Shown here piece after piece: positions 1 through 64,000 of a DNA stretch of 64,000 nt (its first letter is position 1; the number at the start of each line of letters is the position of its first letter). The DNA is taken from contig NC_042998.1 of NCBI RefSeq assembly GCF_006345805.1, positions 184,636,001 to 184,700,000 of the forward strand. The letters run 5' to 3'. Under the pieces are notes generated by a model. That model did not search any database. It saw only the letters and a list, made by a program, of their open reading frames with translations, and was not told the DNA's origin. Both the position numbers and the translations under genes were made by a program. Source of the DNA: Octopus sinensis (taxonomy: Eukaryota).

Positions 1-37
1 TCTTGTTGCTACGCAATTGGTTGTAAGGACCACATGA

Positions 38-130
38 AAGTGTTTTGGTCAGAAGAAACAAAAACAGCTAAACAGAAAGGCGAGTGGAAAACAGTAAGCA
101 GAGGTGGTGATAACATAGGCCTCTGATGCG
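38..130 (+). pseudogene. Tc1-family transposase fragment, highly decayed
   Basis: Manual translation KVFWSEETK...KTVSRGGDNIGL*C resembles the Tc1 motifs VLWSDETK and TVKHGGGNIMLWGC, with an internal deletion. Confidence 0.45.
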
Positions 131-1404
131 AAGACCATAGCTGCTTCAATCGTTTTCCTACATAGAAAATAACTCAGTATACTGTTAAGATCGTGCTTTG
201 TGCTATGTGAAAATTTTTTTTTAAATATAAGAAGTTCAAAAGTGAAGTAAATTGATTTGTCGTTATAATTGATTCGTCGTAAAAGAACAAGTCAAACTTT
301 TCGAGCAGCACAGGCCATTCTAAGTACTATTACTGGGTTCAGTGGATCCTACTATTCACAATTTAAATAGTTTGATCTATCTTAGTTCTGGCTATCGTAT
401 GTAAATTATATCTTTAGAAAATTATATCTTTAGATTGGGATTTAATTCACAAGCCTTGATTTTACACAAGTTCTCAGTTTTGTTTTCCTCTGACCACTTA
501 TCTCTAAGACATGCGCATGTCAATTTAAATTATATTTTAACTAATTTTTAGCAACGGCAGCCATACCGAAACGCAAGCTTTATCTCAAAATGATTAGGTT
601 CTCAGCGTTATATATATATATATCTTCTGTTTGTAATAATTATTTTTACTTTTATCTATAATGGAAAGTATATCTCAGAACTGCTTATGTGTTTCTCATT
701 GTACAATCTCTCATCATATATATTCTACCATTACTGACTCGTTTGTTTTCTCTTGTAAAGAGTTTTCCGATGTTCTGGGAATAAAATATTGTTTAGATGT
801 CCTCTTTTCCTTTGTAATCCCCGCGAAACATGCATGAAATATTATGTAAACAATAAAAAAGTAATTAGAGAAAAAGATAAATTCCAGATGAAAGGGTTGT
901 GCGATCTGATTTCAACATTCGGTTGAAAGCATTTTGCTTCATAGGCGTAGTTAATATCTATCGAGAAAAACAAAAAAATTCGTCTCTCAGGGAACACAAA
1001 CATGGTGTTCAGTAAAAAAAGTCTATCATCTACCACACAATATAGATCTAGAAGATAAGGCTTGATAGTAAAACGGCTTCATGATGTTTTAAACTCATGT
1101 TGCATAAACTGGTATTCGAATCCATATCATTAATAACTGACAGAAGTATGTGTGTCACTTAAGTTTTTACTAGATCTGTTAGTCTATCTTGTTGACGGGC
1201 TACACTATATGCTTCAAACTATTTAGACACCTAATAGCGAACCAAGCAAAACTTCCTGGGAAGGTATTCCAAAAAGCTAGTGTCTTGTCTATGGAAGTAT
1301 TTGACAACAGCTGTACAAAAAGCGTTTCCAAAGCCCGATGTGTTAGTTTCAATGCTGAGGGACTGTATTAAATAATATAAGGCAAAATCATGACCTTGAT
1401 AAAT

Positions 1405-1602
1405 ATTGATTTCAAATTTTGGGTCAAGGCCATCAAGTCCTGAGGAGGGTTTAAGTAGATTACATGAACCTCAGTGTTCAACCCCGAAAGGATGAAAAGC
1501 AAAGTCGATCTCGGCAAAATTTGTACTCAGAACGTAAAGACAGACGAAATGCCGCTAAGCATTTTTGTCCGGTCTGTTAACGATTCTGAAAGCACGCGCC
1601 TT
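1405..1602 (-). mobile_element. SINE family 1, decayed partial copy
   Basis: Matches the family motif ccccgaaaggatgaaa.gcaaagtcga..tcggc..aattt..actcagaacgtaaagacagacgaaat seen in more than 10 copies in the window. Confidence 0.8.
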
Positions 1603-2357
1603 GGCCTTGATGTATATTGCCAAAAGAATGCCAGTACATTGAAAACAACACTGCAAAACATTCTTTTTCTTTTCATTTGTTTTGAAATCTTTATGAAATG
1701 ATACATAGTAATAATCAAAAGAAGAAGAATGAACTGGAGAAGAAACAGATGAAAGAAGAGTGCGTGTATGATATCAACGTTTAACTGTTATTGTTAAATT
1801 ATCATTTAATCCTTCAAATATACTTGATCCAATAATTGAAATACACCCAAAACATAGAATAATTAAGATCCGCTAATTATTGTATGAAAGAATTTTCACG
1901 TGAGTCATTAAAGTATTATAAATTGTTAGTATACTTTTGTTAATACAACAAGAATACCTACACTGTGTTAAAAAGTACTTCGGTTGGTACAAAGTAATTT
2001 GGTGTGTAAATGTGGTTGAGGCGATTTAGTTGGTTGGTTTGGTGCTGCTACTTCAATGCAGCCCATCAGTACCCCAGGCTATGTTATATATACTGTGTAA
2101 ATTGTTGCTATATTATTGTTAGGTACGATAATTGCGCATCAAACGCTAGAGTATTATTGTAGTTGTTCTCATATATTTTCATACTATTCCGGATGGTGTA
2201 ATTAGGGCTCTGTATTGTTATATGTAATATGTATATAATTCCTCTTTCTCTATCAATCTCCCTGCGTATGCGTAGATAGATAGATAGATAGATAGAAAAA
2301 CAGATAGATAGCTAGATAAATAGATAGATATACAGACACACAGATATATATATATAT

Positions 2358-2414
<57 letters not shown>

Positions 2415-2515
2415 ATATATAAAATATTATTCGAGACAAAACCACTATTTTGCAAAACAAACAAGGAAAGACTTAATCAATACATAAAATTTTAATAAAT
2501 AGTCAAAAAAAACCG

Positions 2516-2558
2516 CCACTACAATCGTTTCTTGTCTTGATCGACAATCTTCAGGTGG
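2516..2558 (-). ncRNA. Minimal type I hammerhead ribozyme motif
   Basis: Reverse complement of the motif at 2630-2672. Confidence 0.8.
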
Positions 2559-2629
2559 ACTTCCAATAATTCAATAATTCAGTGTCAAATTATGAAGACT
2601 TCATAATTTGACACTGAATTATTGGAAGT

Positions 2630-2672
2630 CCACCTGAAGATTGTCGATCAAGACAAGAAACGATTGTAGTGG
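2630..2672 (+). ncRNA. Minimal type I hammerhead ribozyme motif
   Basis: ccac CTGAAGA ttgtc-gatcaa-gacaa GAAAC gatt GTA gtgg: stem I ccac/gtgg, complete core, 5-bp stem II, minimal stem III, GUA cleavage triplet. Confidence 0.85.
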
Positions 2673-2846
2673 CGGTTTTTTTGACTATTTATTAAAATTT
2701 TATGTATTGATTAAGTATTTCCTTGTTTGTTTTGCAAAATAGTGGTTTTGTCTCGAATAATATTTTATAATATTTTACTATAAAATCGATTTAATCCTAA
2801 ATCTGATTTTTTCCCTGTAAATTTGGATTTATTCCCTAATATTTAT

Positions 2847-2927
<81 letters not shown>

Positions 2928-3324
2928 AGATAGATTGATACAATAACTTTACGAGTGTGTTTCATACATAACACTGAAATATATAAATGTACACCATTGT
3001 TGAAAGCGTATGGGGGTTAGTTTTTGGACAAATCTGGTATGTAAAGGAGAATCCATTTGTAAACATGAGGTCATGTTAGTACCTAAAAGATATATAAGTA
3101 TAATTAGTTATTTTATAATTATTATAATTATTTGTTGTTTTAGAAAAAGGTTAGCCTTGAATGATCCGATCAGCTTTGACCATTTCGTCTTCTTTAAAAG
3201 CATATTATACTTACGATTGCATTGTTATTGGGTTAAATGTAGCTGCTGTTTCTTACAGATTCAGTTGCCAAGATAGTCATGCATAAAATGTAAATGATAC
3301 AGCTAAGCTTTATTAGAGTGATGT

Positions 3325-3410
<86 letters not shown>

Positions 3411-3930
3411 ATATATATGTATATGATTGAAACAATGCCTTGGGGCAATCAAAAGCGATAAAAATATCTTTAAAATGATAATTTTAATGTATCTTAATAA
3501 ATTTGCTGATTTCATTGTACATTTTTTTTTCTACATTTCTCATTCACCGCTATCAGACTCTAACCTAATTCTTTAAATCTAGATCGACTTCTTTCTCACA
3601 TTGGTCATTGTAAGAGAAAACAATAAGTGGAAAAAATAATATGAATAAAATTATATATAACTGCGATGATTTAGATATGTTTCGGTCCAAGATTGGCACA
3701 GGACATGTCTAATTTAATAGCATCTCTGAACGCTTCTGTTAACTCATTTTAAAGTCAAATTTTGTAGCATCACGGACCATTCAAGTACGGAGTTGTTGTT
3801 GACTGAAACGTATCCAGGTACAAGTGACTTATCTTACCCTTAAAGGAATTTGTTCGAGTTTCGTTTGAATGTGATGGGATCTGTTTTCATCTCTGATATA
3901 TACATACTTATATACATATATACATACACA

Positions 3931-3971
<41 letters not shown>

Positions 3972-3985
3972 ACACACACACACAA

Positions 3986-4028
<43 letters not shown>

Positions 4029-4297
4029 ACTCCAAGAAAGTTAGGAGTTGTGGGTCCAACTCACTAAGGGATAATATCTATCCAATATACTGCTGATATA
4101 ATACCCAATTATTAATACACAAGTGTTTTTAATTGCACTGCAATTAACTTACCTATTGTATCAAATGGGTGAAGGTAACGAGATACTATATGTTTGTATG
4201 TTGTTATGGTTGTCGTTTTGATAAATAAATAAGTTAACATTTTAATGTCCTAAAGTTTATGAACGAACTATTGTGCTTCTCCATTTTCTTATTTGCA

Positions 4298-4364
<67 letters not shown>

Positions 4365-4382
4365 TGTATGCATATATGTATA

Positions 4383-4415
<33 letters not shown>

Positions 4416-4699
4416 ATGTATATATGTATGAGTGTATGTATGTATGAAAATTACATTAACCAGAAGATAACCACACAAGGAGGATTATGTATTTATGAAA
4501 ACAATAATTTACTAAATTACGAGTGATATATAGTGGAGTTGATTCAGATATATATTCCACACCCGTCAAAAGTAGTGACATGGGTTATAAGAATTAAACT
4601 TTGATATATACCGTTTCTCTTTAACAAATAACACGTAAACAAGGATGGATGGATGATACGTATCAGGTGAACAAATAAGTAACAGAAAACTTAAGGAAC

Positions 4700-4908
4700 A
4701 TATACATACATACATACACACATACATACATATATACATACATACATACATACATACATACATACATACACACACACATACATACATACATACATACATA
4801 CATACATACATACATACATACATACACACACATACATACATGCATACATACATACATACATACATACATACATACATACATACATACATACATACATACA
4901 TACATACA

Positions 4909-4956
<48 letters not shown>

Positions 4957-4968
4957 GATAGATAGATA
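4700..4968. repeat. (TACA)n/(TA)n/(GATA)n microsatellite, one of dozens in the window
   Basis: Directly visible. Confidence 0.95.
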
Positions 4969-5312
4969 AGATAATGTACGCCTGCTGCTGAATAAAGAAA
5001 CTGATATTGTACACCACTAGAATAGTGCTAAACATTACAGAATATAGGGAATTGCAATATTATACTAATTATAGTTAGTATATTTAATTCAGCACAAAGG
5101 AGGAATATTTATAATTATATATGTCGACCAACATTCTCTCACATATACATACATAAATACATACATGCGTACATACATATATATACATATATAAACACGC
5201 ACGCATACAGCCACACAGATTAATCTAATTTATAAAATTACAGAAAATATAGCTCTTCGTAAATATTTTGGTTCTCTTTCACGTTGTTTCCGTAATAGCA
5301 ATCATACCATAT

Positions 5313-5361
<49 letters not shown>

Positions 5362-5406
5362 GTGTGTACCTATATGTGCGTGTGTCTATATGTAATTATA
5401 TATATA

Positions 5407-5458
<52 letters not shown>

Positions 5459-5464
5459 ATATAT

Positions 5465-5523
<59 letters not shown>

Positions 5524-5654
5524 ATAATATATATATATATACATATCATATACATACACACATGTATACATATATACATATACATGCAAATATATATATA
5601 ATATATATATTATATATATATATATATACATATGTATACATACATAATATATTC

Positions 5655-5870
5655 TTTTGTTCTTTTATTCTTTTGCTTGTTTCGGTAATTTGACTGCGGC
5701 CATGCTGGAGCACCGTCTTTAGTCGAACAAATCGACCACAGGACATTCTTTGTAAACTTATCCTATCGGTCTCCTGTGCCGAACCGCTAAGTTACAAGGA
5801 CGTAAACACACAAGCATCGGTTGTCAAGTGATGGTAGGGGGTTCAAACACAGACACATAAACATACAAAC
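5655..5870 (-). mobile_element. SINE family 2, 3' part
   Basis: tgactgcggccatgctggagcaccg...gccgaaccgctaagttac, homologous to 34963-35165. Confidence 0.8.
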
Positions 5871-5955
5871 ACAGATATATATAAATACCAATGATGATTC
5901 ATTTCAGTGATTCTTTCTAGCAATGACTTTGCTTTGTATACGAGAAAGCAGCTAA

Positions 5956-6001
<46 letters not shown>

Positions 6002-6992
6002 ACACACACACACACGCACACGCCCACGCATTCATTTATAGACATATGTATTCATAGACGTTTGCAAATCTGTTGTATGATACATCTATTTAAAGGATGC
6101 ACTACAAAGTGCATCCCTTAGCTCGCAAAATACTAGGAAAATGCATTGCACATATCTGGATGTAACCTAAACCGTTTGGAAAAATGCGAGGAACTTTTGT
6201 AGTCTTCACGATATTTGCTTCTCTCTTTATCTAGGATCAGATTGTTGTAACTTTCCTGAACTACGTGTCATTTTTTTTTTGTATATATCGTAAACTGTAC
6301 TTAACTTTTCATCCATTGATCTTCGTAAAAGCATGAGACATCGTTGACATGGTCCAGCTGTTGTTGTGTCATGCACCTTATAACGTCCCAGATATATTTA
6401 CGCTCCGAACACCAAAGGGACTTCATGGCACTTGTATTGTGTTGAATCTTCCAACAGTATAAGATTACATTTCTTTTCTCACCTGTCAATTAAACTCCTT
6501 ATCTCCCTTCTTCCTTCTTCCACTTAACCTTTTATTCTCCACCACTTGTGATCCTCCCCCCAACTTTCATGCTTTTTAGTTCGTTTCTTTCTTCCTATCC
6601 TTTCCTCTCGTCTCCTTCTATCTTCATTGTTCTTGTCCCCGTAGTTTCTGCCTCCCCTTAATCTTTTTATTTCTCTATATTTTTTTTAAATATTTTCTTT
6701 TTGGCGAAAAAACTGTTTTCATTCTGCGCTTTTCCCTCCTCTCCTGCATATGTAGATATACGTACATACATACATACATACATACATACATACATACATA
6801 CATACATACATAATACATACATACATACATACATACATATATGAATACACACTCACATATATATATATACATATTATGTATTTATATATATATATATATA
6901 TTATATATATATAAGGTGGTGTGTGTGTGTGTTTACGTATGTATATATTTATATATATGTGAGTATACATACATATATATAAGTATTTGTGT

Positions 6993-7067
<75 letters not shown>

Positions 7068-7584
7068 GTTATATTTATGTATATCTGTATGCTTGCTGTG
7101 TGTGCATTATGTATAATTACATAAACACATATATGTGTGTGTGTATGTATGTATTAATGTTGTCGTGTGTAATGTTATATGTGTAATACTTGTCTTTGCA
7201 CCTCCATAATATATAGGTGTCTTTATACGTAAGTCGTAACTTTTATACGATATATTTTTATACTTCTTACTTATTGTTTCTTCTTTTTTTTATCATATTT
7301 CACGTTGAATTAAATGCTTTTTAATACCTTATGTCTTTCTTTTGTTATTCTGTTCTTTCTGCTATTCTCATAATTCGTTCGAAGATATGCTCGATCAAAT
7401 TCGATCTAATTCTACAGCACTTAAAGCACTATATACACTTATTCACACACAAATATTTACACATCAACTGTCATCGGCCTCTGTGTGTTTTTTTTTCTCT
7501 CTGTTTCTCTGTCAAATGCATATATATATATTATATATATATATATACATATATATAGATATATATATATATATATATATTATA

Positions 7585-7617
<33 letters not shown>

Positions 7618-7658
7618 CTATCTATCTATCTATATAAATATATATATATATGTGTGTG

Positions 7659-7765
<107 letters not shown>

Positions 7766-7852
7766 ATATGTATATGTGTGCGTGTTAAATAAAATGAGAC
7801 AACAAAACCAAGGCAATGTGAAATTTCTAGAACGTTTATAAAGAGAAAGGTA

Positions 7853-7900
7853 GTCTTACACTTGTTTCAAGGATATAAAGTATATACCATCATCAGAGTC
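7853..7900 (-). ncRNA. Hammerhead motif, degenerate
   Basis: Reverse complement reads gact CTGATGA tggtatatactttatatcctt GAAAC aagt GTA agac; stem I partly broken. Confidence 0.5.
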
Positions 7901-8082
7901 TAGAGTTAAATAGAAGGTAATAGTAGAGTTCACCATAAGAAGTTATTTTAGTAAGGGAGAGATGTAAGAAGTATACAAGGGAAATATGTGAATAAAAAAT
8001 ATACTTCTTATATCTCACCCTTTTCAAAATAACTTCTTATAACTGAACTCTACTATTTCCTTCTATTTAACTCTCTCATATC

Positions 8083-8130
8083 GTCCCTGACGATGGGATA
8101 TCTTTTACACCCCCGAAACAGCTGTAAGAC
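8083..8130 (+). ncRNA. Minimal type I hammerhead motif
   Basis: gtcc CTGACGA tgggatatcttttacacccccc-like stem II GAAAC agct GTA agac; palindromic stem III ACAGCTGT. Confidence 0.65.
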
Positions 8131-8752
8131 TACTTTTCTCATTATAAATGTCCTAGAGGTTTCACACTACTTTGGCTTTGTTGTCTCATTTTATTGAACA
8201 TATGCACGCTCACACACGACCCGCATTATACTCCTCACTCATACTGTTATCGATCCGGGAGTTTAATAGTGGTTCTTCCGTAACCTTTACTAACTTTTGG
8301 GTCTTCTAGATACAAAACTTCTCTCTCTCTCTCTCTCTCGCACACACACATATATATGCACACTATAACATATATATATATTAATATATATATATATATA
8401 ATATATATATAAAATTTGTTATTATTTCTGCCTAGTTGAATGACCACATAGAGGCTTTTTCGTTAACTCCGTATGAGGCTGAGTATAGTAATAACTTCCT
8501 AATTGTTTTTATCCTGTTGATTTCACAGAAGAATTTAAAAATTCAGCCCTACTGCTTAATGAAACATTTTATTTATTGTAGGGTAGTACTTCTCCAGAGA
8601 GGAGAGAAAAATGAGAAAGGGAGACGGGGAGGGAAAGATAATAAACAAAAAGATAGATAGATAAAGAGTAAGAGAGGGGAAAGGGAGAGAGAGAAAGAGA
8701 GAGATGTGTGAAACAGGGAATGAGAGAAAAGGTAAGCAGTGAAATACTTAGA

Positions 8753-8805
<53 letters not shown>

Positions 8806-8988
8806 TATTATATATAATATATTAGGGAATAAATCCAAATTTACAGGGAAAAAATCAGATTTAGGATTAATCCAATTTTATAGTAAAATATTATAAAATA
8901 TTATTAGAGACAAAACCACTATTTTGCAAAACAAACAAGGAAAGACTTAATCAATACATAAAATTTTAATAAATAGTCAAAAAAACCG

Positions 8989-9031
8989 CCACTACAATTG
9001 TTTCTTGTCTTGATCGACAATCTTCAGGTGG
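8989..9031 (-). ncRNA. Minimal type I hammerhead motif
   Basis: Reverse complement of ccac CTGAAGA ttgtcgatcaagacaa GAAAC aatt GTA gtgg. Confidence 0.8.
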
Positions 9032-9174
9032 ACTTCCAATAAGTCAGTTTCAAATTATGAATTAAAAATTCAGCCCTACTGCTTAATGAAACATTTTATT
9101 TATTGTAGGGTAGTACAATTTACTCTTAGCATTTCTGAGAAAAACTTCATAATTTGAACTGACTTATTGGAAGT

Positions 9175-9217
9175 CCACCTGAAGATTGTCGATCAAGACA
9201 AGAAACAATTGTAGTGG
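9175..9217 (+). ncRNA. Minimal type I hammerhead motif
   Basis: ccac CTGAAGA ttgtc gatcaa gacaa GAAAC aatt GTA gtgg; stem III is the palindrome ACAATTGT. Confidence 0.85.
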
Positions 9218-9385
9218 CGGTTTTTTGACTATTATTAAAATTTTATGTATTGATTAAGTCTTTCCTTGTTTTGTTTTGCAAAATAGTGGTTTTGTCTCTA
9301 ATAATATTTTATATATATATATATGTATATATATACATACATACATTATATATCATATATAATATATATATATATATATATTATA

Positions 9386-9422
<37 letters not shown>

Positions 9423-9433
9423 ATATATATATA

Positions 9434-9498
<65 letters not shown>

Positions 9499-9571
9499 CA
9501 TGCATATATATATATTGCTAGATAGGGTTGGAAATTGGTGCTATGTTAAAAATGAACGCAATATTTTTTTA

Positions 9572-10119
9572 GGATCTTTACCTTTTGACCGACAGATTTA
9601 AAAAATAATTTTTTGTAACCAAACACTTTCAAACTTCGAACACTGGTAGAATGTGCCATATAAAACATCTTTTACTCTTAGCATTTCTGAGAAAAACTTA
9701 TATTTAGGATGTTATTTCATGTTAAAGTTGTTGTATTTCGGTAATTTCAACCAATCAATGGCGTGTATTCAGCTGAATAGAATTACTACCGTTGTTTGTC
9801 AACAACAACTATCGGTGGTGTATTTTTCGTTTGTCACTGTTATTTATTACAGCGCTCGTGCGTTTGTTTTGGTTTTTGCTTTAAGGTTTTAGGGTTAGGG
9901 TTAAGGATTTTTATTCAGCTGAATACACGTTATTAATTGGATGAAATTACCGAAATACTACAACTTTAACGTGAAATAACTTCCTAAATATAAGCTTTTC
10001 TCAAAAATGCTAAGAGTAAAAGATGTTTTATACGACACATACTACTAGTGTCCGAAGTTTGAAAGCGTTTAGTTACGAAAAATTATTTTAAAAATCTGTC
10101 GGTCAAAAGGTAAAGATCC
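9572..10119. mobile_element. Mutator-like (MULE) MITE/foldback
   Basis: ~210-bp TIRs starting GGATCTTTACCTTTTGACCGACAGA and ending TCTGTCGGTCAAAAGGTAAAGATCC; 9-bp TSD ATTTTTTTA at 9563-9571 and 10120-10128. Confidence 0.85.
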
Positions 10120-11077
10120 ATTTTTTTAATTTATGAAACAATATTTTAAAAAAGTTATTCACTCTGGAATTTAGATTGCGAATATTGCTTCTCAGAAAAA
10201 GATGTCAGAAAAACTAGGATTTTGTGACGTTAAACTCTCAAGTAAAGAATATGAGAAAAAGATTCTGAGTTCTGGTGCCTATTCTCGATATTTTGGTGTA
10301 TTAAAGCTTGCAGAATTAAGTGTCATAGCAACCATTCTTTGTTCGTTCTCTGCTTCTCAGAAATTAAAGATTGAAAATTCTTTTCTCAATAAGTCCAATT
10401 TATTTTTTCCTAAAAAGCTTTCTGCGCCCTGCAGCTATATTGAATATTTTTCCATTGTACATAACTATATAATGCGAATTAAAGAATCTGTTCTGAAATT
10501 ATACTTTTCTGTATAATTTAGTGTTTAGTAAAATGATATAATATTGTCCTGAAAACCTTATATTCTATAAAATTATTACGAATAATTGAAGTTTTCGAAC
10601 TTTTGTACATATCTTTATGTTTCCATTCAATCTATCTGTATTTAACCTTTATATGTCACACTGCATACGTCAGACAACTATAAAGTAGAACCTCAATTAG
10701 TTTTCCAAAATGGAGAATAGAATTGTGAAAGAAAAAATAAGTAGAAGGAAAATGGCTGTGAGGTATTGTCAGTGAAAATTTTTATTATGATATTTTATTT
10801 CTCTTTGAAATGTAATTTCATTTCATTATCAAACTAAGTTTGGTGAAATGAATTATTACTCAATTTATAAGGACTATTTCAGTAAATTTTTCTATAAGGA
10901 CTTGTAGAGATTTTATGTCAATCCCAATAATGGAGTCATGTATGAAAATTTGACCTTTAATATTGGCAATTCTTGTTTCCTATTAAAGCTACCAATTTTT
11001 TCATAAGAAAAGTATGTGCATCGGATTTTCTCAACAAATTAGATCGGAAAATAAAGAGAGCTAAATTATATATATAT

Positions 11078-11362
11078 ATATTTTTCAGAATGAGATAAAA
11101 ATCGAAGGCTGTGAAAGATTTTAGAACATTTACAAGTAGATCTTACAGCTGTTTCCGGGATATTTTATATATCCCTTCATCGGAGACGGTGTGAGAAAAT
11201 GGTTAAGCAATAGTTAATTTAGATAAGATATGAAATAGAGAGTGAAGTGGAAGAATGAAAATAGATGTGAGATATGCAGGGATACAGCTGTAAGACCTTC
11301 TATTTATAAACGCTCTAAAATCTTTCACAGCCTTGGACTTTTTATCTCATTCTGAAAAAAAT
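11078..11362. mobile_element. Inverted-repeat HHR element, family B copy 2
   Basis: Arms 11081-11152 and 11284-11360 (ttttcagaatgagataaaa / ttttatctcattctgaaaa); TA flanks; related to 7783-8200. Confidence 0.75.
11140..11187 (-). ncRNA. Hammerhead motif with C4 variant
   Basis: Reverse complement reads gtct CCGATGA a gggatat ataaa atatccc g GAAAC agct GTA aga. Confidence 0.65.
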
Positions 11363-11364
11363 TA

Positions 11365-11400
<36 letters not shown>

Positions 11401-11504
11401 TGTATGTATGTATGTATGTATGTATGTATATATATATATATATATATAGCTTAATATAAAAGTGTATGTATATATATATATATAGCTTAATATAAAAGTG
11501 TATG

Positions 11505-11567
<63 letters not shown>

Positions 11568-11590
11568 TATATAGCTTAATATAATATATG

Positions 11591-11632
<42 letters not shown>

Positions 11633-11724
11633 GATTTCGGCTTGAATTGGTCCAGGTCATGAGTTAATATCACCAACTAAGAAGATATTTCTACATGTTT
11701 CATGTTACAGTCATACATTTGGTA

Positions 11725-12100
11725 CCATAGTATATTCGAGTAAAGAGTTATTGTTAGCAAATGTATATCCAGGTGTAGGCGGTTTATCAGGAATTTGTTG
11801 GAAGTATTCATTCAGGAGTTACCAGCTTGAATAGCAACTATATTTAACTTTCAAGTACTAGGAGATGTAAAATTCTCTTCCGTAATCTATTAGGGAACTA
11901 TATAATTGGTTCGAGACTAGCTATCAATGTTGAGTTTGTATCTCCATAGGCTAACAAAATAATATCTTGTGGAGTGCTTCAATGATGTGGACAACGTTGG
12001 GTATTTTAATGATCTCGATTTTTCTCAGAACACTTTTATATTAAGCTACAAAATGACGAGATAATATGAGTCAAAGAAAATCAACTACGATCTTAGTATT
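11725..12100 (-). mobile_element. CR1-group LINE 3' end remnant
   Basis: Minus-strand translation LNEYFQQIPDKPPTPGYTFANNNSLLEY resembles the C-terminus of invertebrate CR1-type ORF2; upstream limit approximate. Confidence 0.5.
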
Positions 12101-12837
12101 GAATAGGCGTGTAAAACGGAGTGCCACAGTTTAACGTAACTGACGCTCACCGGAAGAAATATACTTGTAATAGAGTCATAGATAGAAATACAACAATGAT
12201 GAGTTAGAGCTCCCCCTTCAAAATAAGATAAATTACGATGTCATGAAATAGCCATATCTCTCATAGTTATCATATCTATATTTATGAGAAAAGAGTTTGT
12301 AACTTTGAAATAGGGAAGTTATAACTTTAGCTATCAGCAATAAGGAACGTTACACATTTTCTTTGCCTGAGTAAATCACGAAGATGAATAATCGCCTTGA
12401 CGTTGTAGTCCCATTAAATAACGTGGAAATCCCTTACTGTGCTTGACTAAATACATTGCCGCAGGAGCGTTATTATAAAGTATTATAATTGGTGCTATAT
12501 TGTATAAATATGTGGATATTGGAGTTGCATGAAACAGTTTCAAGGAATACAAAGAAACGCAATGTAATTTGTTCTTTGATACAGCACACAAGCATACAAA
12601 ATGTTTATGTGAGAATTGTAGCGGGTATACTTATATGTAGATGTGTGTGTGTGTGTATGTGAGCGTGTGTCTGTGTGTGTGTGAGCGAGTGTGTGTGTGT
12701 GTCAGAATGACGATAACGACATCTGTGCGTGCACCTGCACACATATACAGATACGCAGAAGTACAAAGAAACACATGATCGTGGGCCGAACCTCTGTATG
12801 ATGGGATGAAGAGTGTCATTTCACTACAATACCCCAC

Positions 12838-12917
<80 letters not shown>

Positions 12918-12927
12918 ACTACTGCTG
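12838..12927. repeat. (CTA)n(CTG)n microsatellite
   Basis: Directly visible. Confidence 0.95.
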
Positions 12928-14517
12928 TACTGGTAGAACAGTATGAAAGCAAAACTTGTTGGTTAGGATGGTGACTGATTATATATATATATATACACAT
13001 AAATATATGTGTGTGTGTGTGCCTGTGTGCATGTGTATATGCATGTGTGTGCGCGAGCGCCCGTATGCTTTAAACTGAATAACCTCATTACAGACAAAAA
13101 GCATTTAACAATAACATCAAGAATCAATAATTACCTGAATTCAGGTACGGAGGCGTACCTCGTGGATGAACCTGGTCTATGTACCCTAAGAGACCCAGTT
13201 TGATATCTGGGGGTGTTACCGTTTTAAGAAGAAAAGCTATTGGTGAAGATAGCAAATCAAAGCTTTGTCCTGATTTCTTTATAGTTGAGGCAGCAGATCA
13301 CCTGAAATAAAGAATTACATTCTATTACAACAGAATATATTACAAGATAATGTTAATTGCTGAACACATTATTAATAAGTTACAAATGTTGCTGGGTTGT
13401 AAAGATACTGGTGAAACCTAATACATCAATTAACATATCTAGGCCAAATCAGTTTTGTGGTGCTCAAACCCTTCGGGGCAACGTACGTAGGCGAATTCTT
13501 TGTTTAGTAGTAGAAGCTAACAATAATAGTTGTTTAGTCAGCACTGTAGTTTTATTTTTATTGTACCTAACTTCAGTGATGGAGAATTGGACTTTAAGAG
13601 AGTTGAATGTAGGTATTAAGAAGTAAATTGCTTGATTATCTCCCGCTGTATATTGATATAATGATTATTGTTGATGCCAATAACTAACTATGACCCATGA
13701 TGAAAAAAATAAAGTTTTGTTATAAGTGAAAAATGTATATATCTCAATTGAACAAGTAGTTTGTGTGAACTCTGATCCGTAAAGTCATTGACATTGGATT
13801 TAAATGATACTTGAGAAAGACACATATTCAATTAATTATCGTGTCTCTGGGATATTTTATTAGTTCCTAAAGTTTGGAGAGGAAGACGATACAATTATCT
13901 GCCAAGTAAAATTGATTCCATTACCAGGTGTTTTATCCACTTGACAATTCTAATGCTGTTTCCTATGTTTAGTACTCCAAGGTGTAAAGTAATACTCGTA
14001 ACATGTCATGGTACTGTTGAAGAAGAACAGGTATGTATATCGTGCCAGTATGGTTACTAATTTAGTCATGAAAGTATGTACTGCATCTTATTACAAGCTC
14101 CTGGGAGAAATAAAGTTTGAGAGGGAAATAAGAAATAGATGTGTCATGACGTAAAAAGACATCTTAAGTTTGAATGCTGGAGCCAGTGACTCCAATACAG
14201 TAGGTGTCTCGATAGCAACAGTAAAAGTGTAAAATGAGAACTTGCTAGGTGGGAAGATTTTTGTCAAGTAAAAATATATTCATCATAAAGATTCTGTTCC
14301 CATCAGTGCGGTCAAGAGTATTAGTATCTACTTCACAGGCAAAAGCAATATTTCTCAAAGTAGGTAATGAACTTAGTAAAGTCAGTTATTAAAACGAAGG
14401 ATCGATTTGTTGGCACTCTGCCCTTGCTATCTTATTCTGTACGAGTGCAGCTCTTGTCGTCTACTTTGAATGACTCTTATTACTTTGAATTGTTTTAATG
14501 ATTTACAGTAATGATTC

Positions 14518-14812
14518 GTGGAGGCACATGGCCTAGTGGTTAGAGCAGCGGACTCGCGGTCGAGGGATCGCGGGTTCGAATCTCAGACCAGGCTATGTGT
14601 GTTTATGAGCGAAACACCTAAGCTCCACGCGGCTCCGGCAGAAGGTAATGGCGAACTTCTGCTGACTCTTTCGCCACAACTTTCTCTCACTCTTTCCTCC
14701 TGCATCTTGCAGCTCACCTGCGACGGACCGGTGTCCCGTCCAGGCGGGGAACCTGTACGTCAAGTCAACCGGCAAACCGGCCCTTATGAGCCAGGCATGG
14801 CTCGAGAAGGAA
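14518..14812 (+). mobile_element. tRNA-derived SINE, full length
   Basis: Pol III A box TGGCCTAGTGG and B box GGTTCGAATCT in a tRNA-like head; 13-bp TSD ACAGTAATGATTC at 14505-14517 and 14813-14825. Confidence 0.85.
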
Positions 14813-15387
14813 ACAGTAATGATTCAATCCCTTGGAAACAAAATTACCAATATAATATTAAGTTACATGGGTTTCCTTCTTATGATTAGATGACCTCCAC
14901 TTGATCATTTAGAAACTAAGAAGTAAATATGCTATCGTAAGCCTGACATTCAAATTTCCCTATTGCTCATCTGTGCTGCTTTTGAATTATTTTACAATTA
15001 ATTGACATCATTCTGAGAGAAATAATAATACAAAGGCGTCAGAAGTTTCTCAGAGTATTCACAAATATACTTTACGTACGGATTTTAAAAATACACGAGG
15101 AAACCACTGCATGTACGATCGATTTGCTGAGAAACAATTGTTAAATCTCCCATATATTACAGACACTATAATGTCTTGAAGAAAAAAGACAGATATATAT
15201 AGTGGAAAAAAGTAGACGTAAATAAACTATGTCTGAAAAAGTAAATGAACAGTTATGTCAGGAATGATTTTGATCACAAGTCATATATTTTGATATAAGT
15301 TATTAGCATTAATTTCTTTACGTGGAAACGAAGAAAATCATTTTGGAGCGGCTTCATGTTGCGAAAGGTGAAATTTTATTGTCTGCG

Positions 15388-15425
<38 letters not shown>

Positions 15426-18400
15426 AACACACACACACACACTTACGCAGAACTCTCCACTTATCAACATAAACGTACAGGAATTTGAAAAGGAATTTAC
15501 ATTTAAAAAAACTGTTCAAATGTTCAATGTTTCAGAATAAAATGCACATCTATTTTTTTTAAACCAGAAAACAATTCCCAGAGGATCAAGATGGAAATAT
15601 TAAATATCTTAGTGCTGTGTTATTTTAACGGTTGTTTGATAGCTTTATATAATAGATGTCTGTGCTTGTGCGAGAAGCAACAAAGAAATACTACAAACAT
15701 GAAAAGAAAATTGAAATACTTTTGTCTATAGCAACCTTCTATATTAGCAAAATGGTTTCGGTTTTTAATTTTCTAATATTAATGTTTTGTTTTGTTCCGG
15801 TATTACATGAATAATAATTCAATCTATCAATCACTGTATCCATATTTTAGAGAGCCGATAGCTTATCTGTAGATACATGCCTTGCAATATTTTACGTTTC
15901 AAGTTCAAATGATACCGAAGGGGACTTTACCTTTCATCCCCTTATGGTCAATAGAATAAATAGCGGACATGTACCGGTTTAGAGTCACCCTTTACTTACT
16001 GCCAGAAAAAACAACAACAACAACAACAACAATAATAGTATCTTAGAGAAATGGTAGAACATCGAAGCTATTCCTTACATTGTTTAATTTCGACTAATTT
16101 TGATCATTAACCCTATGGTCGAAATTTCTTTGGAGTCAATTTGGTCTTCCCCTCTTCGTGCTAGGTATAATGGTATCTATATTCTACCGGTATCAATGGT
16201 AAACACAACAGGCAAAATCGACCGCATGCTTAGTCGGAATAAAACAATAGTTTTGTTGATAAATTATGATTATGTTCATATAGGTACATTTAATAAACAT
16301 ATACATTCACCTTCAATGTGTAAATAGACTTTGTGGATAAGTTACTGGGCTCTTTCCCTGCACGTCGAGTCTGGAAACAACTCGACCAGTTTCGATTGCT
16401 TATTGCAGTGATATCATGAACGTCTACTCGTGATCGTTTAACAGAGAGTGAAAGCAGCTTACAAAACCTCATCATTATGAATAATAACCGTTACAAATTT
16501 TACTCATTTGTATATCAAAAGATACTACAATGAGAGCCGTGTTGTTTAACCACAGTATCTGTTTTACACAGTGAATATATGTTTATTAATCATAACTTTG
16601 TAAGGATAATGGACTGGTTGACTAATATGAAAGTCGGAAAAAGAAATAAAAAATATGTTTTATTGCGTTTGTTCCGAGCTCATTAAGTTCAAATCTCACC
16701 GAGATCAGCTTTTCATCTATCGATGAAATAAAGTACCAGTCAAATACTAGTCGACTAACTACTTCCATTAAAATTACTGGCCTTGTAAAACAATTACTCA
16801 TACGTATGTACAATTATTGACAATTTATCTACGTACACGCTGGTTCAGTACTCTGAATTATTAGACTCCCTATGGCGGTGCCCTAATTCAAAGAGTCTAC
16901 TGGACATGATGTTTTCTGACTTTGTTTTACAAATACAAAACACATACATTGGTGATGTGTTCGAACTTCTTGCGCCAAGACGATCCAGTCGGGTTGGAAT
17001 AGTAAATTAAAGAATCGCAACAGTCAGTTGGGCAAGTTTTGGTAAATTTGGTCAAGCTTCTTGGCTGAGCGGTTTTGAATGCATATTCTCTTATTTGAAT
17101 TGCATCATGAAAGAGCAAAACATAAACCAATGCTGGAACTTCTATGCGGTCATTCGATTTGTGAGAAAGAACAGCCAAGTCTCCTACGCAATATACTTTA
17201 GCATTTAAAAAAAATGAAGGAAACGTCGACTAAAGAAGGTTCTAATATAATAAAATAGTCGATACTCACAACTGAATACTTTAGACTTTATTGTATAGGG
17301 TACGTTACTTTAAATTGATGAATTTAATATGCGCTATAAATATGAATAATGTATATGTATATAAACGTATACATACATACACATATATATAAATATATAT
17401 ATATAGATAGAAAGATATAGATAGATAGATATGTATATATGCGTAAATATATAAATATACATATATGTGTGTAAAACATATGTATATGTGCGTGTGTGTG
17501 TCTTAATGAAATTCCAATAGAAATGATTGTGATTAGACTTTCATCAATGTAAATAATTGGATAGATAAAAGACGATATCCATTAATGCGTAAAATTAGGT
17601 GAAAACATACATCTCTCTCCAACTTTCTCTTACACACTCTGTCACTTTCAGTTTCATTTTCGCTTCTTCTCTCTCGTCCACACAAAAACACATACAAATT
17701 GACACGCAAAGATACAAATGTATCCAAACATTGCAAAGACAAACATATATACTATAATATACATAGACACACACACAAACATATAGACACCTGTCTACAC
17801 ACAGACGCTTACTAAGAAATTGATGAGCTGGAATAGGAACATAGTCCTAATTATCGAACAGACATATACGTTTCGAAAGGAATATACCCATATATATGAA
17901 GGTAACACAAGCATATATGCATATATACCACCATAAGTACACAACCAGCTCACGTACATCAATCAACTACACCGTTTTAAAATCCGTCACAAAATATAAG
18001 GAGATTTTGGCAGGGTCTTTCAAAATCTTTCCTGAAGTTTGTACACATACATACATACATACATACATACATACATACATACATACATACATACATACAT
18101 ACATACATACACAACACATCCACAGCCACTCATATATTTGGGAGGATAATATAAAAACGAAATATTTGTGCGTGCGTATGCCTTTCTATATGTGTGTGTC
18201 TGTCTATATACATATATATGTATGTTTGTGCCTATATTCGCATCCATATGCGTATGTATGCTTCTATATATTTATATACACATTATATATGTGTGTATAC
18301 ATGTATTCATGCGCATGTATGTAGGTAACAGTATCTATTTAACCCGATATAATACATATCTGTAACAGTTTCTTTTTCAGTAACTGAAAGGATAGAAACA

Positions 18401-18733
18401 GTAATCAAAGAAACAGCAACAACAAGAACAACAACAACAACATGTCGAACATAATTCAGTAAGTGTTTAATTGCTAAGGATGTTTGTTGGCAAAATGTTC
18501 TTTTATATATTATTTTCCGTTCATTAGTTTGCATCCTAATGAATTAAACCCTTCATGCGCGAGTAAACAATTCATATAAAATAAGATATACTTGCACAGA
18601 TTACTACACATTTTAAATAGTTGATATGCCGACCACACACACGCATTAACACTACTGTGTCAGAGTGTGAGTGTGTGTATAGTCATGCATATATATCGCG
18701 CGCGCGTGTGTGTGTGTGTGTGTGTATACATAT

Positions 18734-19300
18734 AGGATACAAAGCAAACAGAGTGAAGACATGGTACAAAGCCGACAAATATCAAAGCATGAAGTTTGTA
18801 GAGGCCACAGCCCATGGAAAACAAGCCCAAAGATTTAGGAAAGCTCTGAAGGAGACCAAACTCAACATTAAGATTGCTGGAAAGCCAGGGAGCTCCATAA
18901 GGTCACAGTTATGTAGGATGTACCCCTTTGAGAATACCACATGCACCAATGAAAACTGAATGGTATGTAAAAGTAACCCTGATATTAACTGTAGAACTAG
19001 AAATGTAGTATGCAGCATAATGTGCATAAAGGGTGCTTCTGAAGACAAGAACAAGACATACATTGGTGAGACATCTAGAAACATTGAGGAAAAATTAAAT
19101 GTACATTTGAGACAATATGACGACAAAAACAGTTCTCCATACTCTACCAACATGCCAAAGACCAACATGGAGACACACTGGGTCGACTTGACATCCACAT
19201 TCTATCCAAGCACCCGAAGGACCCAACACTCAGACAAATACAGGAGTAAATCCTCGTAAATGAAACATACCCCATACTAAATAGGAGATATAAATTGAAG
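18734..19300 (+). pseudogene. Penelope-like element C-terminal fragment: Cys-rich linker and GIY-YIG endonuclease
   Basis: WYK...FVEATAHG...PF..TTCTNEN*MVC...NCRTRNVVCSIMC...YIGETSR...VH; after a frameshift, DPTLRQIQE*ILVNETYPILN. Confidence 0.8.
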
Positions 19301-19807
19301 GCAGTGATGTCCCACTACACATAGTTTTTACATACACAGGTAGATTTGTAAGTAGGATGTTATGTAGGCGAATATATATAAGTAGGTGAATGGATATGTG
19401 GGCAAACAGATATATAAATAGATAGATAGGGATATAGGCAATATGGACAGACAAGCACACATACACACATACACAAAAGGAGACGGAAACACATGACCAT
19501 ATACACACACGCACACTTCACACACACACACTCCATACACATACACAAGGACATACCTGGAGATACACATCCATACATAACAAACGCATCTATATAGTCA
19601 CACAAACCCATGCGTATAGACACACTCAGACAAGGAGACAGAGGTGCACACACGAACACACACACACACACACACATACACACACACACACTCACACACA
19701 CACACGTAAAAGCACACAACCATGCACACACAAACACATAAATATGCAGAATACATACATACAAATGTACACACACTCATGCATACATACATACATACAT
19801 ACATACA

Positions 19808-19838
<31 letters not shown>

Positions 19839-21581
19839 GTGTATACACATGCACACTGACGCACACGCATGCAAACAAACAAACAAACAATCAAAAAGAA
19901 CGCAGCTTCGATAACGGAGAAAGTCACCAACTATTGAAGAGGTTGCCAGAAACAACGAAAATTTTAGGAAAGAAAAATGATAAATGAGTGGAAATTGAAC
20001 CGGCGAATGTGTTAATTAATAAGATATTAAAGCATAATGATACTCCAAATAGTGCAGTACGTTTACAATGGCAATGAAGCACTAATTCAAGATATGACTA
20101 AATACCCACGATAGTTTTCGGCTTTGATATAATGTGCTCTTGGTGAATTTATATTCTGACGAGGGGAGATGGGATACCGGTCGGCAATGAAATTTGAAAA
20201 CTAGCTAAAACATATATAATACACTTTAAGAATAAAGAGGTGACGATGTATTGAAAAGAATGGTAGAATTACAACATTGGAAATCTAGAAAGAATTGAGT
20301 TGTTGTTTGCGAGACAGGTCTTCCGGATTTAATGGCCAGCTTTCTCACCCTTATACATCGTAGTTGCTGCTATCAATTTATGTATCTAATAGCGGAAAGC
20401 AACATCAGTATCAGATACGAAAGGAGCGGTTGAGTTGTTAAAATATATTTATAAACGGAAAATGTTTATTAAAAAAAAAAATGACTACAGGTACTAAATA
20501 AGTTTAGAACTAAATTTCCGCTAAATAACGAACATAATATTTTGTCTCAAGTGTTTATAGATTGTTGACATTTAGTAAATGTTTGGGTGTGTAGATGCCT
20601 TAAAAAGAAATCACAGCTATATGAAGTAATCTTAACCTAAAGCGAAACATACTTTGCAGGATTGGGACTTTTCTTAAGCAAGGAATTTAAAGTGCTTTGA
20701 TAGAGGGTGGCAATTAATATTTAAGCATAATACCTTTAAGAAAATTTGTTCTGCTTATCTTTAGGCATTGTTTCTACCACGGGAGCTGACTATTTTAAAA
20801 GGAAGTTATTGGCAAAATACGCACACAAATGTTGTGCGTTGCGTATAAATATTTATATGTATACCTTTGTGTGCTATCATTTTACTGGCTAGCATGGGTT
20901 GGACGAGTCGTCAACGTCCGAATAGGTTCTTATTCAGGGTTATTGCCCTTCTGGTTATTGTCGGGGTACCGCGTAACCTCGTTACATTTTGTTTATGGTT
21001 TAGTACTGTAGAAGAATGTCTTGAATTTTGATTCCTGGTCGAAATCTTTCCACTTCTTTGGCTCTGTAAATGCTATTTAGAAATGCGACTTCCATTTTTT
21101 CCCCACTCTCCCACCCGGCATAAGACCTTGCTTTTAAAAGGAACATTAAAAATTGTAATAAATCTTTATATCTAGCTGAGAACGATGAAATAGTTTAAGA
21201 GTAGATCTTTAAATAGCGAATACAACATCGCTTCACTGCTGATTGTATTTTCATAAACATTTAATCTCTAGTTATATAAGCCACTGACTGTTGTTGTTGG
21301 TAGTTGTGAAAATATCACGGACTTGTTGACTAAAGACAATGAAGTGACAAAATGCGAACTGCATTGAGACAGTGTCACAACGAGAGAGATTTAGGCTTCT
21401 CAGTGCAATTGTGAATGGTTGGTTTCACAAAGCAATCCGTTCTGGTGCGATTCACAGAGTTCAGAGTCAAGATCAATTGACACTCTTACTTTGATGTTCA
21501 TTCCTTCAATTTATTTCTAGCTGTTGCTTAATCTAGGTTGGTTTGAATGTTTGTTTGCATTCAGATTGGTCTGTTTATTTG

Positions 21582-21584
<3 letters not shown>

Positions 21585-21669
<85 letters not shown>

Positions 21670-21686
21670 TTCTTTGCTTCCTTCCT

Positions 21687-21718
<32 letters not shown>

Positions 21719-22231
21719 TTCTTTCTTTCTTTCTTCTTCCTTCTTTCTTTCTTTCTTCCTTTCTTTCTTTTCTTTCTTTCTTTCTTTCTTTCTTTCTTTC
21801 CTTCTTTCTCTCTTTTCTTTCTTTCTCCCTCTCTCATTGTCTCTCTCTCCCATTGTCTTCATTTCTCTATGCATGCATGCATGTATATATGTATGCATGT
21901 ATGTATGTATGTATGTATGTATGTATGTATGTATGTATGTATGTAGTATATATGTATGTATGTATGTACGTATGCATGTATGTACGTATGTATGTGTGGA
22001 TATATGTGTGTATGTGTGTGTATGTATGAATGTCTGTATGTGTGTATGTATGTATATATGTGTGTACGTATGTATGTGTGTATATATGTATGTGTGTGGT
22101 ATGTATGTATGAATGTGTGTATGTGTGTATGTATGTATGTATGGATGGATGGATGCATGTACGTATGTATGTATGCAAGTGTGTATATATATGTGTGTGT
22201 ATGCGTGTGTGTATGTATGTATGAATGTGTG

Positions 22232-22263
<32 letters not shown>

Positions 22264-22362
22264 CATGTATGTATGCATGTATGTATGTATGTATGTATGC
22301 ATGTATGTATGTATGTACATGTGCGTGCGTATACGTATACGCACATATATATATATATATAC
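21585..22362. repeat. (CTTT)n followed by compound (TATG)n/(TG)n
   Basis: Directly visible; source of several spurious ORFs. Confidence 0.95.
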
Positions 22363-22658
22363 TAGTATAGTTTTCAGGAACCATTGACATATGTACACAT
22401 ATATGTTTGAAATACATTTTTTTAAAACCAAAATAATGCAAGTTATAAAAATTAATAATACAAGCCGTTAGTATTGCTACCTGATATTTGGATATTATAG
22501 AGTCAGGTCTTCTACTTCAGGAAATTTTCAGAGAAAAGCTATCGACACCTTTTCTCCGTAAATTACTTGAAAATGAAGCAGGTAACCTTACTAATCATCG
22601 CTCTGTATTATTAATTTTTACGATTTTCATTGTATTGGCTAAGAAAAAACAGTATTTA

Positions 22659-22706
<48 letters not shown>

Positions 22707-22818
22707 GCACGTAGATGCATATATACATAAACATATATAAATATGTATTATATGCCTATATGTTTATTTGCATATATTTATATATGTATGTATGTATGTG
22801 TGTTTGTATGTATGTATG

Positions 22819-22918
22819 NNNNNNNNNNNNNNNNNNNNNNNNNNNNNNNNNNNNNNNNNNNNNNNNNNNNNNNNNNNNNNNNNNNNNNNNNNNNNNNNNN
22901 NNNNNNNNNNNNNNNNNN
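22819..22918. other. Assembly gap (100 N)
   Basis: Run of N. Confidence 1.
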
Positions 22919-23311
22919 GAGGACAGTGTTGAAGATAATACCGTAAAGTAAGTGACGTAGGCGCCCCGAGGTAAGCTATCTCCTTAAATTGGAATCGCAG
23001 TAATTAAGGTTTTATTTAAATATTGCGGTTTGTTATTGCCATGATTATCAGTTGTTACTTTTTTTAATAACATAGAATGTACGTACGCATACACATAGTT
23101 ATGTGTGTGTATGTGTGTGTATATATATACATACACATACGATATAATACACACCCACATAACACACACATATATACATATATACACGCACATATGCATA
23201 TATGCACATACAGACATATACACACGAAAGGTAAGAGCACTCAGTGCAAAAATAGAGTTTGTGTTGTGTGTATACGTTATATATATATATATATATATAA
23301 TATATATATAT

Positions 23312-23511
23312 AAAGTTAATCCAAACAAGAAAAACAAAAAGACAACAACGCAAGGATGTGAACAAATAAAGTATTATTGGACGCTCAGGAAAGAAGGGAA
23401 GAAGGAGGGTTTGACGTTTCGAGCGGAGCTCTTCGTCGGAAACATAGGAGAAGGAAAGATCCCGAGAAGGAAGACAGAGGGAAAAAATCGCTAGTGATAC
23501 AGGCGAGGTCA

Positions 23512-23514
<3 letters not shown>
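23312..23514 (-). mobile_element. Solo HHR-bearing element, family C, between (TA)n tracts
   Basis: TA runs on both sides; shares cgctcagga and the HHR motif with 32671-32892 and, degenerately, 44990-45156. Confidence 0.7.
23409..23443 (-). ncRNA. Minimal hammerhead motif (C4 variant)
   Basis: Reverse complement reads gttt CCGACGA a gagc-tcc-gctc GAAAC GTC aaac. Confidence 0.7.
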
Positions 23515-23550
<36 letters not shown>

Positions 23551-23658
23551 AGTATGTATGTATGTATGTATGTATGTATATAATAAAAAGAAACAACAAA
23601 AAATGAGACCTCGATATATATGTTATAATGTAGAACAAACAATAAAAGGTTGTCATTA

Positions 23659-23715
23659 TAGTACTCAGAGTTTCAAATGTCAGAGCAAAGAGCTACGGTA
23701 CAATCTCGTCGGCTA
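23659..23715 (-). ncRNA. Possible degenerate hammerhead
   Basis: Reverse complement reads tag CCGACGA [31 nt, weak stem II] GAA ACTC t GAGT A cta. Confidence 0.4.
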
Positions 23716-25666
23716 ATACTTTTACTGTTTGTTTTAAATTATAACACACACACACACACTCACACACACACTTATATGTATATATTAGTCATTACTTTCT
23801 TACTCTAGTTTCACATAAGTGAATTACAAAGGTGTCCAACTAAGGGAACCTCTTAAGTAAATATGTTCCTGTGTGTAGATTCGTAGCTTATCAACTAAAA
23901 TATGGAAAATCTTACTCGCCTAAGCTTTCCGTTCATGCAGAATGAAGTTGTGTACCACAACATTTTCCGGTTATAATTTCTTTCCGTGGTATTTTGGACG
24001 TGATTATAACTAATCTTACTTCTCCTTAAATCTGCTCTGGATAAAGGTATCGTAGTATTACGAGACCGAAGCGTCAAAATCTCTTTATTCGGAGACAGGT
24101 TAGAGATTTTTTTCAGCTGGCCCCCTTAACCAGATTCCTGAACATTGTGGATGGATGGCAAAAAGCTATAATATAGATTAAAACTGACTATGCGACAAAA
24201 TAATTCTACTGTACGACAGATGTTGACTTTAGATTTCACGGGTATCAATGGAAAACATCTTATATGTACGTATTTTTCAATAAAGACTGTTTTTAAGAAA
24301 ATCGTATAGCGAAAAGTATAGTTAAATGAATATTGTAAACCGTATTTACGATTAGATTTCGATTTTCGATTCCAGTCGGTTTGATCTACCTAGTAATTGA
24401 CAGCAGACTTTCAATAGAGTTCAGAGCCAGTACTGAAAGTTTCGACGTTTCGCATACGAATACGTCTATGTAAGCAATGCGATCGAAGATTGAAAAAAAA
24501 AAAAGAGTAATGGGTGAATATGCATATCTCAAGGGTTGTTGCTCCTTCTTCAGCACCACATAAAACCCATTAACTCTCCACGAACACATTACTTAAAAAC
24601 TTACTGTGTTTAGGGGTGATACCCTACAGGATAGACCAATTTACATATTGAACACATTTCAGTACATAAATATTGATTGGTAGCAAGGAAACAGGATGGT
24701 TGCAGATAAAGCTATAAATAATAGCGTGTAAATATTGGGTCTAACAACACCAGTGCGATTGTACAAATTTCTGGTGTTTAACGTAAAACCAAGGTACGAA
24801 AGTTACTATATATAGAACTATATACGTATATAGATACATATGCATACATATTACATACATACGTATATGCGTGCATGTGTGTGTATATGTATACATACAT
24901 ACATACATACATATGTATATATATAATATATATATATTATATATATATATATATATATAAATGCGTGTGTGGGTGGGTGTGGATATAAAAATATAAAGAC
25001 CTATACTCAAATAATCATTGTCTGATCGTCAATTTTGTATAATCATGTAAATGATTTTACACTGCGGTTTATATTTGTTTATATTATATATTATAAAAAT
25101 TAACCTTTACCTGCTAATGAAATTTTAAATAACAATGAAACTGGACCGTTTGATCCTCATCCAAAGCTGTCGATAATTTTCATGTGTGCATAATTTTGTA
25201 GCTAGACCAAACATGTAAGGATACGAATCTGTACATTCGGGAAAACCGAGTCTCCCCCTGGATCGCAATGAAATTTCGCCATTTTTCTTTTGTATCATAT
25301 TTTTCATACAATATTATTTTCATTGAAATGAAAATAATATTGACTTAGAGTGGCGTGCTAGTAAACACCTACCGAACCATGTGCTGGTTCTCGGATTTCT
25401 GGCGAAAGGTGTTTGATTTTACTTATGAAACTAAAGTGTTTCCAAAAACATTAATTTTACATATTCTAATTTTACAATCATTGTATATTTTATATCTTCT
25501 TGTGAAAGAAATAAACAATCTATTCCCATTCTGCCATTCCCATTGCCGCGAGTTGAGGATACATGCATTAAGGTAACACTTTCTTTTCTAGGGCGAACAC
25601 GAAACCGAAGCGAAAGTTGTTAAGAAAAATGGTGATCGGAACCATGGTGCTTCTATTATTCCAAGG

Positions 25667-25944
25667 CAAGCTGGCAGAAACGTTAGCGCGCCGGGCAAAA
25701 TGCTTTGCGGTATTTCGTCTGTCATTATGTTCTGAGTTCAAATTCCGCCGAGGTCGACTTTGCCTTTCATCCTTTCAGAGTCGATAAATAAAGTACCAGT
25801 TACGCACTGGGGTCGATGTAATCGACTTAATCCCTTTGTCTGTCCATGTTTGTCCCCTCTATGTTTAGCCCCTTGTGGGCAGTACCTTTGTCTGTCCATG
25901 TTTGTCCCCTCTATGTTTAGCCCCTTGAAGGCAGTAAAGAAATA
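25667..25944 (+). mobile_element. SINE family 1 with an internal ~50-bp tandem duplication in the tail
   Basis: Family consensus; 13-bp TSD TATTATTCCAAGG at 25654-25666 and 25945-25957. Confidence 0.9.
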
Positions 25945-26761
25945 TATTATTCCAAGGAGTTTAGTTATGTAAGAAAACAGAAATAACAGTGAGTGTACAT
26001 CGAAACACATTTACAGATTCAGCTTGCCAAGACTTTGTATACTATTTCTTGGCGGCCATCATTTACAGATAAATAAAACAACTACGAAAAATTGACCGTA
26101 ATGATACACTGACATAATGATCGTGAAGTATATGACGATCTTACTTGTCAAAAGTCTTCAAAGTTGTGTCATTTGTTACATAATATATCGATCGAGTAGA
26201 ACATTAGCTGTTAGGAAAAATAACGAAGAATTACATCGGTCAGTTACATCAGTATTGGTTTAATTAAAAACTTTTTACGTAACAACAAACTGTTAGTTTT
26301 GATGTTGGTTTTGATACAACTCTACTAGTTAGAGCGTGTTTGTGTGTATGTACCATTGTATTAAATTAACAATAGACACGGCAACCACTCACGACATTTA
26401 TCAACGACAACGACAGCAATAGTAACAACAACAATATCAATAATAATAATAAAAAGCAACAACAAGTCAACATAAAACAGAAAACTGGTAATTATATTGT
26501 AGACTTAATAGAAATAGTTGTTAACATTTTTAACACAAAGCCTCAAGTTGATTAAACATAATTAAATTACTTCAGTTGACATGACTTAAGCGACAAAGTA
26601 ACTCCAAACACACACACACACAGACACACACACACATGCACACACAAGTATACATACACACACACATACATGCTCATACTTACACACGCGCACACACATT
26701 ACTGGTTCCACAAATGGCTGTGGCCTTGATGGGATGAGAAACTCATCAAAATAGCTACCCG

Positions 26762-26890
<129 letters not shown>

Positions 26891-27985
26891 ATGTATGTAT
26901 GTATGTATGTATGTATGTCTGTTAAAAAAATATTTATCGTTTTTTTTTCTCTTTTTACGATCCCTTTTGATCGAAAACCTACCCCACTTTTTACTCTTTC
27001 TTTTTCTTTTTCTTTTTCGTCTCTCCCCCAAAAGAAAAAGCTCTACTTTGTAATTTGTCCCCTCTGTGTTCAAAAACATATATATATATATATATATATT
27101 TTTCCTATGTATTGCAAGATTAATAACCTGGTGTAGAACTCACTAAACGTATACTTGAGAACGAAGTGTTAACCGAGTATAGAGCGGTAATATGAAAGAG
27201 AGATGACAAAAGAATAAACGATTGTCTCATGAACTTCATTAGCGTACAGCTATTTCTGTTACAGGTTGCAGTGGACTCATAATTGAGTGCCTGAATAAGG
27301 CGCAGCTTCATCGCAGCCTCGAATATGAAGCGCAATTTATTTGGGAAAGAATTACATGTGTGTACACACACATACACATGTATATATGTGTCGTTGTTGT
27401 TGTTAATCTGAGTTTATTTTTCTTTTATCTCAATAATCTTACATAAACCAAGAATTATGTGAATCACTACATTTAAATCCATATTGCGTCTGGTCTACTG
27501 TCCTATATAGGTGTGATTTAGTTTTCGATTAATATGAAATTATTAGAGATTAAGACAGCTGTTGATACCGCAATGATATAAATTTATCCATTTTCCTTTT
27601 ACCAAAGAAAATAATCCCTTTGCTTGGTGCTTATTTTCGGTGTCTGTTGTGTAATGTGAATGAGATATAAATCTCTTATAGCATAGGATCTATTGCATAT
27701 AGCTTTTTTCACGACAGGTACAGGACTTTAAATTTCAAACCATCACTTGAAAAATTCAACGTTACACTTCTCACTGAGAATTATATTGGTCTCAAAATTT
27801 TGGCACAAGGCCATCAAAATCCGATTCTGAAAGGTTGAAAGGGGTGGTCGACATCGACCGGAATTTGAACGTCCAGCTTGCTTACGATCCTGTCAGCTCG
27901 CCGCCATATCAATGGTGTATCATATTACTGGCAGCACATCCTCAGAGTTAGATGACGTACATAGTAGTATTCACGTTGATTTCTC

Positions 27986-28255
27986 AGGTGACTTTTGCAG
28001 AACAGCCACTGAAAGCCAGGTGACCTAGTGTCTATACTACGTACCTAAAATCACTAGTTGACCTACTCTAAAGTTGCCGCTAAAAAATTACTAGGTGACC
28101 GAATTTAAAGTACCGATTTAGAGCTAGGTGACCTATATCAAGTACGTACTAAAAGCTACAAGGTGTACTAGTGTGTGTGTGTGTGTGGTACCTACTTAAG
28201 AGCTAGCTGACCTGGTCTGTAGTACCCACTTAAAACTACTCGGTGACCTAGGTAA
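27986..28255. repeat. Degenerate minisatellite, ~8 units of 32-44 bp
   Basis: Recurrent core (c)taggtgacct....agtac..act.aa. Confidence 0.6.
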
Positions 28256-31025
28256 CTATGTTTAGTTTTATTTTTGTGTTTGTAACCGCTTAATAAACTA
28301 TATTCAAACGTCTGGATGTATAGCCTTCTTGCGAGTTGAATCTTGTTTTAAAAATATCAATTCACTTCAATTTAAGAATGTTTTAGTTTACATGTGTTTA
28401 ATACGAAGGTAATTATTTAATAATTTTCAAGTTAGCTCCGATATGCGAATGACATTAATCACTTCTAAGCTCAACTGCACTTTCTAGATAACTATAAGCT
28501 GATGAACTATTATCAAAAAACGTTTAACAAAACTGAAACCAATGGTTGCTGTGATTATACTGTTTTATAGGCACACTAAAAAAAGTGATGTTTATTTTGA
28601 CTGGGCACAAATCCAATTTTCAAAGCGAGAAGGAGCATGTAAACCATATTTGTTTCACCGGTTTTGGATGAACTGAATGTAATATATTATGCTCTTTTTA
28701 AGCAGTCACTGTTCCCTTTAAACACTGCCGTTTTGCTAAGTAAACTCATTAATTATACAGGCAGTCCAAGCCATTCAGTTATCTCTGTAATTAGAGTTGT
28801 CTCATCTCTGTAATTATAGTTATGACGACTACAGAACCCCTCCCACCTAAATCTTCACATTCATTCCCGACGATAATTCCCTCACTTACTGATCTTTGTA
28901 GGTGGGCCTCTGTATACAGGTTATGTTCTCAGCCACGCTTTCCGAGTGCGAGTTGAATTATATATTTATTTTATCGAGTTAAAAATGGGCAGATGTGTAA
29001 GCAGGATGACAGCTGATATCTTAACCGTGACGAGAAACATCTATCAGGAATCAAAACCAGAAACAGAAATCACCTCACCAGGAGCTTAAACATTCTCCAC
29101 GAAGTTTCCTCTATCCTTGTTTATTATCTGGAATAAGGAATTGTCTATTGTATAATGTATAGGCATAAAAAAAGTAAGCAATCCCTTTATTATTGTATTT
29201 GAATTGCTAAAGGAGAAAAAGATGATAGTATGAATTACAGACTACAAAAGAACTTAGATGTGTGTGCGTGTTATTTTTTAATCTATTAAGAATATTATTA
29301 CAAATTGTGATCTCTCTGACTTAAAACACTTTAACACAAGAATAACAAATGAAATAGTGTCGTTTAACGATCGTTTAAGAAGTATGAGAAGCTACAACTT
29401 AAAAGTATTGCGATGTTTTTTCTAAACAAAACAAAGCAATACATTAAAGTGTATTTATATCAAAGGAATTGTTTAATATCTTTTGCATTTTTCCATTTAT
29501 AAGTAAATGATAAAACGTATTTTTCATATTTTGGAATATGTATTCCAAACACAGATAAAGAACAAAAAATGGCGAATATCAAAAACAGACCAAACAGCTA
29601 AGTTAAAAATAAAACATTTTAACAAATCAACCAACGAACGTTATACATCGCCAAATAAGATCATGAAGTCTGGTAAAATAGAATACAAAATAATTACTGC
29701 GAGTTATTGCTCGTTATAATTGTGGTCTGGCCACCAGCAATGCCAACACTGTCATCTATATCTCTAAAACTATAACCAACTCTGCAGTGAAACATACATT
29801 AACATCCACATTACTATAAAACTTTTTACTTTATACAATATAAAATACTGTACCATATTATACTTTTACATTACTGCTATGCAGTAGTCTGCCCAACACT
29901 ACATTACACTGAACTGAACAACACATTTATACATCAATGTTATACTGCACTGTGTAATGCCCACTAACATTGTTATAATAGCCTTCTTCCACTATATAGA
30001 CAGTATAGCCCTACATCTTGTTTATCTGAGGCAGAGAATTTTGTACCAGTAATGCACAGTATTGATTTAATCAACTCTACATTCTTCTTTTAAATTCGTA
30101 GCATTGTGCCAAAGTTAGAAGTCAATGTCTCATACATCTTTGTTTCAGGAAACTGACAATAACAACGACCACCACCACAACAATACAATACAACAAACAT
30201 ATAACAACTATAACTGGTATTTATAATGTTGAAGTCAAAGGTAAACAACATTTGTTGAATGAAACCTTAAAGACAACTGATTATATTGAAAATAAATGAA
30301 TGAATAGAGGTCAGAGTGACACAAACATGAAAACAACTTTTTCTGTTTGAAACTAAGAGATCAAAGAAAATTCATACTGAGTAGAAATCGATCTTTTGAG
30401 TTTTTAGATATAATCTTTGACGTACAAATTATATTTTAAAAGGACAATAATAATAATGATAAACAGTTTTAAAGAAATCTTTCAAAGATTATCGTATTCA
30501 ATTAAAATTTCTTAAATAGATAATGGCAGATATAAAGAGCTACAAAAACTACTCAACATAAAAATAACGTAAAAACGGCAAAAGCTAGACTATACAATAT
30601 ATTTTTTCAAAAATGTCTTTACAAAAATAACCACAGAAATCGCCACATATAACGTGTCGTGAAAATAAGACATTGACTATAGCCGGTATAAAAATGTCTC
30701 AACTCTCAATAAACCACAAACGTTATCCAATCTATAAATGTGCGATGAAAAGCAAATAGAAAGGAAAACACGGAAACAATAGCAACATAATTTTAAAGAA
30801 TAGCTGTTTGACAGAATAAAATAGAGCTCTAGTAAGTTTTCTTCTGATACGAGTTTTAAACGACGAATCGAAATGGGAAATTATATATTTACGACATTGT
30901 CTTTTTCTGTTTCTTTTCCTTTTCACTGAGCTCAAGGCCAACATTCGTAAAGAAATCTGCAAAATGTTCATTCGTACTCTCTAGACATCACATATTAGAG
31001 TGACTCTGTAATATATGTCGGTTCT

Positions 31026-31457
31026 AGGGCGGTGAACTGGCAGAAACGTTAGCATACTGGGCGAAATGGTTAGCGGTATTTCGTCTGTCGTTATGTTCTA
31101 AGTTCAAATTCCGCCGAGGTCGACTTTGCCTTTCATCCTTTCGGGGTCGATAAATTAAGTAGCAGTTACGCACTGGGGTCGATGTAATCGACTTAATCCC
31201 ATTGTCTGTCCTTGTTTGTTCCCTCTATGTTTAGCCCCTTGTGGGCAATAAAGAAATAAGAAATGTTAGCACGTCGGGCGAAATGCTTAGCGGTATTTGA
31301 TCTGTCTTTACGTTCTGAGATGAAATTCCGCCGAGGTCGACTTTGCCTTTATTCTTTCAGTGGGGGGAGGGGGTCGATAAATTAAGTACCAGTTACGTAC
31401 TGGGGTCGATCTAATCGACTGGCTCCCTCCCCAAAAATTTGTGTCTAGAGTAGAAAG
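31026..31457 (+). mobile_element. SINE family 1 tandem dimer
   Basis: Two consecutive units enclosed by a 16-bp TSD AATATATGTCGGTTCT (31010-31025, 31458-31473). Confidence 0.9.
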
Positions 31458-31959
31458 AATATATGTCGGTTCTGTTTATTTATACCCAGAAATAAAAATG
31501 TTTCCACCAATGAGAGATCAGAAAATTGAATAAATTAAATGAACCGAATTTTGTTGGAATTGTTGAGGTTGTGGTTGTTGTTGTTGTTGATCTAATTTTT
31601 ATTTCGACTCAAATTTGGTCGAACAGGCTCTAATCATCCGCTATTTTGGAAGCAGCATATTTAGGTCAACATTATCTAACGTTTCATTCATTTTTAGACG
31701 GAAGGATGTCTTTTGAGAGTGATATTTGGTTGCTATCTCTAACAGGCTACAGGACCCCATAGAAGCTCTCTTATTGACTCGCTTGTCTGTAATTAAAGAA
31801 GAAGGCTGTTACGTTGTTGATTATTCAAGCGATTGAATAAGTGAAATAGTACCATGATATAAAATCATGAGAAAAAAAAAATCAAGATCAAAAACTTAAA
31901 TCCGTCGAAGTATGGTAAGTCATTGAAATTTGAATAGCTTTTGAAGCCAGTAAAGGCAC

Positions 31960-32300
31960 ATTTTGACGATTTGGTGACAGGAGATAAAACGTGGACGTAT
32001 TTTTACGATACGAAAACGGAACGGTGTCACACCTCAAGAGCCAGTAATTGGTACGTAAAGTCATGGTGAATGTATTGGGAGATGACAAGGGCGTCACTCT
32101 CTTTGATTTTCTAGAATGCGGTTGTGTCGTGAACATTGAGACACTCGAAATATTTAGAGAAGCTATTAGTTGGAAGAGACCAAACCTGACGATGATTCCC
32201 ATTCACGATGACGATACGCGACGACACTCATCTCGGGCAAAAAATGTGACAGTTGGCAAACCTGGATCTAGGGTCTTTCGACTTCTACCTGTATCACACT
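31960..32300 (+). pseudogene. mariner transposase fragment
   Basis: LVTGDKTW.YFYD and KVMVNVLGDDKGVTLFDFL...FREAISWKRP...IHDDDTRRHSS match the mariner DDD domain. Confidence 0.75.
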
Positions 32301-32382
32301 GATTCTACTAGAGAATTACGCCAAGAGTACATAGGTCTGCGAAATGGTCAGTCACTTACACGTTAATATTAAGAAGTTTCTT

Positions 32383-32590
32383 AAGGCGGCGAGCTGGCAG
32401 AGTTGTTAGCACACCAGGCAAAATGCTTAGCGACGTTTCGTCCGTCTATGTTCAAATTCTGCCGAGGTCGACTTTGCCTTTCATTCTTTTGGGGTCGATA
32501 AAATAAGTACCAGTTGCACACTAGCGTCGATGCAATCTCCTAACCCCTTCCCTCAAAATTTCAGGCATTGTACCTATAGTAGAAAAGAAT
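32383..32590 (+). mobile_element. SINE family 1
   Basis: aaggcggcgagctggcaga...gccgaggtcgactttgcctttcat. Confidence 0.85.
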
Positions 32591-32670
32591 ATACAGAAGT
32601 TACTTATTCAGTTGAACGAACAGCTAAATCCTGATCACTGACGGATGGCTTTCTGTATTCGCGTCAGTAT

Positions 32671-32892
32671 ATATATATATAACGGGAAGCTTTATGAAAA
32701 TAAACAAAAGACGAAGGCAGGTGGAATACAAACAAACAATTGTATTAGTATGGCGCTCAGGAATATAAATAAAACAAGTCTTTTACGTTTCGAGCCTACG
32801 CTCTTCAACAGAAAGATACACAGAAAAGGAACACGGAAAGAAACAAGGAGATAAAAAAAAATGCGTGCAGAAGCTAGCGAATCAACATGGCG
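32671..32892 (-). mobile_element. Solo HHR-bearing element, family C; HHR-like motif at 32779-32816
   Basis: Reverse complement reads tcttt CTGTTGA a gagc-gtag-gctc GAAAC GTA aaaga (A6>U variant); TA flanks. Confidence 0.65.
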
Positions 32893-32907
32893 ATATATAT
32901 ATATATA

Positions 32908-33414
32908 TAGGGTGTCCCAGAATTAACTATCTATTTCAATGAAATCAGGCAAATTGAAAAAAAGTTATATGATACCAAAACAAATAGATGTATAAATCTT
33001 AGGTCAAATTTTTATTGAAAATTTTCAACATGTGCTCCGTTTGTATCCCTGCAACTTTCGAATCTATTCTTAACATTGCGAAACACATTTTGCAGCATTT
33101 CAGGAGTTACCTCCTGCTTTGCTAACTAAATGTGTTCTTTAAGCTCAGCTAAGCTATTGCGCCATCTCAGGGATTGAAGTAGACAAAAAGATTGGAGCCA
33201 AATTGAAAAAATGCTGTTGTGAAAGATAAACGAGACCCATCAGGAATGAAAATAAAATTATACAAAAAAAATATAAAAAATATAAAATTATAAACAAAGT
33301 TGAAAACTTATACACTTGTACCACATATTAAACATGATAAACATAAATAAAAGTGAGTTTTTATTAAAATTATCCGATTTCACTGAAATAGATAGTTCAT
33401 TTTGGGACATCCTG
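32908..33414 (-). mobile_element. Internally deleted Tc1/mariner-superfamily element
   Basis: ~40-bp TIRs agggtgtcccagaattaactatctatttcaatgaaatc / gatttcactgaaatagatagttcattttgggacatcctg; minus-strand C-terminus EVTPEMLQNVFRNVKNRFESCRDTNGAHVENFQ*. Confidence 0.8.
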
Positions 33415-33505
33415 GGTCGATTAACTCGACAAAATATTCTTCAAGGCGGTGCCTCAGCATAGCCGCAGTCTAATGACTGCAGCGAGTAAAATATAAAAGG
33501 TAAGA

Positions 33506-33577
<72 letters not shown>

Positions 33578-33579
<2 letters not shown>

Positions 33580-33893
33580 TACTTGTTTCAGTCATCAGAC
33601 TGTGGCCATGTTGGGCTTCTGTCTTTCTAAATCCTGGAACTTATTCTATCTGTCTCTTTTGGGGGGAAAGCTAAGTTACGGGGACGTCAACAAACCAACA
33701 CCAGTTGTGTAGCGGTGGTGGGAGAGAAATACAATCACAAAGACACACAGACATAGATGTATACAACGGGCTTGTTTTCAGTTTCCGTCTACCAAATTTA
33801 CTCAGAAGATGGCAAGAGCAGAAACACTTGCCCGAGCTGCCCCTCAGTGAGATTGAACCCAGAGCCATATGACCATACAGTTACACCTGCGCC
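33578..33893 (-). mobile_element. SINE family 2, decayed
   Basis: Homologous to 34963-35422. Confidence 0.8.
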
Positions 33894-34006
33894 TATGTGT
33901 ATATTTACACTTAAATATATACATATATTCCATACATATGTGCATATATTTGTATATACACAAAAACATATATATATATATACATATATATATATACATT
34001 CATACA

Positions 34007-34057
<51 letters not shown>

Positions 34058-34223
34058 CAAACATACAAAGATACATACATACATACATTCATACATATGT
34101 ATATGTGTATGTATGAATGTATGTACGTATACACTCATTCGCATACGTATTATAATCTGGAGTGATATAATCAAGTGGAAACTTTGTAGAACATATATTC
34201 ATATGTGCAAATTCACATGCACG

Positions 34224-34308
<85 letters not shown>

Positions 34309-34473
34309 TATACATAATACATATACATATATATATATATATATATATGTATATGTATATATATATTATATATATATAAATAAATATTATATACATATTA
34401 TATATATAATATATATATAATATATATATAATATATATATATATATACATAATACATATACATATATATATAT

Positions 34474-34659
34474 GTAGGTCCCGGGTTGATTCGGGGTTAA
34501 CCACAGTAAATAAGGTACTCAATACATAGCAGAGTAAAATTAATTTATTATATAGAAGGAGCTTCTACAGGACTAGAACTGTTTCATTCAAGAGAAATCT
34601 TCAGGAAGCTTCCTGAAGATTTCTCTTGAATGAAACAGTTCTAGTCCTGTAGAAGCTCC

Positions 34660-34668
<9 letters not shown>
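34474..34668. mobile_element. Perfect 120-bp palindrome (34549-34668) plus ~75-bp tail, family D, in (TA)n
   Basis: Centre ggaag|cttcc; arms are exact reverse complements. Confidence 0.85.
34607..34657 (+). ncRNA. Type I hammerhead motif (mirror copy at 34560-34610 on minus)
   Basis: agcttc CTGAAGA t ttc-tctt-gaa t GAA ACAG-ttctagtc-CTGT A gaagct: 6-bp stem I, 4-bp stem III, short stem II with a U-U at 10.1/11.1. Confidence 0.75.
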
Positions 34669-34740
<72 letters not shown>

Positions 34741-34962
34741 AGATAATGGTATCATTGAGACCAAAGGTGTCAGGTACTGCTGAATAAGTGCTATAGACAG
34801 TCCATAGTTAAATTCCAGGTTCGGTGATTTTGCGAATAAGGGGTTCAACGTTGGTTCTATATTAGCGTGTGTATATAAGAATATTTTGCGTAATAAGATA
34901 AAAAAACCTCCAAGACTGTGTAGATATAAGAGCATTTATAGATAGGTCTTATAGCTAGTATC

Positions 34963-35179
34963 CTTTTATTCTTTTATTTGTTTCAGTCATTTGACTACGG
35001 CCATGCTGAAGCACCGCCTTTAGTCGAGCAAATCTATCCCAGGACTTATTCTTTGTAAGCCTAGTACTTATTCTATCGTTCTCTTTTGCTGAACCGCTAA
35101 GTTACGGGGACGTAAACACACCAGCATCGGTTGTCAAGCGATGTTGGGGGGACAAACACAGACAGTCAAACATATACAC

Positions 35180-35252
<73 letters not shown>

Positions 35253-35419
35253 GACGGGCTACGGGCTTCTTTCAGTTTCCGTCTACCAAATCCACTCACA
35301 AGGCTTTGGTCGGTCCGAGGCCATAGTAGAAGACACTTGTCCAAGGTGCCACGTAGTGGGACTGAACTCAGAACCATGTGGTTGGTAAGCAAGCTACTTA
35401 CCACACAGCCACTCCTGCA

Positions 35420-35422
<3 letters not shown>
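34963..35422 (-). mobile_element. SINE family 2, full length (tRNA-like head, internal TA microsatellite)
   Basis: Head (reverse complement) ggagtggctgtgtggtaagtagcttgcttaccaaccacatggttctgagttcagtcccact has A/B-box-like motifs; multiple copies in the window. Confidence 0.85.
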
Positions 35423-35452
<30 letters not shown>

Positions 35453-36578
35453 GCAAGCCTGCACACACGCAAAAGTAAATGCATATGAAGGAAACATTTG
35501 TACATTAGCAGTCATACATGCACACACGAAGATGTTTATGTCCTGACTGATATAAACATATGCATAGAAAATGGCGTGTGCCTGCATATGTATAGCCTTA
35601 CACATAAAACATAAAACTAAGCATACATATAGCAAGCACAGAAGATATGCACACATGCGCGCGCACATACACATGCACACACTGGCATAAAAGTATACAC
35701 GCACATAGCGTATAAAGGCTATAAAAATATACACGCACAAACGCACACACACGCTCACGTAAATGCACAAGCAAAGCACTTCTATAAAGTTACACAAACA
35801 CACACACACACAAACAACATATATTGAAGCGACCCAGTTCAAACCTGGAATGCAATATTTCACCAACTTCTTGAAAGCTGTGACTCTCACATTTCTTTCT
35901 AATTAAACTGTTAAAAGATATATTACACAAATCAAAAGCACGCAGGCTGACTCCTGTGTCTACAAATGGTCGGTCTGAGCCGTCCACGCGGTGAACGACA
36001 ACCAACGCAAAACGAGATGATGGTTGAGAGAAGAAAAGAGGCGCGTGTGGACGTGTAAGTGTGAATGTGTGCGTGAGTGTATATCTGCGTGTGTGCGTGT
36101 GTGCGTGTGTGTGCGTGTGTGCGTGAATAATCATGGCTGTGTATGCTGCGAAAGTGTGTTTTTGTTTGTGAGTGTTTTCGCAAAGAAAAGACAGAGAGAA
36201 ACAGGCAGATTATAGAAAGTAAGTGAATGTAGGTGAGATGAAATGCAGATTAAATGAGAATATTAGGAAGGACAAAGAATGGGTATAAAAAAAATAAGCG
36301 GGGTGCAAACATTGAGAGAGAGAGTAAAGCGAAGATTGATACACACGGAAAAGAAAGAAGAAAAGTGAGAGGGGAAACAAAGAACAAAGTGAAAGAAGGG
36401 AACATAAGAAAAAAGAGAGAGGAAGGTAGATAGGTAGATAGATACAGAGAGAGGGGGGGACATTAAGATGTAATGTAAATCATGGACAATAAAAATCGGA
36501 TTGGGATGAGAAAGGAAAACTAGTAAGGAGGAGGTAGAGGAGGAGGTGAAGGAGAAGAGGATATATAAATAACAGACA

Positions 36579-37172
36579 TAAAGAACGCGAGAGGAAAGAA
36601 GAGGAAAGAGCTATGCCTACATAGATGCACACGCACACACACATAATACACACACACACACACACACACACATGCACACAGATACATGCATAGCGCGCAC
36701 ACACACACACATACACACGCAAGCTCGTACACACGCACACACACACACACAGTTGTATATGTCTATGTAGGTGCATGTAAGAATGCATGTTGAAGGAGTT
36801 CATTTTGTACCCCTGTGGTTCTGAGATCGATCCCAATACTCGGCACGATAGGGACTTCTAGCGTTGGCCAATACAGAGGGAAACTGTACGGAAGATCGTC
36901 GCACGAGCGCGTGTATGTCTCTGTGATGTGTATATACATATACACATACACATACACACATACACCATACACTCTTTTACGCACACACAATAACACACAC
37001 TCACACACATAAAGAACGCAGGAAGAAAAATAAAGAACTACGCCAACATAGATGCACACACACACACATACACACGCATGCACACCGACACATGCACGAA
37101 AACACACACGCACATACACACACACACACAAATATCTATGTCTATATAGGTGCACGTAAGAATGAATGATGT
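36579..37172. repeat. Diverged ~170-210-bp direct repeat flanking a decayed SINE family 2 head
   Basis: aagaacgc...acatagatgcacac...tcta..taggtgca.gtaagaatg at ~36579-36792 and ~37008-37172. Confidence 0.6.
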
Positions 37173-37239
37173 ATGTGTGTGAGTATGTGTATGTGCATGC
37201 ATATGCGTATATATATGTATGTGTACACATACAGGCGCG

Positions 37240-37620
37240 CTTAGGGGCTTAGTAGATTATATCGACCCCAGTGCTCAACTGGTACTTATTTTTATCGATC
37301 CCTAAATGATGAAGGGCAAAGTCGTCCTCGGTGGCATTCAAATTCAGAACGTAAAGACGGACAAAATGCCTGGCGTGCTAACGATTCTTATTTCTTTATT
37401 GTCCACAAGGGGCTAAACACAGAGGGGACAAACATAGACAGACAAAGGGATTAAGTCGATTACATCGACCCCAGTGCGTAACTGGTACTTAATTTATCGA
37501 TCCCGAAAGGATGAAAGGCGAAGTTGACCTCGGCGGAATTTGAACTCAGAACGTAAAAACAGACGAAATACCGCTAAGCACTTCGCCCGGCGTGCTAACG
37601 TTTCAGCCAGCTCGCCGCTT
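37240..37620 (-). mobile_element. SINE family 1 dimer
   Basis: Two consecutive family 1 units. Confidence 0.85.
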
Positions 37621-38648
37621 TAGATATTGACACGATATTGCCACTCGAAAGATATAGATAAAATACGTCTGTATCGGACCGAAATAAATAACTAGAGGCA
37701 CTATAATCCACTAAAACTCTTCATCGTTGTGCTCCAGCACGGCCGTGTGCACTGACTGGGATAAGAATATATACATACACATACGTGTGCGTGTGTGCGT
37801 ATGCGTTCTTACCATGGTTTCACGAGGTGTCACATTTATATATTATATATATATTATTCGTTTTATATGTTTATTTATGCCGCGTTCTCTTATTTCATCT
37901 CATATATTAATATGCCGAGGGGAAGAAAGCATACGTGAGCAAATGCACAATGATACTCTTCTAGGTTTACTGACAGCACAGCTTATCTCCCTTTAACCCT
38001 CCTTGTACTTCGTTCATTTATGCTTCCATTCAAAGTAATTATTTCGTTTTTTTCATTATTTTAACCCACGAGACTGACCTCTTTTAACCTACCCTAGTAA
38101 TATATCAACGGGGACGTACATCATCACGCCAATGTGAGGCTAGTGTTGATCAATCAGAAAACTAAACTTCTTCAATTATGGTTGCTGTTTCAATGTCCCT
38201 GACGAAACCTAGAATTCCCGTCAGGTCTGGTCCTGTCTTACTGACTAAAAGAAAACAAAAAAACGTTCATTCTATATTCCTGTATCGAATCCTTTTTTTA
38301 AGTTTGTTGCTATGAAAACAAATGCAGGCACACAAACATACACTCCCCCAACACACAAATGCACACGTATGCGTACACACATACACCATGAATCGTCAAC
38401 GTATACAGATGTCTGGAAATTGATACCGTTTCATTTAATTTCTCCTCCTCTTTTTGATAAAAGATTTAATCCGAAACGTTAGATCCCGTCCTTTAATTTC
38501 TTTTTCCTTAGCGCATTTATTTTCATAGCACAAACCTCTTGGTAGTTAAATTTTGTTGAAATTTTTACAAATTTTCCACCCAGTGTTTTATTTGTCTAAA
38601 TATATTTAGATCTTTAGTTCTTTTTCTTTCCTTATCATGCTTGTTTCA

Positions 38649-38728
38649 TTACTAAAATTTTCATTGCGACTTGCAATCTTTCAAAAGTCAATTGAAAAGG
38701 TTGCAAGTCGCAATGAAAATTTTAGTAA
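38649..38728. repeat. 80-bp hairpin at the head of a repeat also present at ~19935-20050
   Basis: ttactaaaattttcattgcgacttgcaa / ttgcaagtcgcaatgaaaattttagtaa; downstream taaatgagtggaaat...accgg shared with 19981-20003. Confidence 0.75.
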
Positions 38729-39904
38729 AAAATAACAAATAAATGAGTGGAAATCAGACCGGTGTGTGTTTTAAATTAATAAGGCACTAAAAGAGAATGA
38801 CGCTTCTCAGACACAATTTTAAGATGCTACCGCTTTCGTAGTTTCGTAATACACAAGACAACATGGAAGGTCAAATAGAAGCGAGAATAGCCGTGAGTCT
38901 CCGTTGAAATACTGTGCTTAAGAAGTGGAATCTTGATCTTCTCATATTCCTGATCGTTTTCATCATTGTGAGAGTTCACGATAGCAAGGCAGTGGGTCTT
39001 TAAGAGTAAGCAGGAAAGGAGAGCAATGGCGATCATACACGAAAACGAGTCGGCTGAAATCACACACGCACATACATACACACACGCAAGTGGGCCTGCA
39101 CAGACATGTACAAACACACACACACACACACACACGTATATATACATGCATGTATATTTACACAAATACATATTTTCACACACGCGTATATATGTATGTG
39201 TGCACATCCTTACGCCTTTTTCATATTACTAGAGACGCAAATGTCGAAAATGGGATTGCTAATATTATAAGTTTATTGATATAGAGACACATCATCACAC
39301 CCATACGTACATAGATACATTCATTCATCATTCATTCATACATCCATAAATATATTTATATGTGTATATATATTTACAACCTTATACGCCCTCATAGAAG
39401 CATAATATATAGACATACGCCATCGTATACACACGTGCACACACACAACACACACACACATACACACTCATATAGGCACACACACACACACATAAATGTT
39501 CGTATGCACAAATACACACATAAAGGTACACAAAATAAGAAGAGAGGGAGAGAGAGTGAGAGATGATTATGAGAGATACGGAGAGATACCTGTCCATAAA
39601 ATAAGACCATATAACAATCAAGAGTATTTGTCTGCAAAAAGTACAGTATGGGTAATTGAGCTTAAATACTTATCAGAGTTTATTACCTCGACTGATGTAG
39701 AGATAAACGAACAAACAACAAAGATTTCGGTTAATAGTCTTAATTGAATAAACAAATTATTTAGCCATGTCAATATAGACTCGAACTGGGAAGCGCTCTA
39801 CCTTATAGGCATATTTGACTGTAAATGTCCATAACATTAATTATTGCTAAATATGTATACGTGCGGATGTTTATTCTAGCATATTAATGGAATGCGGATA
39901 TTTA

Positions 39905-39969
<65 letters not shown>

Positions 39970-40141
39970 CACATATACAGATATGTATGTGTGTGTGTAT
40001 TTGTGTGCATGCGTGTGTGTGTATAAATAGATAGATAGAGTGATAGATTGAAAGATATACGTATATAAACGCACTGACAGACACGTCATAAAGACAAGAT
40101 CATACATACATATGGAAAGACATGTTTATATAATACATACA

Positions 40142-40175
<34 letters not shown>

Positions 40176-40538
40176 AGTACGTACATACATACACACTCAA
40201 ACCAAATACCTGCAGACATACACGTGCATACAGACTCGTACACAGACTCACACACAACACAAAGAAATATTACAAATCGTCATTAGAAAAGAAATATATA
40301 TATATACAGGTAGGTACCTTTCAACCACTCTAGTTAATCCAAGTTATGACTAACCGCATCGAATTGTAAGGAAAAACTTAGGACTATTTGAGGCAAACAA
40401 CCCCAATGTGTTTCATCTGATGGGTAAATCCTGGGTTCGCTATCGTTGGATTATAAACAGATCATATATATATATATATATATATGAAAAAACAAGTCAA
40501 AAATAGAAAATGCTAAGATGATTTTATAATGAACCTTT

Positions 40539-40576
40539 CAGTACCGGTTTCGGTCATTTTGAGACCTTTTCAACTG
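40539..40576 (-). ncRNA. Minimal hammerhead motif with U3-A8 core
   Basis: Reverse complement reads cag TTGAAAA ggtc-tcaaaat-gacc GAAAC cg GTA ctg. Confidence 0.7.
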
Positions 40577-40845
40577 TAACGATTAAATAATTAAATTTAG
40601 AAAAATTAGAAGAAAAGTTTTTTTTTAAAAATATTTCTGTAGTAGTGTTCAGATATAAGTAGCATTCTGCCTTTCTCTGACTCCCTGTTTGCACTTGTGT
40701 GTTCGAGGTCGACCTCGAACACACAAGTGCAAACAAGGGAGTCAGAGAAAGGCAGAATGCTACTTATATCTGAACACTACTACAGAAATATTTAAAAAAA
40801 AAAACTTTTCTTCTAATTTTTCTAAATTTAATTATTTAATCGTTA

Positions 40846-40883
40846 CAGTTGAAAAGGTCTCAAAATGACCGAAACCGGTACTA
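40846..40883 (+). ncRNA. Minimal hammerhead motif with U3-A8 core (one stem I mismatch)
   Basis: cag TTGAAAA ggtc tcaaaat gacc GAAAC cg GTA cta. Confidence 0.65.
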
Positions 40884-40969
40884 AAAGGTTCACTATAAAA
40901 TCATCTTAGCATTTTCTATTTTTGACTTGTTTTTTCATATATATCAACTCGTGTGTTCCTTCCACCCTT

Positions 40970-41064
<95 letters not shown>

Positions 41065-41445
41065 AGACAGGTGATCCATATATATAAGACAGGTGATATA
41101 TATATATAAGACAAGAGGTAACGAGAGGTAAAATGGAGCATAGCAGCTGGGACCATCCGGAGTAATTTTTATGTGTATGGAACAAAGGGCTACATTATGC
41201 AAATCTTTTTTTTCTAAGACGGAAAGGTTTACATTGATGAAGACTTCGCTGCTGTTTTATAGAAACTCGAAAATGAATCTTGTAAGGCGTCCGATAGTTC
41301 TAACAAAATACCAACAACAAATTCTAAGGAGCTTTACTTATACGCTGCACCCGCACATACACGCATATATACATACACACAGACACGTCCATACACATTC
41401 ACAGAAATCCACACATACACACACACGCACACACACAAACACACA

Positions 41446-41489
<44 letters not shown>

Positions 41490-42803
41490 CACATTTTGAA
41501 GTGGACACAGAAGTTATGCTCTAGCAGCTGCTTTAGACTATAAATTCCTCTAGATGTGTCTGTGTGTGCATGTGTGTCTTGATCAAAAGGTATACATACA
41601 TATATACATACACACACACATATGTGTGTGTGTATGTGTGTTACAGAATAACAATAAATTCGCTAATTAAAATAAATTCTGTGAGTTTTATAAAATTTTC
41701 TGCCTTCCAAAGTAAAACGGATTGTTCTTAACCACATTCTCAGTTTTTTTCGTAAAATATGGAGATATTTAGCCAGTTTAAAATGTCTCTATGACTCTTG
41801 GACATTTTCGTCACCGTTGGCTCGATTTACATGGAACTAAAGAACCAACTAGTGAAGCTCGTACGAGACAACTTGATCCGCTATTAAAAGCAGACAACAC
41901 TTGATTGTCTTCAAAGAAGGAAGACCACATTCAAAAATTATATTGGTACAAGGTCGCACACTTGAGAGAAGTGTTTTGTTGAATCAATAAATTCAGTAGT
42001 TGAATGGGCTTAAATTTATCAGTCGGATAAATAAAAGTTGATCTCAGCAGGTTTTGAACATAGTACGTTAAGAGCTGTAACTAAATACCACAATACCATT
42101 TTACCAGCTGCTCGAACAATTCTAGCAATATCTCAGTAACAAAGAACTGGATAGTCAACTCAAATGTAGTAGGTTCAAATACATTTCAAATTTTACGTTA
42201 TGCTTCCTATTGTAACACCTTGTTTCTCGAGTATTAGTACTTAATCTTCTTGGATAGAGTCGCAAATTTTCCAAAAGAATAGTTATCCATTTAACGCATT
42301 GAATAAAGAACCAAGTATACACAGGATTTCGGGGCCGTTCAAGAATTTGAACCTGGAGATCTCCATTTCCAGTGACTTCGAGGGCCACCTCCCACTGGTG
42401 TCGGGCGTCAACGAAGAGCCCTCGACTACAACAAGATGACCAAAGTTTTTTTTCCAAGGTCTAGGGTCTCCCGCCCCTAAGTCCTAGACCATCACCTAAT
42501 CACCCTTACCCGTCTTGTTGCTTAAGAAGAAGAAGAACAACAACAACAATAGGATTTCGTGGGTGGGATGGGGGTGGAATTATATGCTTGGAATTCTGCT
42601 ACCGATTCACCTGTAGAAAAACTGAATCTTGTAGAAATAAAGTATTTTATCAAGAGAATATATGAAGGCACGATCACTATTTCACTTTTACGCATTTAGA
42701 CGAAATGAAAGTATGAGAGAAGCTGACAAAGTTCACACACACACACAGACACAGACACAGACACACACACACATACACACACACTCTCTCTCTCACACAC
42801 ACA

Positions 42804-42844
<41 letters not shown>

Positions 42845-42981
42845 ACGTTTATGCATTGAAATAAGTCGGAAATAATAGCAATTCTACTGGGAACAAGACA
42901 CGATCGCTCCATCTATACTCACGAAGATTTTTTAAATGAATTATTTTCAGAACTGGAGAAATAAGCAGAGAGAGAGAGAGG

Positions 42982-43079
<98 letters not shown>

Positions 43080-43279
43080 AACACACATGTATATATATTT
43101 TTAGTGCCATAAGCTGAGCAAAGCTCTATTTCCCCCTCCCCTTTCTTCTGAACGGTATATTTACATATACATATATGTATTCAGCAAGGGAATAACAGAA
43201 TTTCGTACAACTAAATCCACAGAATTAGACTTCGGTGATATGATAGTACTGATGATTAGTGGTGGTGGTTACTACTAAT

Positions 43280-44080
43280 TTAAGGCACAATGCCACCAAT
43301 TTTAAAGGGAGCGAGTGTAGCCGATGGCATCGACGTCAGTGTCTGATTGGTATTATATTTTATCAAGGGACGAAAGGTTGTATTGACCTTGAGAAAATTT
43401 GAACTCAGAACGTTAAGAGTTGAAAGAAATACTGCATACCATTTATTCCAACGTTTTAACAATTCTGCTCGGTCACCGCCCTAACAACAATAACAATATA
43501 TAATAATAGTGGTTTTACATTTTGGCACAAGGTCAACAAATTCGGGGGATGGGATAAGTCGATTACATTGACCTTAGTGTTCAACTGGTACTTATGAAAG
43601 GAAGAAGGGTAAAGTCGACCTCAACAGAATTTTAACTCAAAACGAACAAACAGACAAAATACCTATTTCTTTACTACCCACAAGGGGCTAAACACAGAGA
43701 GGACAAACAAGGACGGACAAAAGGATTAAGTCGATTAGATCGACCCCAGTGCACAACTGGTACTTAATTTATCGACCCCGAAAGGATGAAAGGCAAAGTC
43801 GACCTCGGCGGAATTTGAACTCAGGACGTAGCGGCAGACGAAATGCCTATTTCTCTACTACCCACAAAGGGCTAAACATAGAGAGGACAAACAAGGACAG
43901 ACACACCGATTAAGTCGGTTATATCGACCCCAGTGCGTAAATGGTACTTATTTAATTGACCCCGAACGGATGAAAGGCAAAGTCGACCTCGGCGGAATTT
44001 AAACTCAGAACGTAACGGCAGACGAAATATCGCTAAGCATTTCGCCCGGCGTGCTAACGATTCTGCCAGCTCACCTCCTT
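43280..44080 (-). mobile_element. SINE family 1 cluster: one decayed copy plus a tandem trimer
   Basis: Units at ~43280-43482, 43515-43660, 43664-43845 and 43847-44080. Confidence 0.85.
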
Positions 44081-44104
44081 AATAATCGTTATTATAATCC
44101 TTTC

Positions 44105-44472
44105 TAAGGCGGCGAGCTGGCAGAAATGTTAACACGCCAGGCGAAATGCTTAGCAGTATTTCGTCTGTCTTTACGTTCTGAGTTCAAATTCCGCCGTGGT
44201 CGACTTTGCCTTTCATCTTTTCGGGGTCGAGAAATTAAGTGCCAGTTGCGTACTGGGGACCGATCTAATCGACTGGCCCCCTCTCCATTCCACTCAGCTG
44301 GCAAAAAAGCGTTGTAGCTGTAGATCAATGGGCCAGATATATAACATTCTGTGTCATGCTCAATCTCCCTGAGAACTCCACATGTCTCTGTGGAGTGCTC
44401 ACCCACTTGCACATTAATTTATCGAGCAAGTATCTCAAAAATAACGCTCACCGTCGTAACTGACGGTGAGCT
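44105..44472 (+). mobile_element. Chimeric SINE: family 1 head joined to family 3 tail
   Basis: 44105-44283 is family 1; 44283-44472 is reverse-complement homologous to 53296-53500. Confidence 0.75.
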
Positions 44473-45153
44473 ATATATATATATATATATGCGTACATGC
44501 GTTTGGCGTGTTTGTATGTGTGTGTGCATGTATTCGTATGTGCGTATGCGTGCGAAAGCCCTCAATCTTTTCGTGAATAGTGCATGGGAAATAATTTTCT
44601 GTGAATAATGTGCCAAAGTATTTCTGATAATTATACAGCCACTTGAAATGAATGGGCGGAGACAGTAATGACACTGTGATATTCGCCATTCCATCTCTAT
44701 GAGTTCAGACACACCACTTGAAATGGCGACATATGATATTTCAAATAATTTGCTGCTTAATAAAATACTTGGGCAGTAATGCAAACAACGGTTAAATGCT
44801 TAAATAAATCCACCCCACCAATAAGAAAATCACAATCAAATCACTACTAAATAGGGTTCGTTGATAAACACGAAACTGTGAAACACTGACAAACGTTTCA
44901 CACCTATTTTATAAATGCAATGCAACAACGTGCGACTGTGGGGTAGTCTGAGTGGTTGCTCGATCTCTCATATACATATATATTTTATATGTTTTTTTCT
45001 TCCGTCTTTCTTTTCTATTGAACTTTCCTCTGCTCGAAAGGTAAAACCACCTTTGTTTCCTTCCCTGAGCGCCTGCTAATACTTTACATGTACCACGTCC
45101 TCGCGTTGTTGATTTTATTGTATTTGTTCTTCGTTTTTTGGGTGGGAGGGATT

Positions 45154-45224
<71 letters not shown>

Positions 45225-45227
<3 letters not shown>

Positions 45228-45690
45228 TGTCAAGTCACTTGTGAGGTTTCTCCCGAGTGGTACTGGTAACATGGAATTCAGTACAACCTGTTGCATGGTC
45301 GGGTCGTCGGCGACTAAACCGACACCTCCACTAGGCTTGCTTGGTGAGGAGGGGGTTGCTACAAACTCAGTTGAACTAAAAACAAGACCTGTCAAAAGGA
45401 CAGTTGAACTTAATGTAGGTTCAATGACCATCAAGCAATAGCAAGGGCCCACAGAAATTTCGGATGGTGCCCGGCTTGCTGGAACTCCACTGGAAGTAAG
45501 GTACCCTTAAACTTTTGTAAAAGCATGTCTCTAGGAGAAGGCCACTCTGGTATAAAATCAGATATGCAGGGAATTGCATCGAACATTTTGGAGCTTTTGC
45601 TTGTGCTTGGGATCATGGCGCTCCCATATTTTTGAGCCTGCAACCCACACTGGCAAACTGGCACTAGTATTTTGCATGGGAAGTGGTCAA
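45225..45690 (+). mobile_element. Probable RTE-clade LINE 5' UTR fragment
   Basis: GC-richer island between (TG)n and (CA)n; ctaggagaaggccactctgg resembles an RTE 5' UTR motif as I recall it; no ORF support. Confidence 0.35.
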
Positions 45691-45761
<71 letters not shown>

Positions 45762-45794
45762 GAGAAATAAGGATAAGTATAAAAGTTAATATAT

Positions 45795-45932
45795 ATCTGT
45801 ATTGCCCACAAGGGTCTAAACATAGAGGGGACAAACAAGGACAGACAAAGGGATGAAGTCAATTAAATCGATCCCAGTGCGTAACTGGTACTTTATTTAT
45901 CGGCACCGAAAGGATGAAAGGCAAAGTCGACT
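45795..45932 (-). mobile_element. SINE family 1, 3' half
   Basis: Family consensus. Confidence 0.85.
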
Positions 45933-47059
45933 TATAAGCATAAAAGTTAATATAGTTCTTACGCAGGTTTCGCCATTATGGTTGTTTAGAGCCCAGGAGT
46001 AAGTAGTTCCAAGTGCATTTAAATACTCAACCACAACAGATCGTCAGGGAATAGTTTATTGCATTAAGTAATTTAAGACGAATCTAGACCAGTATTTCTC
46101 AGCCATTTTGACACTGGCACACATGACATACCGTTTTTCACAGTTCTTACTTGAAGTTAGATCCGTTTTACTTTGTGTTACCAGTTTACACTTAGATGAC
46201 ATTTGGGAGTTAAACATCGTATTTTGAATTCATATTGAAACACAAGTTCTCAGATGTCCAGCGAAGGTTAGGATTACTTACAAAATATCATAGGAGATTG
46301 TTAGCAAACTAAGGTTTTTAACTCTGAATTAAAATTCACGGACTATAATAAGATCATCGATACATTTATTTTAAATAATAGTGCCCAGGCACAAAGAGTC
46401 TTTTTGTAGACGAGGGTTTGCGTCAATTGAATATTACTGAATATTATTTATTTTGTTGATCATTGTAGAAAGGTACGTAGGACGTGAACTCAAAATGCAG
46501 AGGAACAGAATTAAATACCAAGAAGCTTTTAATGTCACTGAACCGGTTTTAACGTCTTACTGCTAAGGCAATTACATATAATTTTAATTATTTACATTGA
46601 TTGGTACAGGGATTCAGGTTTATGGCAAAACAGAAATGGAATTGTGTAACGAGGGATATAAATGAAGCGGTTCTAACCGAGAATTGAAACTGTCGCCAGC
46701 TTAATGGAGGCGCCTACAACTACTGCTACAACAACAACTTTAACGTCAATGGTGACAACAACGATGTTTTAATAAGTTACTAACTCCACAAGACGCCAGA
46801 CGAAATGACTCCTTGCGAAAGAAAAAAAAGTAAAGCGACCTTCACTGTAGTATATTAGTATAGCAATGTGGGTTTTACTTCCTGGTGTGTTGGAGCCGCT
46901 TGAGGCAGTTGAAAGTCTTTGTGGTTGACGGACCCGAACGTTTCCTATGGTCCACTTGAAGAGGATTTCGGCAGCGGCAACGTCATTTTCAGCAACAGTA
47001 ACGAATTTGCAGAATCGTTAAAGCGTCAGATAAGATGATTCCTTGTATTTATTCTAACA

Positions 47060-47450
47060 CTAGCAGTATCGCCCGGCGTTGCTCGGGTTTGTTTCGACCC
47101 TTTAGAATTGGAATTTTTGAAAAGTAGAAATGTTGCATTATGAAGCTTGTTATTCTCTTTAAGTGAACATTTTCTGGTTGAAATATACCGAAAAATGGAG
47201 ACACAGCAGTAAAAAAATCGTAAAAAATAGGGATTTTCAAAGAAAAAAGGCACCTTTTTTATATAAATAATTTTTGGTGTTAACATGGTCCAATTTGAAT
47301 TTTATCTTCTACGGAAGGAAGAGCAAGCCTTCTCTTCTATCATACTCTCAATTTTGGTCAACTTGCGCCGCAGGGTCTCGGAGGAGATAGTGTTAGTTGA
47401 AGGCTACCAAACCTACCATACACAGACAACTTCAGCTTTATATATAGAGA
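47060..47450 (-). mobile_element. Non-autonomous Helitron
   Basis: Minus strand starts A|TC(tctatatataaagc) and ends with the GC hairpin cccgagcaacgccggg, then CTAG|T; no TSD. Confidence 0.8.
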
Positions 47451-47733
47451 TTTTGGGCGTGCTTATTTCAAATCTTACCTTTTGCTCTTTTGGCGTCATA
47501 AAAAAGTACCTATTCACTATGGTGGATTGGCAGAAGTGGAGCATTCTATGATCAGATCCCTGTTGTTCCCTAATTTCTTTTGTTCTGAGATCGAATTCTA
47601 CTGTAGCTTATTTGGGTGGTAGACTCAGTAGGTCGTTCGGCTTAACATTACCACATAACCACCCAGTACATTCAGTGCCTTCTGCGGACTAATCCTTTTT
47701 TCTCGGCAATATCTTTCTCCTCATCATCTACAG

Positions 47734-47992
47734 CAGTGGTTCTCAACCATTTTTTTCCCTATGGACCCCTTTGATTCCTATTCTACTCACGGATTGGAAC
47801 CCTTATAGCCATTCGATGTCTAAAAACTCCTATTATATTTTTAATGATTAAATATTATTAAGAATTGTATTAAAATATGTTTGAATATTTTGTGTATTTG
47901 AGAAATATAATCAGTTTAGTGCACATGAATTTTAACAACAAAATATCATATGGATCCCTAAGGGTCACATGGACCCCGCTTGAGAAACACTG
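47734..47992. mobile_element. hAT (Charlie-like) MITE
   Basis: TIRs CAGTGGTTCTCAA / TTGAGAAACACTG; 8-bp TSD ATCTACAG / ATCTACGG. Confidence 0.85.
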
Positions 47993-48104
47993 ATCTACGG
48001 CAATATATAAGAGAGTCATGTGAATGAATTATATGCGGCTAAATTCATTGTAAACTATTTTACATTATTCTGAAGTATGCCTAGGTGAATTTATCTTTTA
48101 TCTT

Positions 48105-48482
48105 CTACTTGCTTCTGTCATGGGAGTTCGGCTATGGTGACACACCACCTGGAGGGGTTTAGTCGAACAAATTGGCATCAGTGCTTATTTTTACGCCTGA
48201 TACTTAATCTAGCGATCTCTTTTACCGAATCAACAACTTACGAGGGCGTAAACATACAAACACCGGTTATTAAGCGGCAGTGGTGGTGGGCAAATACAAC
48301 ACACACACACACACAGAAAGTTACACGATTGGCAGCTTTCAGTTTCCGTCTAGCAAATCCATCTACAATGCTTTGTTCCGCCCGGTGTTATAAAACAAGA
48401 GGCTTGCCCAAGGTGTCGCATAATGAGACTGAATCTAAGATCGCATGGTTGGGAAAGAAGCTCCTTAACTGCACAGCCTGCG
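48105..48482 (-). mobile_element. SINE family 2, old copy
   Basis: Degenerate homology to 34963-35422. Confidence 0.7.
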
Positions 48483-48981
48483 TCAGTTATGGAAATATTC
48501 GACATTTTTCGTTCCTTTCTTCACTTGAGTAAAATACATTCTGGCCAAAACGTGTAGTGAGAAAAATAAAATGAAAATAAAATGTAAAAACAAAGCCCAA
48601 ACAAACAAAAAAAAACGACAACAAAAGCCACACCAAAACTTTCAGTTGATTTGACATGTACTATACATTTCAAACCATTGAAACCATTCCCACTGGGAAA
48701 ATTTCCAGAGGCATTATGTCTACAAATTTGGGTGGCCATTTTGCCATTCTATACATTTTTAAAATCACGAGATCAGGAATTTGAATTTATCTCTACGTCT
48801 TTCGATATGTTGTGCACTATGTTAATTTGCTTAATTTATTAGTAATACACACACACACATATGTAATACTACGCATCTATTTACATGCTTGTTTGTGGTT
48901 GTTTATTTGTTTGGTTGATAAATAGTGCTTCTTTATCATTATATTTATTTGTGAAAATATATGCATGTGTATATGTATATG

Positions 48982-49212
48982 TTTCTTTATTACCCACAAG
49001 TGGCTACACACAGAGGGGACAACCAAGAACAGACAAACGAATTAAGTCGATTACATCGACCCCAGTGCGTAACTGGTATTTAAGTTATCGACCCCGAAAG
49101 GATGAAAGGCAAAGTCGACCTCGGCGGAATTTGAACTCAGAACGTAGCGGCAGACGAAATACTGCTACGCATTTCGCCCAGCGTGCTAACATTTCTGCCA
49201 GCTCGCCGCCTT
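48982..49212 (-). mobile_element. SINE family 1
   Basis: Family consensus; flanking direct repeat catgtgtatatgtata. Confidence 0.9.
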
Positions 49213-49344
49213 TTACATGTGTATATGTATAAATAGATGCAAACATGTGTTGTGCGTAAATTTCTATGTATGCTTGTTCTGATACAGGCACATACGTACA
49301 CATATAAATATGCTTATTTATGAATTTATAAATAATATATATAT

Positions 49345-49511
49345 TCTTTTATTTGTTTCAATTATTTCACTGCGGCCATGCTAGAGCACCGCCTTTAGTC
49401 GAAGAAATCAACCCCAGTACCTATTCTATCGACTTCTTTGCCGAACCGCTAGGTTACGGAGTACGCAAAGCAACATCGGTTGCCAAGCGATGGTTGGTGA
49501 CAAACACAGAC

Positions 49512-49543
<32 letters not shown>

Positions 49544-49748
49544 CGACGGGATTCTTTCAGTTTCCGTCTGCCAAGTCCACTCACAAGGCTTTGGTCCGCC
49601 CGAGGCTATAGTAGAAGACACTTGCACAAACCACGCAGTAAGTCTGAACCCAGAGCCATATGGTTGGTAAGCAAGCTTCTTACCACACGGTCACACCTAC
49701 GCCTATATATATATGTGTGTGTGTGTGTGTGTCTGTGTGTGTGTGTGC

Positions 49749-49790
<42 letters not shown>

Positions 49791-50012
49791 TATATATATA
49801 TACGACGGGATTCTTTCAGTTTCCGTCTGCCAAGTCCACTCACAAGGCTTTGGTCCGCCCGAGGCTATAGTAGAAGACACTTGCACAAACCACGCAGTAA
49901 GTCTGAACCCAGAGCCATATGGTTGGTAAGCAAGCTTCTTACCACACGGTCACACCTACGCCTATATATATATGTGTGTGTGTGTGTCTGTGTGTGTGTG
50001 TGCGAATATATA

Positions 50013-50045
<33 letters not shown>
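49345..50045 (-). mobile_element. SINE family 2 with a tandemly duplicated head region
   Basis: 49541-49704 is repeated identically at 49800-49963. Confidence 0.85.
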
Positions 50046-50050
<5 letters not shown>

Positions 50051-50579
50051 ATAATGTATTTTAAAGCACTTTTAAGAATAATAACAAAGTATGTACTCTG
50101 ATACCGTTACTCTATACTGAGAGCGAAGTCGAATTCATCGTGACGTCTCAGATAACTTGATCTTTACTATACGTGCAAATATACACAGACTCTCATGCAT
50201 ACACATACACACGCATGTATGCACACGCACACGCACACGCACAAAGGTTGGTTTTGAATATGAAAGTAAACCGGAAATAGTAACAAACGCTTCTGAACTC
50301 TAAATTTTTAATTTATACTTCGCATCTATGAAGATATGAATACAGTGAAAGGCGCACAAACAAAACCTCTCTTCCATCACTTTAAGGTATAAGTGGGGAG
50401 GCAGGTGAAATAAGAAAAAGAACATTCTTAAATGGTAAGGAGAACTACAGAGAAGTATGTAAATGACAATAAGGAATTAAAGGGAAGATAGATTGGTTTA
50501 ATATATAGTGGTAGTGAAGGTAGATGAGAGGGAAGATTTATGAAGGTTAGGGCAAAAGCGGTGTGGGGTTGTTGTTATT

Positions 50580-52400
50580 AATATTTTGAGAATACATTTT
50601 GTGACCGATGTTTGCAGGTAAAATTTATACTGTTGTGTCCATTAAGACATGAATTGCAAGATAGTCAAGACCTCAGTTATGCAGAAATCACACTTGTTAT
50701 GGCTTGCTTGACGTAAGTGACTATGGACCACTTGAGAGTGTAAGAAGTTGAATCAAATTTTAGTTTATTGATAAGCTGAGATAACGATGTACTTCTCGAT
50801 TTTGTTTGGGATTTGAAAATGGAGTAGTGGTTGCTTACTCTAGCTTTGAAAGTGGTGCTACATGAGCCGATATATATGTAGTTATAGTTGGCAGTTGATA
50901 CCGTACAATTATAAACGATGTTTTTTGTGAGACAGCAGTTATCTAAAGGTCAGGAAGTTGGGCGTCTACAACTAGATAGGTTTGTAGGAGGTGTTCCGGA
51001 TGAACTTGTGAACGGATTGTTATTTAGTCAGGAACCGGTGTTAGATTCGTCGTTATTGCTGGCGTTAAGATTAATATTTGTTAAGGAGTTGAGTGTGATA
51101 TTGTAGGGTTCTATGTTATGATATCTGGTATATTCTGTGTCGCTCTCTATTTATACAAGAGGTATAGTTGGGCGTTGTGGTAAATTTAAGGATCGGGTGT
51201 TAGTAGTGGAATTATAGTTGGAGTTATAGTTTTTGGTTTATACATATGGATCTGGCTGTTATGTTGAGTTAATTTATTAGATTGGAGGTTTTCTGGTTGT
51301 GGACTTCTGAGTTTCTTGTTAAGATGTCGGTTAACTCCGGCAATGTTGGTGGTGGTGGAGTAGGACAATTTTATAGATTAAATATTTTAAATATTTTTCT
51401 AAAGGGGCTAGATTTAGGGATAAGTTTTTCGAGTAGGACGAGGAAGAGTCTAGGTACTCGAGTCTGAATATTAAGGGTGAAGGAGAGGGGTGGAATCAGA
51501 TAATGTCCCGGGTTCTAGTTGTTTAATCCGATTGGGGAGGTGGGTAAATGGATGAGGATAGTGTTTACTATACGGCGGTGCGGAACTGGTTTCAGTTCCG
51601 GGTTTAGTAGAGAGAGGAGTATTCCACATGGGGATGTATTCGATTGAGCTTTTATATCCGGCACTTTGTAGGGCACAATTATGATATTCAGCATATTGAT
51701 CGAATAAATCCTTATTAGTAGATTGTGAGGAAATCCCGTAGGAAACTCTTTACACAATATATTATAGGATGGAGGGAGTGGTGGAGAAGACGTTCACGTA
51801 GTGGAGGTTTTTCCCAGGTTTGGGTAGAAGGTTTGGTTTTGCAAGCTCAAGGTTGCGTCTAAGAAATTAGCAGTTTCTTAATCTTTTTCAGGTCTGTTCG
51901 ATTTGTCGATTGCTAGAATTTTGGATTTCGAATACAGCGTCGTCTCTGAATAAACCACCGGAAATGTTAGGGACTTGTTCATGGAGACCATTAACTATGT
52001 AATCTCTTACAAGATCCGTAACTTGGGCGGAGTCACTTCCCCCATGGAACATCGAAAAAGTTGGGTGTACCCTTGTGGGTCCAGGATTTCCCATCGAACA
52101 GTATGATATTTCGGCAGGCTGCTAATATTATATCAATATCGTCGCGAGATAGGTTGGAATGGGTTTTGTCGAAGATTAGGGCCTTTTTTAGGAGAACAGG
52201 AGATATGCTGGTGTAGTATTGATCAATGTCGATTTGTATAAATTTAAAGGTGTGCTTAGAGCATAAAGAATTGAACCATTGGATAGCTTTTGTAGCTTTG
52301 GTCCAGAGTTTTAATGTAGATGTGGTGGACAGTTGGGGTATTATCCGATCGAGCATAATTTCGCTGATCTTACCTATATCGGAGCTGGAGGGGCATATGG
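50580..52400 (-). pseudogene. Penelope-like retroelement, probably Naiad-type: RT plus C-terminal GIY-YIG, frameshifted
   Basis: PSSSDIGKISEIMLDRI; IDIDQYYTSIS; FDVP.GSDSAQVTDLV; GLFRDD; NFLDATL; SSCRRPTS*PLDNCCLTKNIVYNCTV; YIGSCSTTFKARVSNH; LKWSIV. Confidence 0.85.
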
Positions 52401-52482
52401 GTGCAATAAAGAAACTAAGTAGTGATAGGAGACAAACTCAAAGACGTACGAGCGCACGCACGCACGCACACACACACACACA

Positions 52483-52514
<32 letters not shown>

Positions 52515-52521
52515 GCACAAA

Positions 52522-52655
52522 CAGTTTCCGTCTACCATGTTCATTCACAAAACATCGGTCGGCCCGGGTTGTAGTAGGGAATGCTGCTCAGTGGGGATGA
52601 ACAGGAAACCACGTGGATTCAGAAACAGCTTCTTAACGACACAACCATGCTTGGA
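52522..52655 (-). mobile_element. SINE family 2 head, decayed
   Basis: cagtttccgtctacca...ggtcggcccggg. Confidence 0.7.
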
Positions 52656-53013
52656 CCTTAAGAAAGATGTTGAATTTTTTTTTTCATAGTTGTTACATGT
52701 TTGTGTTATTCTGCAGAAGATTTCATAATTCTGCAGAAGATTTTATAATATAATTTTATATTCAGTCACAAAACTACTGTAAAGAAACACCCGCTTCTGT
52801 ATAATTGCAGATATTTTACGTTGCAATTTACATTGCACATTTCGTGCAAGCTATCAGAATACAAACTGAAATACCACTTATTTACTTTGTAACTGAATAT
52901 TACTGAAAGTGAAAACAGATATTTTTGTCCCAGTTGCTTTTTCACATATTCACATATCACAATATTAAAGTTTATTTCCCCCACAAAATGTAATATATAC
53001 ACTCATACGCACG

Positions 53014-53047
<34 letters not shown>

Positions 53048-53139
53048 TGTATGTATGTATGTATGTATGTATGTATGTATGTATGTATGTATGTATCTAT
53101 CTAAATATATGTATATATATATATATACACATATATATA

Positions 53140-53233
<94 letters not shown>

Positions 53234-53261
53234 TATATATATACATATACATATATATATA

Positions 53262-53295
<34 letters not shown>

Positions 53296-53298
<3 letters not shown>

Positions 53299-53597
53299 GC
53301 ACTCCGTCGGTTACGACGACGAGGGTCCCAGCTGATACGATTAACGGAACAGCTTGTTCGTGAAATTAACGTGCAAGTGGCTGAGCATTCCACAGACACG
53401 TGTACCCTTAACGTAGTTCGCAAAGAGATTCAGCGTAACAAGGCTGGCCCTTATTTGAAATACAGGTACTGTTCATTTTCTACAGCTGAGTGGACTGGAG
53501 CAACGTGAAATAAAGTGCCTCGCTCAAGGACATAATGCGTCGCCGGGAATCGAACTCACAACCTTACGATCATGAGCCGAATGCCCTAACCACTAAG
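53296..53597 (-). mobile_element. tRNA-derived SINE family 3
   Basis: Head (reverse complement) cttagtggttagggcattcggctcatgatcgtaaggttgtgagttcgattcccgg has A/B boxes; a tail homolog lies at 44283-44472. Confidence 0.85.
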
Positions 53598-54107
53598 TCA
53601 CTCTCTCTCTATATAGAACACCATGTGTTTTGCCAGATGTGCACGCCTTGTTCTCTTATAAAATATCTTCGCACTGGCAGAAAGAAACTGATTAACTACT
53701 CTAATTTCAATACTGTGTTGGGGTTTTATCAGCACCTGGTTACCCTCTGTAACTGTCTATTGTGACATTGTTTATAAGCACTCAAGTACTGGAACTGATT
53801 GACCAGTTTGCACATGTAATGCATTTTTGGCACTTAGTTCGAATAGGAAATAACCGGTGCGCTAACAATACTTTGTTTCAATGCTGTTCTGTGCTACAAA
53901 ATTGATCTACAGATTTTTAGTCAACGCTCTATGTATGGATAGAGTTAAACATATTGTATTCATATGCAATAAAATTGCGGATGGAAAATGAGGGATCACT
54001 TAGTAGGTATTTCATCAGCAACGAAGTACCCATTTTTAACTGTGCACGCGCGTACACGCAGAGACACATTAACATACTTACACGCATATAGGCGGTATAA
54101 GGTGTCA

Positions 54108-55300
54108 TTGAGGAACAGGAGCCTAATCGACAGGATATGAAATATATTTTACTCAATCATTCATTGGTGATCGTGTCTGTTGGGATTTTAATAAGATTTC
54201 GTATTTCAAATACATGCACACACATGAATACACAAATACACGCACATACACACACATACACATACATACACACGGGTACAATATCAGCCTCACTTTCTCG
54301 TTTTTGACATCCTGAACCAGTAGCAAGGTGGGCCTAAGCAACTGGGGGTATACCAGTGGTGCAGCGGGGTAAGCAGTGGGGACTACACGTTTCTTTGTTC
54401 TTTGGGGAAAGCGTCATACCGTGAAATGATTGGATATCGTGTTTTTGCCTGTTGAAGTTGATAACTGATGGCTGGGTTTCTCTGCACAATCTGCCAGAAA
54501 TCCGATCTGCAAAATGCGTCGGATGACACGACCTAAAAGAATTTCACCGAAGGTTTCAACCTCTCGGGTGCACACGACTCGGTTTAACCAACATGTCAAC
54601 AATTCTGTTGCGCAGCAGGTAGAGCACAGCTGCATTCAGACAGATCGAGGAACCAAGGGTATGAGCTAGGTTCGAGGTGAGAGCCAGTGGTTGTAATGTT
54701 CTCCTCAAAAGGACCATTACTCTTGTCCTTCTCGAACTGCCTGCATGTAGCAGTGGGTCACCTGCTGCGTAACAGAATTGTCGACATGCTGGTTAAACTA
54801 AATCGCGTGTATCCGAGAGCTTTAAACCTTCTACGAAAGTCTTTTAAGGCATGTCATCTTATGCATTTGAGGAACGGATTTCCGTAGACTGTTTGGTGAA
54901 ATCCAACCACCAGTTTTTAAATTTTATAGACAAAAACACGAAAGCCAATAATTTCTCAGCAGGACGCTTTCCCGAGAGCACGGAGAAGCACGAATCCCCC
55001 TCTGGTTATCCCGCTGCATCACTGGTATGCCTCCAGTTTCCTAGGCCCATTTTACCGCTGGTCCAGGGAGCCAGAGACGAGGAAGCGAGGCTGATATCAT
55101 GTCTGTATGTGTATGTGTGTGTGTTTTCTGTATGTGCGTATGTGTGTGTGTTCGGCGTGTTTTTAAAATACGATATCTTATTAAATCACCGCCGACATGT
55201 TCACCAATGAGTGATTATGTAAAATATATTTCATATTCTGTTGATTTCATGTTTGATACATTCAAAGCGATGTTTTGACTGATTAGGCTTTTGTCCTTCA
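54108..55300. repeat. Long diverged foldback: ~550-bp arms, ~50-bp loop
   Basis: For example aattctgttgcgcagcaggt / acctgctgcgtaacagaatt; ataccagtggtgcagcggg / cccgctgcatcactggtat; atatgaaatatattttac / gtaaaatatatttcatat. Confidence 0.85.
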
Positions 55301-55504
55301 CATTTCCTGTGTTTTTTTTTTCACAGAACATTATTTCTTGTGTCAACGATTATACTACGTGACCAATCGTTTTGTGGTAGAACGCTTTACAGCTGCTGAA
55401 TTATAAACATTATGGGGCAACATAAGTTGCAAGAAAAATCCTTCTTGTATGGTGACTTGCAATTTGAGTTCCATATCTAGTTGTACTCATATATATATAT
55501 ATAT

Positions 55505-55728
55505 AGTCTTTATTGCCCACAACGGGTTAAACATAGAGGGGACAACCAAGGACAGACAAACGGAATAAGTCGGTTATATCGACCCCAGTGCGTAACTGGT
55601 ACTTATTTAATCGACCTCGAAAGGATGAAAGGTAAAGTTGACCTCGGCAGAATTTGAACTCAGAACGTAGCGGCAGACGAAATACCCCTAAGCATTTCAC
55701 CTGGCGTGCTAACGTTTCTGCCAGCTCA
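55505..55728 (-). mobile_element. SINE family 1
   Basis: Family consensus. Confidence 0.9.
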
Positions 55729-56477
55729 ACGCAGGAAGTTTTTCAATAGAATTCTAACCATAATTCTTAATTTTGCGTTGCTGAACACACACTATCCTTT
55801 TAACTGGGGGTTTTACTCCAAAATTTCTATCACAACATCATCTCATATATATATATTTATATAAACAACTTACACGCTATACGGTGCACGGCAGAATATT
55901 TGTCACTTCATTACTTTTATTCTGGTACAAATGTGCTCATAAGAAAGACCATGGATTGTAATAGCATTCTATATGTTGTTTAAAACGATACGAATTGCAA
56001 TCATCTTGTCGCTGAACAAATAAAAATTGTATAACTTTAGGTTATACATTTTTATTTGTAAAACAAATGCAAAACAACTGCGACCTGCAGCATTTTTCTA
56101 ACGCAGTTATGTCCTTTACTATTTTTCGAGTGAAATAAATCTATAGTAGATCTTACACAACTTGGTAAAAAGAGAAGAATTCTATATGGCCCAGATTTGG
56201 AAATAACCCAACGTATAGAAAAGGAATAAATAAATAAATAAGTTATAGCAGGAAAAGATTTTTCATGCGAAACATGTTCTCTCACGCCGCCATTTCCCCC
56301 ACCACTAACTTCAATAACCCCTAAAAATAAATATCTAAAACAACAAACTAACAATAAAATACTTCTTCTAAATTTACTACTACTACCATCAGGAGCGACA
56401 CCACCATTACCACCATCCCAATGACAAGCATTACTGCTGTTGCTGCTACTACTACTACTACTCGCAACGAAATAACG

Positions 56478-56478
<1 letters not shown>

Positions 56479-56533
<55 letters not shown>

Positions 56534-56554
56534 GTGATGATGATGATGATGATG

Positions 56555-56600
<46 letters not shown>

Positions 56601-56628
56601 TAACAGCAAAAATAATAATAGTAATAAA
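56479..56628. repeat. (AAT)n/(GAT)n trinucleotide microsatellite
   Basis: Directly visible; explains the poly-L/S ORF 56052-56687. Confidence 0.95.
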
Positions 56629-57571
56629 TAGATAAATAAAATAGAAACGGATATCAGTGTGGTTGGCTTTAAAAATGTAAGCATCAAATATTCAAAGAAG
56701 CCAAATGTGATTGTTAACGGGATACACGACTGAATAGATATTAAAAGGCATGTGGTGACGTTATAGCAGTTTTTTTTTAATATGTAGATTAATTTTTAAT
56801 GCTATTTTAGTTTTGTTTGTTTACACGCGCATTCATAACATATACATAAACACGCACAGATATTTATTTATAGTGCACTATACAACGTTTTGGGGAAATT
56901 TAAAATGTAAGGTATACCTTTTGATAAACCTAAAAGTTTAGTCTTGCAGTGAAAAGTAAATATAATGGCTATACTACAGGGTTTATCTCTCTGTTGACAG
57001 AAAACCTGAAATCGTTCTAACAGAGTAAGAATATTCAGCATCTGTCACCGGAGTGGTGATAGCTTACAACTACTTATAGTGTATTGAAACAGAACTCCGT
57101 TAAAACGGTTTATCTGATTTGCATAATAGTGCATTGGCTGACAACGTTGTTTAATTAATTTATTCAAAGTGATCGCCATAATGTTTCGGGTTAGTTTTAA
57201 TTGAGAAGTAAACAAATCGGTTATAACACAGCTATAGATTAAATTTTATGCTTATTAAAATGTATGCCATGTTTTTAAAGTTAACCAAACAAAAAAAAGA
57301 AAGAAAAGAAAAGAAAAATACAATGCAATGCATTATGAAATAATAAATCTATAGTGCCAATACATGTACTGTTGCACAAATTAGTCCGATCAGTTGAGCC
57401 GATTTATCTTAGTTTCTATACATTACCTATAAGCTACTAATTACTTCGCAAAAAGAAGATGGATATTCTTTGTTAGAAAAACTTCAAGATGGGCATCAAC
57501 TATTCTGCCCATGATGAAACTCAAATACTATATTTGTTAAAATGCATACTTTGAATTTTGTGTGCATACAA

Positions 57572-57630
<59 letters not shown>

Positions 57631-57670
57631 CATGTATGTATGTATATATACATGTATGTATGTATGTATG

Positions 57671-57717
<47 letters not shown>

Positions 57718-58614
57718 TATCTAGCTACACACATCCACACAAATGTACAAACCAGTGTACAACAAAGTACTGAATACATGAAGTATAATTTATTTATAAG
57801 CTCGAAAGCTGATAATTCCGTCGGCCCATAATCAAAGTTTACCTCAGGCAAAAGTCGTAAAAAGGAAAGATACACAGAAAAGCAAAAAGAAAATCTAGCA
57901 AACGACTGAAACAAAGAGAGAACTATGCTAAACTTGACGACCCATTGCAAAATGGCTGCGAATACGTAACATGATATTACTTTTAGCAACCATGCAGAGT
58001 TAAGCCAACTTATAGTCTGGTGTATAGGATAAAGTGTCTAGTGTAACGTCCTAGTGCAAAGATTTGCAGCGAGAATCGAACAATCTTGATACTTTGTGCA
58101 TTAATTACTACAACAGCTGATTGCTTTTTAAAACTGAAAAGTCTCGTTTACGACTGAGAAAGGTTTATGTTTTGACATTATATTTTAATTGAAAATGGTA
58201 AGCTGTCGCTTGTAATAAAATATGCACCGCAGTGTCCTAGAGCTTAACCTAGTAATTACAAAAACTTCTAAGTTACACGTAACCAATTTCACATACATTT
58301 GTGTGTGTGTGAGTGAGTGTAGGTTTGTGTGTTAGTGTGTGCGTGTATGTGTGTGTGTGTCTGTGTGTCTGTATTTCTGTTTGTGTGTGTATATGTATGG
58401 ATATATGGACATACACACATACAATCATAGAAATATGCATATATGTAGATATGTATATGTATGCACATATGCATATATGTAGGCATGCATTTACATATGT
58501 ATATTCAAGTATATGTTATATATAAATATATATATATTTACACACGTATGCACATGCATGCACACAAATACGCTCACACACATAGTCAACTTATGAACTT
58601 TTCAGCCCATATAT

Positions 58615-58645
<31 letters not shown>

Positions 58646-58719
58646 TATAAGAGGTAATGGTGTCATTAAGACCCAAAGGATTTACAACTTCAATATCCCT
58701 ACATATCTCACATCTATTT

Positions 58720-58756
<37 letters not shown>

Positions 58757-59537
58757 TTATACGATAAGTATATTTTTTCTCTAGCATTGATACGACTCTT
58801 AATCTGTCTCTTTCTCTCTCTCTCTCTCCTCCCTTATTCCCCTTCCTTTCTTTCCCTCTCCATCCGTCTTCCCCCCCTTCTACGTTTCTCCATCTCTCTC
58901 ACCTCCAGCCCCCTCGATCTGTCTCTTTCTTCTCCTCCCTCGTCCACCTTCTCTCTCTTTTCATCTGTCCCTTTCTCCTGTCTTTTGTTCTCACGTGACC
59001 GCTAGCCGCTGTTGAGCGCTCTTTTCGTTCCAGCAGTCGCAGAAGCAACACGTATTTGTTCGTCTCCCTGCGGCCTTTAGGCACAACTTCACAAGCCAGC
59101 CCCATACTCACTCGTCCTGTCGAAAGACCCTTGTCCTACGTCCTGGTTTTGTTTTGTTGTTTATTTTTATTTTTACCGTATTGTTTTTACGTTTTTGAAT
59201 TCTTATTGGTGTCACGTATTCTGTATTTTTGTTCGTGTACTTCGTTCGTTTCCGTCTTCGTGTTGTATACATTCGAAGCTTTCTTCCAGGGGATCTAATG
59301 CGCTTGGCTTAGATTTCCCTTGGCGGGCTGGCCATATCGGAGCAATCTCAAGATTAATCAGCCGAAATTGCTAAGATGATCTGGTTCTTGACTGATGACT
59401 GAGGGCTTCGAATGTCCCGTCCTGTGGTTCTTGTGTCGTCTCTGTGGTGTTTCATGTTCTTGTCCATGTCTGTAATTATTTTTACTGTTTACCTATATAT
59501 ATATATATATACATATACATATACATATATATATGTA

Positions 59538-60818
59538 TAAGAGGATGACCTGAAACGTTCATAGGCTAACTAAGAAGGAGAGATGCTAGAGTTGTGAAAT
59601 CTTGCATTCATCAATTTCAAACTCTACTTATGAATACCTGCATTGTTTCTTTCCCGCTAAACAGACATCTGACTGTTCAAAGACTTCAAAAGTAGCTAGT
59701 AATGACTCCTCTTGAAAAGGGACAAAATATGGCATCGTAGTATTATCAGGTACCTGAAGCAAAAGGGTTTTGTCTCCAAGAACATTCACGCTGCCATGGT
59801 TGCTACAGTATGGGATGATGCTCCAGTTTTATCAACACTGCAAAAGTGATTTTGCAGTGTTGATAAAACTGAAGCATCATCAGCTGAATTTAAGAAGAGA
59901 AGGGAGAATCTTGAAAACGACACAAGGTCTGGACCGCCTGCAACTGTTACCGTCGAAGAAAACATTGGTTGTGTTCACCACATGGTTATAGATGACAAGT
60001 AATTTGTTATAAGTCAAATAGCCAATGCTATTAACATATGCCGTGAGAGAGTTGAGAATATTCTGCTCAATGAACTTGGCACGACAAACATTTCTGCTTG
60101 GTGGGTACCACGTCTTCTAACACTTGATCAAAATTGCACCAGGCTGATCAGATCACGAGAAAATCTGACATGTTTGAAGCAGATCCAGCTGGCTTCCTCG
60201 AACGTTTCGCAACCCAAGATAAGTGCTAGTTCCATCAATTTGAGCTAGGGACAAAGAGAAAATCCATGCAGTGGAAACACCTCCCTTCACCTGCTCCGAA
60301 GAAGGTCAAGGTAGCTTCACCTGCAGAGAAGGTGATAGCCTGCGCTTTTTGGGATGCAAAAATACATTGCGTTTATTGACTTTCTTCGAAATGGCCACAC
60401 CATTAACGAGGAGTATTATTTTCAAATTACTAAGGCAGTTACGAAAGACTCTCAAAGCCAAACACCTTAGAAAACTAATGAAAGTGTTCTTTCACCTAGA
60501 CAATGCTCCAGAGCACAAGTCCTTTGTTTCAATGGCTGCTGCGCGTGACAGTAGCTTTGAAATAGTTGATCCCTTTCCGATTCTCCTGATTTAGCCCCAT
60601 CTGACAGGGAAGCAGTATTGCAATGGCGATGACGTCATAACTGGTGTTGTCGTCTTCTTTGTCGAATAGGATGAAAGCTTTCTCACCAATGAGAGCCAAG
60701 CACTGCAACACAGATGGGAAATGTTTGTGGACCGTAAAGGAGTCTATGCTGAAAATAAACCTCATTTGGTCACATGAGGGTATCTTGGTCAGTCTGAACT
60801 TTTCAGTCGTCCTTTGTA
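59538..60818 (+). mobile_element. Near full-length decayed mariner element (~1.28 kb)
   Basis: Degenerate TIRs in a TA context (gaggatgacctgaaacgttcataggctaactaaga / tcttggtcagtctgaacttttcagtcgtcctttg); motifs WVPRLLT, KSMQWKH..SPAPKKVK, FWDAK, FHLDNAPEH, PDLAPSD with stops and frameshifts. Confidence 0.9.
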
Positions 60819-61182
60819 TACACACACACACACACACATCGAGATAGGCATAAGACTGAGAAAGTAATTATATTAGATAGGTTTATTGATTTCAACTAAC
60901 AAGCTGCTTTCACTGAATTCAAATGTTCATCGGAAACTGAACACACACATACATATATATGAATGCGTGTTTGCGTGAGTGAGTGTGTATCTAAGCGTGT
61001 ACTTCTGTGTACATATGTTTGTTTCTATGTGTATAACAATAGCAATAATTATTTCTCAAAGTTCAAGAATGTATTTCGATGCTATTTGTGAAGAAGGAAA
61101 CAATAGAAAAATATTACCTAACAATATAACAAAATATCTTTTCCCGGACATAACGTGTTTCTTACAGTTGCATACACGTACG

Positions 61183-61213
<31 letters not shown>

Positions 61214-61769
61214 ACACACGCACACACACACATATACACATGTGTGTGTTTATATTTATACATGTAGATTTTGTCTAAAATAAGTGCCATAAAATATGCA
61301 CCAGTTGAACACTGGCGGTCGAGTTAATCGACTTATTCCCTCCTGTAAAATTTGAAATCAATACGTATACCTTGGTGGCTTTTCTGTTACTATGCCGTTT
61401 GCTAAATGATACTTTATTATACCATTGCTCTAGACTCTTCTATCAAGCCCTTTGGTAAACTTTGCAGTGAAAACAACTCTTGTATTTGAAAAATATATAT
61501 TCTTCTAAACTCCGATTTGTTGTTTAATTATTAATTCCAGAATAAGTAGAGCACTTTGATGTAAAGACTTTTACACCCATAAATCCGTATTTGAATTTCT
61601 CGACATTTCGGCTTAGTTCATAATATACCTCAGTTTGCTTTGCGTTAGTTACGAGGCTACATAAACAAATATACTTAGAACACTGTTCTTTATTCTGTGG
61701 CCTGCTGAAGAAGACAACATCTGTGAGTAGACACACACAAACACACACACGCACGCACACACACACACA

Positions 61770-61820
<51 letters not shown>

Positions 61821-62451
61821 AGAAATATGATTATGTCCACGCGAATTCTCTCTCTATATTTATTTTAATATCTATACTGCATTTGATATTTTTGTTGTCA
61901 TCTCGTCAACCATGTCTGTGAGCGTGAGTGTATGTGTGCGTGAGTGTATGTGTGTGTGTGTGTGTGGTGTGCGCACGTGTGTTCGTATGTATTTGTGTAT
62001 GTATTTGAGTGTGCGCGTGAGACGTGCTCGTTTATCGAGAGGTGTTAGTAGTGTACACTTGTATGCGTATGAGTGTATATGTATTTTGTTGTTGTGTTTG
62101 CGAATACGCATGCCTCTGTCTATGCGTCTGTGTAAGCGTGTAAGCGGGGGAAATGTGTGTGTTGTCTACCTTCTCTAAGATGTAGACTTCAAAAAGATTT
62201 TGTGTGTTTCTAATTCCTTTCAAAACATTACAACTAATGAAAGGATTGGATTGCTTTCTCAGAAGAGGGCCTAAAACAACTTAATACATCGGTTTTCGTT
62301 AAGATCCATAATGTAGATCATATTTCATAGAACCTTTAAACACCCACCCCAAACAGCCACACATACACATGTATTTGTGTGTCTGTGCATGTGCATATAT
62401 ATATGTGTGTGTATATATATGTGTGTGTGTATGTATGTGTGTGTATGAAAG

Positions 62452-62683
62452 TATTTCTTTACTACCCACAAGGGGCTAAACACAGAGGGGACAAACAAGG
62501 ACAGACAAAAGGATTAAGTCGATTACATCGACCCCAGTGCGTAACTGGTACTTAATTTATCGACCCCGAGAGGATGAAAGGCAAAGTCAACCTCGGCGAA
62601 ATTTGAACTCAGAACGTAACAGCAGACGAATTATGGCTTCGCATTCGCCCAGCGTGCTAACGTTTCTGCCAGCTGGCCGCCTT
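62452..62683 (-). mobile_element. SINE family 1
   Basis: Family consensus; flanking direct repeat atgtgtgtgtatgaa. Confidence 0.9.
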
Positions 62684-62699
62684 CATGTGTGTGTATGAA

Positions 62700-62730
<31 letters not shown>

Positions 62731-62849
62731 GTATGTATGTGTGTATGTATGTATGCATGCATGTATGTATGTATGTATGTATGTATGTATGTGTATTTGT
62801 GTGCGTGCGTATATGTATGTATGTGTCTGTGAATGTATGTCTTTTGTGT

Positions 62850-63055
62850 CTTTTATCTTTTACTTGTTTCAGTCTATAGATTGCAGCCATATTGGAGCAC
62901 GGCCTTGAAGGGTTTCGTCGAAGAATTGGACCCCAGGACTTATTTCTTAAGTCTGTTACTGTTACTTTTATGTTGGTGATTTGCTAGGTTATGGCGACGT
63001 AAACAAACCATCACCGGCTGTCAAGCGGTGGTGGGAGACAAACAAACACAAAAAC
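62850..63055 (-). mobile_element. SINE family 2, 3' part
   Basis: ttttacttgtttcagtc...gcagccat.ttggagcac...gtcaagcggtggtggg. Confidence 0.75.
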
Positions 63056-63089
63056 AAAATATATATGTGTGTATGTGTGTGCGCGTGTT

Positions 63090-63127
<38 letters not shown>

Positions 63128-63426
63128 AGAGTGTGGGAGTGTGTGCACTTTTAGGCTCGGATGATACAAACCTACTGTAAGATTCGTCCTAGTCTGGACC
63201 AACCCGCTTTAGTCTCTGATATAGTAAACCTAATGCTTCTTTTTTTCCCCCCGATATGATTGTCAGTTGGGGTCTGAGGGAGATTTGTATGCTATTTCCG
63301 ACAGGTCGAGTAATCATACCAGGTCGCCTTCCTTCTCATATTTCACACACGTACGCAGATAACCATACGTAATTATATGTGTGTGTGAACGAGGGTCTAT
63401 ATTATATGTATGTGAGTGTGTGCATG

Positions 63427-63457
<31 letters not shown>

Positions 63458-63527
63458 CTGTGGATGTGTTTGTTTTCACTAGAATGAATAGTTAAAAACA
63501 GGAAATGCAAAACCAATATCAATAAAG

Positions 63528-63570
<43 letters not shown>

Positions 63571-63589
63571 AGGGAGAGAGAGAGAGAGA

Positions 63590-63637
<48 letters not shown>

Positions 63638-63879
63638 CTGATCGAGTAAAAAGAGGAAGTGAGAGAATATTGGTAATATTTGGTCAACGAATGTAATATC
63701 ATAGTGAAATGTATTTTTGTAGTTCTTAAATATTTGTTAATAAATAAAGTATATTTATAAACATTAATAAATTAGAAATTTTAGATATATGTTGCTGTTT
63801 GATTTTCATTATCAAATTCTAAAAATTTACGCACACGTACACAGATGCATGTATGTGTGTGCGAGCATATATATACATG

Positions 63880-63969
<90 letters not shown>

Positions 63970-64000
63970 TATATGTATATGTATATATATATATGTATTC

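What the first reader, a model, noticed from the sequence alone, without database searches (positions are those of the whole stretch)
9062..9147. Hairpin loop built from copies of flanking genomic DNA from both sides
Seen: family A copy 1 has essentially no loop, but copy 2 has an ~85-bp loop. Positions 9062-9116 are an exact 55-bp copy of 8535-8589, about 230 bp outside the left end. Positions 9119-9147 are an exact 29-bp copy of 9671-9699, inside the neighbouring MITE about 360 bp beyond the right end. Both keep the original orientation, and the second joins the arm through a ctt microhomology. Inference: sequential template jumps onto nearby DNA, either by the RT during integration or by polymerase-theta-type repair after a break at the cruciform tip. 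It also implies the MITE was there before this event, unless another copy of that MITE was the donor.
Basis: partly seen in the sequence, partly recalled or inferred. Interest (0 to 1): 0.75.

Follow-up and report, generated by a model that had tools for sequence, protein, structure and literature searches.

The report
Flank-DNA patches joining twin Penelope cDNAs
The loop is two exact copies of neighbouring DNA sitting where the two mirror-image halves of a Penelope-type jumping gene meet, the same kind of patch recurs in about two dozen other copies of the family, and it was likely written while the two freshly made halves were being joined during insertion.

Summary
Observation confirmed: 9062-9116 = 8535-8589 (unique donor); 9119-9147 = 9671-9699, with a private variant of the adjacent, older MITE. 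The right microhomology is ACTT, at the element's commonest end point. 'Family A' is the spliced 5' leader of a Hydra-clade Penelope-like retrotransposon: a 1,816-nt GT-AG intron is missing, and a frameshifted RT/GIY-YIG master exists. It inserts as one long plus one short arm, head to head in (AT)n. Genome-wide, 53 of 611 anchor matches have long centres. Of 49 examined, 26 carry foreign DNA, and 24 of these copy their own flank (20 by a strict control): 15-330 bp, both sides, both orientations, with 3-6 nt microhomologies. Two intron-retaining copies with 0.5-2.5 kb spacers, where no cruciform tip is expected, carry such patches at the cDNA-cDNA junction. This favours integration-time joining over a later cruciform break. 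All three two-donor cases need a flank strand that simple resection would remove. The polymerase is unresolved, and no reads spanned the locus. Local templated inserts are known for LINEs. The scan noted single cases in Penelope elements of other genomes and similar stubs in this genome. The family-wide census is what is added.

The parts
8535..8589 (+). Donor 1, unique left-flank DNA, preceded by GAA-T (8531-8534), which matches the long arm's inner end
8755..8819 (.). (AT)n target tract, left side
   Evidence: sequence
8820..9061 (-). Long arm: copy of the spliced leader including the ~68-nt tail (8820-8888). Exon-2 part 8820-9040, exon-1 part 9041-9061; ends 2 nt short of the commonest end point
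8989..9031 (-). Minimal type-I hammerhead-like motif in the long arm (core, stems I and II, palindromic short helix III); read by eye, no Rfam hit
   Evidence: architecture as in PMC4209133
9062..9116 (+). Patch 1: exact 55-bp direct copy of donor 1
9117..9118 (.). Two untemplated bases between the patches
9119..9147 (+). Patch 2: exact 29-bp direct copy of donor 2, with the private C at 9135; its last 4 nt are shared with the short arm
9144..9318 (+). Short arm: copy of the spliced leader without tail. Exon-1 part 9144-9165, exon-2 part 9166-9318; reaches the commonest end point exactly
9175..9217 (+). Minimal hammerhead-like motif in the short arm
   Evidence: monomer fold no more stable than shuffles, z 0.36
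9311..9514 (.). (AT)n target tract, right side
   Evidence: sequence
9572..10119 (.). Older high-copy MITE (216-nt arms, 90% complementary) that holds donor 2
9671..9699 (+). Donor 2 in the MITE's left arm
2421..2852 (.). Family A copy 1: short arm left, long arm right, directly joined without a patch

Best explanation
The 86-bp loop is two exact copies of flanking DNA lying between two head-to-head copies of the spliced 5' leader of a Hydra-clade Penelope-like retrotransposon, and it was likely written at the moment of insertion, when the two cDNA ends had to be joined. Step 1 (shown in sequence): the arms lack the master's 1,816-nt GT-AG intron, so they passed through spliced RNA. Step 2 (inferred, by analogy with the PAc enzyme): the element's protein cuts both strands of an (AT)n tract, and each DNA end primes reverse transcription at one of two internal sites about 68 nt apart. 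This gives one long and one short cDNA, both running to the RNA 5' end. Step 3 (shown as outcomes): the two inner ends are mostly joined directly or through 1-6 nt overlaps. Step 4 (inferred): in about 4% of palindromes a cDNA 3' end first pairs through 3-6 nt with nearby chromosome DNA, is extended for tens to hundreds of bases, comes off, sometimes jumps again, and is then joined to the other arm. At this locus at least one jump must have used a flank strand that 5' resection would have removed, so the template was probably duplex (invaded flank or sister chromatid). I put a host end-joining or repair polymerase at about 60% and the element's RT at about 40%; neither was tested. The patch is likely a functionless scar.
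For: Exact, donor-specific copies. Master with motifs RIKWK, SDKT, CxCX5C and a GIY-YIG-like pair about 60 nt behind the tail, matching the Hydra description. Precise intron loss. 62 of 62 palindromes have one tail-end arm and one shorter arm; 1 of 49 had two long arms. In loopless copies the long arm keeps more of the tip in 15, the short arm in 16, equal in 8 of 39. So neither arm is simply a fold-back copy of the other. 24 of 26 foreign centres match their own flank; 20 of them beat every other locus's flank. 16 of 22 arm-adjacent junctions have 3 nt or more of overlap against 7.5% by chance. L096 (364 bp) and L261 (468 + 436 bp) carry flank copies at the junction of two long cDNAs with about 0.5 and 2.5 kb of non-palindromic spacer. 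Tip loss is not higher in patched copies: median 10 vs 14 nt, one-sided p 0.69. PAc cuts and extends both strands and starts at two sites that define the tail. Flank-derived junction inserts are reported for LINEs.
Against: No spanning reads. Patch-donor divergence (8 of 2,256) is lower than arm-arm divergence in the same class (19 of 2,862), as a later origin would predict; p 0.17, not significant. The tip-loss test is weak, because the anchors cap the loss seen. Tracts (median 156 bp) and distances (median about 260 bp) far exceed mammalian Pol theta insertions (3-30 bp, donors within about 30 bp). Misses: L077 and L084 have distant donors. L036, L094, L257 and the second piece of L079 have no close local donor. 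Symmetric tip retention could also come from later inversion of the loop between the arms. No intact master ORF was seen, and Pfam did not recognise its pieces.
Confidence: 0.74

Rival explanations
1. The palindrome inserted with a plain junction; later its cruciform tip broke and was repaired by polymerase-theta-type synthesis on nearby DNA.
For: Near-perfect AT-rich palindromes are break-prone (recalled). Patch-donor divergence is about half of arm-arm divergence, 0.35% vs 0.66%, not significant. Short iterated inserts at tips (L059, L061, L072) look like Pol theta work.
Against: Patches sit exactly at the cDNA-cDNA junction in L096 and L261, where the spacer is 0.5-2.5 kb. No extra tip loss in patched copies. 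6 of 22 patched copies keep an arm to its commonest end point, including this one.
Confidence: 0.13
2. One RT makes the long cDNA, jumps onto flank DNA on each side in turn, then folds back on its own cDNA and copies it to make the short arm (self-priming).
For: The two arms never disagree at six internal segregating sites in 83 palindromes and share 7 private variants. At this locus both patches can be read from one continuous bottom strand. Self-priming was proposed for Penelope palindromes.
Against: In 16 of 39 loopless and 7 of 22 patched copies the short arm holds tip bases that the long arm lacks, and a short arm cannot template the tail. Fold-back does not explain the fixed start of the short arm. 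Arm concordance is also expected from one RNA or one source locus copied twice, from gene conversion, or from polishing.
Confidence: 0.09
3. The loop is an assembly or polishing artefact at a hairpin.
For: Palindromes are hard to assemble, the arms show homopolymer indels, and no reads were available.
Against: 24 independent loci with different donors, sides and orientations. Microhomology enrichment at the junctions. Substitutions between patch and donor at 6 of 17 loci. Untemplated bases at this locus.
Confidence: 0.03

Closest known systems
Hydra clade of C-terminal EN+ Penelope-like elements (Craig et al. 2021, PMC8557442; passages and section 11 read)
   Same: DKT and CxCX5C motifs, C-terminal GIY-YIG-like region, hammerhead-like motif, (TA)n targeting, inverted 5'-truncated partner, one-sided tail, intron in the 5' leader.
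   Different: The N-terminal motif reads RIKWK rather than RWK. The tail is about 68 nt rather than 30-40 and the intron 1.8 kb. Most copies seen here are only spliced-leader stubs. Flank-derived junction patches were not mentioned in the passages read.
PAc (Poseidon, Anolis) in vitro mechanism (Frangieh et al. 2024, PMC11167929; parts 1-2 of 4 read)
   Same: Both strands cut and extended, AT-rich target, two internal RT starts that define the tail.
   Different: Different clade. In PAc the ORF begins inside the hammerhead; here it begins behind the tail. The joining step was not studied there.
5' extra nucleotides of zebrafish L2-clade LINEs (Yamaguchi et al. 2014, PMC4245944; passages)
   Same: Junction DNA copied from flanking sequence while the insert is being joined.
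   Different: There it is a few nucleotides at a cDNA-to-genome junction; here 15-470 bp at a cDNA-to-cDNA junction.
L1 templated insertions and twin priming (bioRxiv 10.1101/2024.08.27.596794, passages, supplement closed; PMC11702581, passages)
   Same: Genomic segments under about 250 bp duplicated into the insert during integration; twin-primed ends joined by microhomology.
   Different: L1 donors lie within 15 bp of the site (22 cases; 3,598 insertions were examined). Here donors lie 29 bp to 3.2 kb away, on both strands and both sides. L1 twin-primed arms do not copy the same RNA stretch twice.
Pol theta templated insertions (TINS; Carvajal-Garcia et al. 2020, PMC7165422; passages)
   Same: Direct and inverse repeats of flanking DNA, short microhomologies, several rounds, AT-rich context.
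   Different: TINS are 3-30 bp from within about 30 bp and follow resected-strand geometry. These patches are about ten times longer and farther away, and the two-donor cases break that geometry.

Membership tests
Hydra-clade Penelope-like element | Single ORF with RT and C-terminal GIY-YIG, no N-terminal EN | tested here: met
   Master copies L242-L244 and L258 show RT motifs, then a VVYK..AVYIG region. Frameshifted in the assembly; no Pfam hit on four pieces.
Hydra-clade Penelope-like element | DKG changed to DKT; linker CxCX5C | tested here: met
   SDKT and CTCRDKSNC in L243, L244; the linker also in L258
Hydra-clade Penelope-like element | N-terminal RWK motif | tested here: inconclusive
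   RIKWK at the expected place; no alignment to Hydra references
Hydra-clade Penelope-like element | Phylogenetic placement of the RT | not tested
   No reference Hydra proteins were fetched
Hydra-clade Penelope-like element | Hammerhead motif in the pLTR | tested here: inconclusive
   Core, stems I and II and a palindromic helix III seen by eye. No Rfam hit. Activity untested.
Hydra-clade Penelope-like element | (TA)n targeting, inverted partner, one-sided tail | tested here: met
Pol theta TINS | Insert repeats flanking DNA, with microhomology | tested here: met
Pol theta TINS | Tract 3-30 bp, donor within about 30 bp of the break | tested here: not met
   Median 156 bp; median distance about 260 bp from the element end
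Pol theta TINS | Dependence on POLQ | not testable with these tools
   Needs genetics
Integration-time templated insertion of retrotransposons (LINE type) | Insert lies at the junction made during integration and copies DNA near the site | tested here: met
Integration-time templated insertion of retrotransposons (LINE type) | Seen in de novo events, so timing is certain | not testable with these tools
   One assembly only; timing is inferred

The most novel reading that the evidence does not exclude
The patches record the missing last step of Penelope integration. Two independently primed cDNAs end up with free 3' ends that invade intact duplex DNA up to several kb away, on either strand, and sometimes other RNAs, before they are joined. 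The element's telomerase-related RT, not a host polymerase, writes hundreds of bases at each jump. Penelope insertion would then be a routine source of local duplications of 0.1-1 kb.
Probability: 0.25. Interest if true: 0.7.

Novelty: new variant of a known kind. Interest (0 to 1): 0.42.

Why it matters
How Penelope-like elements form their inverted structures is stated as open in PMC8557442 and PMC3846280. A young family with hundreds of short palindromes gives a natural census of the joining step. Either arm can keep the tip, the join uses short overlaps, and about 4% capture local DNA over distances that do not fit the Pol theta insertions described in mammalian cells. This favours twin priming plus end joining over self-priming. 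It also gives a readout (patch rate, length, strand) for tests with and without POLQ, or with purified protein. The single locus is a harmless scar of a known kind.

Tried and rejected
Reads: four runs holding the repeat gave no cover of the loop, and four others no cover of the unique left flank; uninformative. Rfam found no hammerhead family, and the monomer fold was not significant. Two other Penelope-like RT queries were tried as routes to the autonomous partner. The young 811-aa family found that way has the same inverted layout but no shared leader, so it was rejected as the partner. A cap-derived extra G at the tips was dropped, because the junctions that suggested it are explained by the other arm's bases. 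Poly(A)-mRNA capture at L084 was rejected because the T run is genomic. My first exact-match script missed long donors through a complexity filter and was replaced by BLAST. Arm-arm divergence is a poor clock (possible conversion or polishing). Paper searches for flank-derived DNA at Penelope junctions listed none, but the library lacks most subscription journals and one search returned only unrelated papers. One primary LINE paper was not held.

Full report
Observation. Both copies are exact and direct: 9062-9116 = 8535-8589, 231 bp outside the left end, and 9119-9147 = 9671-9699, 353 bp outside the right end. Donor 1 is unique in the genome G000, 2.72 Gb. The 29-mer lies in a high-copy MITE family (3,628 candidates; best other copies 79-93% alike). 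The insert carries a T-to-C variant found in the adjacent left arm, in none of 45 arms from 29 other MITE loci, and not in the MITE's own right arm. The exact 29-mer occurs at 5 places genome-wide. The adjacent MITE is therefore the donor with high odds, and it was there, already mutated, before the event. Junctions: GAA overlap plus a one-T slip on the left, two untemplated bases in the middle, and a 4-nt ACTT overlap on the right.

What family A is. The best copies are mostly 98-100% alike and sit in (AT)n as a long arm (about 243 nt) facing a short arm that starts near position 70. All 62 palindromes measured have one tail-end arm and one shorter arm; 1 of 49 in another set had two long arms. 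Longer copies show that the short form lacks a 1,816-nt GT-AG segment exactly, so it passed through spliced RNA. The commonest inner end lies at an initiator-like TCACT motif, which I infer to be the transcription start; some arms run on upstream of it. Each arm holds a minimal hammerhead-like motif read by eye (compare PMC4209133, passages); Rfam does not report it. A search with intron sequence led to master copies. Their ORF begins about 60 nt behind the tail and shows RIKWK, SDKT, a CxCX5C linker and a GIY-YIG-like pair, frameshifted in the assembly. These fit the Hydra clade (PMC8557442 section 11), a lead I took from earlier notes of this scan and checked by motif only.

Census. An exact anchor pair finds 558 matches with centres of 1-75 nt and 53 with 76-400 nt. 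Of the 53, 50 were listed, making 49 loci with this one; all 49 were analysed with about 4.6 kb of flank on each side. By eye, 23 centres are element sequence (intron, upstream region, arm duplications), simple repeat, or host-like sequence present in both arms; 26 hold foreign DNA. Of those 26, 24 match their own flank. Twenty have a longer exact match to their own flank than to any other locus's flank (a trivial 12-bp win at L050 is not counted). The other four (L065, L072, L073, L083) are short or low in complexity. In 17 loci that I chose as unambiguous, 18 tracts run 15-326 bp (median 156), 29-1,780 bp from the element end (median about 260), with 8 substitutions in 2,256 bp. Donors lie on both sides and in both orientations. 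16 of 22 arm-adjacent junctions (16 of all 34) overlap by 3 nt or more against 7.5% by chance. The rate is about 4% of anchor matches; exact anchors and the 400-nt cap make this approximate. Misses: L084 copies a unique site on another contig, downstream of a G-protein-gamma-like ORF. L077 copies a 535-bp tandem repeat family with no close copy within about 24 kb. Two further loops (L036, L094) and the second piece of L079 have no convincing local donor.

Timing. Of 13 long, intron-retaining loci examined, 12 had an arm pair and 3 had non-master DNA inside. L096 has a 364-bp direct copy from 300 bp away. L261 has a 468-bp direct copy from about 3.2 kb away followed by a 436-bp inverted copy from 281 bp away. 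L257 has 213 bp without a close local donor. In L096 and L261 the patch sits where the two cDNAs meet, although about 0.5 and 2.5 kb of non-palindromic spacer leave no cruciform tip there. Patched short palindromes have lost no more tip sequence than unpatched ones: median 10 vs 14 nt, n 22 vs 39, one row with extended arms dropped; the 40 unpatched loci were 40 of the 50 listed. Against this, patch-donor divergence is about half of arm-arm divergence (0.35% vs 0.66%, p 0.17). I put integration-time origin well ahead, but it is inferred.

Mechanism. PAc protein cuts and extends both target strands and starts at two sites that define the tail (PMC11167929, parts 1-2 of 4). This fits the long-plus-short layout. 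Either arm may keep more of the tip (15 vs 16 of 39), which argues for two cDNA ends joined afterwards, not for fold-back. The arms agree at all six internal segregating sites in 83 palindromes, so both probably come from one RNA or one source locus; conversion or polishing could also cause this. Strand logic, by inference: after 5' resection only the left top and right bottom strands are exposed. The order long arm, left donor (direct), right donor (direct), short arm needs at least one copy from the other strands. The same holds for L088 and L261. The template was therefore probably duplex flank or the sister chromatid. Short iterated inserts at some tips look like Pol theta, but tract length and distance exceed mammalian TINS (PMC7165422, passages). 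Distant donors that may be RNAs (L077, L084, and the intron-like piece in L062) hint at the RT. I put the host at about 60% and the RT at about 40%.

Comparison and novelty. Flank-derived junction DNA is reported for L2-clade LINEs (PMC4245944, passages) and for L1 (PMC11702581 and bioRxiv 2024.08.27.596794, passages). Inverted pLTRs with a one-sided tail are standard for Penelope elements (PMC3846280, passages; PMC8557442, passages). My searches listed no paper on such patches in Penelope elements, in a library that lacks most subscription journals. Earlier notes of this scan describe similar twin-primed stubs in this genome and single patched Penelope palindromes in other genomes; they are unchecked and are not counted as support. 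The locus is an ordinary scar. The family-wide rate, the long-spacer control and the strand geometry make it a new variant of a known kind, with moderate interest. No read support could be obtained.

Noticed in passing
L101:3451-6220 (G000:C5, about 131.87 Mb): 2.8-kb palindrome whose two arms each carry about 1.2 kb of non-element sequence ahead of the family A leader. Its end reads like the N-terminus of an ABCA-type transporter (resemblance recalled, not tested), suggesting a host transcript spliced onto the element and copied twice.
   Followed up: partly
L074, L075, L076, centres near 4780-5010: Palindromes in which host-like sequence joins exon 2 of the leader at the splice-acceptor position in both arms; possible exon capture by splicing.
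   Followed up: no
L096, L243; variants in L056, L073, L089: Tip 'subfamilies' partly reflect splicing: a variant 4 nt longer fits a second donor site, and another set retains the intron. The intron is built of roughly 245-bp subrepeats.
   Followed up: partly
L062:4846-5063: Two spliced arms joined by about 170 bp that resembles the element's own intron repeats (87% to one master copy); possible jump onto unspliced RNA.
   Followed up: partly
L228-L237, L240, L241: A second young Penelope-like family, with 700-920 aa open frames (811 aa in most; RVT_1 hit), also inserts in (AT)n with an inverted truncated partner; its leader is unrelated to family A.
   Followed up: partly
L284-L289: Young 535-bp tandem repeat family (97-98%) often arranged with one inverted copy; looks like another small retroelement.
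   Followed up: no
window 40495-40927 and 34561-34656: Two further spacerless palindromes in (AT)n, 434 bp (97.7%) and 96 bp (100%), of unrelated sequence.
   Followed up: no
window 52036-52437 (-): Degraded RT fragment that resembles the family A master's motif region by eye.
   Followed up: no
window 49551-49700 and 49810-49959: Exact 150-bp direct duplication of a common repeat between microsatellites; recent duplication or assembly artefact.
   Followed up: no
window 22819-22918: 100-N assembly gap.
   Followed up: no
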